A DNA stretch of 44,051 bases. Source: Myxococcota bacterium. Its GTDB lineage: Bacteria; Myxococcota_A; UBA796; GCA-2862545. Under the pieces are notes generated by a model. It saw only the letters and a program-made list of their open reading frames with translations, was not told where the DNA came from and searched no databases. Shown here piece after piece: positions 1-44,051 of this stretch (position 1 is the stretch's first letter; every line of letters begins with the position of its first letter). The position numbers and the translations under genes were made by a program. Where the stretch lies: contig JBCCQY010000065.1 of assembly GCA_039208735.1 (NCBI GenBank), positions 1-44,051 of the forward strand. The letters are read 5' to 3'.

Positions 1-16
1 CGCCGGAAGATGCGAG

Positions 17-90
17 TCGGGGTGGCAGGATTCGAACCTACGACTTCCTGCTCCCGAAGCAGGCGCGCTACCAGGCTGCGCTACACCCCG
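17..90 (-). tRNA. tRNA-Pro(CGG)
   Basis: The reverse complement reads CGGGGTG TA GCGC AGCCTGGTA GCGC G CCTGC TTCGGGA GCAGG AAGTC GTAGG TTCGAAT CCTGC CACCCCG A. This is a canonical cloverleaf with anticodon CGG. CCA is not encoded. Confidence 0.97.
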
Positions 91-141
91 TCTTGCCCAA
101 TCCCTTAGTGGTTCCGATACCGGCCGGCAAGCAGCGATGGC

Positions 142-1365
142 CTACAACCGGTAGAGAATCGAGCAGCCGCCCATCGCCGACGCCCCACGCACCAATTCGG
201 GGCCGAGCCCGTACCGCTGCACGTTCGCAGGAGCGTCCGTCGTCGTTGGCGCATGCAAGGCTCCGACCCCGCGATCCGCGAGCCCTTTGGCGAGCCGCTT
301 AGCCAGCCCCCGGATGTTCGCGCCACCGCCCGTCAACACCCCATTGAACGAGGTGTGGGCTTCGGAGCGCTCCAAGAACGTGTCCATTTCAGTGAGGATC
401 GCGGTGGCAAAACGATCCACAGCGGCGTCCACACGGTCGACGGTTAGGCCGAACGTCTGTGGCTGGCGCGCTCCCGTCGGCCCCCCAAACACCTGCCGGT
501 GGAAGTGCTCTCGCTCGAGCACGTTGCTCCGCGCTCGGGCGGCATCCTCGTCGGACGCGTCAGCCAAAATCCACTCGTCCAACTTCCGCACGCCCAGCCG
601 CGCCGACATCGCAGGGTCCTGGTCGAACTGACGCCCGTCATGGACAAACCCGGCCAGCGCGATGTCGGTGGTGAATGCGCCCACATCGACGATGAGCACG
701 CCCTGCCCTGGGGTCGATAGCGTGCGCAACACGGAAAGATCCCCAAACATGGCCCCTAGATTGGGCTCCCCCGATGCGGTCAAGGGATTTCGGCCTTCCG
801 ACAACACACCAATGAGGTTCGCTTTGGGCTCCGACATCGTGTACACGCCGTCGTTCACAAACCCGATGTCGCGCATCAGCCCGTCAAGCCGCGAGGCCAA
901 TGGACTGTCGAGCACAAAATCCGGCACACACAGCTGCGCTTGGGCTGCCTTGAAGTCGTCATGGCCGAGCATCGCGGGCAACTGCACGTCGTACAACCAC
1001 CGCAAGTAGCGCTCGACAACGTCGAAGGCGCGCAGCTGCGGCACCTTGGCCACCAACTCGGCCCGGACCTCGGGATCGGCCCCGTCCAACATCGAAAACT
1101 CGCCCTCATCAGGGGCAAACAACTCGGCTTTCCAGTTGTCATGCAACTCGACGCGTGGACCCGCCTTGAGGCCCGCCGCGTGTGGGCCAAACACCCACCG
1201 ATTGCTGGCAGGACTCCGCGCGGCCACCGATGGAATGCAGAAGTGCTGCTCATCGGTCAGATCCGGATGCGTCAGCAGGTGGGTCTCGGCTGGCGGCGCG
1301 ACACGGTACCCGATCTTGGTGAACGAAGCACCAAGGTCGATGCAGAGACTGTCCGGTACGGTCAT
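142..1365 (-). CDS. Hsp70/actin-fold ATPase, nucleotide-binding domain only
   Basis: Motifs IDLGASFTK (phosphate 1), IPSV, LCVPDF, SEPKA, VDVGAFTTD (phosphate 2), LGVRKLD and LTGGGANI (adenosine). Start placed at ATG 1365, which overlaps the upstream stop (ATGA). Confidence 0.85.
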   Translation of the reverse strand: MTVPDSLCIDLGASFTKIGYRVAPPAETHLLTHPDLTDEQHFCIPSVAARSPASNRWVFGPHAAGLKAGPRVELHDNWKAELFAPDEGEFSMLDGADPEVRAELVAKVPQLRAFDVVERYLRWLYDVQLPAMLGHDDFKAAQAQLCVPDFVLDSPLASRLDGLMRDIGFVNDGVYTMSEPKANLIGVLSEGRNPLTASGEPNLGAMFGDLSVLRTLSTPGQGVLIVDVGAFTTDIALAGFVHDGRQFDQDPAMSARLGVRKLDEWILADASDEDAARARSNVLEREHFHRQVFGGPTGARQPQTFGLTVDRVDAAVDRFATAILTEMDTFLERSEAHTSFNGVLTGGGANIRGLAKRLAKGLADRGVGALHAPTTTDAPANVQRYGLGPELVRGASAMGGCSILYRL

Positions 1366-2090
1366 GAAGCTCCTTCCTCGGAAAACTCGACGAGCGCCTT
1401 CTGCAAGATGGTCTCTCCGGCCGGGCCGACCATCGCCCATCCGGGGGCCACGATGGCAGCTGGATCACCAGGGAACAAGCTCTCCTCGCAGGTGTGATGG
1501 CGCGCGTCGAAGTCCACCACCTCACCCACCTCCCCTAGTTGTCGCAACCCGAGCGAGGTCATGGCGCGCGCAAGTCCCCGACGAACCTCCGGATCAAGCT
1601 CCCGCACCCACGACAAGACGAGCTCTTCGGCCCGAACCCGTTCGACCGCCTCGGCCTCGCCCGCTCCCTCCCCGATGAGGTCGCCAAACAGCTCCTGCAC
1701 CGTCTCCTGCACCACCGTCTGCTCGGCCGGCGACGCGGCCGCCTTCCACGCACGGAGCAACGCGGGCTGGTACAGCGCCGATGCCCGACGAACGTGCATG
1801 GGCCGCTGATCGGGCCTTAAGTGCCGCACCAGAAACCGAATGCCTTCGTCGGTCAGCACCACCTGCCGAGCCCGCGCCCCCGCCACCTCCTGCACCAATC
1901 CGCCAAGCAACTGATCGAGCAGCTCGGCGTACGGCGCCCGGCCATGCGGCAACAGGCCGGCGTCTTCGGGCCCCCGCCGAGGCGCAAACAACCGCATGGG
2001 TCCGTCGACCCGAACAATCCGCTCAAGTAGCGAAAGCAGGCTCGGCTCGGCCGAGCTGGCGTCAGAAGCACGCGACGTCACTGCCGCCAT
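1362..2090 (-). CDS. Hypothetical protein with GrpE-like C-terminal beta domain
   Basis: The C-terminus GEVVDFDARHH...PGDPAAIVAPGW...ILQKALV resembles the GrpE pattern G-x-x-FDP-x-x-H...V-x-x-GY...LRPA-x-V. Start uncertain (2090, or up to 2165). Confidence 0.65.
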   Translation of the reverse strand: MAAVTSRASDASSAEPSLLSLLERIVRVDGPMRLFAPRRGPEDAGLLPHGRAPYAELLDQLLGGLVQEVAGARARQVVLTDEGIRFLVRHLRPDQRPMHVRRASALYQPALLRAWKAAASPAEQTVVQETVQELFGDLIGEGAGEAEAVERVRAEELVLSWVRELDPEVRRGLARAMTSLGLRQLGEVGEVVDFDARHHTCEESLFPGDPAAIVAPGWAMVGPAGETILQKALVEFSEEGAS

Positions 2091-2167
2091 GTAGCCAGAC
2101 GGAATGGGGAAGGCAGCGATGGTGTACGTTGAATCGATCCCCCTCGCGAGGGACGATGGAGGCACCC

Positions 2168-2926
2168 ATGATGTGGCTGGTACTGGCGATAGGCTGCGAT
2201 CTCACCGAGATCGTCGATCAGATCGACGGGATTACCAATCCGCTCGTCACCGAAGCCCTGGTGCTTGGCGTGGCGGAACCCGCCGACGAACGGATCGACT
2301 TGTCCTCCATCGGCTACGATCCTGGAGCCAACGCGACCGTATTCCTCGCCAACGCCTCAAACGTCAACGATCTCGACAATGCCCTGGTCTCTGGGGCCAC
2401 GGTGACCGCAAGCGATGGGCCCACCTCGGCAGAGCTCCCCGAACGCGAGAACGGCGTCTATGTGAGCAACCCCGGATCTGGACTCGACTACGTGCCCGGT
2501 CGGACCATGACGATCTCCGCGGTGCTGGACGATCGCTCGGGGAGCGGCGCGCTTGAGCTGCCCGAAGGCGCCGGGCTCGGGATCATGGAGGATCACATGG
2601 TCGGCGAACCGATCGAGGTCGATGTGACGGGCAAAGGCTACACGGGCTCACTCATCGTGGTGTTCGATACGACCTCGGGCCGTGTCACCTACAGCAACGA
2701 GCCCACCGACGCCCGGGGCGTCTACGACCTCACCCGCGGCACCACCGAACTGACAATGGTGACCATCCCCGGCAAAGCCTTCCCCGACGAGTCGGTCTAC
2801 GCACTCGGGTTCGCAGGCCTCGTGCACACGGGCTCGGACGACTTTGAAGGGTTGAACACCCTACTTTCCGGCATGGTGGCCGGACAGCTCGAGTTCTACC
2901 CCGTGGTCACAGTGCCCCTGCCTTAG
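2168..2926 (+). CDS. Putative lipoprotein
   Basis: GGAGG RBS at 2158-2162. Short signal MMWLVLAIGC with a lipobox-like Cys, followed by a beta-rich body. Confidence 0.75.
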   Translation: MMWLVLAIGCDLTEIVDQIDGITNPLVTEALVLGVAEPADERIDLSSIGYDPGANATVFLANASNVNDLDNALVSGATVTASDGPTSAELPERENGVYVSNPGSGLDYVPGRTMTISAVLDDRSGSGALELPEGAGLGIMEDHMVGEPIEVDVTGKGYTGSLIVVFDTTSGRVTYSNEPTDARGVYDLTRGTTELTMVTIPGKAFPDESVYALGFAGLVHTGSDDFEGLNTLLSGMVAGQLEFYPVVTVPLP

Positions 2927-3306
2927 CGCGTATACGCGGGAGGATCGCTGGCTGGAAAGCTATCGTTTCCCGCCAGATCCACTGGGTCCCACTCCACTCG
3001 CAATGCGGTTGGCGGCTGATCCTCGAGGCTCGAGATCACCTCCGGTTCATGCTCCGCGCCCACGATCACGACCCACGGCCCGTCCTCGAAGGGCAGCCGC
3101 CGGAGCGTCTCGAGGGCCCAGCCGTCCCCGCGGCATCGTGGACCAAAGCGGGCTTCAACGTCGACCTCGGAGGCCACCACCTCGATCCAGGTGCCTTCGG
3201 ACAACTGCTCACGCAGCCGATCCGCTGCGGCTTCGGCCTCCGGGTGCATGCCGTAGCGCACCAGCACGAACGCTCTTGGTTCGAAATTCACGAAGTCTCC
3301 TGGCAT
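2923..3306 (-). CDS. Hypothetical protein ending in DSFPASDPP motif
   Basis: 127 aa ORF co-oriented with and downstream of rpe, with plausible composition. Confidence 0.6.
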   Translation of the reverse strand: MPGDFVNFEPRAFVLVRYGMHPEAEAAADRLREQLSEGTWIEVVASEVDVEARFGPRCRGDGWALETLRRLPFEDGPWVVIVGAEHEPEVISSLEDQPPTALRVEWDPVDLAGNDSFPASDPPAYTR

Positions 3307-3352
3307 TGACTTCTAGATTCTCTCACGAACGAGGCCGTGCGGTCTTGCAGGA

Positions 3353-4003
3353 TCAGGCGGCGAGGATGGCCTTCACCGCCGCTTCTCGGTTCTCGGCCCC
3401 GAAGATCCCCGACCCCACGACCAGCACATCGGCGCCAGCGGCGGTAAACCGATGGGCATTGTGTGGCTTGATGCCACCATCCACCTCGATTTTCGTCGAG
3501 AGCCCACGCTGATCGATGGTTCGGCGAAGCGCCTCGATCTTAGGGAACACGGCTTCGATCAAGGTCTGCCCACCAAAGCCCGGATTCACGCTCATCACCA
3601 GCACCAATTCGAGCTCATCGAGCACGTAGTCGAGCACGCTGGGCGGGGTGTGAGGATTCAGCGACACCCCTGCGGTCGCGCCTCCCGCCTTGATTTGCTG
3701 GATGGTGCGGTGCAGGTGGCGCGAGGCTTCGACATGGACCGTGATGTTGTCGGCCCCGGCGGCCCGAAATGCATCGACATGGCGCTCGGGTTCCTCGATC
3801 ATCAGGTGGCAATCCACTCGGGCATCCCCGGCCGACCGCCGCACCGCCTTCACCACGTCCGGACCAATGGTGAGGTTGGGCACGAACCGCCCATCCATGA
3901 CATCGACATGGATCCAGGTGGCGCCGTAGCGACGGACCTCCTCGATGTCGCGTGCGAGGTGTCCAAAGTCAGCCGAGAGAATGGAGGGTGCAACAGTTGC
4001 CAT
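3353..4003 (-). CDS. rpe: Ribulose-phosphate 3-epimerase
   Basis: Motifs APSILSADF, HVDVMDGRFVPN, HLMI, MSVNPGFGGQ and EVDGGI. Confidence 0.97.
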   Translation of the reverse strand: MATVAPSILSADFGHLARDIEEVRRYGATWIHVDVMDGRFVPNLTIGPDVVKAVRRSAGDARVDCHLMIEEPERHVDAFRAAGADNITVHVEASRHLHRTIQQIKAGGATAGVSLNPHTPPSVLDYVLDELELVLVMSVNPGFGGQTLIEAVFPKIEALRRTIDQRGLSTKIEVDGGIKPHNAHRFTAAGADVLVVGSGIFGAENREAAVKAILAA

Positions 4004-4079
4004 GCCGGCCGCCGTAGCCATTGGCGAAGCCGTCGTCCACCTGTCGTCGGTGGCCCTCATCAACGATTAGAAGGACCGC

Positions 4080-4808
4080 ATGCGACGACCTTTCCGAGTC
4101 TATGGCCATCGGGGTGCCGCCGCTCACCACCCCGAGAACACCGCACGATCGTTTCATGCCGCGATGGCCGATGGCGCCGATGCCCTCGAGACCGACGTCC
4201 GCATGTCGAGAGACGGTGAGATGGTTGTGTTTCATGACGCCGAAGGCACTCGCACGTGTGGCATCGACAAGAAACTCATCGACTGCTCATGGAGCGAGAT
4301 CAAGACGTGGGACGCCGGTGAGGGCGAGTCCCCCATCTTGCTGGATGAGATGCTCGAGACCTGGCCCGACACCTTCATCAACATCGATGTAAAGGATGAA
4401 TCGGTCGAAGCCGCCAAACGAACGCTATCGATCATCCACTCCCGCAAGGCGTCGATCGGACTTGGCAGCTTCCATCCCAAGGTCGCACGCTTCATCGACG
4501 AGTCGGACTTCGGGGGGCAGCTCGCCTTCGTGACCCACGAGGTGGTTGCGGCCCGCTTTCTCCCTGCCTTCGTGGCCCGCCGCATCGTACGGGGCAACGC
4601 AGCGCAGATCCCCACCGTCGGTAGCGGGATCCCACTGGACGGGCCGGGGTTCATCCGCAAGCTCCACCACATGGATTGTCGTGTTGATTACTGGACGATC
4701 GACGATCCAGAGGTCGCGGTACAACTCGTACGGAACGGCGCGGATGGCATCGTGACCAACGATCCGAAGGCGATCACCGAGGCATTATCGGCGGCGGGCC
4801 TCCGCTAA
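4080..4808 (+). CDS. Glycerophosphodiester phosphodiesterase family protein
   Basis: Motifs GHRG, PENT, ETDV, VFHD, WTID and GADGIVTNDP. Confidence 0.93.
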   Translation: MRRPFRVYGHRGAAAHHPENTARSFHAAMADGADALETDVRMSRDGEMVVFHDAEGTRTCGIDKKLIDCSWSEIKTWDAGEGESPILLDEMLETWPDTFINIDVKDESVEAAKRTLSIIHSRKASIGLGSFHPKVARFIDESDFGGQLAFVTHEVVAARFLPAFVARRIVRGNAAQIPTVGSGIPLDGPGFIRKLHHMDCRVDYWTIDDPEVAVQLVRNGADGIVTNDPKAITEALSAAGLR

Positions 4809-5224
4809 CGTCGATCGTCGTCTTCAAGGCCCAGGTCCGCAAAGTCTCCCGCGTTGGACCCGAACATTTCGGTCGCCTGGATCTCGTTGGTACTGTCGCC
4901 TCCGTACGCACGAACCTCCCCCCCGAAGTGGTGGGTGGCCGTAGGATCGTCGTGCGGACTTTCCCCCCCGGAATCCTCAAGCTCATCGTGCAGCGGCGTG
5001 GTGGGTGGCGGCACCCGTCGGGCTTGTGGCGTGTGGGCGATCTCACGCGTGGGGACAAGCGATCGCGGATCAGAAACGGGACGGGGCTCGGAAGGTTCGA
5101 CGCGGGCCGAATCTTCGGCGGACCGAATCGCGACGACGCCACCGAGCACCAACAGGGCCCCAAACACCATCAAAATGGCCATGGCCGCCGTCACCAAGGC
5201 AATCGCGATGAAGATGGTCGACAA
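4805..5224 (-). CDS. Small membrane-anchored hypothetical protein
   Basis: Strong GAGGAGGAG RBS upstream of a TTG start at 5224. N-terminal hydrophobic helix followed by an acidic, disordered tail. Confidence 0.55.
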   Translation of the reverse strand: MSTIFIAIALVTAAMAILMVFGALLVLGGVVAIRSAEDSARVEPSEPRPVSDPRSLVPTREIAHTPQARRVPPPTTPLHDELEDSGGESPHDDPTATHHFGGEVRAYGGDSTNEIQATEMFGSNAGDFADLGLEDDDRR

Positions 5225-5322
5225 AGGGCGCTCCTCCTCGCCCCAGCAACTTAGCAAGGAGGCGAGTCCATGGGGATCGAGCGCTTCACAGGTCAGGTTA
5301 CCCACGGGCTGCAGGAGGCGAG

Positions 5323-6951
5323 ATGAACGCCGCAATCCCCAACATTCCGAAACCCATCAATGAGCCCGTTCGACCCTATGCGCCCGGCGATGCCGACCGC
5401 GAGGCGGTGAAGCAAGCCCTCGACCATGCCGCAGGCGAAGTGGTCGAGATTCCCTGCATCATCAACGGGGAACGCGTTTTCACAGGCAATGTGGTCGAAC
5501 AGACCATGCCTTGCGATCATCAGCACGTCTTGGCCAAGGTGCACCTCGCGGGGCCGGAGGAGGTCGAACGTGCCGCAACCGCGGCCGAGTCCGCTCGACA
5601 AGCCTGGGCCGAGCTTGATTACGCGGACCGCGCCAGCATCTACCTCAAGGCGGCCGATCTGCTCGCGGGGCCCCATCGAGCCAAGGTGAACGCGTCGTGC
5701 ATGCTCGGCCAGGCCAAGACCGTTCATCAGGCCGAGATCGATGCGGCCTGCGAACTCATCGACTTTTGGCGGTTCAACGCGGCCTACCTCGATGCGGTCT
5801 ACGCAGAGCAGCCCCCGGAGAACTCGCCGGGCGTCTGGAACCGCCTCGATCACCGTCCCCTCGATGGGTTCGTCTTTGCCGTGACCCCCTTCAACTTCAC
5901 GGCGATCGGGTTGAACCTCCCCACCGCGCCGACGATGGTGGGCAACACGGTCGTGTGGAAGCCCTCGCTGACCGCCTCGTTGTCCAACTTCCGGGCCTTC
6001 GAAGTATTGGAAGAAGCTGGACTCCCTCCCGGTGTGATCAACCTTGTTCACGGACACGGAGCCGATGTGGGCGATCCCATCCTGGCCCGGCCCGAACTCG
6101 CGGGGCTCCATTTCACAGGCTCGACCGCCACCTTCCAGCACCTTTGGCGGTCGATCGGCAACAACATTGCCCAATACCGGCAGTACCCTAGGATTGTTGG
6201 TGAAACGGGTGGAAAAGACTTCATCGTCGCCCACCCGTCCGCCGACCCTGCCGCTGTGGCCACCGCCATCTTGCGGGGGGCGTTCGAGTACCAAGGCCAA
6301 AAGTGTTCCGCGGCCTCCCGGATGTACCTGCCAAAGTCCCTCTGGGCCGACATCCGAGAGCGGGTCACCGCTGAGCTGCCGACCATGAAGATGGGGGACG
6401 TGCGGGACTTTTCGAACTTCTTAGCCGCGGTGATCGACCAACGCGCGTTTGAAAAGCATCAGCGCTACCTCGAGATCGGCAAACAGACGGCCGAGACGGT
6501 GGCCGGAGGGGAGGCCGACGGCGCCAAGGGCTGGTTCGTGCAGCCGACCCTCTTCCGCGTCGACGATCCGAAGCACCAGCTGATGCGGGAGGAGATCTTC
6601 GGTCCCATCGCGACCGTCTACATCTTCGAGGACGCACAGTGGGATGCGACGCTGGATCTCGTGGACAGCACGAGCCCCTACGCGCTGACTGGCGCGGTGT
6701 TCGCACGAGACCGGTACGCGGTCGACGCTGCAGCAAAGCGGCTTCGCTTCTCGGCCGGCAACTTCTACATCAACGACAAGCCCACGGGGGCGGTCGTCGG
6801 GCAGCAGCCGTTTGGGGGGTCCCGGGCCTCGGGGACCAACGACAAGGCAGGCTCCTTGCTCAACCTGCTGCGGTGGACAAGCCCTCGCGCGATCAAGGAG
6901 AACTTCCGGTCCCCCACGGACTGGCGCTACCCCTTCCTGGGCACGCCGTAG
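5323..6951 (+). CDS. pruA: L-glutamate gamma-semialdehyde (1-pyrroline-5-carboxylate) dehydrogenase
   Basis: Motifs NEPVRPYAPG, EIDAACELIDFWRFN, PFNFTAI, GETGGK, FEYQGQKCSAASR and PTGAVVGQQPFGGSRASGTNDKAG. Confidence 0.96.
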   Translation: MNAAIPNIPKPINEPVRPYAPGDADREAVKQALDHAAGEVVEIPCIINGERVFTGNVVEQTMPCDHQHVLAKVHLAGPEEVERAATAAESARQAWAELDYADRASIYLKAADLLAGPHRAKVNASCMLGQAKTVHQAEIDAACELIDFWRFNAAYLDAVYAEQPPENSPGVWNRLDHRPLDGFVFAVTPFNFTAIGLNLPTAPTMVGNTVVWKPSLTASLSNFRAFEVLEEAGLPPGVINLVHGHGADVGDPILARPELAGLHFTGSTATFQHLWRSIGNNIAQYRQYPRIVGETGGKDFIVAHPSADPAAVATAILRGAFEYQGQKCSAASRMYLPKSLWADIRERVTAELPTMKMGDVRDFSNFLAAVIDQRAFEKHQRYLEIGKQTAETVAGGEADGAKGWFVQPTLFRVDDPKHQLMREEIFGPIATVYIFEDAQWDATLDLVDSTSPYALTGAVFARDRYAVDAAAKRLRFSAGNFYINDKPTGAVVGQQPFGGSRASGTNDKAGSLLNLLRWTSPRAIKENFRSPTDWRYPFLGTP

Positions 6952-7715
6952 TGCGCATCGTCAGCCTCACCTGCTCGAACACCGAGATCGTGTGTGCACT
7001 TGGCGCGCACGAACAGCTCGTGGGCGTCGACGATCACTCCGACTTCCCCGTCGACGTGGTGAATGCGCTGCCCCGGGTGGGGCCCGACCTGCAGATCGAC
7101 CCGGACAAGGTGGCGGCGCTCAAGCCTGACCTCGTGCTCGCCTCACTCACCGTTCCGGGACACGAAAAGGTGGTGGCGTCGATCGAAGCTCGCGGTCTGC
7201 CCACGATTGCTCCGGCCCCCGAACGGCTCGAAGACGTCTTCTCGGACATCCGCGAGATCGCCCGACTCCTCGGCGTCGAAGGCCGCGGAGAAGCGCTGGT
7301 GGCGAAGATGAAGGCCGCGATGCCCAAGGTCGAACGGGCCGCCCCACCGCGCATCCTCGTGGAATGGTGGCCCAAGCCCGTGATCGTGCCGGGCCAACGG
7401 TCTTGGGTCACCGACCTCATCGAACTCGCCGGAGGCACGAACCCAGCCGGCGACTGGCCGGTACTCTCCACCCCCATCACCGACGAACAGGCGCAGGAAC
7501 TGCGACCCGATGCGGCGGTGATCAGCTGGTGCGGCGTACCCTTCGAGAAGTACCGCCGCGATGTGGTCCAACGTCGACCTGCCTGGCAAGCCTTGCCCGC
7601 GCTGCAAGCAGACCAGATCCACAACGTTCCCGAGGCGTACCTGGGTCGGCCCGGCCCTCGTCTCGTCGATGGCTACCGGGCGCTGCGTGCGATCGTGGAC
7701 GGAATCAGCGGTTGA
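6951..7715 (+). CDS. BtuF-like cobalamin/metal ABC substrate-binding protein
   Basis: GTG start overlaps the pruA stop. Motifs RIVSLTCSNTEIVCALG, VGVDDHSDFP, LKPDLVL and RPGPRLVDG. No signal peptide visible. Confidence 0.88.
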   Translation: MRIVSLTCSNTEIVCALGAHEQLVGVDDHSDFPVDVVNALPRVGPDLQIDPDKVAALKPDLVLASLTVPGHEKVVASIEARGLPTIAPAPERLEDVFSDIREIARLLGVEGRGEALVAKMKAAMPKVERAAPPRILVEWWPKPVIVPGQRSWVTDLIELAGGTNPAGDWPVLSTPITDEQAQELRPDAAVISWCGVPFEKYRRDVVQRRPAWQALPALQADQIHNVPEAYLGRPGPRLVDGYRALRAIVDGISG

Positions 7716-8616
7716 ACGTCACGTCGGAAAGGCACGTGTCGTTGAACTTCGTGCCCTTCCGCACCGCGTCGATCGTGAGCTTGACCTTGTCGGTCTTGTG
7801 GGGCGCTTCGAAGCGAATCGGCTGATCGAGGGGCAGATCCTTCAGCTCGATCTTCTGGGTGCTGCCGTCTCCAAAGTCAACCGTCATCTGACTCGGCATG
7901 TTGCCGGTCTTGTGGATGGCGAGGCTCGCGCACATGCCTGGGCAAACCTTCATCGACGAAATCGTGGTGGCCTCCGCAAGCTGGAACTCCACCCACTGCC
8001 CCAGACCCTCGGTCTCTTTGTCGCCCTCACACCACATGGTGTCCTTCACGCCGTCTGCGGCCTGCAAGGCATCGTACATGCCCTCATCGTCGGACGGAAA
8101 CTCGCTGGAGGCACTGGCCGTCTTGACGGTGACCGTCTTGCCGGGCTGATCGTCGAAGATCTGAATCTCAGAGATGGCCGCATCGGGAAACGCGGTGCCG
8201 GAGTACAACGCATTGATCTTGAAGCGGATTGAGCTGGTCTTTTTCGGGGTCTTTGGCGTGAAGGTCTGTACCTTCCACTCGTCCGTCAGCTCCCAGATCT
8301 CGGTCGACCCATCGGAATACTTGACCTCGACCATCTTGGGGCGGTTCGCACGCGACCAATAGGTGTGGCTCGTCCAATCGCCGGCCCACATCTTGATCGT
8401 GGTCACGGTGTGCTCGCCGCCAAGGTCGACCTTCACCCAACTGCCCACGCCGCTCCCCGGCTCACCTTCGAACCAGGGCTGTGTGCTGCGGTCGTGCACA
8501 TTCCCGGGCAAGTACGTCGACCCTTTCTCGGAGTAGAACGACTTCGCCTCGGCGCCCGCAATCTTCACGGGTGCGGCGGATGCCGTCGTTCCAAGGGCCA
8601 GCAAGAACACCATCAT
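7705..8616 (-). CDS. Secreted protein with two tandem discoidin/F5-8-like (NADase-type glycan-binding) domains
   Basis: Signal peptide, then two repeats of W-x-EG...G-x-G-x-W-x-x-x-x-L...G-x-x-F-x-D-x-x-(I/L)S(E/D). Confidence 0.75.
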   Translation of the reverse strand: MMVFLLALGTTASAAPVKIAGAEAKSFYSEKGSTYLPGNVHDRSTQPWFEGEPGSGVGSWVKVDLGGEHTVTTIKMWAGDWTSHTYWSRANRPKMVEVKYSDGSTEIWELTDEWKVQTFTPKTPKKTSSIRFKINALYSGTAFPDAAISEIQIFDDQPGKTVTVKTASASSEFPSDDEGMYDALQAADGVKDTMWCEGDKETEGLGQWVEFQLAEATTISSMKVCPGMCASLAIHKTGNMPSQMTVDFGDGSTQKIELKDLPLDQPIRFEAPHKTDKVKLTIDAVRKGTKFNDTCLSDVTFNR

Positions 8617-8717
8617 GATCAGAAGCCTCCGTCGGCGCCCCCGTATACTCGACCTTGTGGGGCGGCGCATGCCACCGGGGCGCCGTATCTCAACGCGCGA
8701 GGGTTCCCGCGTCATCC

Positions 8718-9692
8718 CTACAGTCGACGCATGCGAATCTGATCGACGCCGTGGTTGGGGCCTTTCCGCAGGATGAGCGTCGCTCGTTCCCGAGTGGGCG
8801 CGATGTTTTCGATGAGGTTGCGCTCATTGATGCGCTTCCAGACGTCGATCGCGTAATCGTCTGCCTCTTCGTCCGTATACGAGGCAAATCGGTGGAAGTA
8901 GTGGTCGGGGTCGCGAAACGCCGTGTCACGAAGTTTGCGAAAGCGCTCGACGTACCAGCGTCGTAGGTCGACAAGCGCCGCATCCAAATAAATCGTGAAA
9001 TCAAAGAAGTCGCTAACGAACGCGCCACTGCCTGACTGAAGCACGTTGAGACCCTCGACAACGACGATGTCAGGCTCCTCAACCAGCCGTCGTTCTCCGC
9101 GGAGCACGTCGTAGTGGTCGTGACTGTAGACGGGATGCTCGACCCGACGGGCCCCCGACTTGAGTTCGCGAACGAACCGCAGCAATCCAGATCGGTCGTA
9201 AGACTCGGGAAATCCTTTGCGATCCATCAGACCACGCGCTTCGAGCTCAGCATTTGGCCACAAAAACCCATCGGTTGTGACCAAACTCACCCGGCGCGCA
9301 TCGCCAATTCGCGCGAGCAGCGAGCAGATGACGCGAGCCAGGGTGCTCTTGCCCACCGCAACGCTGCCCGCAAGACCGATCACGAATGGCAATCGAGCCC
9401 CGTCCTCACCAAGGAATCGCGAGGTCGTTTCGTGCATCCGCGCCAATCCCTGCGACCACAGGTCGAGCAAGCGAACCAGCGGCAGATAGACGGTCTCGAC
9501 CTCGTCGAGATCGAGGGGCACGTTGAGTCCGCGCAACTCGTCGATGTCGGCCTGCGACAGCAACAGCGGTACGTCGGCTCGCAAAGCGGCCCAACTCTGC
9601 CGGTCAAAGGTTCGCCAGGGGGTAGGGATCGGGCTCTCCGTGAAGGCCGCATCTATCCCGTCCCGAACGGGACGCCGCCCAACACTTGACAT
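8718..9692 (-). CDS. coaA: Type I pantothenate kinase
   Basis: Motifs GSVAVGKST, TTDGFL, RKGFPESYD, PVYSH, EGLNVLQ and VSDFFDF. Confidence 0.97.
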   Translation of the reverse strand: MSSVGRRPVRDGIDAAFTESPIPTPWRTFDRQSWAALRADVPLLLSQADIDELRGLNVPLDLDEVETVYLPLVRLLDLWSQGLARMHETTSRFLGEDGARLPFVIGLAGSVAVGKSTLARVICSLLARIGDARRVSLVTTDGFLWPNAELEARGLMDRKGFPESYDRSGLLRFVRELKSGARRVEHPVYSHDHYDVLRGERRLVEEPDIVVVEGLNVLQSGSGAFVSDFFDFTIYLDAALVDLRRWYVERFRKLRDTAFRDPDHYFHRFASYTDEEADDYAIDVWKRINERNLIENIAPTRERATLILRKGPNHGVDQIRMRRL

Positions 9693-9985
9693 CCGGTCGG
9701 TGGTTCATAAAGATGGAATCCGGGAACCGGAGTCACCTGACCCTCCGCCTTCCGCCCGGAGCCTTCGTCGTCTCCCCCCGGCCTTCCTGCCGGCGGCCTT
9801 CGATCGCTGCATTTCACTGGTGGAGGCGATGTTTCGCGAGAGCGCGCGAAACACGGCTGAACTGTCCCTTTAGTCCTCCGTCGGCCCCGCCGACGAAACA
9901 CCTAGACCCGTCGCTTGCCCAGGCTTTGCCAGCCCCGTTCATGGCTGGGAGCCCGACAGGAGAGGGCCACCGTATGGTCCACTGA

Positions 9986-11671
9986 ATGGCGATCAATCCG
10001 TCCAATCCGGTCATTGTACAGGCCGATGGCAAGGTATGGCTAGAGACTAGTCACGCGGACTTCGATACGACGCGTGACTTCCTCGCACGCTTTGCCGAGC
10101 TCGAGGCAAGTCCCGAGCATTTGCACACCTACCGCATCACGCCATTGTCGCTGTGGAACGCCGCAAGCTCCGGCATGCAGCGCGATGAGATCGTGCACAC
10201 GCTACAGGATCTTTCGAAATTTCCTATTCCCGAGGACGTGCTTTCGACGATCGACGATACCATCGGTCGATTCGGTCTTGTGCGCCTTGTCCCTCACCCC
10301 GACACCCCGCGCGAACTGATCCGCGTCGAATTCGAAACGGCCTTTGTTCAAAAGACGGTTCGCAAGACGACGACGGGCGATGAGATGCTGAAGCCTGATG
10401 GGCGCAGGCATTTCGTGATCGATGCGGGTATGCGCGGGATCTTCAAGCAACGTCTTCTTCAAGAGCGCTGGCCAATCGCAGATCTTGCCGGCTTTACGGA
10501 AGGAGATCCCTTGCCTTTCTCGCTTCGGGAAACGATGCGGGAATCGGGCAAGCCCTTCAAGGTTCGGGAATACCAGCAGAGCGCAGTCGACCGCTGGTTC
10601 ATGGAGGGTCAGCCGGCCGGTGGCCACGGGGTGGTCGTACTGCCCTGTGGAGCGGGGAAGACCATCGTTTCCATGGCCGCTATGGCGAAGATCCAGCAGC
10701 ACACGCTGGTCCTTTGCAACAACCAGACGGCCGTGAATCAATGGGTCCGCGAACTCATCGACAAGACCACCCTCACCGAAGCGCAGGTCGGCGTCTATAC
10801 GGGAACCGAAAAGCGCATCGCGCCGGTCACCGTGGCCACCTACCAGGTGTTGACCTTCCGTCGCAGCAAGAAGCACGACTACGAACACCTGCACCTGTTC
10901 CGCGACCACAACTGGGGCCTGCTCATCTACGATGAGGTTCACCTGCTCCCAGCGCCGGTCTTCGGAGCCACCGCAGAACTTCAGGGATGCCGCCGCCTTG
11001 GCGTTACGGCGACCCTGATTCGCGAAGACGGTCGCGAGGGCGACGTGTTTTCGCTGGTTGGACCCAAGCGATTCGACCTGCCATGGCAGTTGCTCGAAAA
11101 ACAGGGATTCGTTGCGGAAGCCTTGTGCTACGAAGTTCGAGTGCCCTTCTCGGCCAAGGACTTCGATCGCTACGATGCGGCGAGCGAGAGCGAAAAGTTC
11201 CGGCTCGCCAGTGAAAACCGCAACAAACTCGATGTGGTGATGACGCTCGTGGAGCGCCACCCCGAAGACCACATCCTGATCATCGGGACCTACCTGTCGC
11301 AATTGCGCAGGCTTGCCAAGGAACTCGATGCTCCGCTCATTACGGGCGAAACTCCACATCGCGACCGCGAGCGCCTGTTCGCCCGCTTCCGTAGCGGCGA
11401 GGATCGTGTGCTCGTCGTGAGCAAAGTCGCCAATTTTGCGATCGACCTGCCTGATGCGTCGGTCGCCATCCAGGTCTCGGGCTCGTTTGGCTCCCGCCAG
11501 GAAGAGGCCCAGCGGCTCGGCCGCATTCTCCGCCCGAAAGACCGGGAAGCCTACTTCTACACGGTCATCACGACCGACAGTAAAGAGCAGCAGTTCGCGA
11601 TGAAGCGGCAGCTGTTCCTGACCGAGCAGGGCTACCGCTACCACATCGAAGACGTGGCGGCCGCGAAGTAG
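9986..11671 (+). CDS. XPB/Ssl2/Rad25-family DNA helicase
   Basis: N-terminal XPB domain (SPEHLHTYRITPLSLWNA), Walker A LPCGAGKT, DEVH, TATLIREDG (RED motif) and QRLGRILR. Confidence 0.95.
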   Translation: MAINPSNPVIVQADGKVWLETSHADFDTTRDFLARFAELEASPEHLHTYRITPLSLWNAASSGMQRDEIVHTLQDLSKFPIPEDVLSTIDDTIGRFGLVRLVPHPDTPRELIRVEFETAFVQKTVRKTTTGDEMLKPDGRRHFVIDAGMRGIFKQRLLQERWPIADLAGFTEGDPLPFSLRETMRESGKPFKVREYQQSAVDRWFMEGQPAGGHGVVVLPCGAGKTIVSMAAMAKIQQHTLVLCNNQTAVNQWVRELIDKTTLTEAQVGVYTGTEKRIAPVTVATYQVLTFRRSKKHDYEHLHLFRDHNWGLLIYDEVHLLPAPVFGATAELQGCRRLGVTATLIREDGREGDVFSLVGPKRFDLPWQLLEKQGFVAEALCYEVRVPFSAKDFDRYDAASESEKFRLASENRNKLDVVMTLVERHPEDHILIIGTYLSQLRRLAKELDAPLITGETPHRDRERLFARFRSGEDRVLVVSKVANFAIDLPDASVAIQVSGSFGSRQEEAQRLGRILRPKDREAYFYTVITTDSKEQQFAMKRQLFLTEQGYRYHIEDVAAAK

Positions 11672-11707
11672 CCCCCTGCCGGCCCACCCGACAGAGGATC
11701 CGAGCAC

Positions 11708-14038
11708 ATGGCCGAAGACGTGGATGCGACCACAGCGTCCTCCGAGCAGAGCGGTTCGTCGAGCAAGCGTCGTCGACGGCGCAGGCGTCGTCGCCGTTCC
11801 TCCGACCGTGCCAACGCGATTCCCGACGACGTGCTCGTCGCGGCAGACAGTCCCAACGCGTCACCAGCGCCTCAGCGCCGGGGTCGACGAACGGTCGAAG
11901 TATCGCAGACGGCAGTGAGCCTGCCGTCATCGGGGCGCAATCCCTACCGAAAACGTTCTTCTCGACCCCGCCGTACGGCACCGGCCTCCGCCGCCGGACG
12001 CCGGCGTCGGCTGTCGCGGGGCGAGGTCGAGCAGCTCACCGAATGGATCGGGCAAATGCCCGAGCCCGTGATGGCGTCGCTCTACCGCGGTCTAGGCGGG
12101 CAACCGGAGCGGGTCACCAACCGGGGTCGGCTCGTCCAACTCACGGTGCGGGCGCTGGCCCAAGGGTCTCGCCTCGCCACGCTCCTAAAGAGCCTCCACG
12201 AGCGCGATCGCAAGGCGTTGGCCGCCCTCGTGCAGTCCGGCGGCATCGGACTCGCGGATGAGTTGCACCGAGAGTTGCAGCTGTCATTCGGCGGTCACGA
12301 GCGAGAGTGGGCCAAGGTGATGGTGAACCTGGGCTCCCGTGGGCTCGTCTTCGCCAGCGCCGAGATCGACGGCCAATTCTTCTACCTGATCCCTGACCCC
12401 GTGGTGGACTCGCTGCTCCTCGAACTCGAGGAAGAGCTGAAGCTGTCGACCTTCACCCACGACGACGTTCGGGTGATGGACGCGAAGCCTTTCTGCCCGC
12501 CGTTGCACTTCTCGATCACCACGCTGGCCACCTACATCGACCAGCACTCGCCGCGGTTCACACAGCGCCAGGAAATCCATCGCCACGACAAAGAGGAGAT
12601 GGACACCTTCTTCGCTCAGCTGTGGGAGCCGGATTCCGAACTGTTCAACTTCCACCTGCAATTCTTGATGATGCACAGCATGGTGGAATTGCGGGCGGGC
12701 GACCTCAAGCTCAACCGTGACGTACTCGAGGAGTGGCTACAGCTCGATGCGGAAGACCAGCGCGACCTGCTGTTCCGAGCCCTCGACGAACGGTTCTCGC
12801 TCGCAGAATGGGTGCTCTGGGCTGTCTACAAGGCAACCAGCGAGTCACTAAGCGAAGTTCGAGAGGGCGAAGCGGGCGGCGAATGGGTCGCAGAACGACC
12901 GCTTGTCGGCCAATACCGTCGGTGGAAGCGAGGCGAAGACTGGCGAAGCCGCTTTTCTCGGGGTCAGTACGCGAATGTCCGTGGCCACGAGCGGGAGAGC
13001 TACTCCTTTGCCCCGCTCGTCCATGCAGGCATTCTCGAGATGGGCCAGTGGGGACAGGAAAAATTCTACCGCCTGTCGGCTCGCGGACGGCAGCTGCTCA
13101 ATCCGAGCAAAGACGACGCATTCCAGCAGTTCTACCTGACCCCGTCGTTCGAAATCATGGCCATGGCGGGGCTCACGCCCATCCTGCTCTTCCGCATTGC
13201 CGAACTTGCTCAATTGACCAAGTGCGACCGCGTCAATGAGTACAAGATTACGGAAGAGAGCATCCAGCGCGCCCTTGAGCACGGGTGGCGTCGCGACGAT
13301 GTGCTTCAGTTCCTCCGAGACAACAGCCAGATCGGCCTTCCGGACAACGTTGAGCAGACGCTCAAGGGCTGGATTGGCCACCGTGGCGACGTCGAGTTCC
13401 ACGAAGCGACCCTCCTGACGGTGCATCGATCGCAGATCCGCCGCCTCGAAAGCCAGAAGAAGATCAAGCCCTTCATTCTGCATCGGTTCGCGCCCGGCCT
13501 CTACGCGGTCGACAAGGCTCGCCTCTCCGAGATCCGGGCCATCCTCGAGGAATGTCGCTTCTCGCCAAGCAAGGAAATCCGGCAGTACCCGGGCGACCCC
13601 GAACAGGTCGAAGCCCGCAACGCCCTGCACAAACTTGTGCATGAGGCGCGGGCAGCCGCCGTGCAACCGGCCCAGCGTGGACAGTCCCTCGTCACCCCTG
13701 GCGACCTTCGGACGGTCCCCGGGTCTCGCGTGGCCAAGGGCCCCGAGGCGGTGGCGGGCCAGCCCAGCGTGCCCGACGAGCCGCCCGAGGTCTCGGTGGC
13801 CGAGGTCCGGCAGCTCATCGACTTGGCCATGTCGGACGAGATCGAACTCGACATGATCTACGTCGCCAAGAACGGGCAGCGCATCTCGATGAAGGTGCGA
13901 CCCGAACGGCTGGCGCTGAAGGCCGATGCACCGGTTCTCGTGGGCTTGGATGTCGGCGAAGATGAACGCCGAACCTTCGTACTCGATCGCATCGAGCGGC
14001 TACGGCTTGCCGATGCGAACGAACTTGAAGATGCCTAG
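11708..14038 (+). CDS. XPB-associated protein with Helicase_C_3-like domain and C-terminal WYL domain
   Basis: YKITEESIQRALEHGW...LPDNVEQTLKGW (XPB-N/Tfb2-like) and C-terminal Y...VRPERL...RRTFVLDRI (WYL). Arg-rich N-terminus. Lies directly downstream of XPB. Confidence 0.8.
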   Translation: MAEDVDATTASSEQSGSSSKRRRRRRRRRRSSDRANAIPDDVLVAADSPNASPAPQRRGRRTVEVSQTAVSLPSSGRNPYRKRSSRPRRTAPASAAGRRRRLSRGEVEQLTEWIGQMPEPVMASLYRGLGGQPERVTNRGRLVQLTVRALAQGSRLATLLKSLHERDRKALAALVQSGGIGLADELHRELQLSFGGHEREWAKVMVNLGSRGLVFASAEIDGQFFYLIPDPVVDSLLLELEEELKLSTFTHDDVRVMDAKPFCPPLHFSITTLATYIDQHSPRFTQRQEIHRHDKEEMDTFFAQLWEPDSELFNFHLQFLMMHSMVELRAGDLKLNRDVLEEWLQLDAEDQRDLLFRALDERFSLAEWVLWAVYKATSESLSEVREGEAGGEWVAERPLVGQYRRWKRGEDWRSRFSRGQYANVRGHERESYSFAPLVHAGILEMGQWGQEKFYRLSARGRQLLNPSKDDAFQQFYLTPSFEIMAMAGLTPILLFRIAELAQLTKCDRVNEYKITEESIQRALEHGWRRDDVLQFLRDNSQIGLPDNVEQTLKGWIGHRGDVEFHEATLLTVHRSQIRRLESQKKIKPFILHRFAPGLYAVDKARLSEIRAILEECRFSPSKEIRQYPGDPEQVEARNALHKLVHEARAAAVQPAQRGQSLVTPGDLRTVPGSRVAKGPEAVAGQPSVPDEPPEVSVAEVRQLIDLAMSDEIELDMIYVAKNGQRISMKVRPERLALKADAPVLVGLDVGEDERRTFVLDRIERLRLADANELEDA

Positions 14039-14273
14039 CGAGATGGAACAACCTTCCTTCGAAGAAGAGCTGAACCAGCTTGAAGCCTGTGTTCGGAAGC
14101 TCGAGAGCGGGGAGGCCTCCCTCGAAGACGCGCTGCGCCTTTACGAAGAAGGCATGGCGCTCGCCAAGCGCTGTCAGGCCCATATCGAGGCCGCTGAAGA
14201 CCGGGTCGCTCAGCTGGTGCGCGGTCAACAGGGGATCGAAGCCCATCCTGTCACGGATGTTGGGGACTCGTGA
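14031..14273 (+). CDS. xseB: Exodeoxyribonuclease VII small subunit
   Basis: SFEEELNQLEACVRKLESGEASLEDALRLYEEG...AEDRV. Confidence 0.93.
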   Translation: MPSEMEQPSFEEELNQLEACVRKLESGEASLEDALRLYEEGMALAKRCQAHIEAAEDRVAQLVRGQQGIEAHPVTDVGDS

Positions 14274-14360
14274 ACACTCGCGAGTAAGGGCCCACGGAGC
14301 CTGACGGTGATGCCGCTCCTGCGTTAGGGATGCCGGTGGGTCGGAGGGAGACTCGTTCAT

Positions 14361-15098
14361 ATGTTCGACAACATCGGCAAAGACCTGGATGAACAGGCGA
14401 ACCGGCGGCGTGCAGAGTCGGTTCTCTATACGACCCTCATCGTAGGCACTGCGGTGGGCATCTTTACGTGGTTCACAGCGCGCGCAGTGGTCGAAGTCGC
14501 CCAGCAGCTCGAAGACTACGATCTGGTACAGGTTGACGCGCTCGATGACCTCGACGACGCGGCTCCACCCCCTCCTCCCCCTCCACCCGCGGGTGACGAC
14601 GAGGAAGAAGAGGAAGAGGTGGAAGAACCTGACGAAGTCGTCGAGGAAGTCCAAGAGCTGAAAGAGATCGTCGAAAAGCCCATTGAAAAGGCGAAAGAGC
14701 AGAAGGGCCAAAAGGGTGGCCACGAACTCGGGGTCGCCGGCGGGAAGGTTGGCGGCACGGTCGGTGGTGATCCGAATAGCCCTTGCGAACCTGGCGATCC
14801 GCGCTGCACCGGCCTCGGCCGCATGGTCTCCTACAAGGACGTCAAAGTCAAGAACATGATCCAGCCCACCTACCCGGTGGAAGCACGGTCCTTGAACCTT
14901 GGCGAACAGCGCTGCCGCGTCACGGTGTCGATCGACACGAAGGGTGTGCCCTCGAACGTGCGGGTTCGGTCCTGCCCCGAGGTGTTCCACGAAGAGGTCA
15001 AGCGGGCGATGTTCAAGTCCCGCTGGTGGCCCTACAAGTCTGGCGGCGCAAAGCAGGCGGCGCAATTCACCATTCTCATCACCTTCCGCTTGAGCTGA
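14361..15098 (+). CDS. TonB-family energy transducer
   Basis: N-terminal TM helix, poly-Pro/Glu-rich linker, and a TonB_C-like domain (PTYPVEAR...IDTKG...WWP...ITFRL). Confidence 0.88.
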   Translation: MFDNIGKDLDEQANRRRAESVLYTTLIVGTAVGIFTWFTARAVVEVAQQLEDYDLVQVDALDDLDDAAPPPPPPPPAGDDEEEEEEVEEPDEVVEEVQELKEIVEKPIEKAKEQKGQKGGHELGVAGGKVGGTVGGDPNSPCEPGDPRCTGLGRMVSYKDVKVKNMIQPTYPVEARSLNLGEQRCRVTVSIDTKGVPSNVRVRSCPEVFHEEVKRAMFKSRWWPYKSGGAKQAAQFTILITFRLS

Positions 15099-15179
15099 CC
15101 CAACCTGGGGCATGACTGGACCCAGTGTTCGGACTACACACGGGCCCATCGTGACCTTCGTGGTCTTGGAGACCTTCCG

Positions 15180-15896
15180 ATGTTGCTGATCTTGCTTGAA
15201 TCGCTCGCTTACGCCCAGGAAGGGGAAGCCCAGGTCGGCTTCACCCTCGCCGAGATTTGGGAGCACTCGGGCTTCATTGCGCGCTCCGTCATCATCATGC
15301 TCGTCGTCATGATGCTGGGCACCGTCGCCGTGTTCATCGAACGCTTGCTTGCGTTCCGCCGCGCGAAGATGCAGTCCGTGCGTCTGGCCAGCGAAATCGT
15401 AGAGCCGCTGCAGCGCTTCGACGTTGACAAGGCGCTCTCCATCGCAAGCGACGAGCAGTTCAAGCTCGGCTACCTCACGCCCCTGCTCCAGGCCGGCCTC
15501 GTCGAGCTGCAGGAGACCCGAGGGAGCAACGGCCTGCACAACGCTTCGCAGGCGATCACTAAGGCACACACTCAGGAGCTCGCCAAGCTCCAGCGTGGCA
15601 TGCCGATTCTCGCCACGGTGGGCTCCACCGCACCGTTCGTCGGCCTGTTCGGCACGACCTTCGGCGTCATCAACGCGTTCCAGGGCATGGCCGAAGCGGG
15701 TTCGGGCCTCTCCTCGATTTCGGCAGGGATCTCCGAAGCCCTCATCACCACCGGTGTGGGCATCGGCGTGGCCGTCCTCGGCGTGTGGGCCTTCAACTAC
15801 TTCAACTCCCGCATCGCGAAGGTCAGCGACGAGCTCGACTCGGCCGAGGCCGACTTCGTGTTGTGGGCCAACAAGCTCGTCCAGCGGGCAGGTTGA
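15180..15896 (+). CDS. MotA/TolQ/ExbB proton channel protein
   Basis: LATVGSTAPFVGLFGTTFGVINAF and GISEALITTGVG. Confidence 0.95.
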   Translation: MLLILLESLAYAQEGEAQVGFTLAEIWEHSGFIARSVIIMLVVMMLGTVAVFIERLLAFRRAKMQSVRLASEIVEPLQRFDVDKALSIASDEQFKLGYLTPLLQAGLVELQETRGSNGLHNASQAITKAHTQELAKLQRGMPILATVGSTAPFVGLFGTTFGVINAFQGMAEAGSGLSSISAGISEALITTGVGIGVAVLGVWAFNYFNSRIAKVSDELDSAEADFVLWANKLVQRAG

Positions 15897-15900
15897 GCGC

Positions 15901-16320
15901 ATGGGCGCATCAGTCGGAAAAGATGGCCCGATGGCCGACATCAACGTGACGCCGTTGATCGACGTCGTGTTGGTGCTCCTGGTCGTCTTCATGGTCATCA
16001 CCCCCCTGCTGTCGTCGGGCCTTCCCGTCGACTTGCCCCAGGCGACGTCGTCTGACGCCGAGAAAGAAGGTGGTCAGCACGTCGTCGTCTCCATCACCAA
16101 AGACGGAGAAATGGCGGTGGGGCAAGAGACCTTTGAGGACGAAAGTGCTCTTGCACTGGCGGTTTCCGAAGAGCTGATCCAGGGCGAGCAAAGCGCGGAC
16201 CGGAAGGTCTTGGTCAAGGCGGACAGGGACGTTCGTTACGGCGATGCCCGCAAGGTCATCGATGCCATTGCGGGCCGGAACGTGCCTGCGCTGTACTTCG
16301 CGACGAGCAAGGAGGAGTAG
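15901..16320 (+). CDS. ExbD/TolR family protein
   Basis: INVTPLIDVVLVLLVVFMV with the conserved TM Asp, plus KADRDVRYG. Confidence 0.93.
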   Translation: MGASVGKDGPMADINVTPLIDVVLVLLVVFMVITPLLSSGLPVDLPQATSSDAEKEGGQHVVVSITKDGEMAVGQETFEDESALALAVSEELIQGEQSADRKVLVKADRDVRYGDARKVIDAIAGRNVPALYFATSKEE

Positions 16321-16322
16321 CC

Positions 16323-17123
16323 ATGGGCGCTCAGCTCGGTAGCGACGGCGCGATGAACGAGATCAACATGACTCCGCTCATCGACATCGTTCTCGTCGTC
16401 CTCATCATCATGATGGTCAACATGCCCATCGAGGTGCAAGAACTCGGGGTCAAGCTCCCGAACCCGAATGCAACCCCGCCTCCTCCCACCGAAGATCGGC
16501 CCGATCAGCTCATGATCGCGGTCTATGCCGACGAACGCATCGCGCTCAACCGCATTCTCATGACCGAGCCCAAGCTTCGCGAGCAGCTCACGCGACGCCT
16601 GATCGGCTTGAAAAAGAAGAACGTGTTCGTCGATGCGCACCCCGATGTGCCGTTGCGTCTCGTCACCGACATGGTGGATGTCGCGCGCGAATCGGGAGCC
16701 GAGCAGGTTGGCTTTGCCAAGTTGAAGGACGACGGCCCGCTCGAGCCGACGGGATCGTCGCAAGGTGCGATGCCGCGGGATGTCATCGCCGGCAACCCGA
16801 CCGTCACACAGCTCAAAGAGGAAGAGGAAGCCCTCGACAACGTTGTGGCCTACAGCCAAATCCAAAAGGTCCTGCCCCAGATTCGGGGCTGCTACTTCCA
16901 GGCGTTAGCCCTCGACCCTGCACTCACGGGCAACTACCTGCTCGAGATCACGATCGGTCCCGATGGCCAGCAGATGGAAGAACCCAAGATCCTGACGGAT
17001 TCGCTGAAAGATCCCAAGGTTGCCGACTGTACGATGCAGCTCCTGCCGTCGATCACGTACCCCGCGATCGGCTACCAGAACACCGCCGTCGTGCGCTACC
17101 CCTTGCTCTTTTCACCGGGATGA
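16323..17123 (+). CDS. ExbD/TolR protein fused to an AgmX/PglI-like C-terminal domain
   Basis: INMTPLIDIVLVVL, then an extra C-terminal domain IRGCY...ALALDPALTG...ITIGPDG...VADC...YP...YPLLF. Confidence 0.85.
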   Translation: MGAQLGSDGAMNEINMTPLIDIVLVVLIIMMVNMPIEVQELGVKLPNPNATPPPPTEDRPDQLMIAVYADERIALNRILMTEPKLREQLTRRLIGLKKKNVFVDAHPDVPLRLVTDMVDVARESGAEQVGFAKLKDDGPLEPTGSSQGAMPRDVIAGNPTVTQLKEEEEALDNVVAYSQIQKVLPQIRGCYFQALALDPALTGNYLLEITIGPDGQQMEEPKILTDSLKDPKVADCTMQLLPSITYPAIGYQNTAVVRYPLLFSPG

Positions 17124-17965
17124 CCGTCGACCTTACGGCCTGGCTTGTGCCCCGCGTGGCGGAGCTCGAAGCGTTCCTCACGCCGCGGCTGCGCAGCGTC
17201 ATCGCACCCGGATTCGACCGTGCGCTCGCCTACCCGGTGTTCAGCGGGGGCAAGCGCATGCGTCCGGCATGGGTCTTTGCCGCCTACGAGGCGATCGTGG
17301 GTCCCGATGCGGACCGCACCCGGTCCCTGCCCGCGGCGGCCGCGGTCGAGCTGGTGCACACCTACTCCCTCGTCCACGATGATCTCCCGTCGATGGACGA
17401 CGATGACGAACGGCGCGGACGGCCGACCGTCCATGTGCAGTTCGATGAGGCCACAGCCGTGCTGGTGGGCGACGCGCTGCTCACGCTCGCGTTCGACGTC
17501 CTTACCGAAGGCGATCTGCCTCCGCACACGCTTGTGCAGCAGGTCCGAACGCTCGCTCGAGCTGCGGGCGCAAGCGGCATGGTGGGCGGTCAAATCCTCG
17601 ATCTGGGGCTGTCCGGAGGCTCGGCCACCCTCGAAGCCCTCACCGCCCTCCACCGCGCCAAGACCGGTGCATTGATCGCTGCGAGTTGCCAACTCGGAGG
17701 CCTTGCCGCGGGAGCCGATGCCGACACCATCACGACCCTCGGCGCCTATGGCGAGGCGGTAGGTCTGGGCTTCCAGCTGGTCGACGACCTGCTCGACGCA
17801 GGTGAGGACGACGCATCACCGAGTGTGGTGCGTGCGATTGGTGCCGACGCGACCCGTGCATTGGCCGAACAGACCGAACAACAGGCACTTCAAGCTGCCC
17901 GTTCGTTGCCGCGTCCCGAGGTGCTCGAGGCCATGGCAGCCTACACGGTGCAGCGCAAGGTCTAG
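17120..17965 (+). CDS. ispA: Farnesyl/geranyl diphosphate synthase
   Basis: Motifs GGKRMRP, YSLVHDDLPSMDDDDERRGRPT, GQILDL, KTGALI and FQLVDDLLD. Confidence 0.93.
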   Translation: MTVDLTAWLVPRVAELEAFLTPRLRSVIAPGFDRALAYPVFSGGKRMRPAWVFAAYEAIVGPDADRTRSLPAAAAVELVHTYSLVHDDLPSMDDDDERRGRPTVHVQFDEATAVLVGDALLTLAFDVLTEGDLPPHTLVQQVRTLARAAGASGMVGGQILDLGLSGGSATLEALTALHRAKTGALIAASCQLGGLAAGADADTITTLGAYGEAVGLGFQLVDDLLDAGEDDASPSVVRAIGADATRALAEQTEQQALQAARSLPRPEVLEAMAAYTVQRKV

Positions 17966-17966
17966 C

Positions 17967-18707
17967 GTGGGGCGTAAGGTCCGACTCGACCGCCTCCTCG
18001 TCGATCGAGGCCTCGCGCCAGCCCGCCACCGCGCCCGTGAACTCATCGAAGCGGGTGAGGTGCTTGTCGATGGGCATCCCACGCTCAAGGTGGCCGCCCA
18101 GGTCGACATCTCACGCCAGGTCACCCTGCGTCGCCCTGACCCCGGTTGGGTGAGCCGTGGGGCACTGAAGCTGGATCCGGTGCTGACCACATGGTCGATC
18201 GACGTGACCGACCAGATTGCCGCCGACCTTGGCGCGAGCACCGGAGGCTTTAGCCAGGTGCTGCTCCGGCGCGGAATTGCGCGGATCTACGCCATCGATG
18301 TGGGACGCGGCCTGCTCCACGAGCGCGTGGCCAATGATCCCCGCACAATCGTCATGGACAGCACAAACGTGCGCTATCTCGAAGCACTGCCCGACCCGAT
18401 CGACTGGGTGGTCGCAGACCTGTCGTTCATTTCCGTGGACAAGGTCATCGATGCCATCCATCAGATTCTCGCGCCCCAGGGACAAGCGGTGCTCCTGGTC
18501 AAACCGCAGTTCGAGGTCGGGCGCGAGCGGGTCGGGCCTCGCGGCTTGGTGCGGGATGCGGCGGCCCGAGACGAGGCGATTGCCGAACGCCGTCACCGTT
18601 GCGAAGCGGCGGGCTTTGACGTCCTGGCCGGCATGGACTCCCCGGTTGCAGGGGCCAAGTCCGGCAACGTGGAGCATTTCCTCCACCTCGCGAAGCGGAC
18701 GTCGTAA
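17967..18707 (+). CDS. tlyA: TlyA family rRNA methyltransferase
   Basis: S4 domain RLDRLLVDRGL, then WVSRGALKL, DLGASTGGF, DLSFIS, LVKPQFE and GNVE. Confidence 0.95.
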   Translation: MGRKVRLDRLLVDRGLAPARHRARELIEAGEVLVDGHPTLKVAAQVDISRQVTLRRPDPGWVSRGALKLDPVLTTWSIDVTDQIAADLGASTGGFSQVLLRRGIARIYAIDVGRGLLHERVANDPRTIVMDSTNVRYLEALPDPIDWVVADLSFISVDKVIDAIHQILAPQGQAVLLVKPQFEVGRERVGPRGLVRDAAARDEAIAERRHRCEAAGFDVLAGMDSPVAGAKSGNVEHFLHLAKRTS

Positions 18708-18771
18708 CCGCAAAACAGATGCCTTTTGCGAGCCATCGCGCTAAAGACGCGATCCGGGCAACGGAGCGCAC

Positions 18772-20664
18772 ATGTGGCGAGCGTGGTGGGGATGGATCCT
18801 CGTTGGCGGATGTACGTACGTGACGCAGGCGGAGTACGACGCCCAGCTCCTGCAACGCGACGAGGATCTCGACGGAATCTCGGTGGCCGAGGGCGACTGT
18901 GACGACACCGATCCCGACGTTTTTCCAGGTCAGCTTGAAGTCCCCTACGACGGGATCGACAACGATTGCTTAGGCAATGGCGACCTGTCGGATGTCGACG
19001 GAGACGGCCGAGCTGCATTGATCGCAGGCGGCGATGACTGCGACGACCAGAACGCAGAGATCGGCCCAGGCATGCCCGACAAGCCCTACGACGGGATCGA
19101 CGCGGATTGCGCCCAGGACAACGACTTCGACTTCGACGGCGATGGGGTGATGGCCCTGCGCACCACCGAAGCCGAAGTTCGAGCCTACCAAGCCGCATCA
19201 GGGGCAATCTTCACCCCGGTATACGGTGATTGCGACGACCTCGACGTGTCAGTGTTCCCAGGCTCTCCCGAAGAGGTCCCTTACGACGGCATCGATTCCG
19301 ACTGCGACGGGGCGGACGATTTTGATGCGGACGGGGACGGGGTGCCGATTCCTGCCGACTGCCTCGACCAGGCCCGCGTCGAGCTTCCGCTCGCTCCCGA
19401 ACTCGCATACCCCGGAGCCTTCGACGAGCCGTACGACGGGGTTGACGCAGACTGTGCGTTGGACAACGACTTCGACGCTGATGGGGACGGGTTCATCCGC
19501 TCGATTGACCTCGCCGCCTACCAAACCTACGAGTCGATCTACGGGATTTCACTCGGTGCATTGCCGGGCGATTGTGATGACGCTCGGGGCTTCGTGAACC
19601 CCGATGGGCTCGAACGCCTTGGCGACACGCTCGATCAGAACTGCGACGGGGCCCTCGACCGCGCCACCTTCATCTTAGGAGGATTGGATGTGGTGGAGCC
19701 CCTCGCCCCGCGCATCGTGTCCACCGACGACGGGTTTGTGGCGGCCCTGAGTGCCACCGAGGTCACGGGACCCAACGGCACCCGCACCAATTCCGTCACG
19801 ATGCTGTTGATGGCTCCCGATCTTCAGGCCCGAGACTTGCCTTCGGTGGTCGACACGCCCATCGGTCCCCTCGCAGAACCGCCAGGCCCCGCCTTGGCGC
19901 TGACCCCCACCACGACAGGGGTTGGAGTGGGTCACATCTTCGGCTCGACCACGCTTACGGCAACCCTCGGCAGTCGCTCCGTGAGTGCAGGCACGTTGGG
20001 CACCTTCGCTGCGAACGAAAGCACGCTCACCGGCCCCCCTCCAGTCCAGGCCAGCGTGCGCAGCGTGTCCGACCAACTGCGGCTCGTGACCTGTGGGGGC
20101 ACGGATCTCACCGTGATCTCGGGCGGGTCATTCGACACGGTAGGGTTGACCTCACCGGTACGCACCTGTGTCCACGACGCAGAAGGCCAGGCGCTGGTGT
20201 GCACCGACGAGGGCTGTGAGCAGTTTCCCATCGGGGTAGGACCCTCGTTCGAAGCCCCGGTCCCGGTTCCCGACGCCATCGTGGCCGCTCGACAGGGACC
20301 GGTACTGCGAACCGAGCTGCTCGAGGGCGTCGATGGGGTGAGGCTCGTGAAAACGGGACTGCCCCCGTTCCGGGCCCTCGCCGCGGAGCGAGTCCAGGAT
20401 GCCGCGGCCGTCGAGAGTGAAGGCGAGTGGTTTGTCGCTGCCGTCACGGACCCTCAATACGGCGCGAACGAGCTTCGCATCCTCTGGGGCCCGTCCAACG
20501 GTCCACTCGACCAGGCGGTGCTCGATGCCTTCGATCCCGCACGGCCAAATCTCGAACCCATCGAAACCGCGATTGCCGCGAACGCCGATCGCATCATCGT
20601 TGTCGTGACACTCACCGATGGCGTCGACGATGCCTTCGCCTGGGCCGTGTTCGAGCGCACCTGA
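18772..20664 (+). CDS. Lipoprotein with five MopE-type putative metal-binding repeats
   Basis: Lipobox LVGGC. Five DCDD...PG...E..YDG(I/V)D.DC repeats interleaved with DxDGDG. Confidence 0.85.
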   Translation: MWRAWWGWILVGGCTYVTQAEYDAQLLQRDEDLDGISVAEGDCDDTDPDVFPGQLEVPYDGIDNDCLGNGDLSDVDGDGRAALIAGGDDCDDQNAEIGPGMPDKPYDGIDADCAQDNDFDFDGDGVMALRTTEAEVRAYQAASGAIFTPVYGDCDDLDVSVFPGSPEEVPYDGIDSDCDGADDFDADGDGVPIPADCLDQARVELPLAPELAYPGAFDEPYDGVDADCALDNDFDADGDGFIRSIDLAAYQTYESIYGISLGALPGDCDDARGFVNPDGLERLGDTLDQNCDGALDRATFILGGLDVVEPLAPRIVSTDDGFVAALSATEVTGPNGTRTNSVTMLLMAPDLQARDLPSVVDTPIGPLAEPPGPALALTPTTTGVGVGHIFGSTTLTATLGSRSVSAGTLGTFAANESTLTGPPPVQASVRSVSDQLRLVTCGGTDLTVISGGSFDTVGLTSPVRTCVHDAEGQALVCTDEGCEQFPIGVGPSFEAPVPVPDAIVAARQGPVLRTELLEGVDGVRLVKTGLPPFRALAAERVQDAAAVESEGEWFVAAVTDPQYGANELRILWGPSNGPLDQAVLDAFDPARPNLEPIETAIAANADRIIVVVTLTDGVDDAFAWAVFERT

Positions 20665-20666
20665 CG

Positions 20667-22115
20667 CTATTGCGAACACCCGGTTGACGTACAGGTGGCG
20701 ATGGTCGCAGCCCCCAGTACGGCATCGGCCCCACCTTCGGTGCGTAGATCCGAAGGTTGGTTGTCGTCGAATCCAACGCCAAAGTCCGCCCCATTGAGCG
20801 CCAGCACCGCGCCAGGCTCGACGTGAGCCCCGCCACTGGAGACGCGCGCGGCATTGCGCACCACGCGACTTGCGCCGTCCACCGTCCAGGACCCCCCGGC
20901 CACAAACAACCCTGCTCCCACGTCGGCGGTGTTCTCGACCACCTCTACGCCTTCCAGCGACACCTTACCGTCGAGGTGCAGCGCCCCTCCTTCGGTCCCC
21001 GCATCGTTGCTCGTCAGCGTGACGCCTTGGAGGGACAGGTCGGTGCCTACGTTCCCGGGGGCAAAGTCGGCGAAGAGCGCGCCACCCCGACCGTTGGCGG
21101 TGTTGCCGCGAAACTCGGTGTCCGTAAAGGCCACCGATGCATCCCCGGCTCCTGCTGCCCCCACGTCGTACGCAAAGGCCCCGCCACGGTCGCCCTCGTT
21201 GCCTGCCACGACGCCACCGCTCATCGAAAACGCCAGGATGCCCGAGGTACGGAGTGCACTCTGGTCGGCTAGCCCCGACCCGTTGCTCCTCACCTCCGTG
21301 TTCACCAAGACCACCGTCTGCGGCCGCACGCTGGTGAGCTGCAGCGCAATGCCCGCATCCCGCAACAGGCTGTCGGCGATGTCGATGGTAGAGGCGTCCG
21401 TCGCCGAGGCCGTACTGATGAGGGTCCCGGAACCCGTCCCCCGCAGGGTGAGGTCGCGAAGCACCAGCTCTCCACCGATGACCGTGAACATCGCGGGCCC
21501 TCCTTCGAGGGTCACCCGCGATGCTCCGATGCCCTGAAGGGTCAGTCGCTCACCGGAGCGCAGCGTGGCGTTGGCCAGGGGGTGCACGCCATCGCACAAC
21601 GAGAGGGGCTGGTCCCCCAAGATGGCCGCAATCACCCCGTCGATCACCGCGTCATGGGTCTGCCCGTCGGGCGTGGTTGCCACATGCCCTCCGTCATCGA
21701 CGTTGGCATTGCAATCGTTGTCTAGGCCATCACACAACTCGAACGCCCCGGGAAACACCGTTGCATCGGTGTCATCACAGTCCATAGACTCGCGTGACCA
21801 TCCCCCGGCCTTCGCATCCGGCCATTCGGGACAAGCGAACCGAACCCCGGCGTCCCGTCCGAATCCATCGCCATCGGTGTCGGGAAACCACGCCACGTTG
21901 CCCACACCTAGGTCATCAACCATGCCGTCGCAGTTGTTGTCGAGCCCATCGCCGCACTGCTCGGGCGCCCCGGGAAACACCTCGGGCCGCCCATCGTCGC
22001 AGTCATCGCCCCCCGCCTCCATGTCCCCAAAGCCATCGTCGTCTTGGTCGAGGGCATCTTCGAGTTCGCGCTGCGTCACACACGCGACGACGAATCCCAC
22101 GAGCATCGTCCGCAC
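20667..22115 (-). CDS. Lipoprotein with MopE-type repeats and right-handed beta-helix (GGA/FxxN repeats)
   Basis: Lipobox VVAC, two DCDD...DGLDNxC repeats, and repeated N.A..GGA(L/F) units. Confidence 0.85.
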   Translation of the reverse strand: MRTMLVGFVVACVTQRELEDALDQDDDGFGDMEAGGDDCDDGRPEVFPGAPEQCGDGLDNNCDGMVDDLGVGNVAWFPDTDGDGFGRDAGVRFACPEWPDAKAGGWSRESMDCDDTDATVFPGAFELCDGLDNDCNANVDDGGHVATTPDGQTHDAVIDGVIAAILGDQPLSLCDGVHPLANATLRSGERLTLQGIGASRVTLEGGPAMFTVIGGELVLRDLTLRGTGSGTLISTASATDASTIDIADSLLRDAGIALQLTSVRPQTVVLVNTEVRSNGSGLADQSALRTSGILAFSMSGGVVAGNEGDRGGAFAYDVGAAGAGDASVAFTDTEFRGNTANGRGGALFADFAPGNVGTDLSLQGVTLTSNDAGTEGGALHLDGKVSLEGVEVVENTADVGAGLFVAGGSWTVDGASRVVRNAARVSSGGAHVEPGAVLALNGADFGVGFDDNQPSDLRTEGGADAVLGAATIATCTSTGCSQ

Positions 22116-22159
22116 AACCGCCCCTTTGCCGAGTTGGCGCTCCTAACCCGGCCCTGGGA

Positions 22160-22780
22160 CTACGGGGTGCAGTCGATCGATTCGAAGACCGCATCCTCGA
22201 CCGGCAGGAAGAAGACCAGCGACAGCACGTCACGTTCCCGCGACCCTTCGTTGAGCAACGCAGCCATCTCGCTGCGTTCAAGGCAGCCGATGTCCCAGTT
22301 CGAGACATGGTCGACCGAAAGGCCACACTGGCCATCGGAGCGACAACAGCCGAACAGGTCGAGGAAGTTGGGAAACTCGTCGGGACATTCCGTGGATGGA
22401 ACGCCGCGTTCGCCATCCCGCGGGATGCACTGTTCGCCAAAGATGAAGTCCGATTGGCTGCCACAGGCATCCGTTGCCGTACAACAATGCTTGGCGCCCG
22501 CCTCAGTTACATCATCGCCGCGGTAGGGTGGACACTCCACTTCGCCCGAGGGCAGCTGACAGACCATGGGCTCGGGTTCGGGGAGAGGCACGAACAGACC
22601 TTCGCCATCGGAGGCACAGCCACACGTGGAAAACCCCTCGGGCGGTGCCACGCAGCTCTGGAGCCCCGGCGAGCCGTCCGCGCAGGTGCACGCCACCGTC
22701 TCGCCAATCGAACACCCCGTGGCCACCCCAGGAGCCTCGTCGCCACCGCACGCGAACACCGTCATGAAGAGCGTGATCAT
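22160..22780 (-). CDS. Cysteine-rich lipoprotein
   Basis: Lipobox VFAC and 19 Cys. ATGA overlap with the upstream DUF1552 gene. Confidence 0.75.
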   Translation of the reverse strand: MITLFMTVFACGGDEAPGVATGCSIGETVACTCADGSPGLQSCVAPPEGFSTCGCASDGEGLFVPLPEPEPMVCQLPSGEVECPPYRGDDVTEAGAKHCCTATDACGSQSDFIFGEQCIPRDGERGVPSTECPDEFPNFLDLFGCCRSDGQCGLSVDHVSNWDIGCLERSEMAALLNEGSRERDVLSLVFFLPVEDAVFESIDCTP

Positions 22781-24054
22781 GCCCACAACTCCTCGATGGG
22801 ACCCCGATCGTCGCCGAAATCTCCGAGGGCATCGACCTCCTCGATGCCCAACCCGCGCAACATCGACACGAGCATGCGGGTGTGCCGCGGCGGCTCCTCG
22901 AATGCGACAAAGCGATTCCCCGGGAACACGCCACCGCCACCGAGGATGACCGGAATGCGTTCGTTGAGATGGTTGCCCACGGCCATCTCGGTGTTCCAGA
23001 CCACGAGCGTCTCGTCGAGTAAGCTCCCGCCCGCCGAACCCGGCATGGCGGAGAACGTGTCGAGCAGGCTCGCCAGCTGGCCCACGAACCAGGCGTTGAT
23101 GGACTGCTTTTCTGGCCCCGTGCCCGTGTGCATCACGGTGTGCACGGCAGGCAGCCCCAGACCCGGCAGCTCCGTCGCACTCGTCGAGTGCGACAGTTGG
23201 AGGCTCGCCACTCGGGTCGCCCCACAGGTAAAGGCCGCGGCGATGAGATCGGTCTGCAAGGCAGCGATGTCACCAAAGAACTCCCCCGCCGTCAGCAGCT
23301 GTGAGCGCGTCAAGCCATGGGGCGACGGTTCAACCTCACAAGTCAGCGTCGACAGACCATCGAGCCTACGTTCGATGTTCCGAATGGCGTCGAGGTGAGC
23401 GTCGAGACGGTTCTGGTCCGCAGTTCCATAAATGGGACGCACCTTCGCGAGACGGTCCTTCACCAAATCGAGCACGCTGCCGCGCTCGGCTCGCCGCTGC
23501 TTGGCCGCTGCGGGGTCGCTCGTGCTCGCTTCGAAGAGCCGCGAGAACGCGGCGTCCGGATCATCTTCGGCGGGCAACGGGATGTCTGGCGCGGCGTAGC
23601 ACATAACAGTGCTGTTGGAGATGCCGGAACTGAGCGCCTGCACGCCCAACTCGAGCGACCGGACCGGCGTTCCCACCGAAAGCGTATCGGCCGCGATTTG
23701 GTCGATGGAGCGATGCTGGGCGAAGCCCTCCGCCCCCTCGATCGAAGACCCGGTCCACATCGACACCATGCCCTGGTTGTGGGCGAGGATTTCGTTGGTG
23801 ATCCCCCCTCGCGTCCCCGAAACGAACACCAGCCGTTCGCGGTGACGCTCCAGGGCCTGGAGCGTGGGCGACAACGTGAACGAAGTCTCGGTTCCCACGG
23901 GCTCCCACCCCGACTCGAGGCCGTTCGGGTGGTAGATGAGCAGCAGGTTCTGCGGCCGTCCGGTCGCGGCGCGGGCCTCGCCGCCAAAGGGCAAGAACGG
24001 ACAAAGAAAGGCTCCGGCTCCAATGGCCCGAAGCAGGTCACGTCTCGAGTTCAT
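22777..24054 (-). CDS. DUF1552 (HXXSHH) family protein, Tat-exported
   Basis: Tat motif SRRDLL, plus YHPNG, SIDQIAA, SLELGV, CGATRVASLQ and SLLDETLVVW. Confidence 0.9.
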   Translation of the reverse strand: MNSRRDLLRAIGAGAFLCPFLPFGGEARAATGRPQNLLLIYHPNGLESGWEPVGTETSFTLSPTLQALERHRERLVFVSGTRGGITNEILAHNQGMVSMWTGSSIEGAEGFAQHRSIDQIAADTLSVGTPVRSLELGVQALSSGISNSTVMCYAAPDIPLPAEDDPDAAFSRLFEASTSDPAAAKQRRAERGSVLDLVKDRLAKVRPIYGTADQNRLDAHLDAIRNIERRLDGLSTLTCEVEPSPHGLTRSQLLTAGEFFGDIAALQTDLIAAAFTCGATRVASLQLSHSTSATELPGLGLPAVHTVMHTGTGPEKQSINAWFVGQLASLLDTFSAMPGSAGGSLLDETLVVWNTEMAVGNHLNERIPVILGGGGVFPGNRFVAFEEPPRHTRMLVSMLRGLGIEEVDALGDFGDDRGPIEELWA

Positions 24055-25616
24055 GGGGTCTCCCCGGGCAAGGCGCGCGACCGAAAGGCCTCACTGGTCA
24101 CGATGGCGATGAGCAAAGCGCGCAGGTCGCCCCCGGTCGCGGCGAACCGTGCGTCCAACGCATCAAGGGTGGTCTCGTCCCGCTCCTCGTCATCACGGCC
24201 CCAAGCGAACCGCGCCCACTGAGTCACCAGGCAGCGCCGGACTTCTTCGCTGTTCGCTGCGGCCTTCACGAAGGTCACGGCATCGGCGTACGGGCCGTCG
24301 AGGTCCGATACGAGCTGCACGGTGTCGGCCGCGTCCACGGGCTGCCCTTCTTCTGGGGCAAAGGTGCGATAGTTGCCGAGGGTGCCGTAATGCTCGAAGA
24401 GGAATCCCAGCGGGTCGATGGCCTGGTGACACCCCGCACACACGGGTTCGGTCTGGTGCTGGGCGAACTGCTCGCGCTTGGTCAGCGATTCGCCTTGTTC
24501 GACCACGATGGGCGTCAGATCGACGTCGGCGGGAGGACCCCCGAGTTCGCGACAGAACACCCGCTCGTAGACAAACAGGCCTCGGTGGATGGGTGAGGTG
24601 GTCGCCAGGTGGGCATGGGCCGCCTGCACCCCTGGCAATGTGAGCACGCCGGCGCGCTCGGTGGGCGACACGCCGACCGGGCCATCGCCCTCGGTGGGCT
24701 GAAGCCCGTAGACCGCCCAAAGCGGCCCCGACGGAAAGGCCACCGGCGTCGTGAGCAGGGACTCCATGGTGCCCGGGCCGTCGGTGTAGACATAGGCCAC
24801 GAAGCGGTCGAGTTCCTCCTGCATCGCAGCCACCAGGGTGTCATCCCACAATGGGAACCGCTCGCGGTCTTTGTCGACGCGCGGCAACTCGTCGAAGTTC
24901 AGCCACTGCCGATAGAACGCTTGGATGCGGACCAGCGCACGGCTCGAGGTGAGGAGGCGTCGAGCCTCGGCATCGACGCCCGCTGGCGTGTCCAGACGGC
25001 CTTCTGCGGCGGCTTCGAGGAGTGCCGCATCCGGGGTTGTACCCCACAGAAAGTAGGAGAGTCGGGCGGCTACACTGAAGCCATCGAGGACGACCGTGTC
25101 GCCTTGCACTTCGCCCGTTTCCACCAGGTAGAGGAAGTCGGGCGACTGCAGGACCGCCTCGACCACGAGGCCTAGCCCACGTTCGGGCTCGGAGGCCACA
25201 TCGAACACGGCCCGCAACGCGTCGCGATCTTCGACGGTCAATGGGCGACGCCAGGCCGCGGCGCCGAAGGAGTCGATGAAGCCTTCGACGCAGGCCCCCT
25301 CGGCCACCGAACACTCCACGACGGCATCGGGGTTCCGGGTGACCCATCCGCCACTCGTCTGCGCGGCGGCGGCGTACTGTTCGGCCGCGAGCGGACTCAC
25401 CGATGAGCGCACGTTGGCCAGAAACGCGCCCACCACGTCGTCGGCCGGGAGATTGAGGTTCGCCGCCTCCACCCCTAGCAGATCGCCCACAGTGTTTCGG
25501 TACTCAGCTTGGGACAGCCGCCTTAGGGGCGACGGCGCAAAGGTCACGGGCCCGGTTTCGGGGGGGACGTCGGGGGCCTGCGATAGGCACCCCACGAGCG
25601 CAAACAACGCGATCAT
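24051..25616 (-). CDS. DUF1587/1595/1592/1588/1585 multidomain cytochrome-like lipoprotein
   Basis: Motifs LRRLSQAEYRNTVGDLLG, VLQSPDFLY, AARLSYFLW..TPD, SPIHRG and heme motif CAGCH. ATGA overlap with the GH43 stop. Confidence 0.92.
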   Translation of the reverse strand: MIALFALVGCLSQAPDVPPETGPVTFAPSPLRRLSQAEYRNTVGDLLGVEAANLNLPADDVVGAFLANVRSSVSPLAAEQYAAAAQTSGGWVTRNPDAVVECSVAEGACVEGFIDSFGAAAWRRPLTVEDRDALRAVFDVASEPERGLGLVVEAVLQSPDFLYLVETGEVQGDTVVLDGFSVAARLSYFLWGTTPDAALLEAAAEGRLDTPAGVDAEARRLLTSSRALVRIQAFYRQWLNFDELPRVDKDRERFPLWDDTLVAAMQEELDRFVAYVYTDGPGTMESLLTTPVAFPSGPLWAVYGLQPTEGDGPVGVSPTERAGVLTLPGVQAAHAHLATTSPIHRGLFVYERVFCRELGGPPADVDLTPIVVEQGESLTKREQFAQHQTEPVCAGCHQAIDPLGFLFEHYGTLGNYRTFAPEEGQPVDAADTVQLVSDLDGPYADAVTFVKAAANSEEVRRCLVTQWARFAWGRDDEERDETTLDALDARFAATGGDLRALLIAIVTSEAFRSRALPGETP

Positions 25617-26722
25617 GGTTCGGTTCCTCCAGGGACGACGACGGGGGTAGTGGCGCCGGTAGGTCCGTCGAGCACCGGTCCCGATGGGGTCCACACGACG
25701 CGGTTGACGTGAAGCGCTCGGTCGTCGCCACAGCCCAGAAAGGAGGCCGTGGCGGCGTGGTACACAAGCCAATCCTCGGTGCCATCGGGGGACGCCACGA
25801 AGCTTGGCTGTCCCAATCCCCAAGCACTCTCAACCGGCTCGGCCTCCGCCCAAGGGCCCACCGTGCGCGACCACGCAGTGGCCTCGGTGACCGAGGCACT
25901 GACGTCTTGGACGAGGGCCCCAAGCGCACGCTCGGCTGCGATACAGCTGCTCGCTGCGTAAACGAGCAGCCGCGTATCGCCTCGTTCGACGATGGACGGT
26001 CCCTCCACCGTCGACGACACGGCGGTCTCCCACGGCTCCTCGGCCGTGAGCAACTCGACGCCCGGCCCCTCCACCGTGAAAGCATCGATCATCTCGGTCA
26101 CGAACAGATGGCTTCCGAAGTCCACTCCAGCCCGCTTGCCGGCCCAGAGGAGGTACCGCGTACCGCTGGCCTCAAAGATGCTCGGGTGAACCGCCACCGC
26201 ATCCTGATCGGGCACCTCAATCGGGCCCCGATGGGTCCAGGTCGCGGTCCAAGGATCGTCGGAGTCCGCTTCGAGGGCCCAAATGCGGTAATTCTGCGAC
26301 AGACCGAGAAACGAGACGTCGGTGGCCGAGTAGTAGATGACGAAGCGCCCGTCGATGAGGTGGAGTTCAGGACCCCACAAGTCGGCGGAGTGCAAGGTGT
26401 CGGGCGGGGGAACCCACAGCACCTTTTCCTCGGCCCCCTCCCCGAGTTCGAGGATGGATGGGGCACGTCGGAGCACGATTTCCGTGCCCGGGCTGTAGAC
26501 GAGGTACGCCTCATCGTTGTGGAGGCGAATGTGCGGGTCGGGCGTACCCAACGCGACCGGATTCAAAAAGGTCGGCGTTTCCGGGCCCATCGCCGTGTCG
26601 ACCGGTTCGGTGGGGTCGGCAAGGACCGGATCCGCATCCTCTTGCGTCGCGATGTCCGGCGGTGACGTGGGGTCGAACGGTGGCGGGGCTTCGCCACACG
26701 CCCAAAGGAGCATGAGAACCAT
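25613..26722 (-). CDS. GH43 glycoside hydrolase (arabinofuranosidase-like) lipoprotein
   Basis: Motifs PDP, LWGPELH, IYYSA, EGP, YAAS and SPDGTEDWLVYHA. Lipobox LWAC. Confidence 0.88.
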   Translation of the reverse strand: MVLMLLWACGEAPPPFDPTSPPDIATQEDADPVLADPTEPVDTAMGPETPTFLNPVALGTPDPHIRLHNDEAYLVYSPGTEIVLRRAPSILELGEGAEEKVLWVPPPDTLHSADLWGPELHLIDGRFVIYYSATDVSFLGLSQNYRIWALEADSDDPWTATWTHRGPIEVPDQDAVAVHPSIFEASGTRYLLWAGKRAGVDFGSHLFVTEMIDAFTVEGPGVELLTAEEPWETAVSSTVEGPSIVERGDTRLLVYAASSCIAAERALGALVQDVSASVTEATAWSRTVGPWAEAEPVESAWGLGQPSFVASPDGTEDWLVYHAATASFLGCGDDRALHVNRVVWTPSGPVLDGPTGATTPVVVPGGTEP

Positions 26723-26787
26723 GGGAACTCCGGGGGGTCCGGTGCGCTGCTCCCTTGGACCCCCAAGTCCCCTGGACCGAAAAGCGT

Positions 26788-28446
26788 TTAGGGCGCCTGC
26801 ACCAACAAACAGCCGTCATCGGTGCAAAGGACGCTCACATCCAGGCCCAACGCCTCATGGTTGGCTTCAAGACCCAGCGCCCGAATGAACACATCGCCCG
26901 GCTGGTTGTCGTTGTTGATGCCGCCCGAATCACTGTCGTCAATGCCAAAGCTGCTGGTGGTCGCCTGAAGCATCGCCCGGTCGTTGAGGAACGCGGCGCC
27001 ACCAAGGCCCGCGAACGCCGGCTCGACCACCTCGGGCAATGGCGGCAGAGGCGCCTTCTTCGTGGCAGGCGGAAATTCGGGAATGGCTTCATTCAGCGTG
27101 AACACCGCGTCGACCATGTCGACATCGCTGTCGGACTCGAGAAACACGCCGGCCCCCTGAATCGCCTGGTTGGCATCGACGGTTGAGGCCTCGAGGGTCA
27201 TGAACGCGCCGGAAGGAACATGCAGGCCGCCCCCGAGCGCCGCTTCGTTGCGCGCAATGACGAGCCCCGACAGGAATCCACCGCCCGCCACCGCGCCCCC
27301 GACCTCAAGGGCCACGTTTTCGATCAGAGCCACATTGTTGCCTGTGCCTTCGAGTGCGGAGAAGCCGAACACGTCCATCGAGACGGCCCCGCCAATCGCC
27401 GCAGTGTTGTTCTGCAGCGTGGCGTCGGCCATGGTCATGGCACTGTTGATGAGGTCGACGGCGCCCCCAAAGTCGCTTGCCGTGTTGCCTTCGAACACGA
27501 CCTGCTCGAGTTCCCAGGTGCCAAGCACGCTGTAGATGGCGCCGCCCGATTCGGTGGCCTGATTTCCGCTAAAGCTGAGGTCACCGCGCAGCTCAAGGGC
27601 CCGACTCGCGAGCTGGGCGCCCGGACGGTTCACAAGCGCAATCGCTCCGCCCCGCGTCGCCTGGTTGTTCGAGAAGCTGCTCGAGGACTGCTTGCTCGCT
27701 TCGATCACGATGTCGAACGCCCGGCCTTCTGCAAGAATGGCCCCGCCGAAGCTCGGCACGATGTTGTTCGTGAACATCGTTCCCTGGATGGTGAGATCCA
27801 CCCCGTTGGCGTCCTCGACGATGAGTACGCCACCACCGGGGTTTGCATCGACCCGGCTGTCGAGGAGGGTGAGCACACTCTCGCCATCCAGCACGAACGC
27901 ACGGTTGCCGGAGTCCGTAACGGTGATGCCTTCGACGGTCAGCGTGGCATCCCCCGTCATGTCGACGAGCGTGCCGCGACTCACCGCGCGAAGGACGGTC
28001 TCATCACGGCCCGAGACCCCACGCAGGGTCAGCTGATCGTCGGCATCCAGTTCGATCCGCGCCACCGTGAAATCCCCGGCGCAAACGTCGACCGTCGTTC
28101 CGGGGACCTCGACCGCAGCCGCGATGGCCTCGTCGAGGGTCTTGTAGAGGGTGCCGCCCGCGTCATCGACAATCGAAGCCACCCCCGGTCCGTCATCGGC
28201 CACGTCGGTGCAGTTGTTGTCGAGGCCATCGCACAGTTCAAGCGCATCCGGATTGATGGAGGGGTCGGTGTCGTCACAGTCCTGCGAAGCCACAAACCCG
28301 TCCTTGTCGGCGTCCACCTCGGGTTCGGTTCCCGTGTCCCCCGTCAGCGGCGGCGCAGGCAGCAGGTCGGTCGGAGTACCCTTCTCTTCATCTGGCAACT
28401 CACACCCACTCCCCAGGATTCCGAACACGAGCCACTGCAATCGCAT
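26788..28446 (-). CDS. Lipoprotein with MopE-type repeat and right-handed beta-helix
   Basis: Lipobox LGSGC, DCDDTDPSINPDALELCDGLDNNC, and multiple FxxN.A..GGAI repeats. Confidence 0.85.
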   Translation of the reverse strand: MRLQWLVFGILGSGCELPDEEKGTPTDLLPAPPLTGDTGTEPEVDADKDGFVASQDCDDTDPSINPDALELCDGLDNNCTDVADDGPGVASIVDDAGGTLYKTLDEAIAAAVEVPGTTVDVCAGDFTVARIELDADDQLTLRGVSGRDETVLRAVSRGTLVDMTGDATLTVEGITVTDSGNRAFVLDGESVLTLLDSRVDANPGGGVLIVEDANGVDLTIQGTMFTNNIVPSFGGAILAEGRAFDIVIEASKQSSSSFSNNQATRGGAIALVNRPGAQLASRALELRGDLSFSGNQATESGGAIYSVLGTWELEQVVFEGNTASDFGGAVDLINSAMTMADATLQNNTAAIGGAVSMDVFGFSALEGTGNNVALIENVALEVGGAVAGGGFLSGLVIARNEAALGGGLHVPSGAFMTLEASTVDANQAIQGAGVFLESDSDVDMVDAVFTLNEAIPEFPPATKKAPLPPLPEVVEPAFAGLGGAAFLNDRAMLQATTSSFGIDDSDSGGINNDNQPGDVFIRALGLEANHEALGLDVSVLCTDDGCLLVQAP

Positions 28447-28507
28447 CTTGCCTCCGGCTGCTCACGACATCGTAGTTTCATAGACACCGACCGCATAGCA
28501 AAACGCC

Positions 28508-29032
28508 CTACGGAGAAAACGATTCGCGGACCCACGGACTGTTCGCCGCACGGTTCCGCCATGCTTCGATGGCTTCCTCGTCGGCGAGGAAAGCCGAAAG
28601 TCGCTCTCCTAATGCCTGCACCGGGGCCATCGCCTGCTCCCAAGCCTCTTGCGTCTCGAGGCTCGACCGGGCAAATCCCGCGTCAGCTCGATCCGCTTCG
28701 TCAAACTGCGCCGACCAGGGCACCGTCACCAGCTCGACCACCGGATGGTCATCGTCTTCGATCGGCAAACGGGCCACCTCGTAGGCTCCCTCTGGGCCAA
28801 ACCGCATCGCCACGATGCCCGGGGGCCACTCCACCAGCCACCACACCTGTGCGCCATCGACCACATAGACGAACCGCGCTTCGGTGGTGAGCAAGACCGC
28901 AGGCCCGAACTGGTAGTCGTCCTCCGCCAAAGGGGCGAGGGCCGGAGCCACCGTTTCGTGCAGAAACCGCTGTGCTTCCGGTGCGACAGCGGCTTCGAGC
29001 ATGTGGTGGTCATCCCAGATGACGGCGTACAA
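28508..29032 (-). CDS. Hypothetical protein
   Basis: 174 aa ORF with GGAGG RBS before a TTG start and normal composition. Confidence 0.65.
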   Translation of the reverse strand: MYAVIWDDHHMLEAAVAPEAQRFLHETVAPALAPLAEDDYQFGPAVLLTTEARFVYVVDGAQVWWLVEWPPGIVAMRFGPEGAYEVARLPIEDDDHPVVELVTVPWSAQFDEADRADAGFARSSLETQEAWEQAMAPVQALGERLSAFLADEEAIEAWRNRAANSPWVRESFSP

Positions 29033-29098
29033 GGGTCCCTCCCCCGTGGGCGGCCGGGGCGTTTGTGTCTAGATTCAGATCAAGTCCAGGAGACCCCG

Positions 29099-29536
29099 AT
29101 GTCTGACATTCGCCACTATCGTTGTTCGTCGTGCGGCGGCGTAAACCGTCTGCCTGCAGACAAGGTCGGCAACAACCCTACCTGTGGCCGCTGCGGAGCG
29201 TCTCTCGATGCCCGAGCCGCGCCCCAGAAGGTCGATGACGACGAGCTCGAACACCTGATCGCGAACGCTCCAGTGCCGGTGCTTGTCGACTTTTATGCCG
29301 ATTGGTGTGGGCCTTGTCGCGCACTCGCTCCGACGGTGGCCGAACTCGGCCAAAACCACGCCGGTGACCTCATCATCGTCAAGGTCGATACGGACGACAA
29401 CCAACGGGTCGCTCGCTCCCTGGGCGTTCGAGGAATTCCCGCCCTCTTCCTCTACAAGGGGGGTCAGGTGGTCGAACAGGCCGCGGGCGCCCAATCGCTC
29501 GGGGCCCTCGAGGAGCTAGTCGAAAAGTACCTTTAG
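29099..29536 (+). CDS. trxC: Thioredoxin 2 (Zn-finger thioredoxin)
   Basis: N-terminal CSSC/CGRC zinc knuckles and active site WCGPC. AGGAG RBS. Confidence 0.92.
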   Translation: MSDIRHYRCSSCGGVNRLPADKVGNNPTCGRCGASLDARAAPQKVDDDELEHLIANAPVPVLVDFYADWCGPCRALAPTVAELGQNHAGDLIIVKVDTDDNQRVARSLGVRGIPALFLYKGGQVVEQAAGAQSLGALEELVEKYL

Positions 29537-30162
29537 GCTGGCTTCCGCGCCGTTAGAAAGACCACGGTCGACGATGCACCGACATCTGGCCGCTCGACGT
29601 CCACGAAGCCAGCCGCACGAATCTCCGCGATGGCTTGATCGGCCGACACGATGTCTACCCACGGCGCGCGACCCGCCCAACGCATCACCGTGAGCATGGG
29701 ACGGTAGGGAAACCAGGTGCCACCCAGGCACACGTTCGACGAAACGAAGAACCCGCCAGGCTTGAGCCACTCAAACGCCTTGGCGAGCACCGCGGGTCGA
29801 TCCGGAACCAGGTGGAGGATGCTGTAGGCGCAGACCCCATCGAGGCTGCCCGGTCCAAAAGCCTGCAACTGCGCGACCGTGCCTTCGTGGAAGACGACGT
29901 TGTCGACTCCTGCGCTAACCGCCTTCCCCCTTGCGATGCGCACCATTTCGGAGGAGATGTCCAGACCGTGGAGCTGCGCGCCGGTTTCCGCCAACCGCAG
30001 CGCGAGCGAGCCCGTTCCACAACCAATGTCGAGCACCACCTGGTCAGGCCCCATACGAGCCTTGGTCAACGCGATCTTTCGTTCGAAGGCATCGGGGTTG
30101 TCGACGGGCTTGCGCGAATACGACTCCGCCAACGAATTCCAGAATTGGGCGTCGGTTGTCAC
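29533..30162 (-). CDS. Class I SAM-dependent methyltransferase
   Basis: VLDIGCGTG, GLDISSEM and LKPGG. AAGGAGG RBS before a GTG start. Confidence 0.9.
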   Translation of the reverse strand: MTTDAQFWNSLAESYSRKPVDNPDAFERKIALTKARMGPDQVVLDIGCGTGSLALRLAETGAQLHGLDISSEMVRIARGKAVSAGVDNVVFHEGTVAQLQAFGPGSLDGVCAYSILHLVPDRPAVLAKAFEWLKPGGFFVSSNVCLGGTWFPYRPMLTVMRWAGRAPWVDIVSADQAIAEIRAAGFVDVERPDVGASSTVVFLTARKPA

Positions 30163-30184
30163 GGTTCCTCCTTGAGGGTCGTGC

Positions 30185-31105
30185 TCAACCTATGGGTTCC
30201 TTTCCCGTGGGGGGTGGTGCAAATTCCGAACCCGTCGGTGCGAAACTGCCCTGAAATAGAGGCAGGTGGGCCCGGAGAGCGGCAGCGACCCGCATTCGCA
30301 GGGCTCGGATCCGAGCGTTCGTCCGAAGGTCGGGATGGCTCAACAGCCACACGGTCGCCAGGTGCTGAAGGTCGGGCTTGGCAGCCCGGACGAGCCCCGG
30401 TTCCTGGTCGCCCACATAGACGGGCAGTTTGCCAAGACCAAACCCCTGCCGAATCGCCTGGACCATCAACCGCAACGATGCGAACGAACCCCACAATGGC
30501 AAGTCGGGATAGCTCGACGCTTTCGCCATCGCAAAAGCCTGCTTGCGGTCGTCAAAGGCCACCCAGCGTTTCGGCTGCACCTCACGCGCGTCCGCTGCGA
30601 CGTAGTTGGCCATGATGAGGGGAGCGAGCTTTACCCCGATGAGGTGTTCGGGGGGGCCCCCATCGAGTCCGATCACCCGGACTGCGAGGTCGGCTTCCCG
30701 TTTTGAAAGATCGAACAATCGACCGTCGGTGACAAAGCACAGCTCGATGTCAGGGTGCTCTGCACAGAGCCCCCGAAGATCACGGAGCAGAAGGTTTGCC
30801 ACCCAGTCGTCGCAGCACGTGACGGTCACGGGACCCGCGAGTCGCGCATCACGGCCCAGCAGATCACGTTCCATCGACATCATCTCGTGTTCGACGCTCT
30901 CGGCGGCGGGCAGCATGTCGGTGCCTGCTTCGGTGAGCGAGTAGCCTTGCCGGTGACGGTCGAAGAGCCGCACCGACAGAGCCTCTTCAAGCGACTCCAC
31001 CCGCCGCAGCACCGTGGAGTGACTCACGCCCAGCTGCATACCCGCTGCCCGCACCGAACCGGTCCGTGCCAAGGCCAGGAAGTGCCGGACGTCATCCCAG
31101 TCCAT
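30185..31105 (-). CDS. LysR-family transcriptional regulator
   Basis: HTH MDWDDVRHFLALARTGSVRAAG...LFDR followed by a substrate-binding domain. Confidence 0.95.
   Translation of the reverse strand: MDWDDVRHFLALARTGSVRAAGMQLGVSHSTVLRRVESLEEALSVRLFDRHRQGYSLTEAGTDMLPAAESVEHEMMSMERDLLGRDARLAGPVTVTCCDDWVANLLLRDLRGLCAEHPDIELCFVTDGRLFDLSKREADLAVRVIGLDGGPPEHLIGVKLAPLIMANYVAADAREVQPKRWVAFDDRKQAFAMAKASSYPDLPLWGSFASLRLMVQAIRQGFGLGKLPVYVGDQEPGLVRAAKPDLQHLATVWLLSHPDLRTNARIRALRMRVAAALRAHLPLFQGSFAPTGSEFAPPPTGKEPIG
30216..30232. promoter_or_regulatory. Putative LysR box (GGT-N11-ACC)
   Basis: GGTGCAAATTCCGAACC is a near-palindromic T-N11-A site ~55 bp upstream of the methyltransferase start. A related half-site GGTGCGAAA lies at 30237. 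Confidence 0.5.
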
Positions 31106-31107
31106 GG

Positions 31108-33282
31108 TCAGTCCGCGGCCCCCATCGACACCGTTGGTCCCGCCTGGGGTAAGCCTAAGATGTGGAGTTGCACATCCGTGCGTCGTCCCTCGACATCCAC
31201 CGCCTCAACCCGAAGCCGGTTCGGACCGGTGCGCAACTGCATCACCGGACGGATGACCAAGTCGGGCCCATCGCCCGGATGCCAGGCGATCTTCTCACCA
31301 TTCGCCCAGACGACCACATGATCGATGGGAACGCCATCCCCATCTCCCACTTCGATGGGAAGGGGCAGAAGCTGGGGAGGAGCCGCAAGTCCCGGAGCGG
31401 CAACCTGGACATCGGGACCGGGCTGCTTCGGACCCTCGACCTTCGGCAAGGTGAGCAAGTGCCTTCCCGCGCGCGTCACCCGACGTCCCACACGCACGAA
31501 GGCCTCGACCGCTTCGAGGCGAGATGGACCAGGGCGCGTCATCGTCACGATGGTCGCGCCACTCCGACGTGCCCCGGGCGCCACCCGACCAATCGCCATC
31601 ACCACACCATCGAGCAGTCGCGAGCGCGAACGCAGCTGCACCGCGACCTGGGGAAGGGGGACCTCCGCCTGCGAGTGAACCTCTGCCTCGACGCGGAGGC
31701 GGTCCTGGCCCACGGGGGTGACCACCACCGTGGTCTTTAGGTCGAGTGAAGCGGACCCTTCCGCAGGACGGGTCGCCGACCAGTCCAGGCCCACCCCCGC
31801 GGCCGCCACCGTCATGCGACGCTCCCCTTCTCGTCGCATCCCCTCTGCGTGATTGTGAAGGGCTTCGAGGATGGTGCTTCGGGCCGTGCGATTGCGGTCG
31901 TTCGAGGCAGCCAGGACCGCGCGCCGCGCCAATTCCACCTCCACATCGCCACCCGACGGCATGGCGGGCACAACGTCGGTCCATGGCACCGCGGCCGCCG
32001 GCCACCGGTAAAAGCCAAGCCCACGACCTTCAGACCGGACCTGTCCCACCCACACGTCAGGTTCAATGCCCATCCTGCCGATCCGGCGTTCGTTTAGCAG
32101 CACGTAGTGCGCAACCGTCAGATTGAGCTGCAACCCATCCCCGAGCGACAGCGGCTTCTGAACCGTCCCCTTGCCGTAGGTGCGCTGCCCGACGACGCCG
32201 GCGCGCCCATGCTCGATCAAGGCTCCCGTGAGGATTTCCGCCCCTGATGCCGTGCGCTCGTTCACGACGACCACGACCGGCATCTCAAGGTCATCGGGTC
32301 GGTCCCGGGCCACCATCTCGTGCTGGAGGTTCTCGATGGGTCCGCCATCACGGCCTGCCGTGCGCAGCAACAGTCCGTCCGACACGAAGAGATCGGCCAC
32401 GCGGGCCGCTTCCTTCATCGAGCCACCCGTGTTGTCCCGCAGATCGACGACAAGACCACGCTCAAGCGCACCTTTGGCATCCAGATCGTCGAGCGCCGCC
32501 ACCAAGTTCTGGACCGTCCGCTGGCTCACATGCTCGATGTGGACGTACCCCACCCCTCCTGCCAACACCGCGTGGCGCACGTTGGGAACCACGACCCGCG
32601 CCCGTCGCACCGACACCGCCCGCGCACCACCTCCAGCCCCATCTAGGGTCAGCATGACGGAGGTGCCCTGGGCGCCACGCAAGCGCTCATTGGCCTCGCG
32701 AACCGTGTCGATGACCGCACCGTCGATGGTGATCAGCCGGTCTCCAACCACCAACCCGGCGGACGCCGCAGGGCCCCTGGGCACCACGGAGTCCACCTGG
32801 ATGCGTCCATCGGAGAGCCCCAGCCCTACGCCGATGCCCGATTCGGTCCCCGACAACCGCACGCTAAACCCGTCGATGCGCTCCCCGGTGAGCACCCGCG
32901 AGTATCGGTCGAGGCTCCGTGCCAAACCGCGCAACACGGACCGTTCGAGGACTTCGGGGCGAGTGGCCTCGGTCTTCTCTACGGTGCCCACGATGCGCGC
33001 CAGCTCATCGAGGGCCCGGGGCAGATCGTTCATGTCGCGCGCCTCGACGGTGCCCAGCACGCGCCCATCGCCATGCTGCAGCACGACCTGCCGGCCCTGA
33101 AACGCAGCGCGCAGCCAGTGCACCCGGCGGGTCAGTTCGGTCGCTGCCGACCGCAGGAGCTTTGCTTCATCGACGTCCGCCCGATGCAGGTAGAGCCGGT
33201 CAATGTGATCGACCGCACGGGCGATCGGGGAGTCGGCCGCCCAGGCCGCCAGCGAACCGAAAATGTAGAGAAGCCACCACAT
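31108..33282 (-). CDS. S41 family C-terminal processing protease with PDZ domain
   Basis: GIGVGL PDZ loop, DLRDNTGG, TASGAEI (catalytic Ser) and TYGKGTVQ (Lys). C-terminal Ig-like extension. Confidence 0.9.
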   Translation of the reverse strand: MWWLLYIFGSLAAWAADSPIARAVDHIDRLYLHRADVDEAKLLRSAATELTRRVHWLRAAFQGRQVVLQHGDGRVLGTVEARDMNDLPRALDELARIVGTVEKTEATRPEVLERSVLRGLARSLDRYSRVLTGERIDGFSVRLSGTESGIGVGLGLSDGRIQVDSVVPRGPAASAGLVVGDRLITIDGAVIDTVREANERLRGAQGTSVMLTLDGAGGGARAVSVRRARVVVPNVRHAVLAGGVGYVHIEHVSQRTVQNLVAALDDLDAKGALERGLVVDLRDNTGGSMKEAARVADLFVSDGLLLRTAGRDGGPIENLQHEMVARDRPDDLEMPVVVVVNERTASGAEILTGALIEHGRAGVVGQRTYGKGTVQKPLSLGDGLQLNLTVAHYVLLNERRIGRMGIEPDVWVGQVRSEGRGLGFYRWPAAAVPWTDVVPAMPSGGDVEVELARRAVLAASNDRNRTARSTILEALHNHAEGMRREGERRMTVAAAGVGLDWSATRPAEGSASLDLKTTVVVTPVGQDRLRVEAEVHSQAEVPLPQVAVQLRSRSRLLDGVVMAIGRVAPGARRSGATIVTMTRPGPSRLEAVEAFVRVGRRVTRAGRHLLTLPKVEGPKQPGPDVQVAAPGLAAPPQLLPLPIEVGDGDGVPIDHVVVWANGEKIAWHPGDGPDLVIRPVMQLRTGPNRLRVEAVDVEGRRTDVQLHILGLPQAGPTVSMGAAD

Positions 33283-33342
33283 GAGTCGCGAATCGTACCG
33301 AACGACTCGCATGGCTCGCAAGCGATGGTTCCGCCATGCAAC

Positions 33343-34254
33343 TCAGTCGCGACCGTGGAGCAATCCAAGCTCGGGCAACCAATCGAAGACTTGGGTGCCG
33401 AGAAGCACGAATACGACGGTCGCAGCGTAGCCCAATCCTGCGAGCAACATGGGACCATCCTTGAGCAGGGTCTCGTCGGGGGCCCCGCCCTCACCATGGC
33501 GCTCGATGAGGTAGATGTACCGAAACACCCCATACAGTACAAACGGAATGGTCAACACCATCCAACGTGTGGGGCCCCGGACCGCATACAAAATGTAGGT
33601 GATGACCAGGGAGCTGGTGACGATGGCTTGAAACTGCTCGAGCATCGGCGGCGTGTATTCAGCCAGGTTCTTGCGAGTGCCGGCTTCGCTCCCCATCTTC
33701 ACGAGTTCACCACGACGTTTGTTGAACCCGAAGAACAGCGCCACGAACACCGTGCAAAGGAACAACCAGGAACTCACTTCGACCTGAACCGCCTTGGCGC
33801 CAGCGATGACCCGCCACAAGAACCCGCTCGACAGAAACAGCACATCGAGGATGACGATGTGTTTGAAGTAGAAGCTGTAGGACAGGGTGGTGGTGAGGTA
33901 GACCACCGCGACGACGAGGAAGCCCGGCGACACCCACCACGCCAGCGCCCCGCCCCCAACCAGACACAACGCGAGCAACAGCCACGCCGCCCAAAGAGGT
34001 AGAGCACCCGAGGCAATTGGGCGAAACTTCTTCTTTGGATGATTGCGATCGGCCTCTCGGTCGACGTAGTCGTTGAAGACGTAGCCAGCGCTGGCCAGCA
34101 ACGAAAACGCGACGACTCCAGCAAGCGCGAGAACTACCTTGTCGGTGTTGATGAACTCGCCACTAAACAGCAATGCGGGTAGCAAGAAGACGTTCTTGAC
34201 CCACTGCTTGGGCCGTAGCTGCCGGATGGCCGCTCCGAGGATGCGCATGCTCAC
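33343..34254 (-). CDS. UbiA-family decaprenyl-phosphate phosphoribosyltransferase-like protein
   Basis: LRPKQWVKN, YVFNDYVDREADRNHPKKKFRPIASG, KRRGEL and multiple TM helices. Confidence 0.9.
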   Translation of the reverse strand: MSMRILGAAIRQLRPKQWVKNVFLLPALLFSGEFINTDKVVLALAGVVAFSLLASAGYVFNDYVDREADRNHPKKKFRPIASGALPLWAAWLLLALCLVGGGALAWWVSPGFLVVAVVYLTTTLSYSFYFKHIVILDVLFLSSGFLWRVIAGAKAVQVEVSSWLFLCTVFVALFFGFNKRRGELVKMGSEAGTRKNLAEYTPPMLEQFQAIVTSSLVITYILYAVRGPTRWMVLTIPFVLYGVFRYIYLIERHGEGGAPDETLLKDGPMLLAGLGYAATVVFVLLGTQVFDWLPELGLLHGRD

Positions 34255-34271
34255 TCCATCTCGGACCGAGC

Positions 34272-35999
34272 TTAGCCCCCCGGCTGTCCACCTGCCGCAC
34301 TGAGCACGACGACGCGATGTTCTCCCCGGTTGAGGACGAGTTCTTCCTCGAAGACGACCCGTCCGCCGAGCTGAATGTCGACCGTATGGGGCTTACCCGA
34401 ACTCACTTGGGCATTGGGACCCACCCGTTCCCCGTCGATGCGGACCACCGCGGAAGCGGGGCCCACGATGGTGATGCGGGGAGCGGCGAGCATGGGGTCT
34501 TCGGCATCGACGATCTGGTACCCTGAGAGCAGCACGCCAAGCGTGGTGAGCAGCACCCCAAGTCCCAGGCCAAACACCAACGCGGTGAGCGCGATGGCTC
34601 CCCCGATGACCTGGCCCTGAGAACCCTCAAAGGGCCGCCCGCCCTGCACCACCTGACGCCGCACCGACGATGTACGGCCCGTATTGCCGGAGCGCCCTGG
34701 ACTCGAAGAGGGACGCCCGGCCGACCGATCGGGCGCAGGTCGAACCGATGCCGCCGAGCTGCGAGGTGCAAGCTCGGTTTCACGGGGCGCCGGGGGCTTG
34801 GACGAGTCTTCCGCATCGTCGTCCCACCCTTCGGGCATTCGACGGATCAACGTCGCCTGATCCTTGTCCTCAGACAGGTCGTCGAAGGTGTCGGTAAACG
34901 GGGATGTCTCCAACTTCTGGGTTGGCGGAGCGGGCAGTGAAGAGGCCCCACCGCGGCCCACCGGCGATTCCCGCAGCGCATCAAGCCGAGCGCTCGTATC
35001 GGCTTCTTCGAGTGCATTCGGACCCCGCGAGTCTCCGAACAACCCTTGGACGTAGGAGGCGAGCGTGGTGTGGGTAAAAATGAAGCCCGATTCATGGAAA
35101 AACTTGTCGAGGGCTTCCTTGAAGTCGGTGGCGGTGCCGTACCGCTTGGAGCGATCGGTCACGAGCGCCTTTTCGATCACCCGTTCGAGGGAGGCCGGAA
35201 CGTCGGGCCGAAGCTGACTCACGGGTAGGTACGTGCCCGCCTTGATGCGAGCGATGGTCTCCTGCTCGCTCGCGCCCCGGAAGGGATGCTGCCCGGTCAG
35301 CATCTCGTAGAGCAGTGCTCCGACGCTGAACAGGTCGGACCGCTGATCGAGGTCGGGCGCTCCCGAAGCCTGTTCGGGACTCATGTAATCGTAGCGGCCC
35401 TTCATGATGCCGTTGACCGTGCCCATGGCCTTGAGACTGGCTCGGGCAATGCCAAAGTCTGTGAGCTTCACCTCACCCTGAAAGGACAGCAGTACGTTCG
35501 GCGGCGTGATGTCGCGATGGATGATGTTGAGCGAGACCGGACGGCCTCCCTTCATCACCTCGCGGGTGTGCGCATACTCCAATCCCTTGAGCAACTCGAG
35601 GGTGACGAACACACAGTGGGGAACAGGCAAGCGCGTGCCCTTTCGCTGGCTGCGGTCGAGTACGGCGCCGAGATCACGGCCGTCCACGTACTCCATCGCG
35701 ATGTACCACATGCCATCGACCTGCCCAAGGTCGACGATCTGCACGATGTTGGCGTGCGAAAGCAGGCCTGCGACCTTCGCCTCCTCAACCAACATGCCCA
35801 CGTACTCTTCGTTGCGAGACAGGTTGGGCAGGATGCGCTTGATGGCGAAGGTGCGTTGGAATCCCCCCACCCCTTCGAGTCGTGCCTTGTAGATCTCGGC
35901 CGTTGCCCCGGTCGCAATACGCTCGAGGATCTGGTATTTACCGAAAGATTGGATGGTAGGCTGAGCCACGGTCCCCGCGCGCTGGGGCGGAGAGGCCAC
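34272..35999 (-). CDS. Membrane-anchored Ser/Thr protein kinase
   Basis: Motifs AIKRI, HRDITPPN, DFG, YMSPEQ and DLFSVG. TM helix near the C-terminus. Confidence 0.95.
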   Translation of the reverse strand: MASPPQRAGTVAQPTIQSFGKYQILERIATGATAEIYKARLEGVGGFQRTFAIKRILPNLSRNEEYVGMLVEEAKVAGLLSHANIVQIVDLGQVDGMWYIAMEYVDGRDLGAVLDRSQRKGTRLPVPHCVFVTLELLKGLEYAHTREVMKGGRPVSLNIIHRDITPPNVLLSFQGEVKLTDFGIARASLKAMGTVNGIMKGRYDYMSPEQASGAPDLDQRSDLFSVGALLYEMLTGQHPFRGASEQETIARIKAGTYLPVSQLRPDVPASLERVIEKALVTDRSKRYGTATDFKEALDKFFHESGFIFTHTTLASYVQGLFGDSRGPNALEEADTSARLDALRESPVGRGGASSLPAPPTQKLETSPFTDTFDDLSEDKDQATLIRRMPEGWDDDAEDSSKPPAPRETELAPRSSAASVRPAPDRSAGRPSSSPGRSGNTGRTSSVRRQVVQGGRPFEGSQGQVIGGAIALTALVFGLGLGVLLTTLGVLLSGYQIVDAEDPMLAAPRITIVGPASAVVRIDGERVGPNAQVSSGKPHTVDIQLGGRVVFEEELVLNRGEHRVVVLSAAGGQPGG

Positions 36000-36049
36000 C
36001 CCGTTGGTGGAGAGCTTACCCCACCCTCGAATCCAGGCTACCTGGCCCT

Positions 36050-36568
36050 ATGGACCTGACCCCGAATCTGATCGTCTTGTGGCTTGGCGTGCTCGTCGGG
36101 GCCATCACCGACGTCCAGCAGGGACTCATCAAAAACTGGCTCACGTTTTCGCTGATGGCCTTCGGGATTGTCTACCACGCCTTGGTTGGGCCAGACCGGT
36201 GGTTTGGCCTTACCGGATGCGCCACGGCATTCGCCCTGCACTTCGTGCTCTACCTGTTGACCATCCAGAAGGCAGGTGACGCCAAGCTCTTCATGGCCAT
36301 TGGGGCGTGTGCGGGCACCCGCGAGATGCTCGAAACCTCGGTCTGGTTCGCCATCCTCTACCTTCCGGTAGGCCTGCTCACGTTGGCCGTCAGGGGGCGG
36401 CTCTCGAACCTCATTGCAACCATTCGCTGGTCCATTCAAAGCGCCATGGGGCATCCGGCCGCGGGTGAACAGCCTGAGCCCACGATGATGATCGCCGGGC
36501 CCACGATCTTGGTCGCGACGTTGCTTGCCGGTAGCACCGACGCGGTCAAGGGATTGCTCTTCGGATAA
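36050..36568 (+). CDS. A24 family prepilin peptidase (CpaA/TadV-like)
   Basis: AITDV...IKNWLT and AGDAKL aspartate motifs. Confidence 0.88.
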   Translation: MDLTPNLIVLWLGVLVGAITDVQQGLIKNWLTFSLMAFGIVYHALVGPDRWFGLTGCATAFALHFVLYLLTIQKAGDAKLFMAIGACAGTREMLETSVWFAILYLPVGLLTLAVRGRLSNLIATIRWSIQSAMGHPAAGEQPEPTMMIAGPTILVATLLAGSTDAVKGLLFG

Positions 36569-36587
36569 GCTCCGCGCGGAGGCTCGC

Positions 36588-37205
36588 ATGTTTGCCTGGC
36601 TCGCGCTTTTCGTCGGATCGTCGGCTGCAGCACCCTCGACTTGTGAACCCTACCGGGGGGTTCAGTTTCGGGTGGATCTGGCCATGATCACGGATGCGAT
36701 CGTCGATGGCGACTTCGCAGAAGTGCGGTCACGCCTCGGTCAGGTCGGCGAACGGCTTCCTTGCAGCAACCAGGTGGTGGATCACCGATTGTTCGCCAAA
36801 TTTGCCCGCTACATGGCCCTTTCTCACCACACGGCCCAAGACGATGTGGGGGCCACCCGCTGGTTGCTCTCGTCCAAGGTCAGTGCCCCCAAACTCCCTT
36901 GGAATGACGCGGCGTTTCCCCCGGATCATGCTTTGCGCAAGCTCGAACGGAAACTAGGATGGCCGGCGCCGGGGCCCCTCGAACACGGATTGAGACCTCC
37001 CCGCAATGGGGGCATCTTTCTCAATGGTCAGCTCGCCCTGGACGCGAGTGCCCCCGAGGGCGTGCCCTACTTGGCCCAAGCATTCGACCGCAAAGGACGT
37101 CGGGTCGATGCGTGGTGGCAAGAGGGCGGCACATTCCCGGCGGACTACCTCGCCGGCAGCTTCCGGGACGTGTCGCGACCCCGTTGGTGGCGACCCGCCA
37201 CCTAA
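36588..37205 (+). CDS. Secreted hypothetical protein
   Basis: GGAGG RBS and signal peptide MFAWLALFVGSSAAA. Confidence 0.65.
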   Translation: MFAWLALFVGSSAAAPSTCEPYRGVQFRVDLAMITDAIVDGDFAEVRSRLGQVGERLPCSNQVVDHRLFAKFARYMALSHHTAQDDVGATRWLLSSKVSAPKLPWNDAAFPPDHALRKLERKLGWPAPGPLEHGLRPPRNGGIFLNGQLALDASAPEGVPYLAQAFDRKGRRVDAWWQEGGTFPADYLAGSFRDVSRPRWWRPAT

Positions 37206-37211
37206 GGCCGC

Positions 37212-38753
37212 CTACTCTGGCGGGTCCTCAGGAATCAGCAACCCCTGATCTGCGAGGGCCCGTAAAGAGGCGGGTCGGCCGCGAACGATCGCAAGCTGGC
37301 CCAATGCCGCGCCAATCGCCAGTCGCTCGTCCGCGTCACGATGGTGGAGCAGCGCATTGACGAACGCGACGATTCTTCGCAGGTCATGCGCTTCATCCAC
37401 CGGAGCCCCGAGGGCCCGAAACCGCAGTCCATCCATCCATGCCAAGTACACGCGACGGGGCTGGCGCGTATCGGACGGTTCCCCAGCCGCCCAGGTGAGA
37501 ACCGAACTGTCAACCACCAACCGTGCAAACTCGATCAGTTCGGCCAACCCCCAGGCCGCACGGTCGGGGTCGTAGTAGCCCGCCTGGCTCCAAAGTCGTG
37601 CTTGCCCCGAATGCACCAAATGCTCGATGGGTAGGGCCACGTCCGGCGATAGGAAGGGGCCAAACCCCGCCTCTTCGAGGGCCGCAACCGTCCCCGAGAC
37701 GTCGTTCAGCGATCTGGCGACCCCAGCCCACCCCTCCGGAGCTGCGTCAAGCGGGGCGCTCTCAATGAGCTGCCGTGCCCGTTCCGCGTCGTAGCGTGCC
37801 AATCCCACGAGGCATCGAATGGCGGTGTCGCTCCCGTAGGTCGTGGCGAAGGCGTCTACCGCGCACTCTTCCGTCATCGCAAGGAGGGCCCCTTGGTACG
37901 TGGGGTTCACCGCGATGGCGCGGGCCACGTCAAAGTCGGCCCACAACAAGGTGCTGTAAGCATCGTAGTCTCGCACCTCCTGCTCACACCAATCACTCGA
38001 CGCATCGGTGCACGCCGCGTTGTAAGCCGCCTGCATCTCGGGGTCGTCGCGCCCCCACAGCCGCGTCCCAATGAGATTGCGAACATCCGGTTCAATCGCC
38101 AGTCGATGCAGCGCCAAGAGCGCCTGACCCGCATCGGGAGAGGCATCCGCCGCCAAGGCGCCCAACATCGCGACATCCGCGGCCAGCAGATAGCCCTCGA
38201 CGACGTGCGGCTCGACAATACTCACGATGCGCTCGGTGCTGGGGTTTCCCACCCCTTGCGCCCAATACGTGACCCAATCGTCGGGAGAATCGGGCTCCGC
38301 CACCGCCGCCGCCACCGCAGGGTCGTTCGCGCAGGCATCGACGAGCATGAGATGAGCGAGAGGCTCGTCGGCGAAAACCTCCAGAGCCCAAGGGCAGTAC
38401 GTCGCATCGACCATGTCGGGCGTGCACCCCCCGAGCACATCGAGCCAGTCCGTCTGGCGTTCGAACACCACCCGGTGGGCCACATCGTCGCGGTAGCGGG
38501 AACGTCCACAGACTCCACGTCGCAACTGGGTCCGCGACGGCCACTCCCAAGGGGCCGTGCGAAGATCTCCCGCGACAGGCGGCACGTTCGCCGCGAATCG
38601 AGAAGGACGTTCGCGGGGCGCGGTGGTGACCACCGCTCGGAAGGTGACCCCTTCGACGATCGGAGGCGGCACCACCCGGCGCGGTCCGTCATCGGCCCCA
38701 AGGCCCGGTACGGTGCAACCCACAAAGGCCAACGCGACGAAGAGCTGATGCAC
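37212..38753 (-). CDS. Hypothetical lipoprotein (helical, Cys-containing)
   Basis: Long ORF. Lipobox-like FVGC after a GTG at 38753; start uncertain. Confidence 0.65.
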   Translation of the reverse strand: MHQLFVALAFVGCTVPGLGADDGPRRVVPPPIVEGVTFRAVVTTAPRERPSRFAANVPPVAGDLRTAPWEWPSRTQLRRGVCGRSRYRDDVAHRVVFERQTDWLDVLGGCTPDMVDATYCPWALEVFADEPLAHLMLVDACANDPAVAAAVAEPDSPDDWVTYWAQGVGNPSTERIVSIVEPHVVEGYLLAADVAMLGALAADASPDAGQALLALHRLAIEPDVRNLIGTRLWGRDDPEMQAAYNAACTDASSDWCEQEVRDYDAYSTLLWADFDVARAIAVNPTYQGALLAMTEECAVDAFATTYGSDTAIRCLVGLARYDAERARQLIESAPLDAAPEGWAGVARSLNDVSGTVAALEEAGFGPFLSPDVALPIEHLVHSGQARLWSQAGYYDPDRAAWGLAELIEFARLVVDSSVLTWAAGEPSDTRQPRRVYLAWMDGLRFRALGAPVDEAHDLRRIVAFVNALLHHRDADERLAIGAALGQLAIVRGRPASLRALADQGLLIPEDPPE

Positions 38754-38825
38754 GCAGACGTTCTCCCGCAGCCAGAGTAATCCACGGAAGCGGACCGCCG
38801 GTCGAGACCGCATGGAGGAGAAGGG

Positions 38826-40217
38826 GTGACCCCCGTACGTGTTGGGCCCATCGCTGAAGCGCGACGGCTCGTAACGCTCGCCTGGCCTGTGATTCTGGCC
38901 CAGCTAGGCATGGTGCTCATGGGCGCCGTCGACCTCTGGATGGTCGCTCCCCTGGGCGAAGCTGCAACAGGTGCGCTAGGACTTGGCAATACGTATAGTT
39001 TTGCCCTGGTCATTCTTGCATTGGGGACCGCCACCGGCGTCGATCCCCTGGTCACTCAGGCCTACGGGGCCAACCAGCCACGACGCGCAGGGCTCGCGGC
39101 CCTGCAAGGCATGCTCGTCGTGGGCGGGCTGGGCGTGCCCATCATGGCGCTTCACACGGTCGCTCCCACCGTATTGGGGGCGCTCCAACAACCTCCCAAC
39201 CTCCTGCCCCTCGCCGACGCGTACTGCACCATCAACGCCCTAGGGATCGCACCCCTACTCGCCTTCGCCGTCATGCGGCAGTGGCTCCAAGGCGATGGCG
39301 TGATGCTCCCCGGCATGTTGGCCATTGGCGTGGCCAATGTGGCGAACGTCGTAGGCAACGCATGGCTCATCGAGCCCTATGGGGTGGCCGGTGTGGCGTG
39401 GAGCACCGTGATCGTACGTTGGCTCGCGCTGTTTGTGCTTATCGCCATCAGCCATCGTCCGCTGCGTCGTTCGTGGCCCGATGCACCCGTCCTGGACCCA
39501 ACCGCATTGGTGCGCCTGACCACCATCGCCTTTCCGGTTGGCGTGCAGGTTGGTCTTGAGGTGTGGGCGTTCAGCAGCGCCGCCCTGCTCGCCGGCTCCC
39601 TTGGCACGACCGCAGTGGCCGCACATGTATCGGCCCTCAATGTGGTCGCCCTTGCGTTCATGATGGCCAATGGACTGTCCGCGGCCGCCGCGACTCGAGT
39701 GGGCAATCTGGTGGGCGCAGGGCAACCTTGGCCCACCGCAGCCACGATGGCCTTGGGGTTGGTCGTCGGCTTCATGAGCGTCACGGGACTTGTCTTTTTC
39801 ACCTTCCCGGAGACGATTGGGCGAGTGTACGCCTCCGACCCCGAGGTCGTCGCCCTTATCGCCGCGGTCCTGCCCGTGGGGGCCGCGTTTGGGCTCTTCG
39901 ATGGGCTGCAGGTCGTCGCGTTCGGCATCCTTAGGGGCCTTGGCGATACCCGGGTGCCCTCTACGTTCAACCTCATTGGCTACTGGATGCTCGGGCTGCC
40001 ACTTGGCGCGCTGTTGGCCAACACGTCGCTCGGCCTGGTGGGCGTGTGGGTCGGATTGGCCGTCGCACTCGTGATCGTGGCCGGATTGCTGGGCCTCCGG
40101 ATTCGTTGGCACGCAAACATGGATCGCAACTCGCGATCCGCGGATCGAATTTCGATCATCGAGGCAAAACCAATGCAACCCTCCGTTGCAGCTCAAAACC
40201 AGGAATCTTCTCCTTGA
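38826..40217 (+). CDS. MATE family efflux transporter (NorM-like)
   Basis: LAWPVILAQL, VDLWMVA, RVGNLVGAG, FDGLQVV..GILRGLGDTR and ~12 TM helices. Confidence 0.95.
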   Translation: MTPVRVGPIAEARRLVTLAWPVILAQLGMVLMGAVDLWMVAPLGEAATGALGLGNTYSFALVILALGTATGVDPLVTQAYGANQPRRAGLAALQGMLVVGGLGVPIMALHTVAPTVLGALQQPPNLLPLADAYCTINALGIAPLLAFAVMRQWLQGDGVMLPGMLAIGVANVANVVGNAWLIEPYGVAGVAWSTVIVRWLALFVLIAISHRPLRRSWPDAPVLDPTALVRLTTIAFPVGVQVGLEVWAFSSAALLAGSLGTTAVAAHVSALNVVALAFMMANGLSAAAATRVGNLVGAGQPWPTAATMALGLVVGFMSVTGLVFFTFPETIGRVYASDPEVVALIAAVLPVGAAFGLFDGLQVVAFGILRGLGDTRVPSTFNLIGYWMLGLPLGALLANTSLGLVGVWVGLAVALVIVAGLLGLRIRWHANMDRNSRSADRISIIEAKPMQPSVAAQNQESSP

Positions 40218-40246
40218 CGTCGAGGAGTCAGCTTGTCATTGCGTAG

Positions 40247-40375
40247 ATGAACACAGCAAGCCCCTCTCACGGGAGGTTCGAAGTGCACGTCGCCGACTGG
40301 AACATCGCAATGATGAAGTCCTTTGTGGCAGGCAACCTTCGGTACCTGCCCAGTGACAGAGAGGGGCGGCCCTGA
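40247..40375 (+). promoter_or_regulatory. Putative leader uORF 1 (42 aa) of an attenuator
   Basis: Encodes MNTASPSHGRFEVHVADWNIAMMKSFVAGNLRYLPSDREGRP*. Its last codons contain GAGAGGGG, complementary to the 5' arm of terminator 1. A TTGACG -35-like hexamer lies at 40214. Confidence 0.5.
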
Positions 40376-40401
40376 AAAGGCCCAGCGCGTAACCCGCGAA
40401 G

Positions 40402-40434
40402 AACCCCTCTCGAATCACTCGAGAGGGGTTTTTT
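40402..40434 (+). terminator. Intrinsic terminator 1
   Basis: AACCCCTCTCGA-ATCAC-TCGAGAGGGGTT followed by TTTT (12-bp stem). Confidence 0.85.
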
Positions 40435-40571
40435 CGTTGGGATGAACGCGGTGGGTCGCTCCGGATCTCGTCATTCTGGTCCACCCTGCCATTTCAACTT
40501 GCTTTGGGCGCACTGAACCGAGTGTCTGCCAACGCACCCGTGCGCACACAATTGTGTGCAAAGGCGGGGGT

Positions 40572-40661
40572 GTGGGCAGCTCGCTGAATCACGGTTGGGT
40601 GTCCCAGCTGATCTTGAACAACACCGACGTTGACCTCCCGCCGGGGGAGGATGTGCGCTGA
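40572..40661 (+). promoter_or_regulatory. Putative leader uORF 2 (29 aa) of an attenuator
   Basis: GTG start after AAGGCGGGGG; encodes MGSSLNHGWVSQLILNNTDVDLPPGEDVR*. CCGGGG at 40641-40646 is complementary to the 5' arm of terminator 2. Confidence 0.45.
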
Positions 40662-40684
40662 CCCGACCGTCACCACATCCCAAG

Positions 40685-40719
40685 AAGCCCCGGCTCCTCT
40701 ATGGAACCGGGGCTTTTTT
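40685..40719 (+). terminator. Intrinsic terminator 2
   Basis: AAGCCCCGGCTCC-TCTAT-GGAACCGGGGCTT followed by TTTT. Confidence 0.85.
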
Positions 40720-40858
40720 GTTGCCGACGCCGAGCGCGCCGGCCCGCCCTCGCTTTGCCAATAACAAAGCTTTAAGCTTTATTTTTCTCCAAAAATTAGT
40801 GGACGCAAATCCGAGGAGGCCATAAATCAAAACCAGAACGAGCGACCGACGCTCGTTG

Positions 40859-40930
40859 GCACCTGGAGCTCGATGGATGAGCACCTGGCTACGAACCAGG
40901 GAGGTGGGGGTTCGAATCCCTCCGGGTGTA
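40859..40930 (+). tRNA. tRNA-Arg(ACG), atypical D-arm
   Basis: GCACCTG GA GCTC GATGGAT GAGC A CCTGG CTACGAA CCAGG GAGGT GGGGG TTCGAAT CCCTC CGGGTGT A. Confidence 0.85.
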
Positions 40931-40988
40931 CTTTCTCTCTTTGACATTCCGCATCCGAATCACGGTTATCGCACAACGTTTCGATTGT

Positions 40989-41062
40989 GTTGAGTGGAGC
41001 TGGTCTGGAATAGCGCCAGATTGTGAATCTGGAGGTTGCCGGTTCGAATCCGGCCACTCAAC
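40989..41062 (+). tRNA. tRNA-His(GTG), atypical D-arm
   Basis: G(-1) TTGAGTG GA GCTG GTCTGGAA TAGC G CCAGA TTGTGAA TCTGG AGGTT GCCGG TTCGAAT CCGGC CACTCAA C. The G-1:C73 His identity pair is present. Confidence 0.85.
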
Positions 41063-41067
41063 TTCTT

Positions 41068-41138
41068 GCCTTGGTAGCTCAAGTGGAAGAGCACCCGAGA
41101 TGTCTTGGAAGGTGTGGGTTCGAGTCCCACCCACGGCA
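41068..41138 (+). tRNA. tRNA-like RNA with truncated anticodon loop (no assignable anticodon)
   Basis: GCCTTGG TA GCTC AAGTGGAA GAGC AC CCGAG ATGT CTTGG AAGGT GTGGG TTCGAGT CCCAC CCACGGC A. Confidence 0.75.
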
Positions 41139-41310
41139 GGCGGCGGCAATGAGGTCGCCAACTTCGGCCCAATCCCGGGCCCCCAACCCGAGGAGGCGTT
41201 GGATGGACAATTCGGAGGGTGGTGCCGGTCGCAAGAGCGACTCGCAGTGCACCCCCCATGACGATCCGGGTTCCGACACGGACGTCAACCCTAGGGGCTT
41301 AGGCTCCACA

Positions 41311-41382
41311 GCTTGATTAGCTCAATTGGCAGAGCGCCCGGACGGTCGCCGGGAGATGTAGGTTCGAATCCTACATCAGGCA
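41311..41382 (+). tRNA. tRNA-like RNA, nominal Thr(GGT), non-canonical anticodon loop
   Basis: GCTTGAT TA GCTC AATTGGCA GAGC G CCCGG ACGGTCG CCGGG AGAT GTAGG TTCGAAT CCTAC ATCAGGC A. Confidence 0.78.
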
Positions 41383-41394
41383 TCCAGGAGAGGA

Positions 41395-41476
41395 GCGTAC
41401 CGTGACGCACGGATGCGGGCGTGACCCGCGGGAACGTCGCCGCGAGATCAAGACGTGACAGCCCGGAGAGACGGGC
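41395..41476 (+). ncRNA. Candidate structured RNA (hairpins plus possible pseudoknot)
   Basis: Stems CCGTG/CACGG, CGCGG/CCGCG and GCCCG-GAGAGA-CGGGC. The loop ACGTC can pair with downstream GACGT. Confidence 0.4.
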
Positions 41477-41697
41477 ACCCTTCTTTTTGCAATGTGGATT
41501 TCGCCTGGCTCCGGGTTGGCTCTGAAAGGACCTTCGAATCTCGTAAGGCCTCGGGCCGTGGGGGCTCGGAGCCAGGCGGTGCTTACCCTCTATGGCCCGA
41601 CACAGAGTCTAACCCCGCGTAGATTTCTCGTGACAGACTCGACCCAGATGAGGTCTTAGCGCTAACTTTTCTCTGCGGTAACGCTCGGGAGCCCACG

Positions 41698-42306
41698 ATG
41701 AACGCGGTACTGGTTCTCAATGCCGACTACTCCCCGCTCCGCGTGGTGCCATGGCAGCGCGCAATTGGCATGTTGCTCGACGACAAGGCGTCGCTCGTGC
41801 AGGCCTATGCGGACCGGATGATTCGTTCGGCCACGCTTTCGCTACCGCATCCGGCGGTGGTCGCCCTGCACCGTTACTCGAAGTTTCGTTGTCGGGTTCG
41901 GTTCAATCGTGCCAATGTTTTGGCTCGTGACCACTACACCTGCCAGTACTGCGGCGCGCGTCCGCGCCGGGTCTCGGGTCGCCCCGACCTCACGGAACTC
42001 ACCATCGACCACGTCATTCCCCGAGCCCAGGCCCGCGAGGGCAAGGTGTTCACCTTGGGGCGGTGGCGTCCGGTGACGTGCTGGGAAAACGTGACGACGG
42101 CGTGCGTGGACTGCAACGTAGCCAAGGCGGACCAGACGCCCCGCGAGGCGGAGATGGTGCTCCGCAATGCCCCCAGGGTGCCCACCCACCTCGATATGTT
42201 GTGGATGGCCCTGTTCAGCGTCGACATCCCCGAGGAGTGGCGCGAGTTCTTGCCCGAGGACTCACCTTGGCGTGCGTACTGGACAGCCGAGCTGTCGGCC
42301 TGCTAG
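41698..42306 (+). CDS. HNH endonuclease (McrA/COG1403-like)
   Basis: VLVLNADYSPL, RANVLARDHYTCQYCG, TIDHVIP and WENVTTACVDCNVAK. Confidence 0.93.
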   Translation: MNAVLVLNADYSPLRVVPWQRAIGMLLDDKASLVQAYADRMIRSATLSLPHPAVVALHRYSKFRCRVRFNRANVLARDHYTCQYCGARPRRVSGRPDLTELTIDHVIPRAQAREGKVFTLGRWRPVTCWENVTTACVDCNVAKADQTPREAEMVLRNAPRVPTHLDMLWMALFSVDIPEEWREFLPEDSPWRAYWTAELSAC

Positions 42307-42343
42307 ACGTGCGCCGGGCGCCGGGGCCCGGAGCTTGTCACTC

Positions 42344-42538
42344 ATGCACGAAGACATCGAAGACGACGAGACGACGCACGAGATGGATCCGCCGACGTTG
42401 CTGCCACCCGTGCGAAGTCCCGATGACCTCCCCGCGGGCAACATCAAGGAGGGCACCCTGTGCTTGGTGACCAACGAAGCCCAAGGCACCGAGCAGCTCT
42501 GGACGTTTCGGGACGGGGCCTGGGCGCCCGCGATCTAA
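42344..42538 (+). CDS. Small hypothetical protein
   Basis: 64 aa ORF MHEDIEDD...GTLCLV...LWTFRDGAW that fills the gap between HNH and glnS. Confidence 0.5.
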   Translation: MHEDIEDDETTHEMDPPTLLPPVRSPDDLPAGNIKEGTLCLVTNEAQGTEQLWTFRDGAWAPAI

Positions 42539-44051
42539 TCGTCCGCGAGCGCCGACCCTACGAGATCCTGCACAATCTGAGGCTTCGCGCTCCGGTCGAA
42601 GTGCTTGAGCACCTGACCGATGAAGAAGCCTGACATGTCACGACCCGACCGATGGGCCTGGACCCGATCGGGATGGTCGGCCACCAACTGCGCAACCACC
42701 GGCTCGATGATCGCCGGATCGGTGATGAGCCTTAGGCCCTTCGCCGCCATGATCGCCTCGGGGTCTCCCCCTTCCGCAAGCATGCTGTCCAGCACCTGTT
42801 TGCCCATGGCATGGCTGATCTTGTCCGCATCTTCAAGAGCCACCAGCTTGCCAATCGCCGACCCATCAAAGGGCAGATCCTCAATGGGCCTGTCCTTCAC
42901 GACCCGGGCCAGCTCGTTGGCCACCCAGCTCGCGATGCCCTTCGGATTGTCATGTGTCGCAAGCGCAGCTTCGAACAGCCCAAGCAGCCCAGGATGATCC
43001 TGCAACGTAGCGGCTTCAGAGTTTGAAAGCCCCTGACCCACGAGCCGCTCGCCAACCTCGGTAAGCGGACGCACCGTCTTGGTCTTGCCCTTCTTCACCT
43101 TCGGCTTTTTCGAAGTCGGGGGCGGCGGCTCGATCTTGGGTCGGTAGGAGTCCTTGAGCGGCACAATTCGATTGAACACGAGCCGCTCCGGCGTAGCGTC
43201 TTCATCCACGATGAAGAAACCCGTCCGTTCGAACTGCACCCGTTCGCCAGGCTTCGCATCCGCAAGGCTGGCCTCGACCTGCGCCTCCTTGACGACGAGG
43301 GACTCGGGGTTGAGCTGCTCACGCCAGTCGTCACCGGGATGCTCGACGGTAAACAACCGGTCGTAGAGCCGGACACAGGCCGTCTTCGAGGTCTCTGCAT
43401 CGACCCAATGGATGGTCGCGCTCACCTTGGTCCCCTCGGGCACCTTGCCGCGAGGCACCGAAGGGTCGATGCTCACCCGCACTTGGGTGACCTCGCCCGC
43501 CTCGTTGGTGTCGTAGCCGGTGCAGGTGATGACGTGCGCATAGCGCAGTCGAACCGCCCGCCCTGGCGCCAACCGTCGAAATCCCTTTGGCGGCTCGATT
43601 GCGAAGTCGGTGCGTTCAATGAACAGGCGGCCGGAAAACGGCATGGGCCGTGTGCCTTCCTTGGGCACATCGTGCGGCCAGTAGCTGCCGTCGATCGTCT
43701 CGGGCGGTACCTCCCCCTCGATGACCACCTCGATGGGGTCGAGCACGGCCATGACACGAGGCGCCTCGGTGTTGAGATCGTCTCGAATCACACTCGCGAT
43801 GAAGGTGGGATCCACGACCGAACTCGACTTGGAAACGCCCACCTCCTCCATGATGCGGCGAATCGCGGTCGGGCGCACGCCCCGACGTCGGTAGCCTGCG
43901 ATCGTAGGCATGCGGGGATCGTCCCAGCCCTCAACGTGGCCTTCCGAAACCAGCAAGGTGAGCTTGCGCTTGCTCATCACCGTGTAGGGAAGATTGAATC
44001 TGGCAAACTCGAACTGACGAGGCCGGGGGTCTTCCACGGGAAGGTTCTCGA
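42535..44051 (-). CDS. glnS: Glutaminyl-tRNA synthetase with C-terminal GatB/YqeY domain (5' partial)
   Basis: EFARFN, MSKR, GWDDPRMPTI.G.RRRG, TIHWV, RLYDRLF and QFERTGFF. The extension WVANEL...GFFIGQVLK is YqeY-like. Confidence 0.95.
   Translation of the reverse strand, partial: ENLPVEDPRPRQFEFARFNLPYTVMSKRKLTLLVSEGHVEGWDDPRMPTIAGYRRRGVRPTAIRRIMEEVGVSKSSSVVDPTFIASVIRDDLNTEAPRVMAVLDPIEVVIEGEVPPETIDGSYWPHDVPKEGTRPMPFSGRLFIERTDFAIEPPKGFRRLAPGRAVRLRYAHVITCTGYDTNEAGEVTQVRVSIDPSVPRGKVPEGTKVSATIHWVDAETSKTACVRLYDRLFTVEHPGDDWREQLNPESLVVKEAQVEASLADAKPGERVQFERTGFFIVDEDATPERLVFNRIVPLKDSYRPKIEPPPPTSKKPKVKKGKTKTVRPLTEVGERLVGQGLSNSEAATLQDHPGLLGLFEAALATHDNPKGIASWVANELARVVKDRPIEDLPFDGSAIGKLVALEDADKISHAMGKQVLDSMLAEGGDPEAIMAAKGLRLITDPAIIEPVVAQLVADHPDRVQAHRSGRDMSGFFIGQVLKHFDRSAKPQIVQDLVGSALADD

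Follow-up and report, generated by a model that had tools for sequence, protein, structure and literature searches.

A four-member tRNA array with an HNH nuclease gene and predicted switchable terminators in a Myxococcota genome

Operons of spare tRNA genes accompanied by an HNH nuclease gene are already known from cyanobacteria and mycobacteria. In Anabaena/Nostoc PCC 7120, the trn operon, silent by default, and its HNH gene are co-induced by ribosome inhibitors, and the accessible part of the report describes control by a repressor at direct-repeat operators that overlap the -10 box (Santamaria-Gomez et al. 2021, PMC8421152); the word 'terminator' has no occurrence in that text. In the tRNA array units of Mycobacterium, according to the available portion of their description, HNH is the most widespread coding gene, and the arrays hold tens of tRNAs on plasmids or phages (Morgado & Vicente 2018, PMC5966550).

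The locus described here lies in a 44,051-nt contig of a Myxococcota bacterium, the whole of which is referred to as the window. Like the Anabaena trn operon, it has tightly spaced, same-strand, supernumerary tRNAs, an HNH gene of the same family and a patchy distribution among kin. It differs in having four members, two of them probably non-decoding, in the position of the HNH gene (downstream of the array here, upstream in Anabaena), and in its putative control region, which is a terminator/antiterminator leader rather than the direct-repeat operators presented in the accessible text of PMC8421152. It shares with the Mycobacterium units the presence of embedded non-tRNA structured RNAs, although its array has four genes and its structured element E3 spans approximately 100 nt as compared to approximately 430 nt; in the available portion of PMC5966550, where 'promoter' and 'pseudo' do not occur, no leader attenuator is described. 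In phage T4, the gene of the homing endonuclease SegB likewise adjoins a tRNA cluster and has been proposed to aid its inheritance (cited in PMC8421152, as far as that text is accessible).

We consider it probable that an HNH-linked accessory tRNA operon of the 'long tRNA array' kind is present here in reduced form, likely with its own promoter in addition to upstream read-through past two switchable terminators. This assignment follows from HNH homologs of related genomes that are found after same-strand arrays, and from the homolog in PCC 7120. With only four members, the array itself is not 'long': that name covers many tandem, closely spaced genes on the same strand, in arrays of up to 43 tRNAs, and here four tRNA-model matches lie within 524 nt.

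The tRNA-like genes and the HNH nuclease

The stop codon of the MATE gene (40217) and the start of the HNH gene (41698) are separated by 1480 nt in which no ORF has a family match, in agreement with the preliminary description of some 1.5 kb devoid of normal protein genes. ARAGORN and Rfam agree on four tRNA-model genes, all on one strand and 5' of an intact HNH gene, which closes the stretch as had been stated:

40859..40931, + strand: spare tRNA-Arg(ACG); ARAGORN and Rfam tRNA, 54.2 bits
40989..41062, + strand: spare tRNA-His(GUG); ARAGORN and Rfam tRNA (40990-41062), 55.7 bits
41067..41139, + strand: tRNA-shaped RNA X; Rfam tRNA, 44.7 bits; ARAGORN 'tRNA-???'
41311..41382, + strand: tRNA-shaped RNA Y ('Thr-GGU'); 57.2 bits; ARAGORN 'Thr-GGT'
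41383..41480, + strand: element E3, with a strong Shine-Dalgarno, a GTG-started micro-ORF MTHGCGRDPRERRREIKT, hairpins and a U-rich tail
41698..42306, + strand: HNH nuclease gene; 202 aa, N-terminal beta-rich domain and zinc-finger HNH domain

The Arg and His genes had been called atypical, and alignments show that both carry G8 and G14 where the Rfam model has U8 and A14. The Arg gene has a normal anticodon loop (CUACGAA) and does not encode CCA, and the His gene encodes G-1 (40989) and C73. With their normal loops, the two genes retain G-1/C73, A20 and C35, which we take to be tRNA identity elements. They are also spare copies, as proposed: a canonical second Arg-ACG is located on contig C114, a canonical His-GUG on C233, and a canonical Thr-GGU (loop UUGGUAA), represented by its 5' part, at the end of C58, where it is cut by the contig end. 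All three readable anticodons of the array, including the GGU of Y, thus duplicate housekeeping genes of the genome. A match to YrlA, a bacterial Y RNA, scored 25.1 bits versus an Rfam gathering threshold of 69; it spans the His T arm and the X D arm and was rejected as a tandem-tRNA junction effect.

X has tRNA-like acceptor, D and T arms, but in its anticodon arm either 5 bp close a loop of 4 nt or 3 bp close one of 8 nt. The 7-nt loop of Y (ACGGUCG) places C at positions 33 and 37, while all 49 housekeeping tRNAs scored in the window genome have U33 and a purine at 37. Neither loop resembles that of any of these 49 tRNAs, which bears out the earlier report of defective anticodon arms and suggests that X and Y are likely unable to decode. 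Y nonetheless retains G1:C72, C2:G71, G35 and U36, presumably ThrRS identity elements.

Comparison by eye of the window genome (G000) with its relative G001 revealed five compensatory and no disruptive pair changes over Arg, X and Y. Three of these, in the acceptor and T stems, belong to X, whose odd arm sequence is kept; one lies in the T stem of Y, which has the same loop type; and one is in a stem of the Arg gene, whose G001 ortholog is 92% identical and has anticodon UCG. The predicted folds of X, Y and the Arg gene are thus kept through compensatory changes. Near-identical X-spacer-Y pieces also occur in DNA contigs from two other studies. At the matching place in G001, neither ARAGORN nor Rfam detected a His gene.

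The spacers, reported as structured, have only modest folding scores (z -1.85, -1.24 and -2.17). E3, whose hairpins end in GCCCG-GAGAGA-CGGGC followed by the U-rich tail, is present in all five genomes of the genus; two of its 26 predicted pairs show compensatory changes. Its micro-ORF has in-frame indels in four of the five genomes, and the frame differs in G004. E3 lies inside the array in G002 and directly after the predicted promoter, with no tRNAs, in G003.

The HNH protein matches Pfam HNH (PF01844; 2.3e-8, 34.5 bits versus a cut-off of 21.4), which places it in that class, as well as PHROG 16726 (8e-29). It keeps the motif CxxC...DH...N...CxxCN, and C82, C85, D104, H105, N131, C136, C139 and N140 do not vary among the 14 sequences compared. 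The predicted structure (pLDDT 87.8) matched HNH domains only, and weakly (best E 0.02). Assignment to IscB was rejected, the NCBIfam equivalog scoring 26.9 bits, far below its cut-off of 175, and covering the HNH part alone; no HEARO RNA was matched in Rfam. Unlike SegB, a GIY-YIG-type enzyme of a phage, the enzyme is an HNH protein and is chromosomal.

Linkage of arrays and HNH genes among relatives

HNH homologs were found in 20 of 41 related genomes. Among 16 kin loci with long flanks, ARAGORN identified same-strand arrays 5' of the HNH gene in three (G001, 3 tRNAs; G002, 13; G013, 37), and Rfam added three long tRNA-likes for G021 plus one for G004, where it lies at the end of a contig; the array of G050 comprises at least 13 tRNAs. 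Non-canonical tRNA-likes stand directly 5' of HNH in several of these relatives: G002 and G004 have an 85%-identical pair in common, with compensatory acceptor changes, and G021 and G013 carry long-insert forms. At least five same-strand tRNAs lie just 5' of HNH in 5 of 80 named-genome loci (two Myxococcota-type and three Anaerolineae MAGs). The association expected from the preliminary description therefore recurs in three kin genomes and five distant MAGs; however, 88 of 97 HNH homolog rows, including all 58 alphaproteobacterial ones, have no array, so that the HNH gene alone does not imply one.

A tblastn search with the HNH protein identified homologs on Nostoc plasmids (11 records) and on Mycobacterium and Mycolicibacterium plasmids, relating it to array-linked HNH genes. 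The homolog on plasmid delta of Nostoc PCC 7120 (NC_003273.1; 33% identity over residues 1-173, E 7e-18), the HNH protein encoded beside the trn operon, lies directly upstream of 24 tRNAs predicted by ARAGORN, consistent with the earlier remark that tRNA arrays adjoin HNH genes; the homolog on the plasmid of Mycolicibacterium sp. CBMA 213, of the type covered in PMC5966550, is 38% identical over 81%. Taken together, these comparisons support the view that the tRNA cluster and the HNH gene belong together.

Gene order in G001 is as in the window (MATE, array, HNH, small ORF, glnS), and the glnS-HNH neighbourhood common to G000, G001 and G003 fits vertical descent, while the G002 copy has neither MATE nor glnS as neighbours. 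Within this one genus the array is present, absent or differently sized; for long tRNA arrays, patchy occurrence and shifting location are regarded as a mark of horizontal spread. The module is eroding there, since no His gene could be detected in G001 and tRNAs are missing altogether from G003 between the leader element R1 and HNH.

Leader elements and alternative readings

The region that precedes the array contains the following features:

40310..40375, + strand: uORF1, 21 codons from the ATG at 40310 or 20 from a second ATG; TGA at 40373-40375
40359..40434, + strand: attenuator-like module 1, antiterminator GAGAGGGG / CCCCUCUC enclosing two small hairpins and competing with terminator T1
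40399-40434, + strand: T1, stem 40399-40428 and U-tract 40429-40434
40546..40561, no strand: 16-bp perfect palindrome GCACACAATTGTGTGC, read in the sequence
40624..40724, + strand: leader element R1, about 100 nt; 87.4 bits in the window with covariance model R1
40634-40639 / 40645-40650, + strand: hairpin P1 of R1, CCUCCC / GGGAGG
40641-40647, + strand: antiterminator strand of R1, CCGGGGG
about 40649-40681, + strand: middle hairpin of R1
40682-40719, + strand: terminator T2
40756..40858, + strand: A/T-rich stretch, promoter-like site and hairpin, between R1 and the first tRNA, by eye
about 40767-40779: AAGCTT repeats (palindrome), read in the sequence

Both terminators of the preliminary description were recovered as strong intrinsic terminators, with folds of -29.4 kcal/mol for T1 (z -5.4) and -25.8 kcal/mol for T2 (z -4.7), and in neither case was any of 200 shuffles as stable. 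The two palindromes mentioned there are also present; of 14 leader loci, 4 (G000, G001, G013 and G049) have one of the form GCAC[AG]...[CT]GTGC close to R1.

In module 1, GAGAGGGG (40359-40366) lies within the last codons of uORF1 and forms the 5' strand of antiterminator 1, the ORF ending 6–8 nt past it. With the 3' arm withheld, antiterminator 1 is the minimum-energy fold for the window (z -3.82) as well as for G001 (z -2.14), and the inner hairpins of the two are not alike in sequence. The G001 counterpart of uORF1 aligns at the same place, with 19 codons, a 3-nt in-frame indel and an identical stop point. Module 1 was found in these two genomes only, and the uORF1 peptide MMKSFVAGNLRYLPSDREGRP contains no codon run for a sensed amino acid.

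R1 is more widespread, with matches at E <= 1e-4 in 11 of 45 genomes of the window's myxobacterial family and in none of 105 genomes from six sister families. In 10 of the 20 loci returned, a same-strand tRNA lies 67–280 nt downstream; a second R1 copy in G023, with a same-strand tRNA approximately 170 nt downstream, brings the array-preceding R1 loci to 11. Most R1-preceded arrays, that of the window included, open with Arg then His. With the 3' arm withheld, the same antiterminator forms in 13 of 13 leaders (z -1.19 to -5.94), even though the middle hairpin is entirely different in sequence, and one pair that joins antiterminator strand and terminator arm covaries (GCCGGG/CCCGGC against GCCCGG/CCGGGC). 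R1, with its terminator T2, is therefore predicted to be a conserved leader acting as a switchable transcription stop. The second uORF proposed earlier fared less well than uORF1: 4 of 13 leaders have a uORF that begins with ATG, those of G013 and G050 are in different frames relative to P1, no conserved frame was found at R1, and the candidate peptide (M)NNTDVDLPPGEDVR is also devoid of a codon run for a sensed amino acid. No T-box was matched in Rfam at E <= 1 within 40100-42400.

Both the T1 module and R1/T2 combine a terminator with a mutually exclusive antiterminator, as do the trp/his and antibiotic-sensing leader-peptide attenuators with their intrinsic terminators, and module 1 resembles the latter in having a short ORF that overlaps the antiterminator strand at its end. 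In contrast to those systems, the two modules here have no sensor-codon run, no reading frame is conserved at R1, the switch is separated by a promoter-like site from the genes it would control, and the target would be stable RNA genes rather than an amino-acid or resistance operon. We have not found three points in print: the R1 leader before arrays, the antiterminator common to 13 leaders, and the folds of X, Y and Arg kept by compensatory changes.

Downstream of R1, GC content drops to 0.53 in the A/T-rich stretch, which has a homologous counterpart in G004. It contains TGGACG (40800-40805) and TAAATC (40823-40828) separated by 17 nt, read by eye as promoter-like, and an 8-bp hairpin (40837-40857) that abuts the first tRNA; about 10 of the 13 kin leaders show, by eye, a TTGACR/TGGACR hexamer. 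A consensus scan of 40000-42600 with a stricter rule returned no promoter, so that the site rests on the by-eye reading. With such a site placed after R1 and before the first tRNA, the attenuators may not be the only, or even the main, control of the array.

In the reduced-operon reading that we prefer, the whole cluster would be transcribed as one precursor RNA and processed by RNase P and RNase Z, with transcription also entering from further upstream when both switchable terminators are read through. The leader would boost expression once its translation, or a factor acting on it, is disturbed. Arg and His would serve as reserve decoders, X and Y would be retained for a non-decoding job, and the HNH enzyme could be a homing-type nuclease that maintains or spreads the module.

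The preliminary description went further and envisaged a single unit, starting after MATE and induced by impaired translation, in which two serial ribosome-sensing attenuators control expression of the nuclease as well as of spare tRNAs and anticodon-defective decoys. Conserved antiterminators at both terminators, the placement of the uORF1 end and its frame maintained over the G001 indel, the tie of R1 to arrays across the family, and the induction of the Anabaena array and HNH gene by ribosome inhibitors (accessible part of PMC8421152) are all consistent with this proposal. We nevertheless regard it as unlikely, as the same text describes repression at direct repeats and not attenuation, sensor-codon runs are absent, module 1 is confined to two genomes, and R1 has no conserved uORF frame. 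Since a promoter-like site and an A/T-rich stretch follow R1, here and in most kin, and the second uORF is unsupported, one ribosome-sensing operon with decoys is something to be inferred rather than observed. Another possibility, on the doubtful side but worth serious consideration, is that T1 and T2 are plain terminators: T1 ends the MATE transcript and T2 shields an array promoter against transcription from upstream, the genes being expressed from it as in any stable-RNA operon and the 'antiterminators' having no regulatory role. T1 indeed lies approximately 180 nt past the MATE stop with A- and U-tracts on both flanks, reminiscent of a two-way terminator, the promoter-like site is downstream of T2, and the energy of the duplex between upstream strand and terminator arm clearly beats shuffles (at most 5% as good) in only 5 of 13 leaders. 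This account sits poorly with the conservation of the T2 sequence among genera that share only ~50% identity in their HNH proteins, and with the alternative fold common to all 13 leaders despite their unrelated middle hairpins, with its covarying pair.

It is improbable that Arg, His, X and Y are pseudogenes in the course of being lost, with the HNH gene as the only functional one. The loss of detectable His in G001 and of tRNAs in G003, the wide variation in array size within the genus and the probable inability of X and Y to decode normally would fit such a remnant, but the compensatory changes without disruptive ones, the X-spacer-Y pieces of the two other studies, and the identity elements and normal loops of Arg and His argue for retention. 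More improbable still is a specific role of X and Y as mimics, whether they donate aminoacyl groups to non-ribosomal chemistry, divert anticodon nucleases as decoys, or act as handles by which the HNH transcript or enzyme is processed or recognised: the surroundings of the array showed no partner enzyme, and non-canonical elements vary from genome to genome, even if conserved folds go along with loops that remain non-decoding, Y keeps its acceptor and anticodon positions, and other such elements precede HNH in G002, G004, G021 and G013.

The element is flanked by glnS (glutaminyl-tRNA synthetase) on one side and by the efflux-pump (MATE) gene on the other.

A cluster of tRNA and tRNA-like genes

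The preliminary description of this locus proved correct in almost all details. It had reported, between MATE and glnS, about 1.5 kb free of normal protein genes that ends in an HNH gene, and the 1480 nt from MATE to HNH indeed contain no ORF that matches a family. The proposed array of tRNAs and tRNA mimics consists of four same-strand genes, each supported by both ARAGORN and the Rfam tRNA model.

Features of the locus in window positions; the four tRNA and tRNA-like genes were each called by ARAGORN and the Rfam tRNA model
38826-40217, MATE gene
40859-40931, tRNA-Arg-ACG
40990-41062, tRNA-His-GUG, with G-1 at 40989
41067-41139, X, tRNA-shaped RNA without an assignment by ARAGORN
41311-41382, Y, tRNA-shaped RNA, named 'Thr-GGT'
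41383-41480, E3, structured element of three hairpins plus a micro-ORF (MTHGCGRDPRERRREIKT) with a strong Shine-Dalgarno sequence
41698-42306, HNH ORF

The Arg and His genes had been called atypical, and in alignments to the Rfam model both carry G8 and G14 instead of U8 and A14, the usual tertiary pair of tRNAs; their anticodon loops are of the normal 7 nt. G8 and G14 are common to these two genes (40859-41062) and the Arg ortholog of the related genome G001. X and Y were said to have defective anticodon arms: in X this arm is replaced by a stem whose loop is of 4 nt, and the loop of Y, ACGGUCG, yields C33 and C37. U33 and a purine at 37 are present in all 49 scored housekeeping tRNAs of the window's genome. 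The spacers, also described as structured, gave unremarkable folding z-scores, and no Rfam family besides tRNA reached the gathering score within 40100-42400; matches to YrlA, mascRNA, asX2 and others in this interval were below threshold and were rejected.

The window's genome is a draft of 288 contigs, in which canonical Arg-ACG and His-GUG genes are also found on contigs C114 and C233, respectively. ARAGORN found no second Thr-GGT in this draft; since a gene interrupted by the end of contig C58, after Thr-UGU, Tyr and Gly-UCC, carries the normal loop UUGGUAA, the housekeeping Thr-GGU is present and was cut by the assembly. The Arg, His and Thr-type array genes are thus spare copies of housekeeping tRNAs. 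The cut tRNA-Thr(GGU) gene (C58:1-58) also implies that tRNA censuses of the draft are too low. In addition, ARAGORN called a canonical-looking tRNA-Ile(UAU) at C1:105568-105640, and over-long calls of 93-96 nt (Ile-AAT, Arg-TCG, Gly-TCC) that look like false positives.

The window Arg gene matches the array Arg-ACG genes of other genomes at 81% and 79%, versus 75% for its own housekeeping gene, and the nearest match of His is the array His of G002. Arg followed by His opens most related arrays, as it does here. An alignment with G001, judged by eye, reveals a single compensatory stem change in Arg, whose anticodon reads UCG there instead of ACG, three compensatory changes in X and one in Y; none of the three genes carries a disruptive change, and both X and Y retain their odd loops. 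His was not detected in G001, and the G003 locus has no tRNAs. As judged from such comparisons, the window cluster is a reduced copy of an array, still under selection. A search of sequencing runs listed none of RNA that carries this locus. DNA runs (n = 4) yielded fragmentary contigs only, with near-identical pieces of 40916-41347 in two other studies, and the joints in these read-derived contigs are a product of tRNA cross-matches.

Each of the five genomes of the genus carries E3, after a tRNA or tRNA-like gene or, in G003, directly after the candidate promoter. Its micro-ORF starts with GTG or ATG, follows the pattern MxHGCG..PxERR and has in-frame indels in four of the five genomes; the hairpins include two compensatory pairs.

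Association with an HNH gene

The protein encoded at 41698-42306 retains all motif residues, as expected for the HNH gene originally proposed. Its model, of high confidence (pLDDT 87.8), gave weak matches to HNH domains alone; for the N-terminal domain, Foldseek returned no PDB match at E <= 0.001. An HNH homolog is present in 20 of 41 related genomes. In three of 16 loci with long flanks, those of G001 (3 tRNAs), G002 (13) and G013 (37), ARAGORN detected a same-strand array that immediately precedes the homolog. Rfam contributed three tRNA-likes of 125-129 nt in G021 and, ahead of a contig end in G004, one weak tRNA. Gene order in G001 is that of the window; the G002 copy lies at another location.

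At least five same-strand tRNAs just upstream of HNH were also found in 5 of 80 named loci, belonging to two myxobacterial-type MAGs and three Anaerolineae, and on plasmid delta of Nostoc PCC 7120 an HNH homolog (33% identity, E 7e-18) adjoins 24 ARAGORN tRNAs. On a quick HNH tree of 97 rows, the array label is carried by 9 rows and by none of the 58 alphaproteobacterial rows, and its distribution requires at least 3 changes. The link between tRNA clusters and HNH genes suggested by the preliminary description was thus borne out in kin, distant MAGs and Nostoc alike, and by these sequence criteria the two form a recurring module.

Some members of these arrays are unusual. Directly upstream of HNH homologs in G021 (L015, 2196-3096, minus strand) and G013 (L009, 2192-2946, minus strand) lie five tRNA-likes of 123-129 nt with canonical acceptor, D and T arms, in which a structured insert of 57-66 nt stands in for the anticodon arm or lies ahead of it. 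A common stem and inner hairpin recur in these inserts, with sequence covarying between the two genera; ARAGORN missed these genes, or called one in part. G004 (L003, 2179-2251, minus strand) and G002 (L004, 1333-1405) have in common a non-canonical tRNA-Glu(UUC)-like gene, the last before HNH, which is 85% identical, has an odd D arm and compensatory acceptor changes, and was detected by Rfam and not by ARAGORN.

Terminators and leader upstream of the array

Two terminators, each in a module with a uORF, had been proposed. Both were confirmed as strong intrinsic terminators, with z-scores of -5.4 for T1 (40399-40434) and -4.7 for T2 (40682-40719), and the T2 sequence is conserved in G001, G013 and G023. 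From these three genomes and the window we built a four-sequence covariance model of R1, the leader element of about 100 nt that includes T2. Matches at E <= 0.01 were obtained in 22 of 49 genomes of the myxobacterial family, and at E <= 1e-4 in 11 of 45 family genomes versus none of 105 genomes from six sister families.

The 20 R1 loci returned include the 4 training sequences; in 10 of the 20, a same-strand tRNA begins 67-280 nt downstream. A second G023 copy, elsewhere in that genome, precedes an array of at least seven tRNAs; R1 of G021 is followed by the long tRNA-likes and then HNH, and in G003 HNH lies 262 nt downstream. Nothing was seen downstream in six of the 20, and a further one shows an odd call at a distance of 1.2 kb. 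The first G023 locus (L130/L031) has no tRNAs; about 2.5 kb with three ORFs is followed by HNH.

When the 3' arm of the terminator was withheld, all 13 leaders adopted a common fold, in which a CCGGG-type strand pairs with the terminator 5' arm around a middle hairpin whose sequence is wholly different between genera. The z-scores of this antiterminator range from -1.19 to -5.94 (at or below -2 in ten of 13), and its strand covaries with the terminator arm (GCCGGG/CCCGGC versus GCCCGG/CCGGGC). P1, a small upstream hairpin, is predicted to be able to sequester the antiterminator strand. In these folding models, the anatomy of R1 is that of a conditional terminator.

The uORF claimed for this second module was not upheld: candidates in R1 have no common frame, and an ATG start occurs in 4 of 13. 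No conserved protein was found upstream of R1 across genera. A stop codon 24-33 nt before the T2 arm in 13 of 13 leaders was not counted as evidence, because a window like this should contain a stop in one frame or another, and GC-rich DNA has long open frames.

In module 1 (uORF1 and T1), a 20/21-codon ORF ends 6-8 nt past the antiterminator strand and stays in frame in G001 across a 3-nt indel. In folds that lack the 3' arm of T1, its 5' arm is paired with GAGAGGGG at 40359-40366 (z -3.82 in the window, -2.14 in G001), around inner hairpins that differ in sequence between the two genomes. G001 was the sole homolog when 40200-40860 was compared by blastn to 49 family genomes; the remaining matches, terminator-like and 20-36 nt long, were discarded. 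From its sequence, module 1 looks like a uORF attenuator, in two genomes only.

Control of the locus and relation to known arrays

The idea of one ribosome-sensing unit is partly supported and, as a whole, rather unlikely. The conserved antiterminators favour it; the absence of a common R1 uORF frame speaks against it, as does an A/T-rich stretch between R1 and the first tRNA with a promoter-like TGGACG-17-TAAATC, identified by eye. A homologous A/T-rich stretch is present in G004, and by eye a TTGACR/TGGACR hexamer occupies that place in about 10 of 13 related leaders; a stricter consensus scan found no promoter in the window. The R1 switch would respond to a disturbance of translation of the leader, or of a factor acting on it, and may feed the array.

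Passages of PMC8421152 describe the Nostoc PCC 7120 array and HNH pair as co-induced by ribosome inhibitors and record L-arrays in 'all classes of Proteobacteria', and in a passage of PMC5966550 HNH genes are the commonest coding genes of mycobacterial arrays. The element in the window is thus of a known type, small and reduced in form. A full-text literature search found no leader attenuator before bacterial tRNA arrays, with CRISPR/yeast engineering only among the matches listed, and no tRNA gene clusters or arrays in Myxococcota. Its family-specific leader switch is apparently undescribed, and it also has conserved, probably non-decoding tRNA mimics.

As a whole, the following reading is tentative and rather unlikely to hold in full: R1, with a lineage-specific uORF-type attenuator stacked ahead, would gate transcription past the terminators into a spare-tRNA operon linked to HNH, the conserved non-decoding tRNA-shaped RNAs would serve as sensors, decoys or handles, and bacteria would more than once have coupled sets of accessory tRNAs to RNA switches that report translation state. 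To our knowledge, accessory tRNA arrays are widespread, and function and control have been tested for the Anabaena array only. The present loci offer a conserved terminator/antiterminator leader of about 100 nt that is associated with arrays within one family of myxobacteria, natural copies graded in size (0, 3, 4, 13 and 37 tRNAs) with the same leader ahead and the same nuclease behind, and tRNA-shaped members apparently kept folded by selection despite their inability to decode. If the leader senses translation state, it would represent a second, RNA-based route to spare tRNAs beside the cyanobacterial repressor route.

Only 4 of 14 loci have a palindrome resembling GCACACAATTGTGTGC (40546-40561) near R1, and its position differs among them; a shared operator was therefore rejected. 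Palindromes of the form GCACA...TGTGC are found close to the leader in the window's genome, G001, G013 (L129, about 708-725) and G049, at positions that vary relative to R1; on this thin sequence support they could be operators. Between HNH and glnS, a 64-codon ORF (42344-42538, plus strand) has no Pfam, NCBIfam or PHROG match and is kept in G001 (69% over 48 residues).
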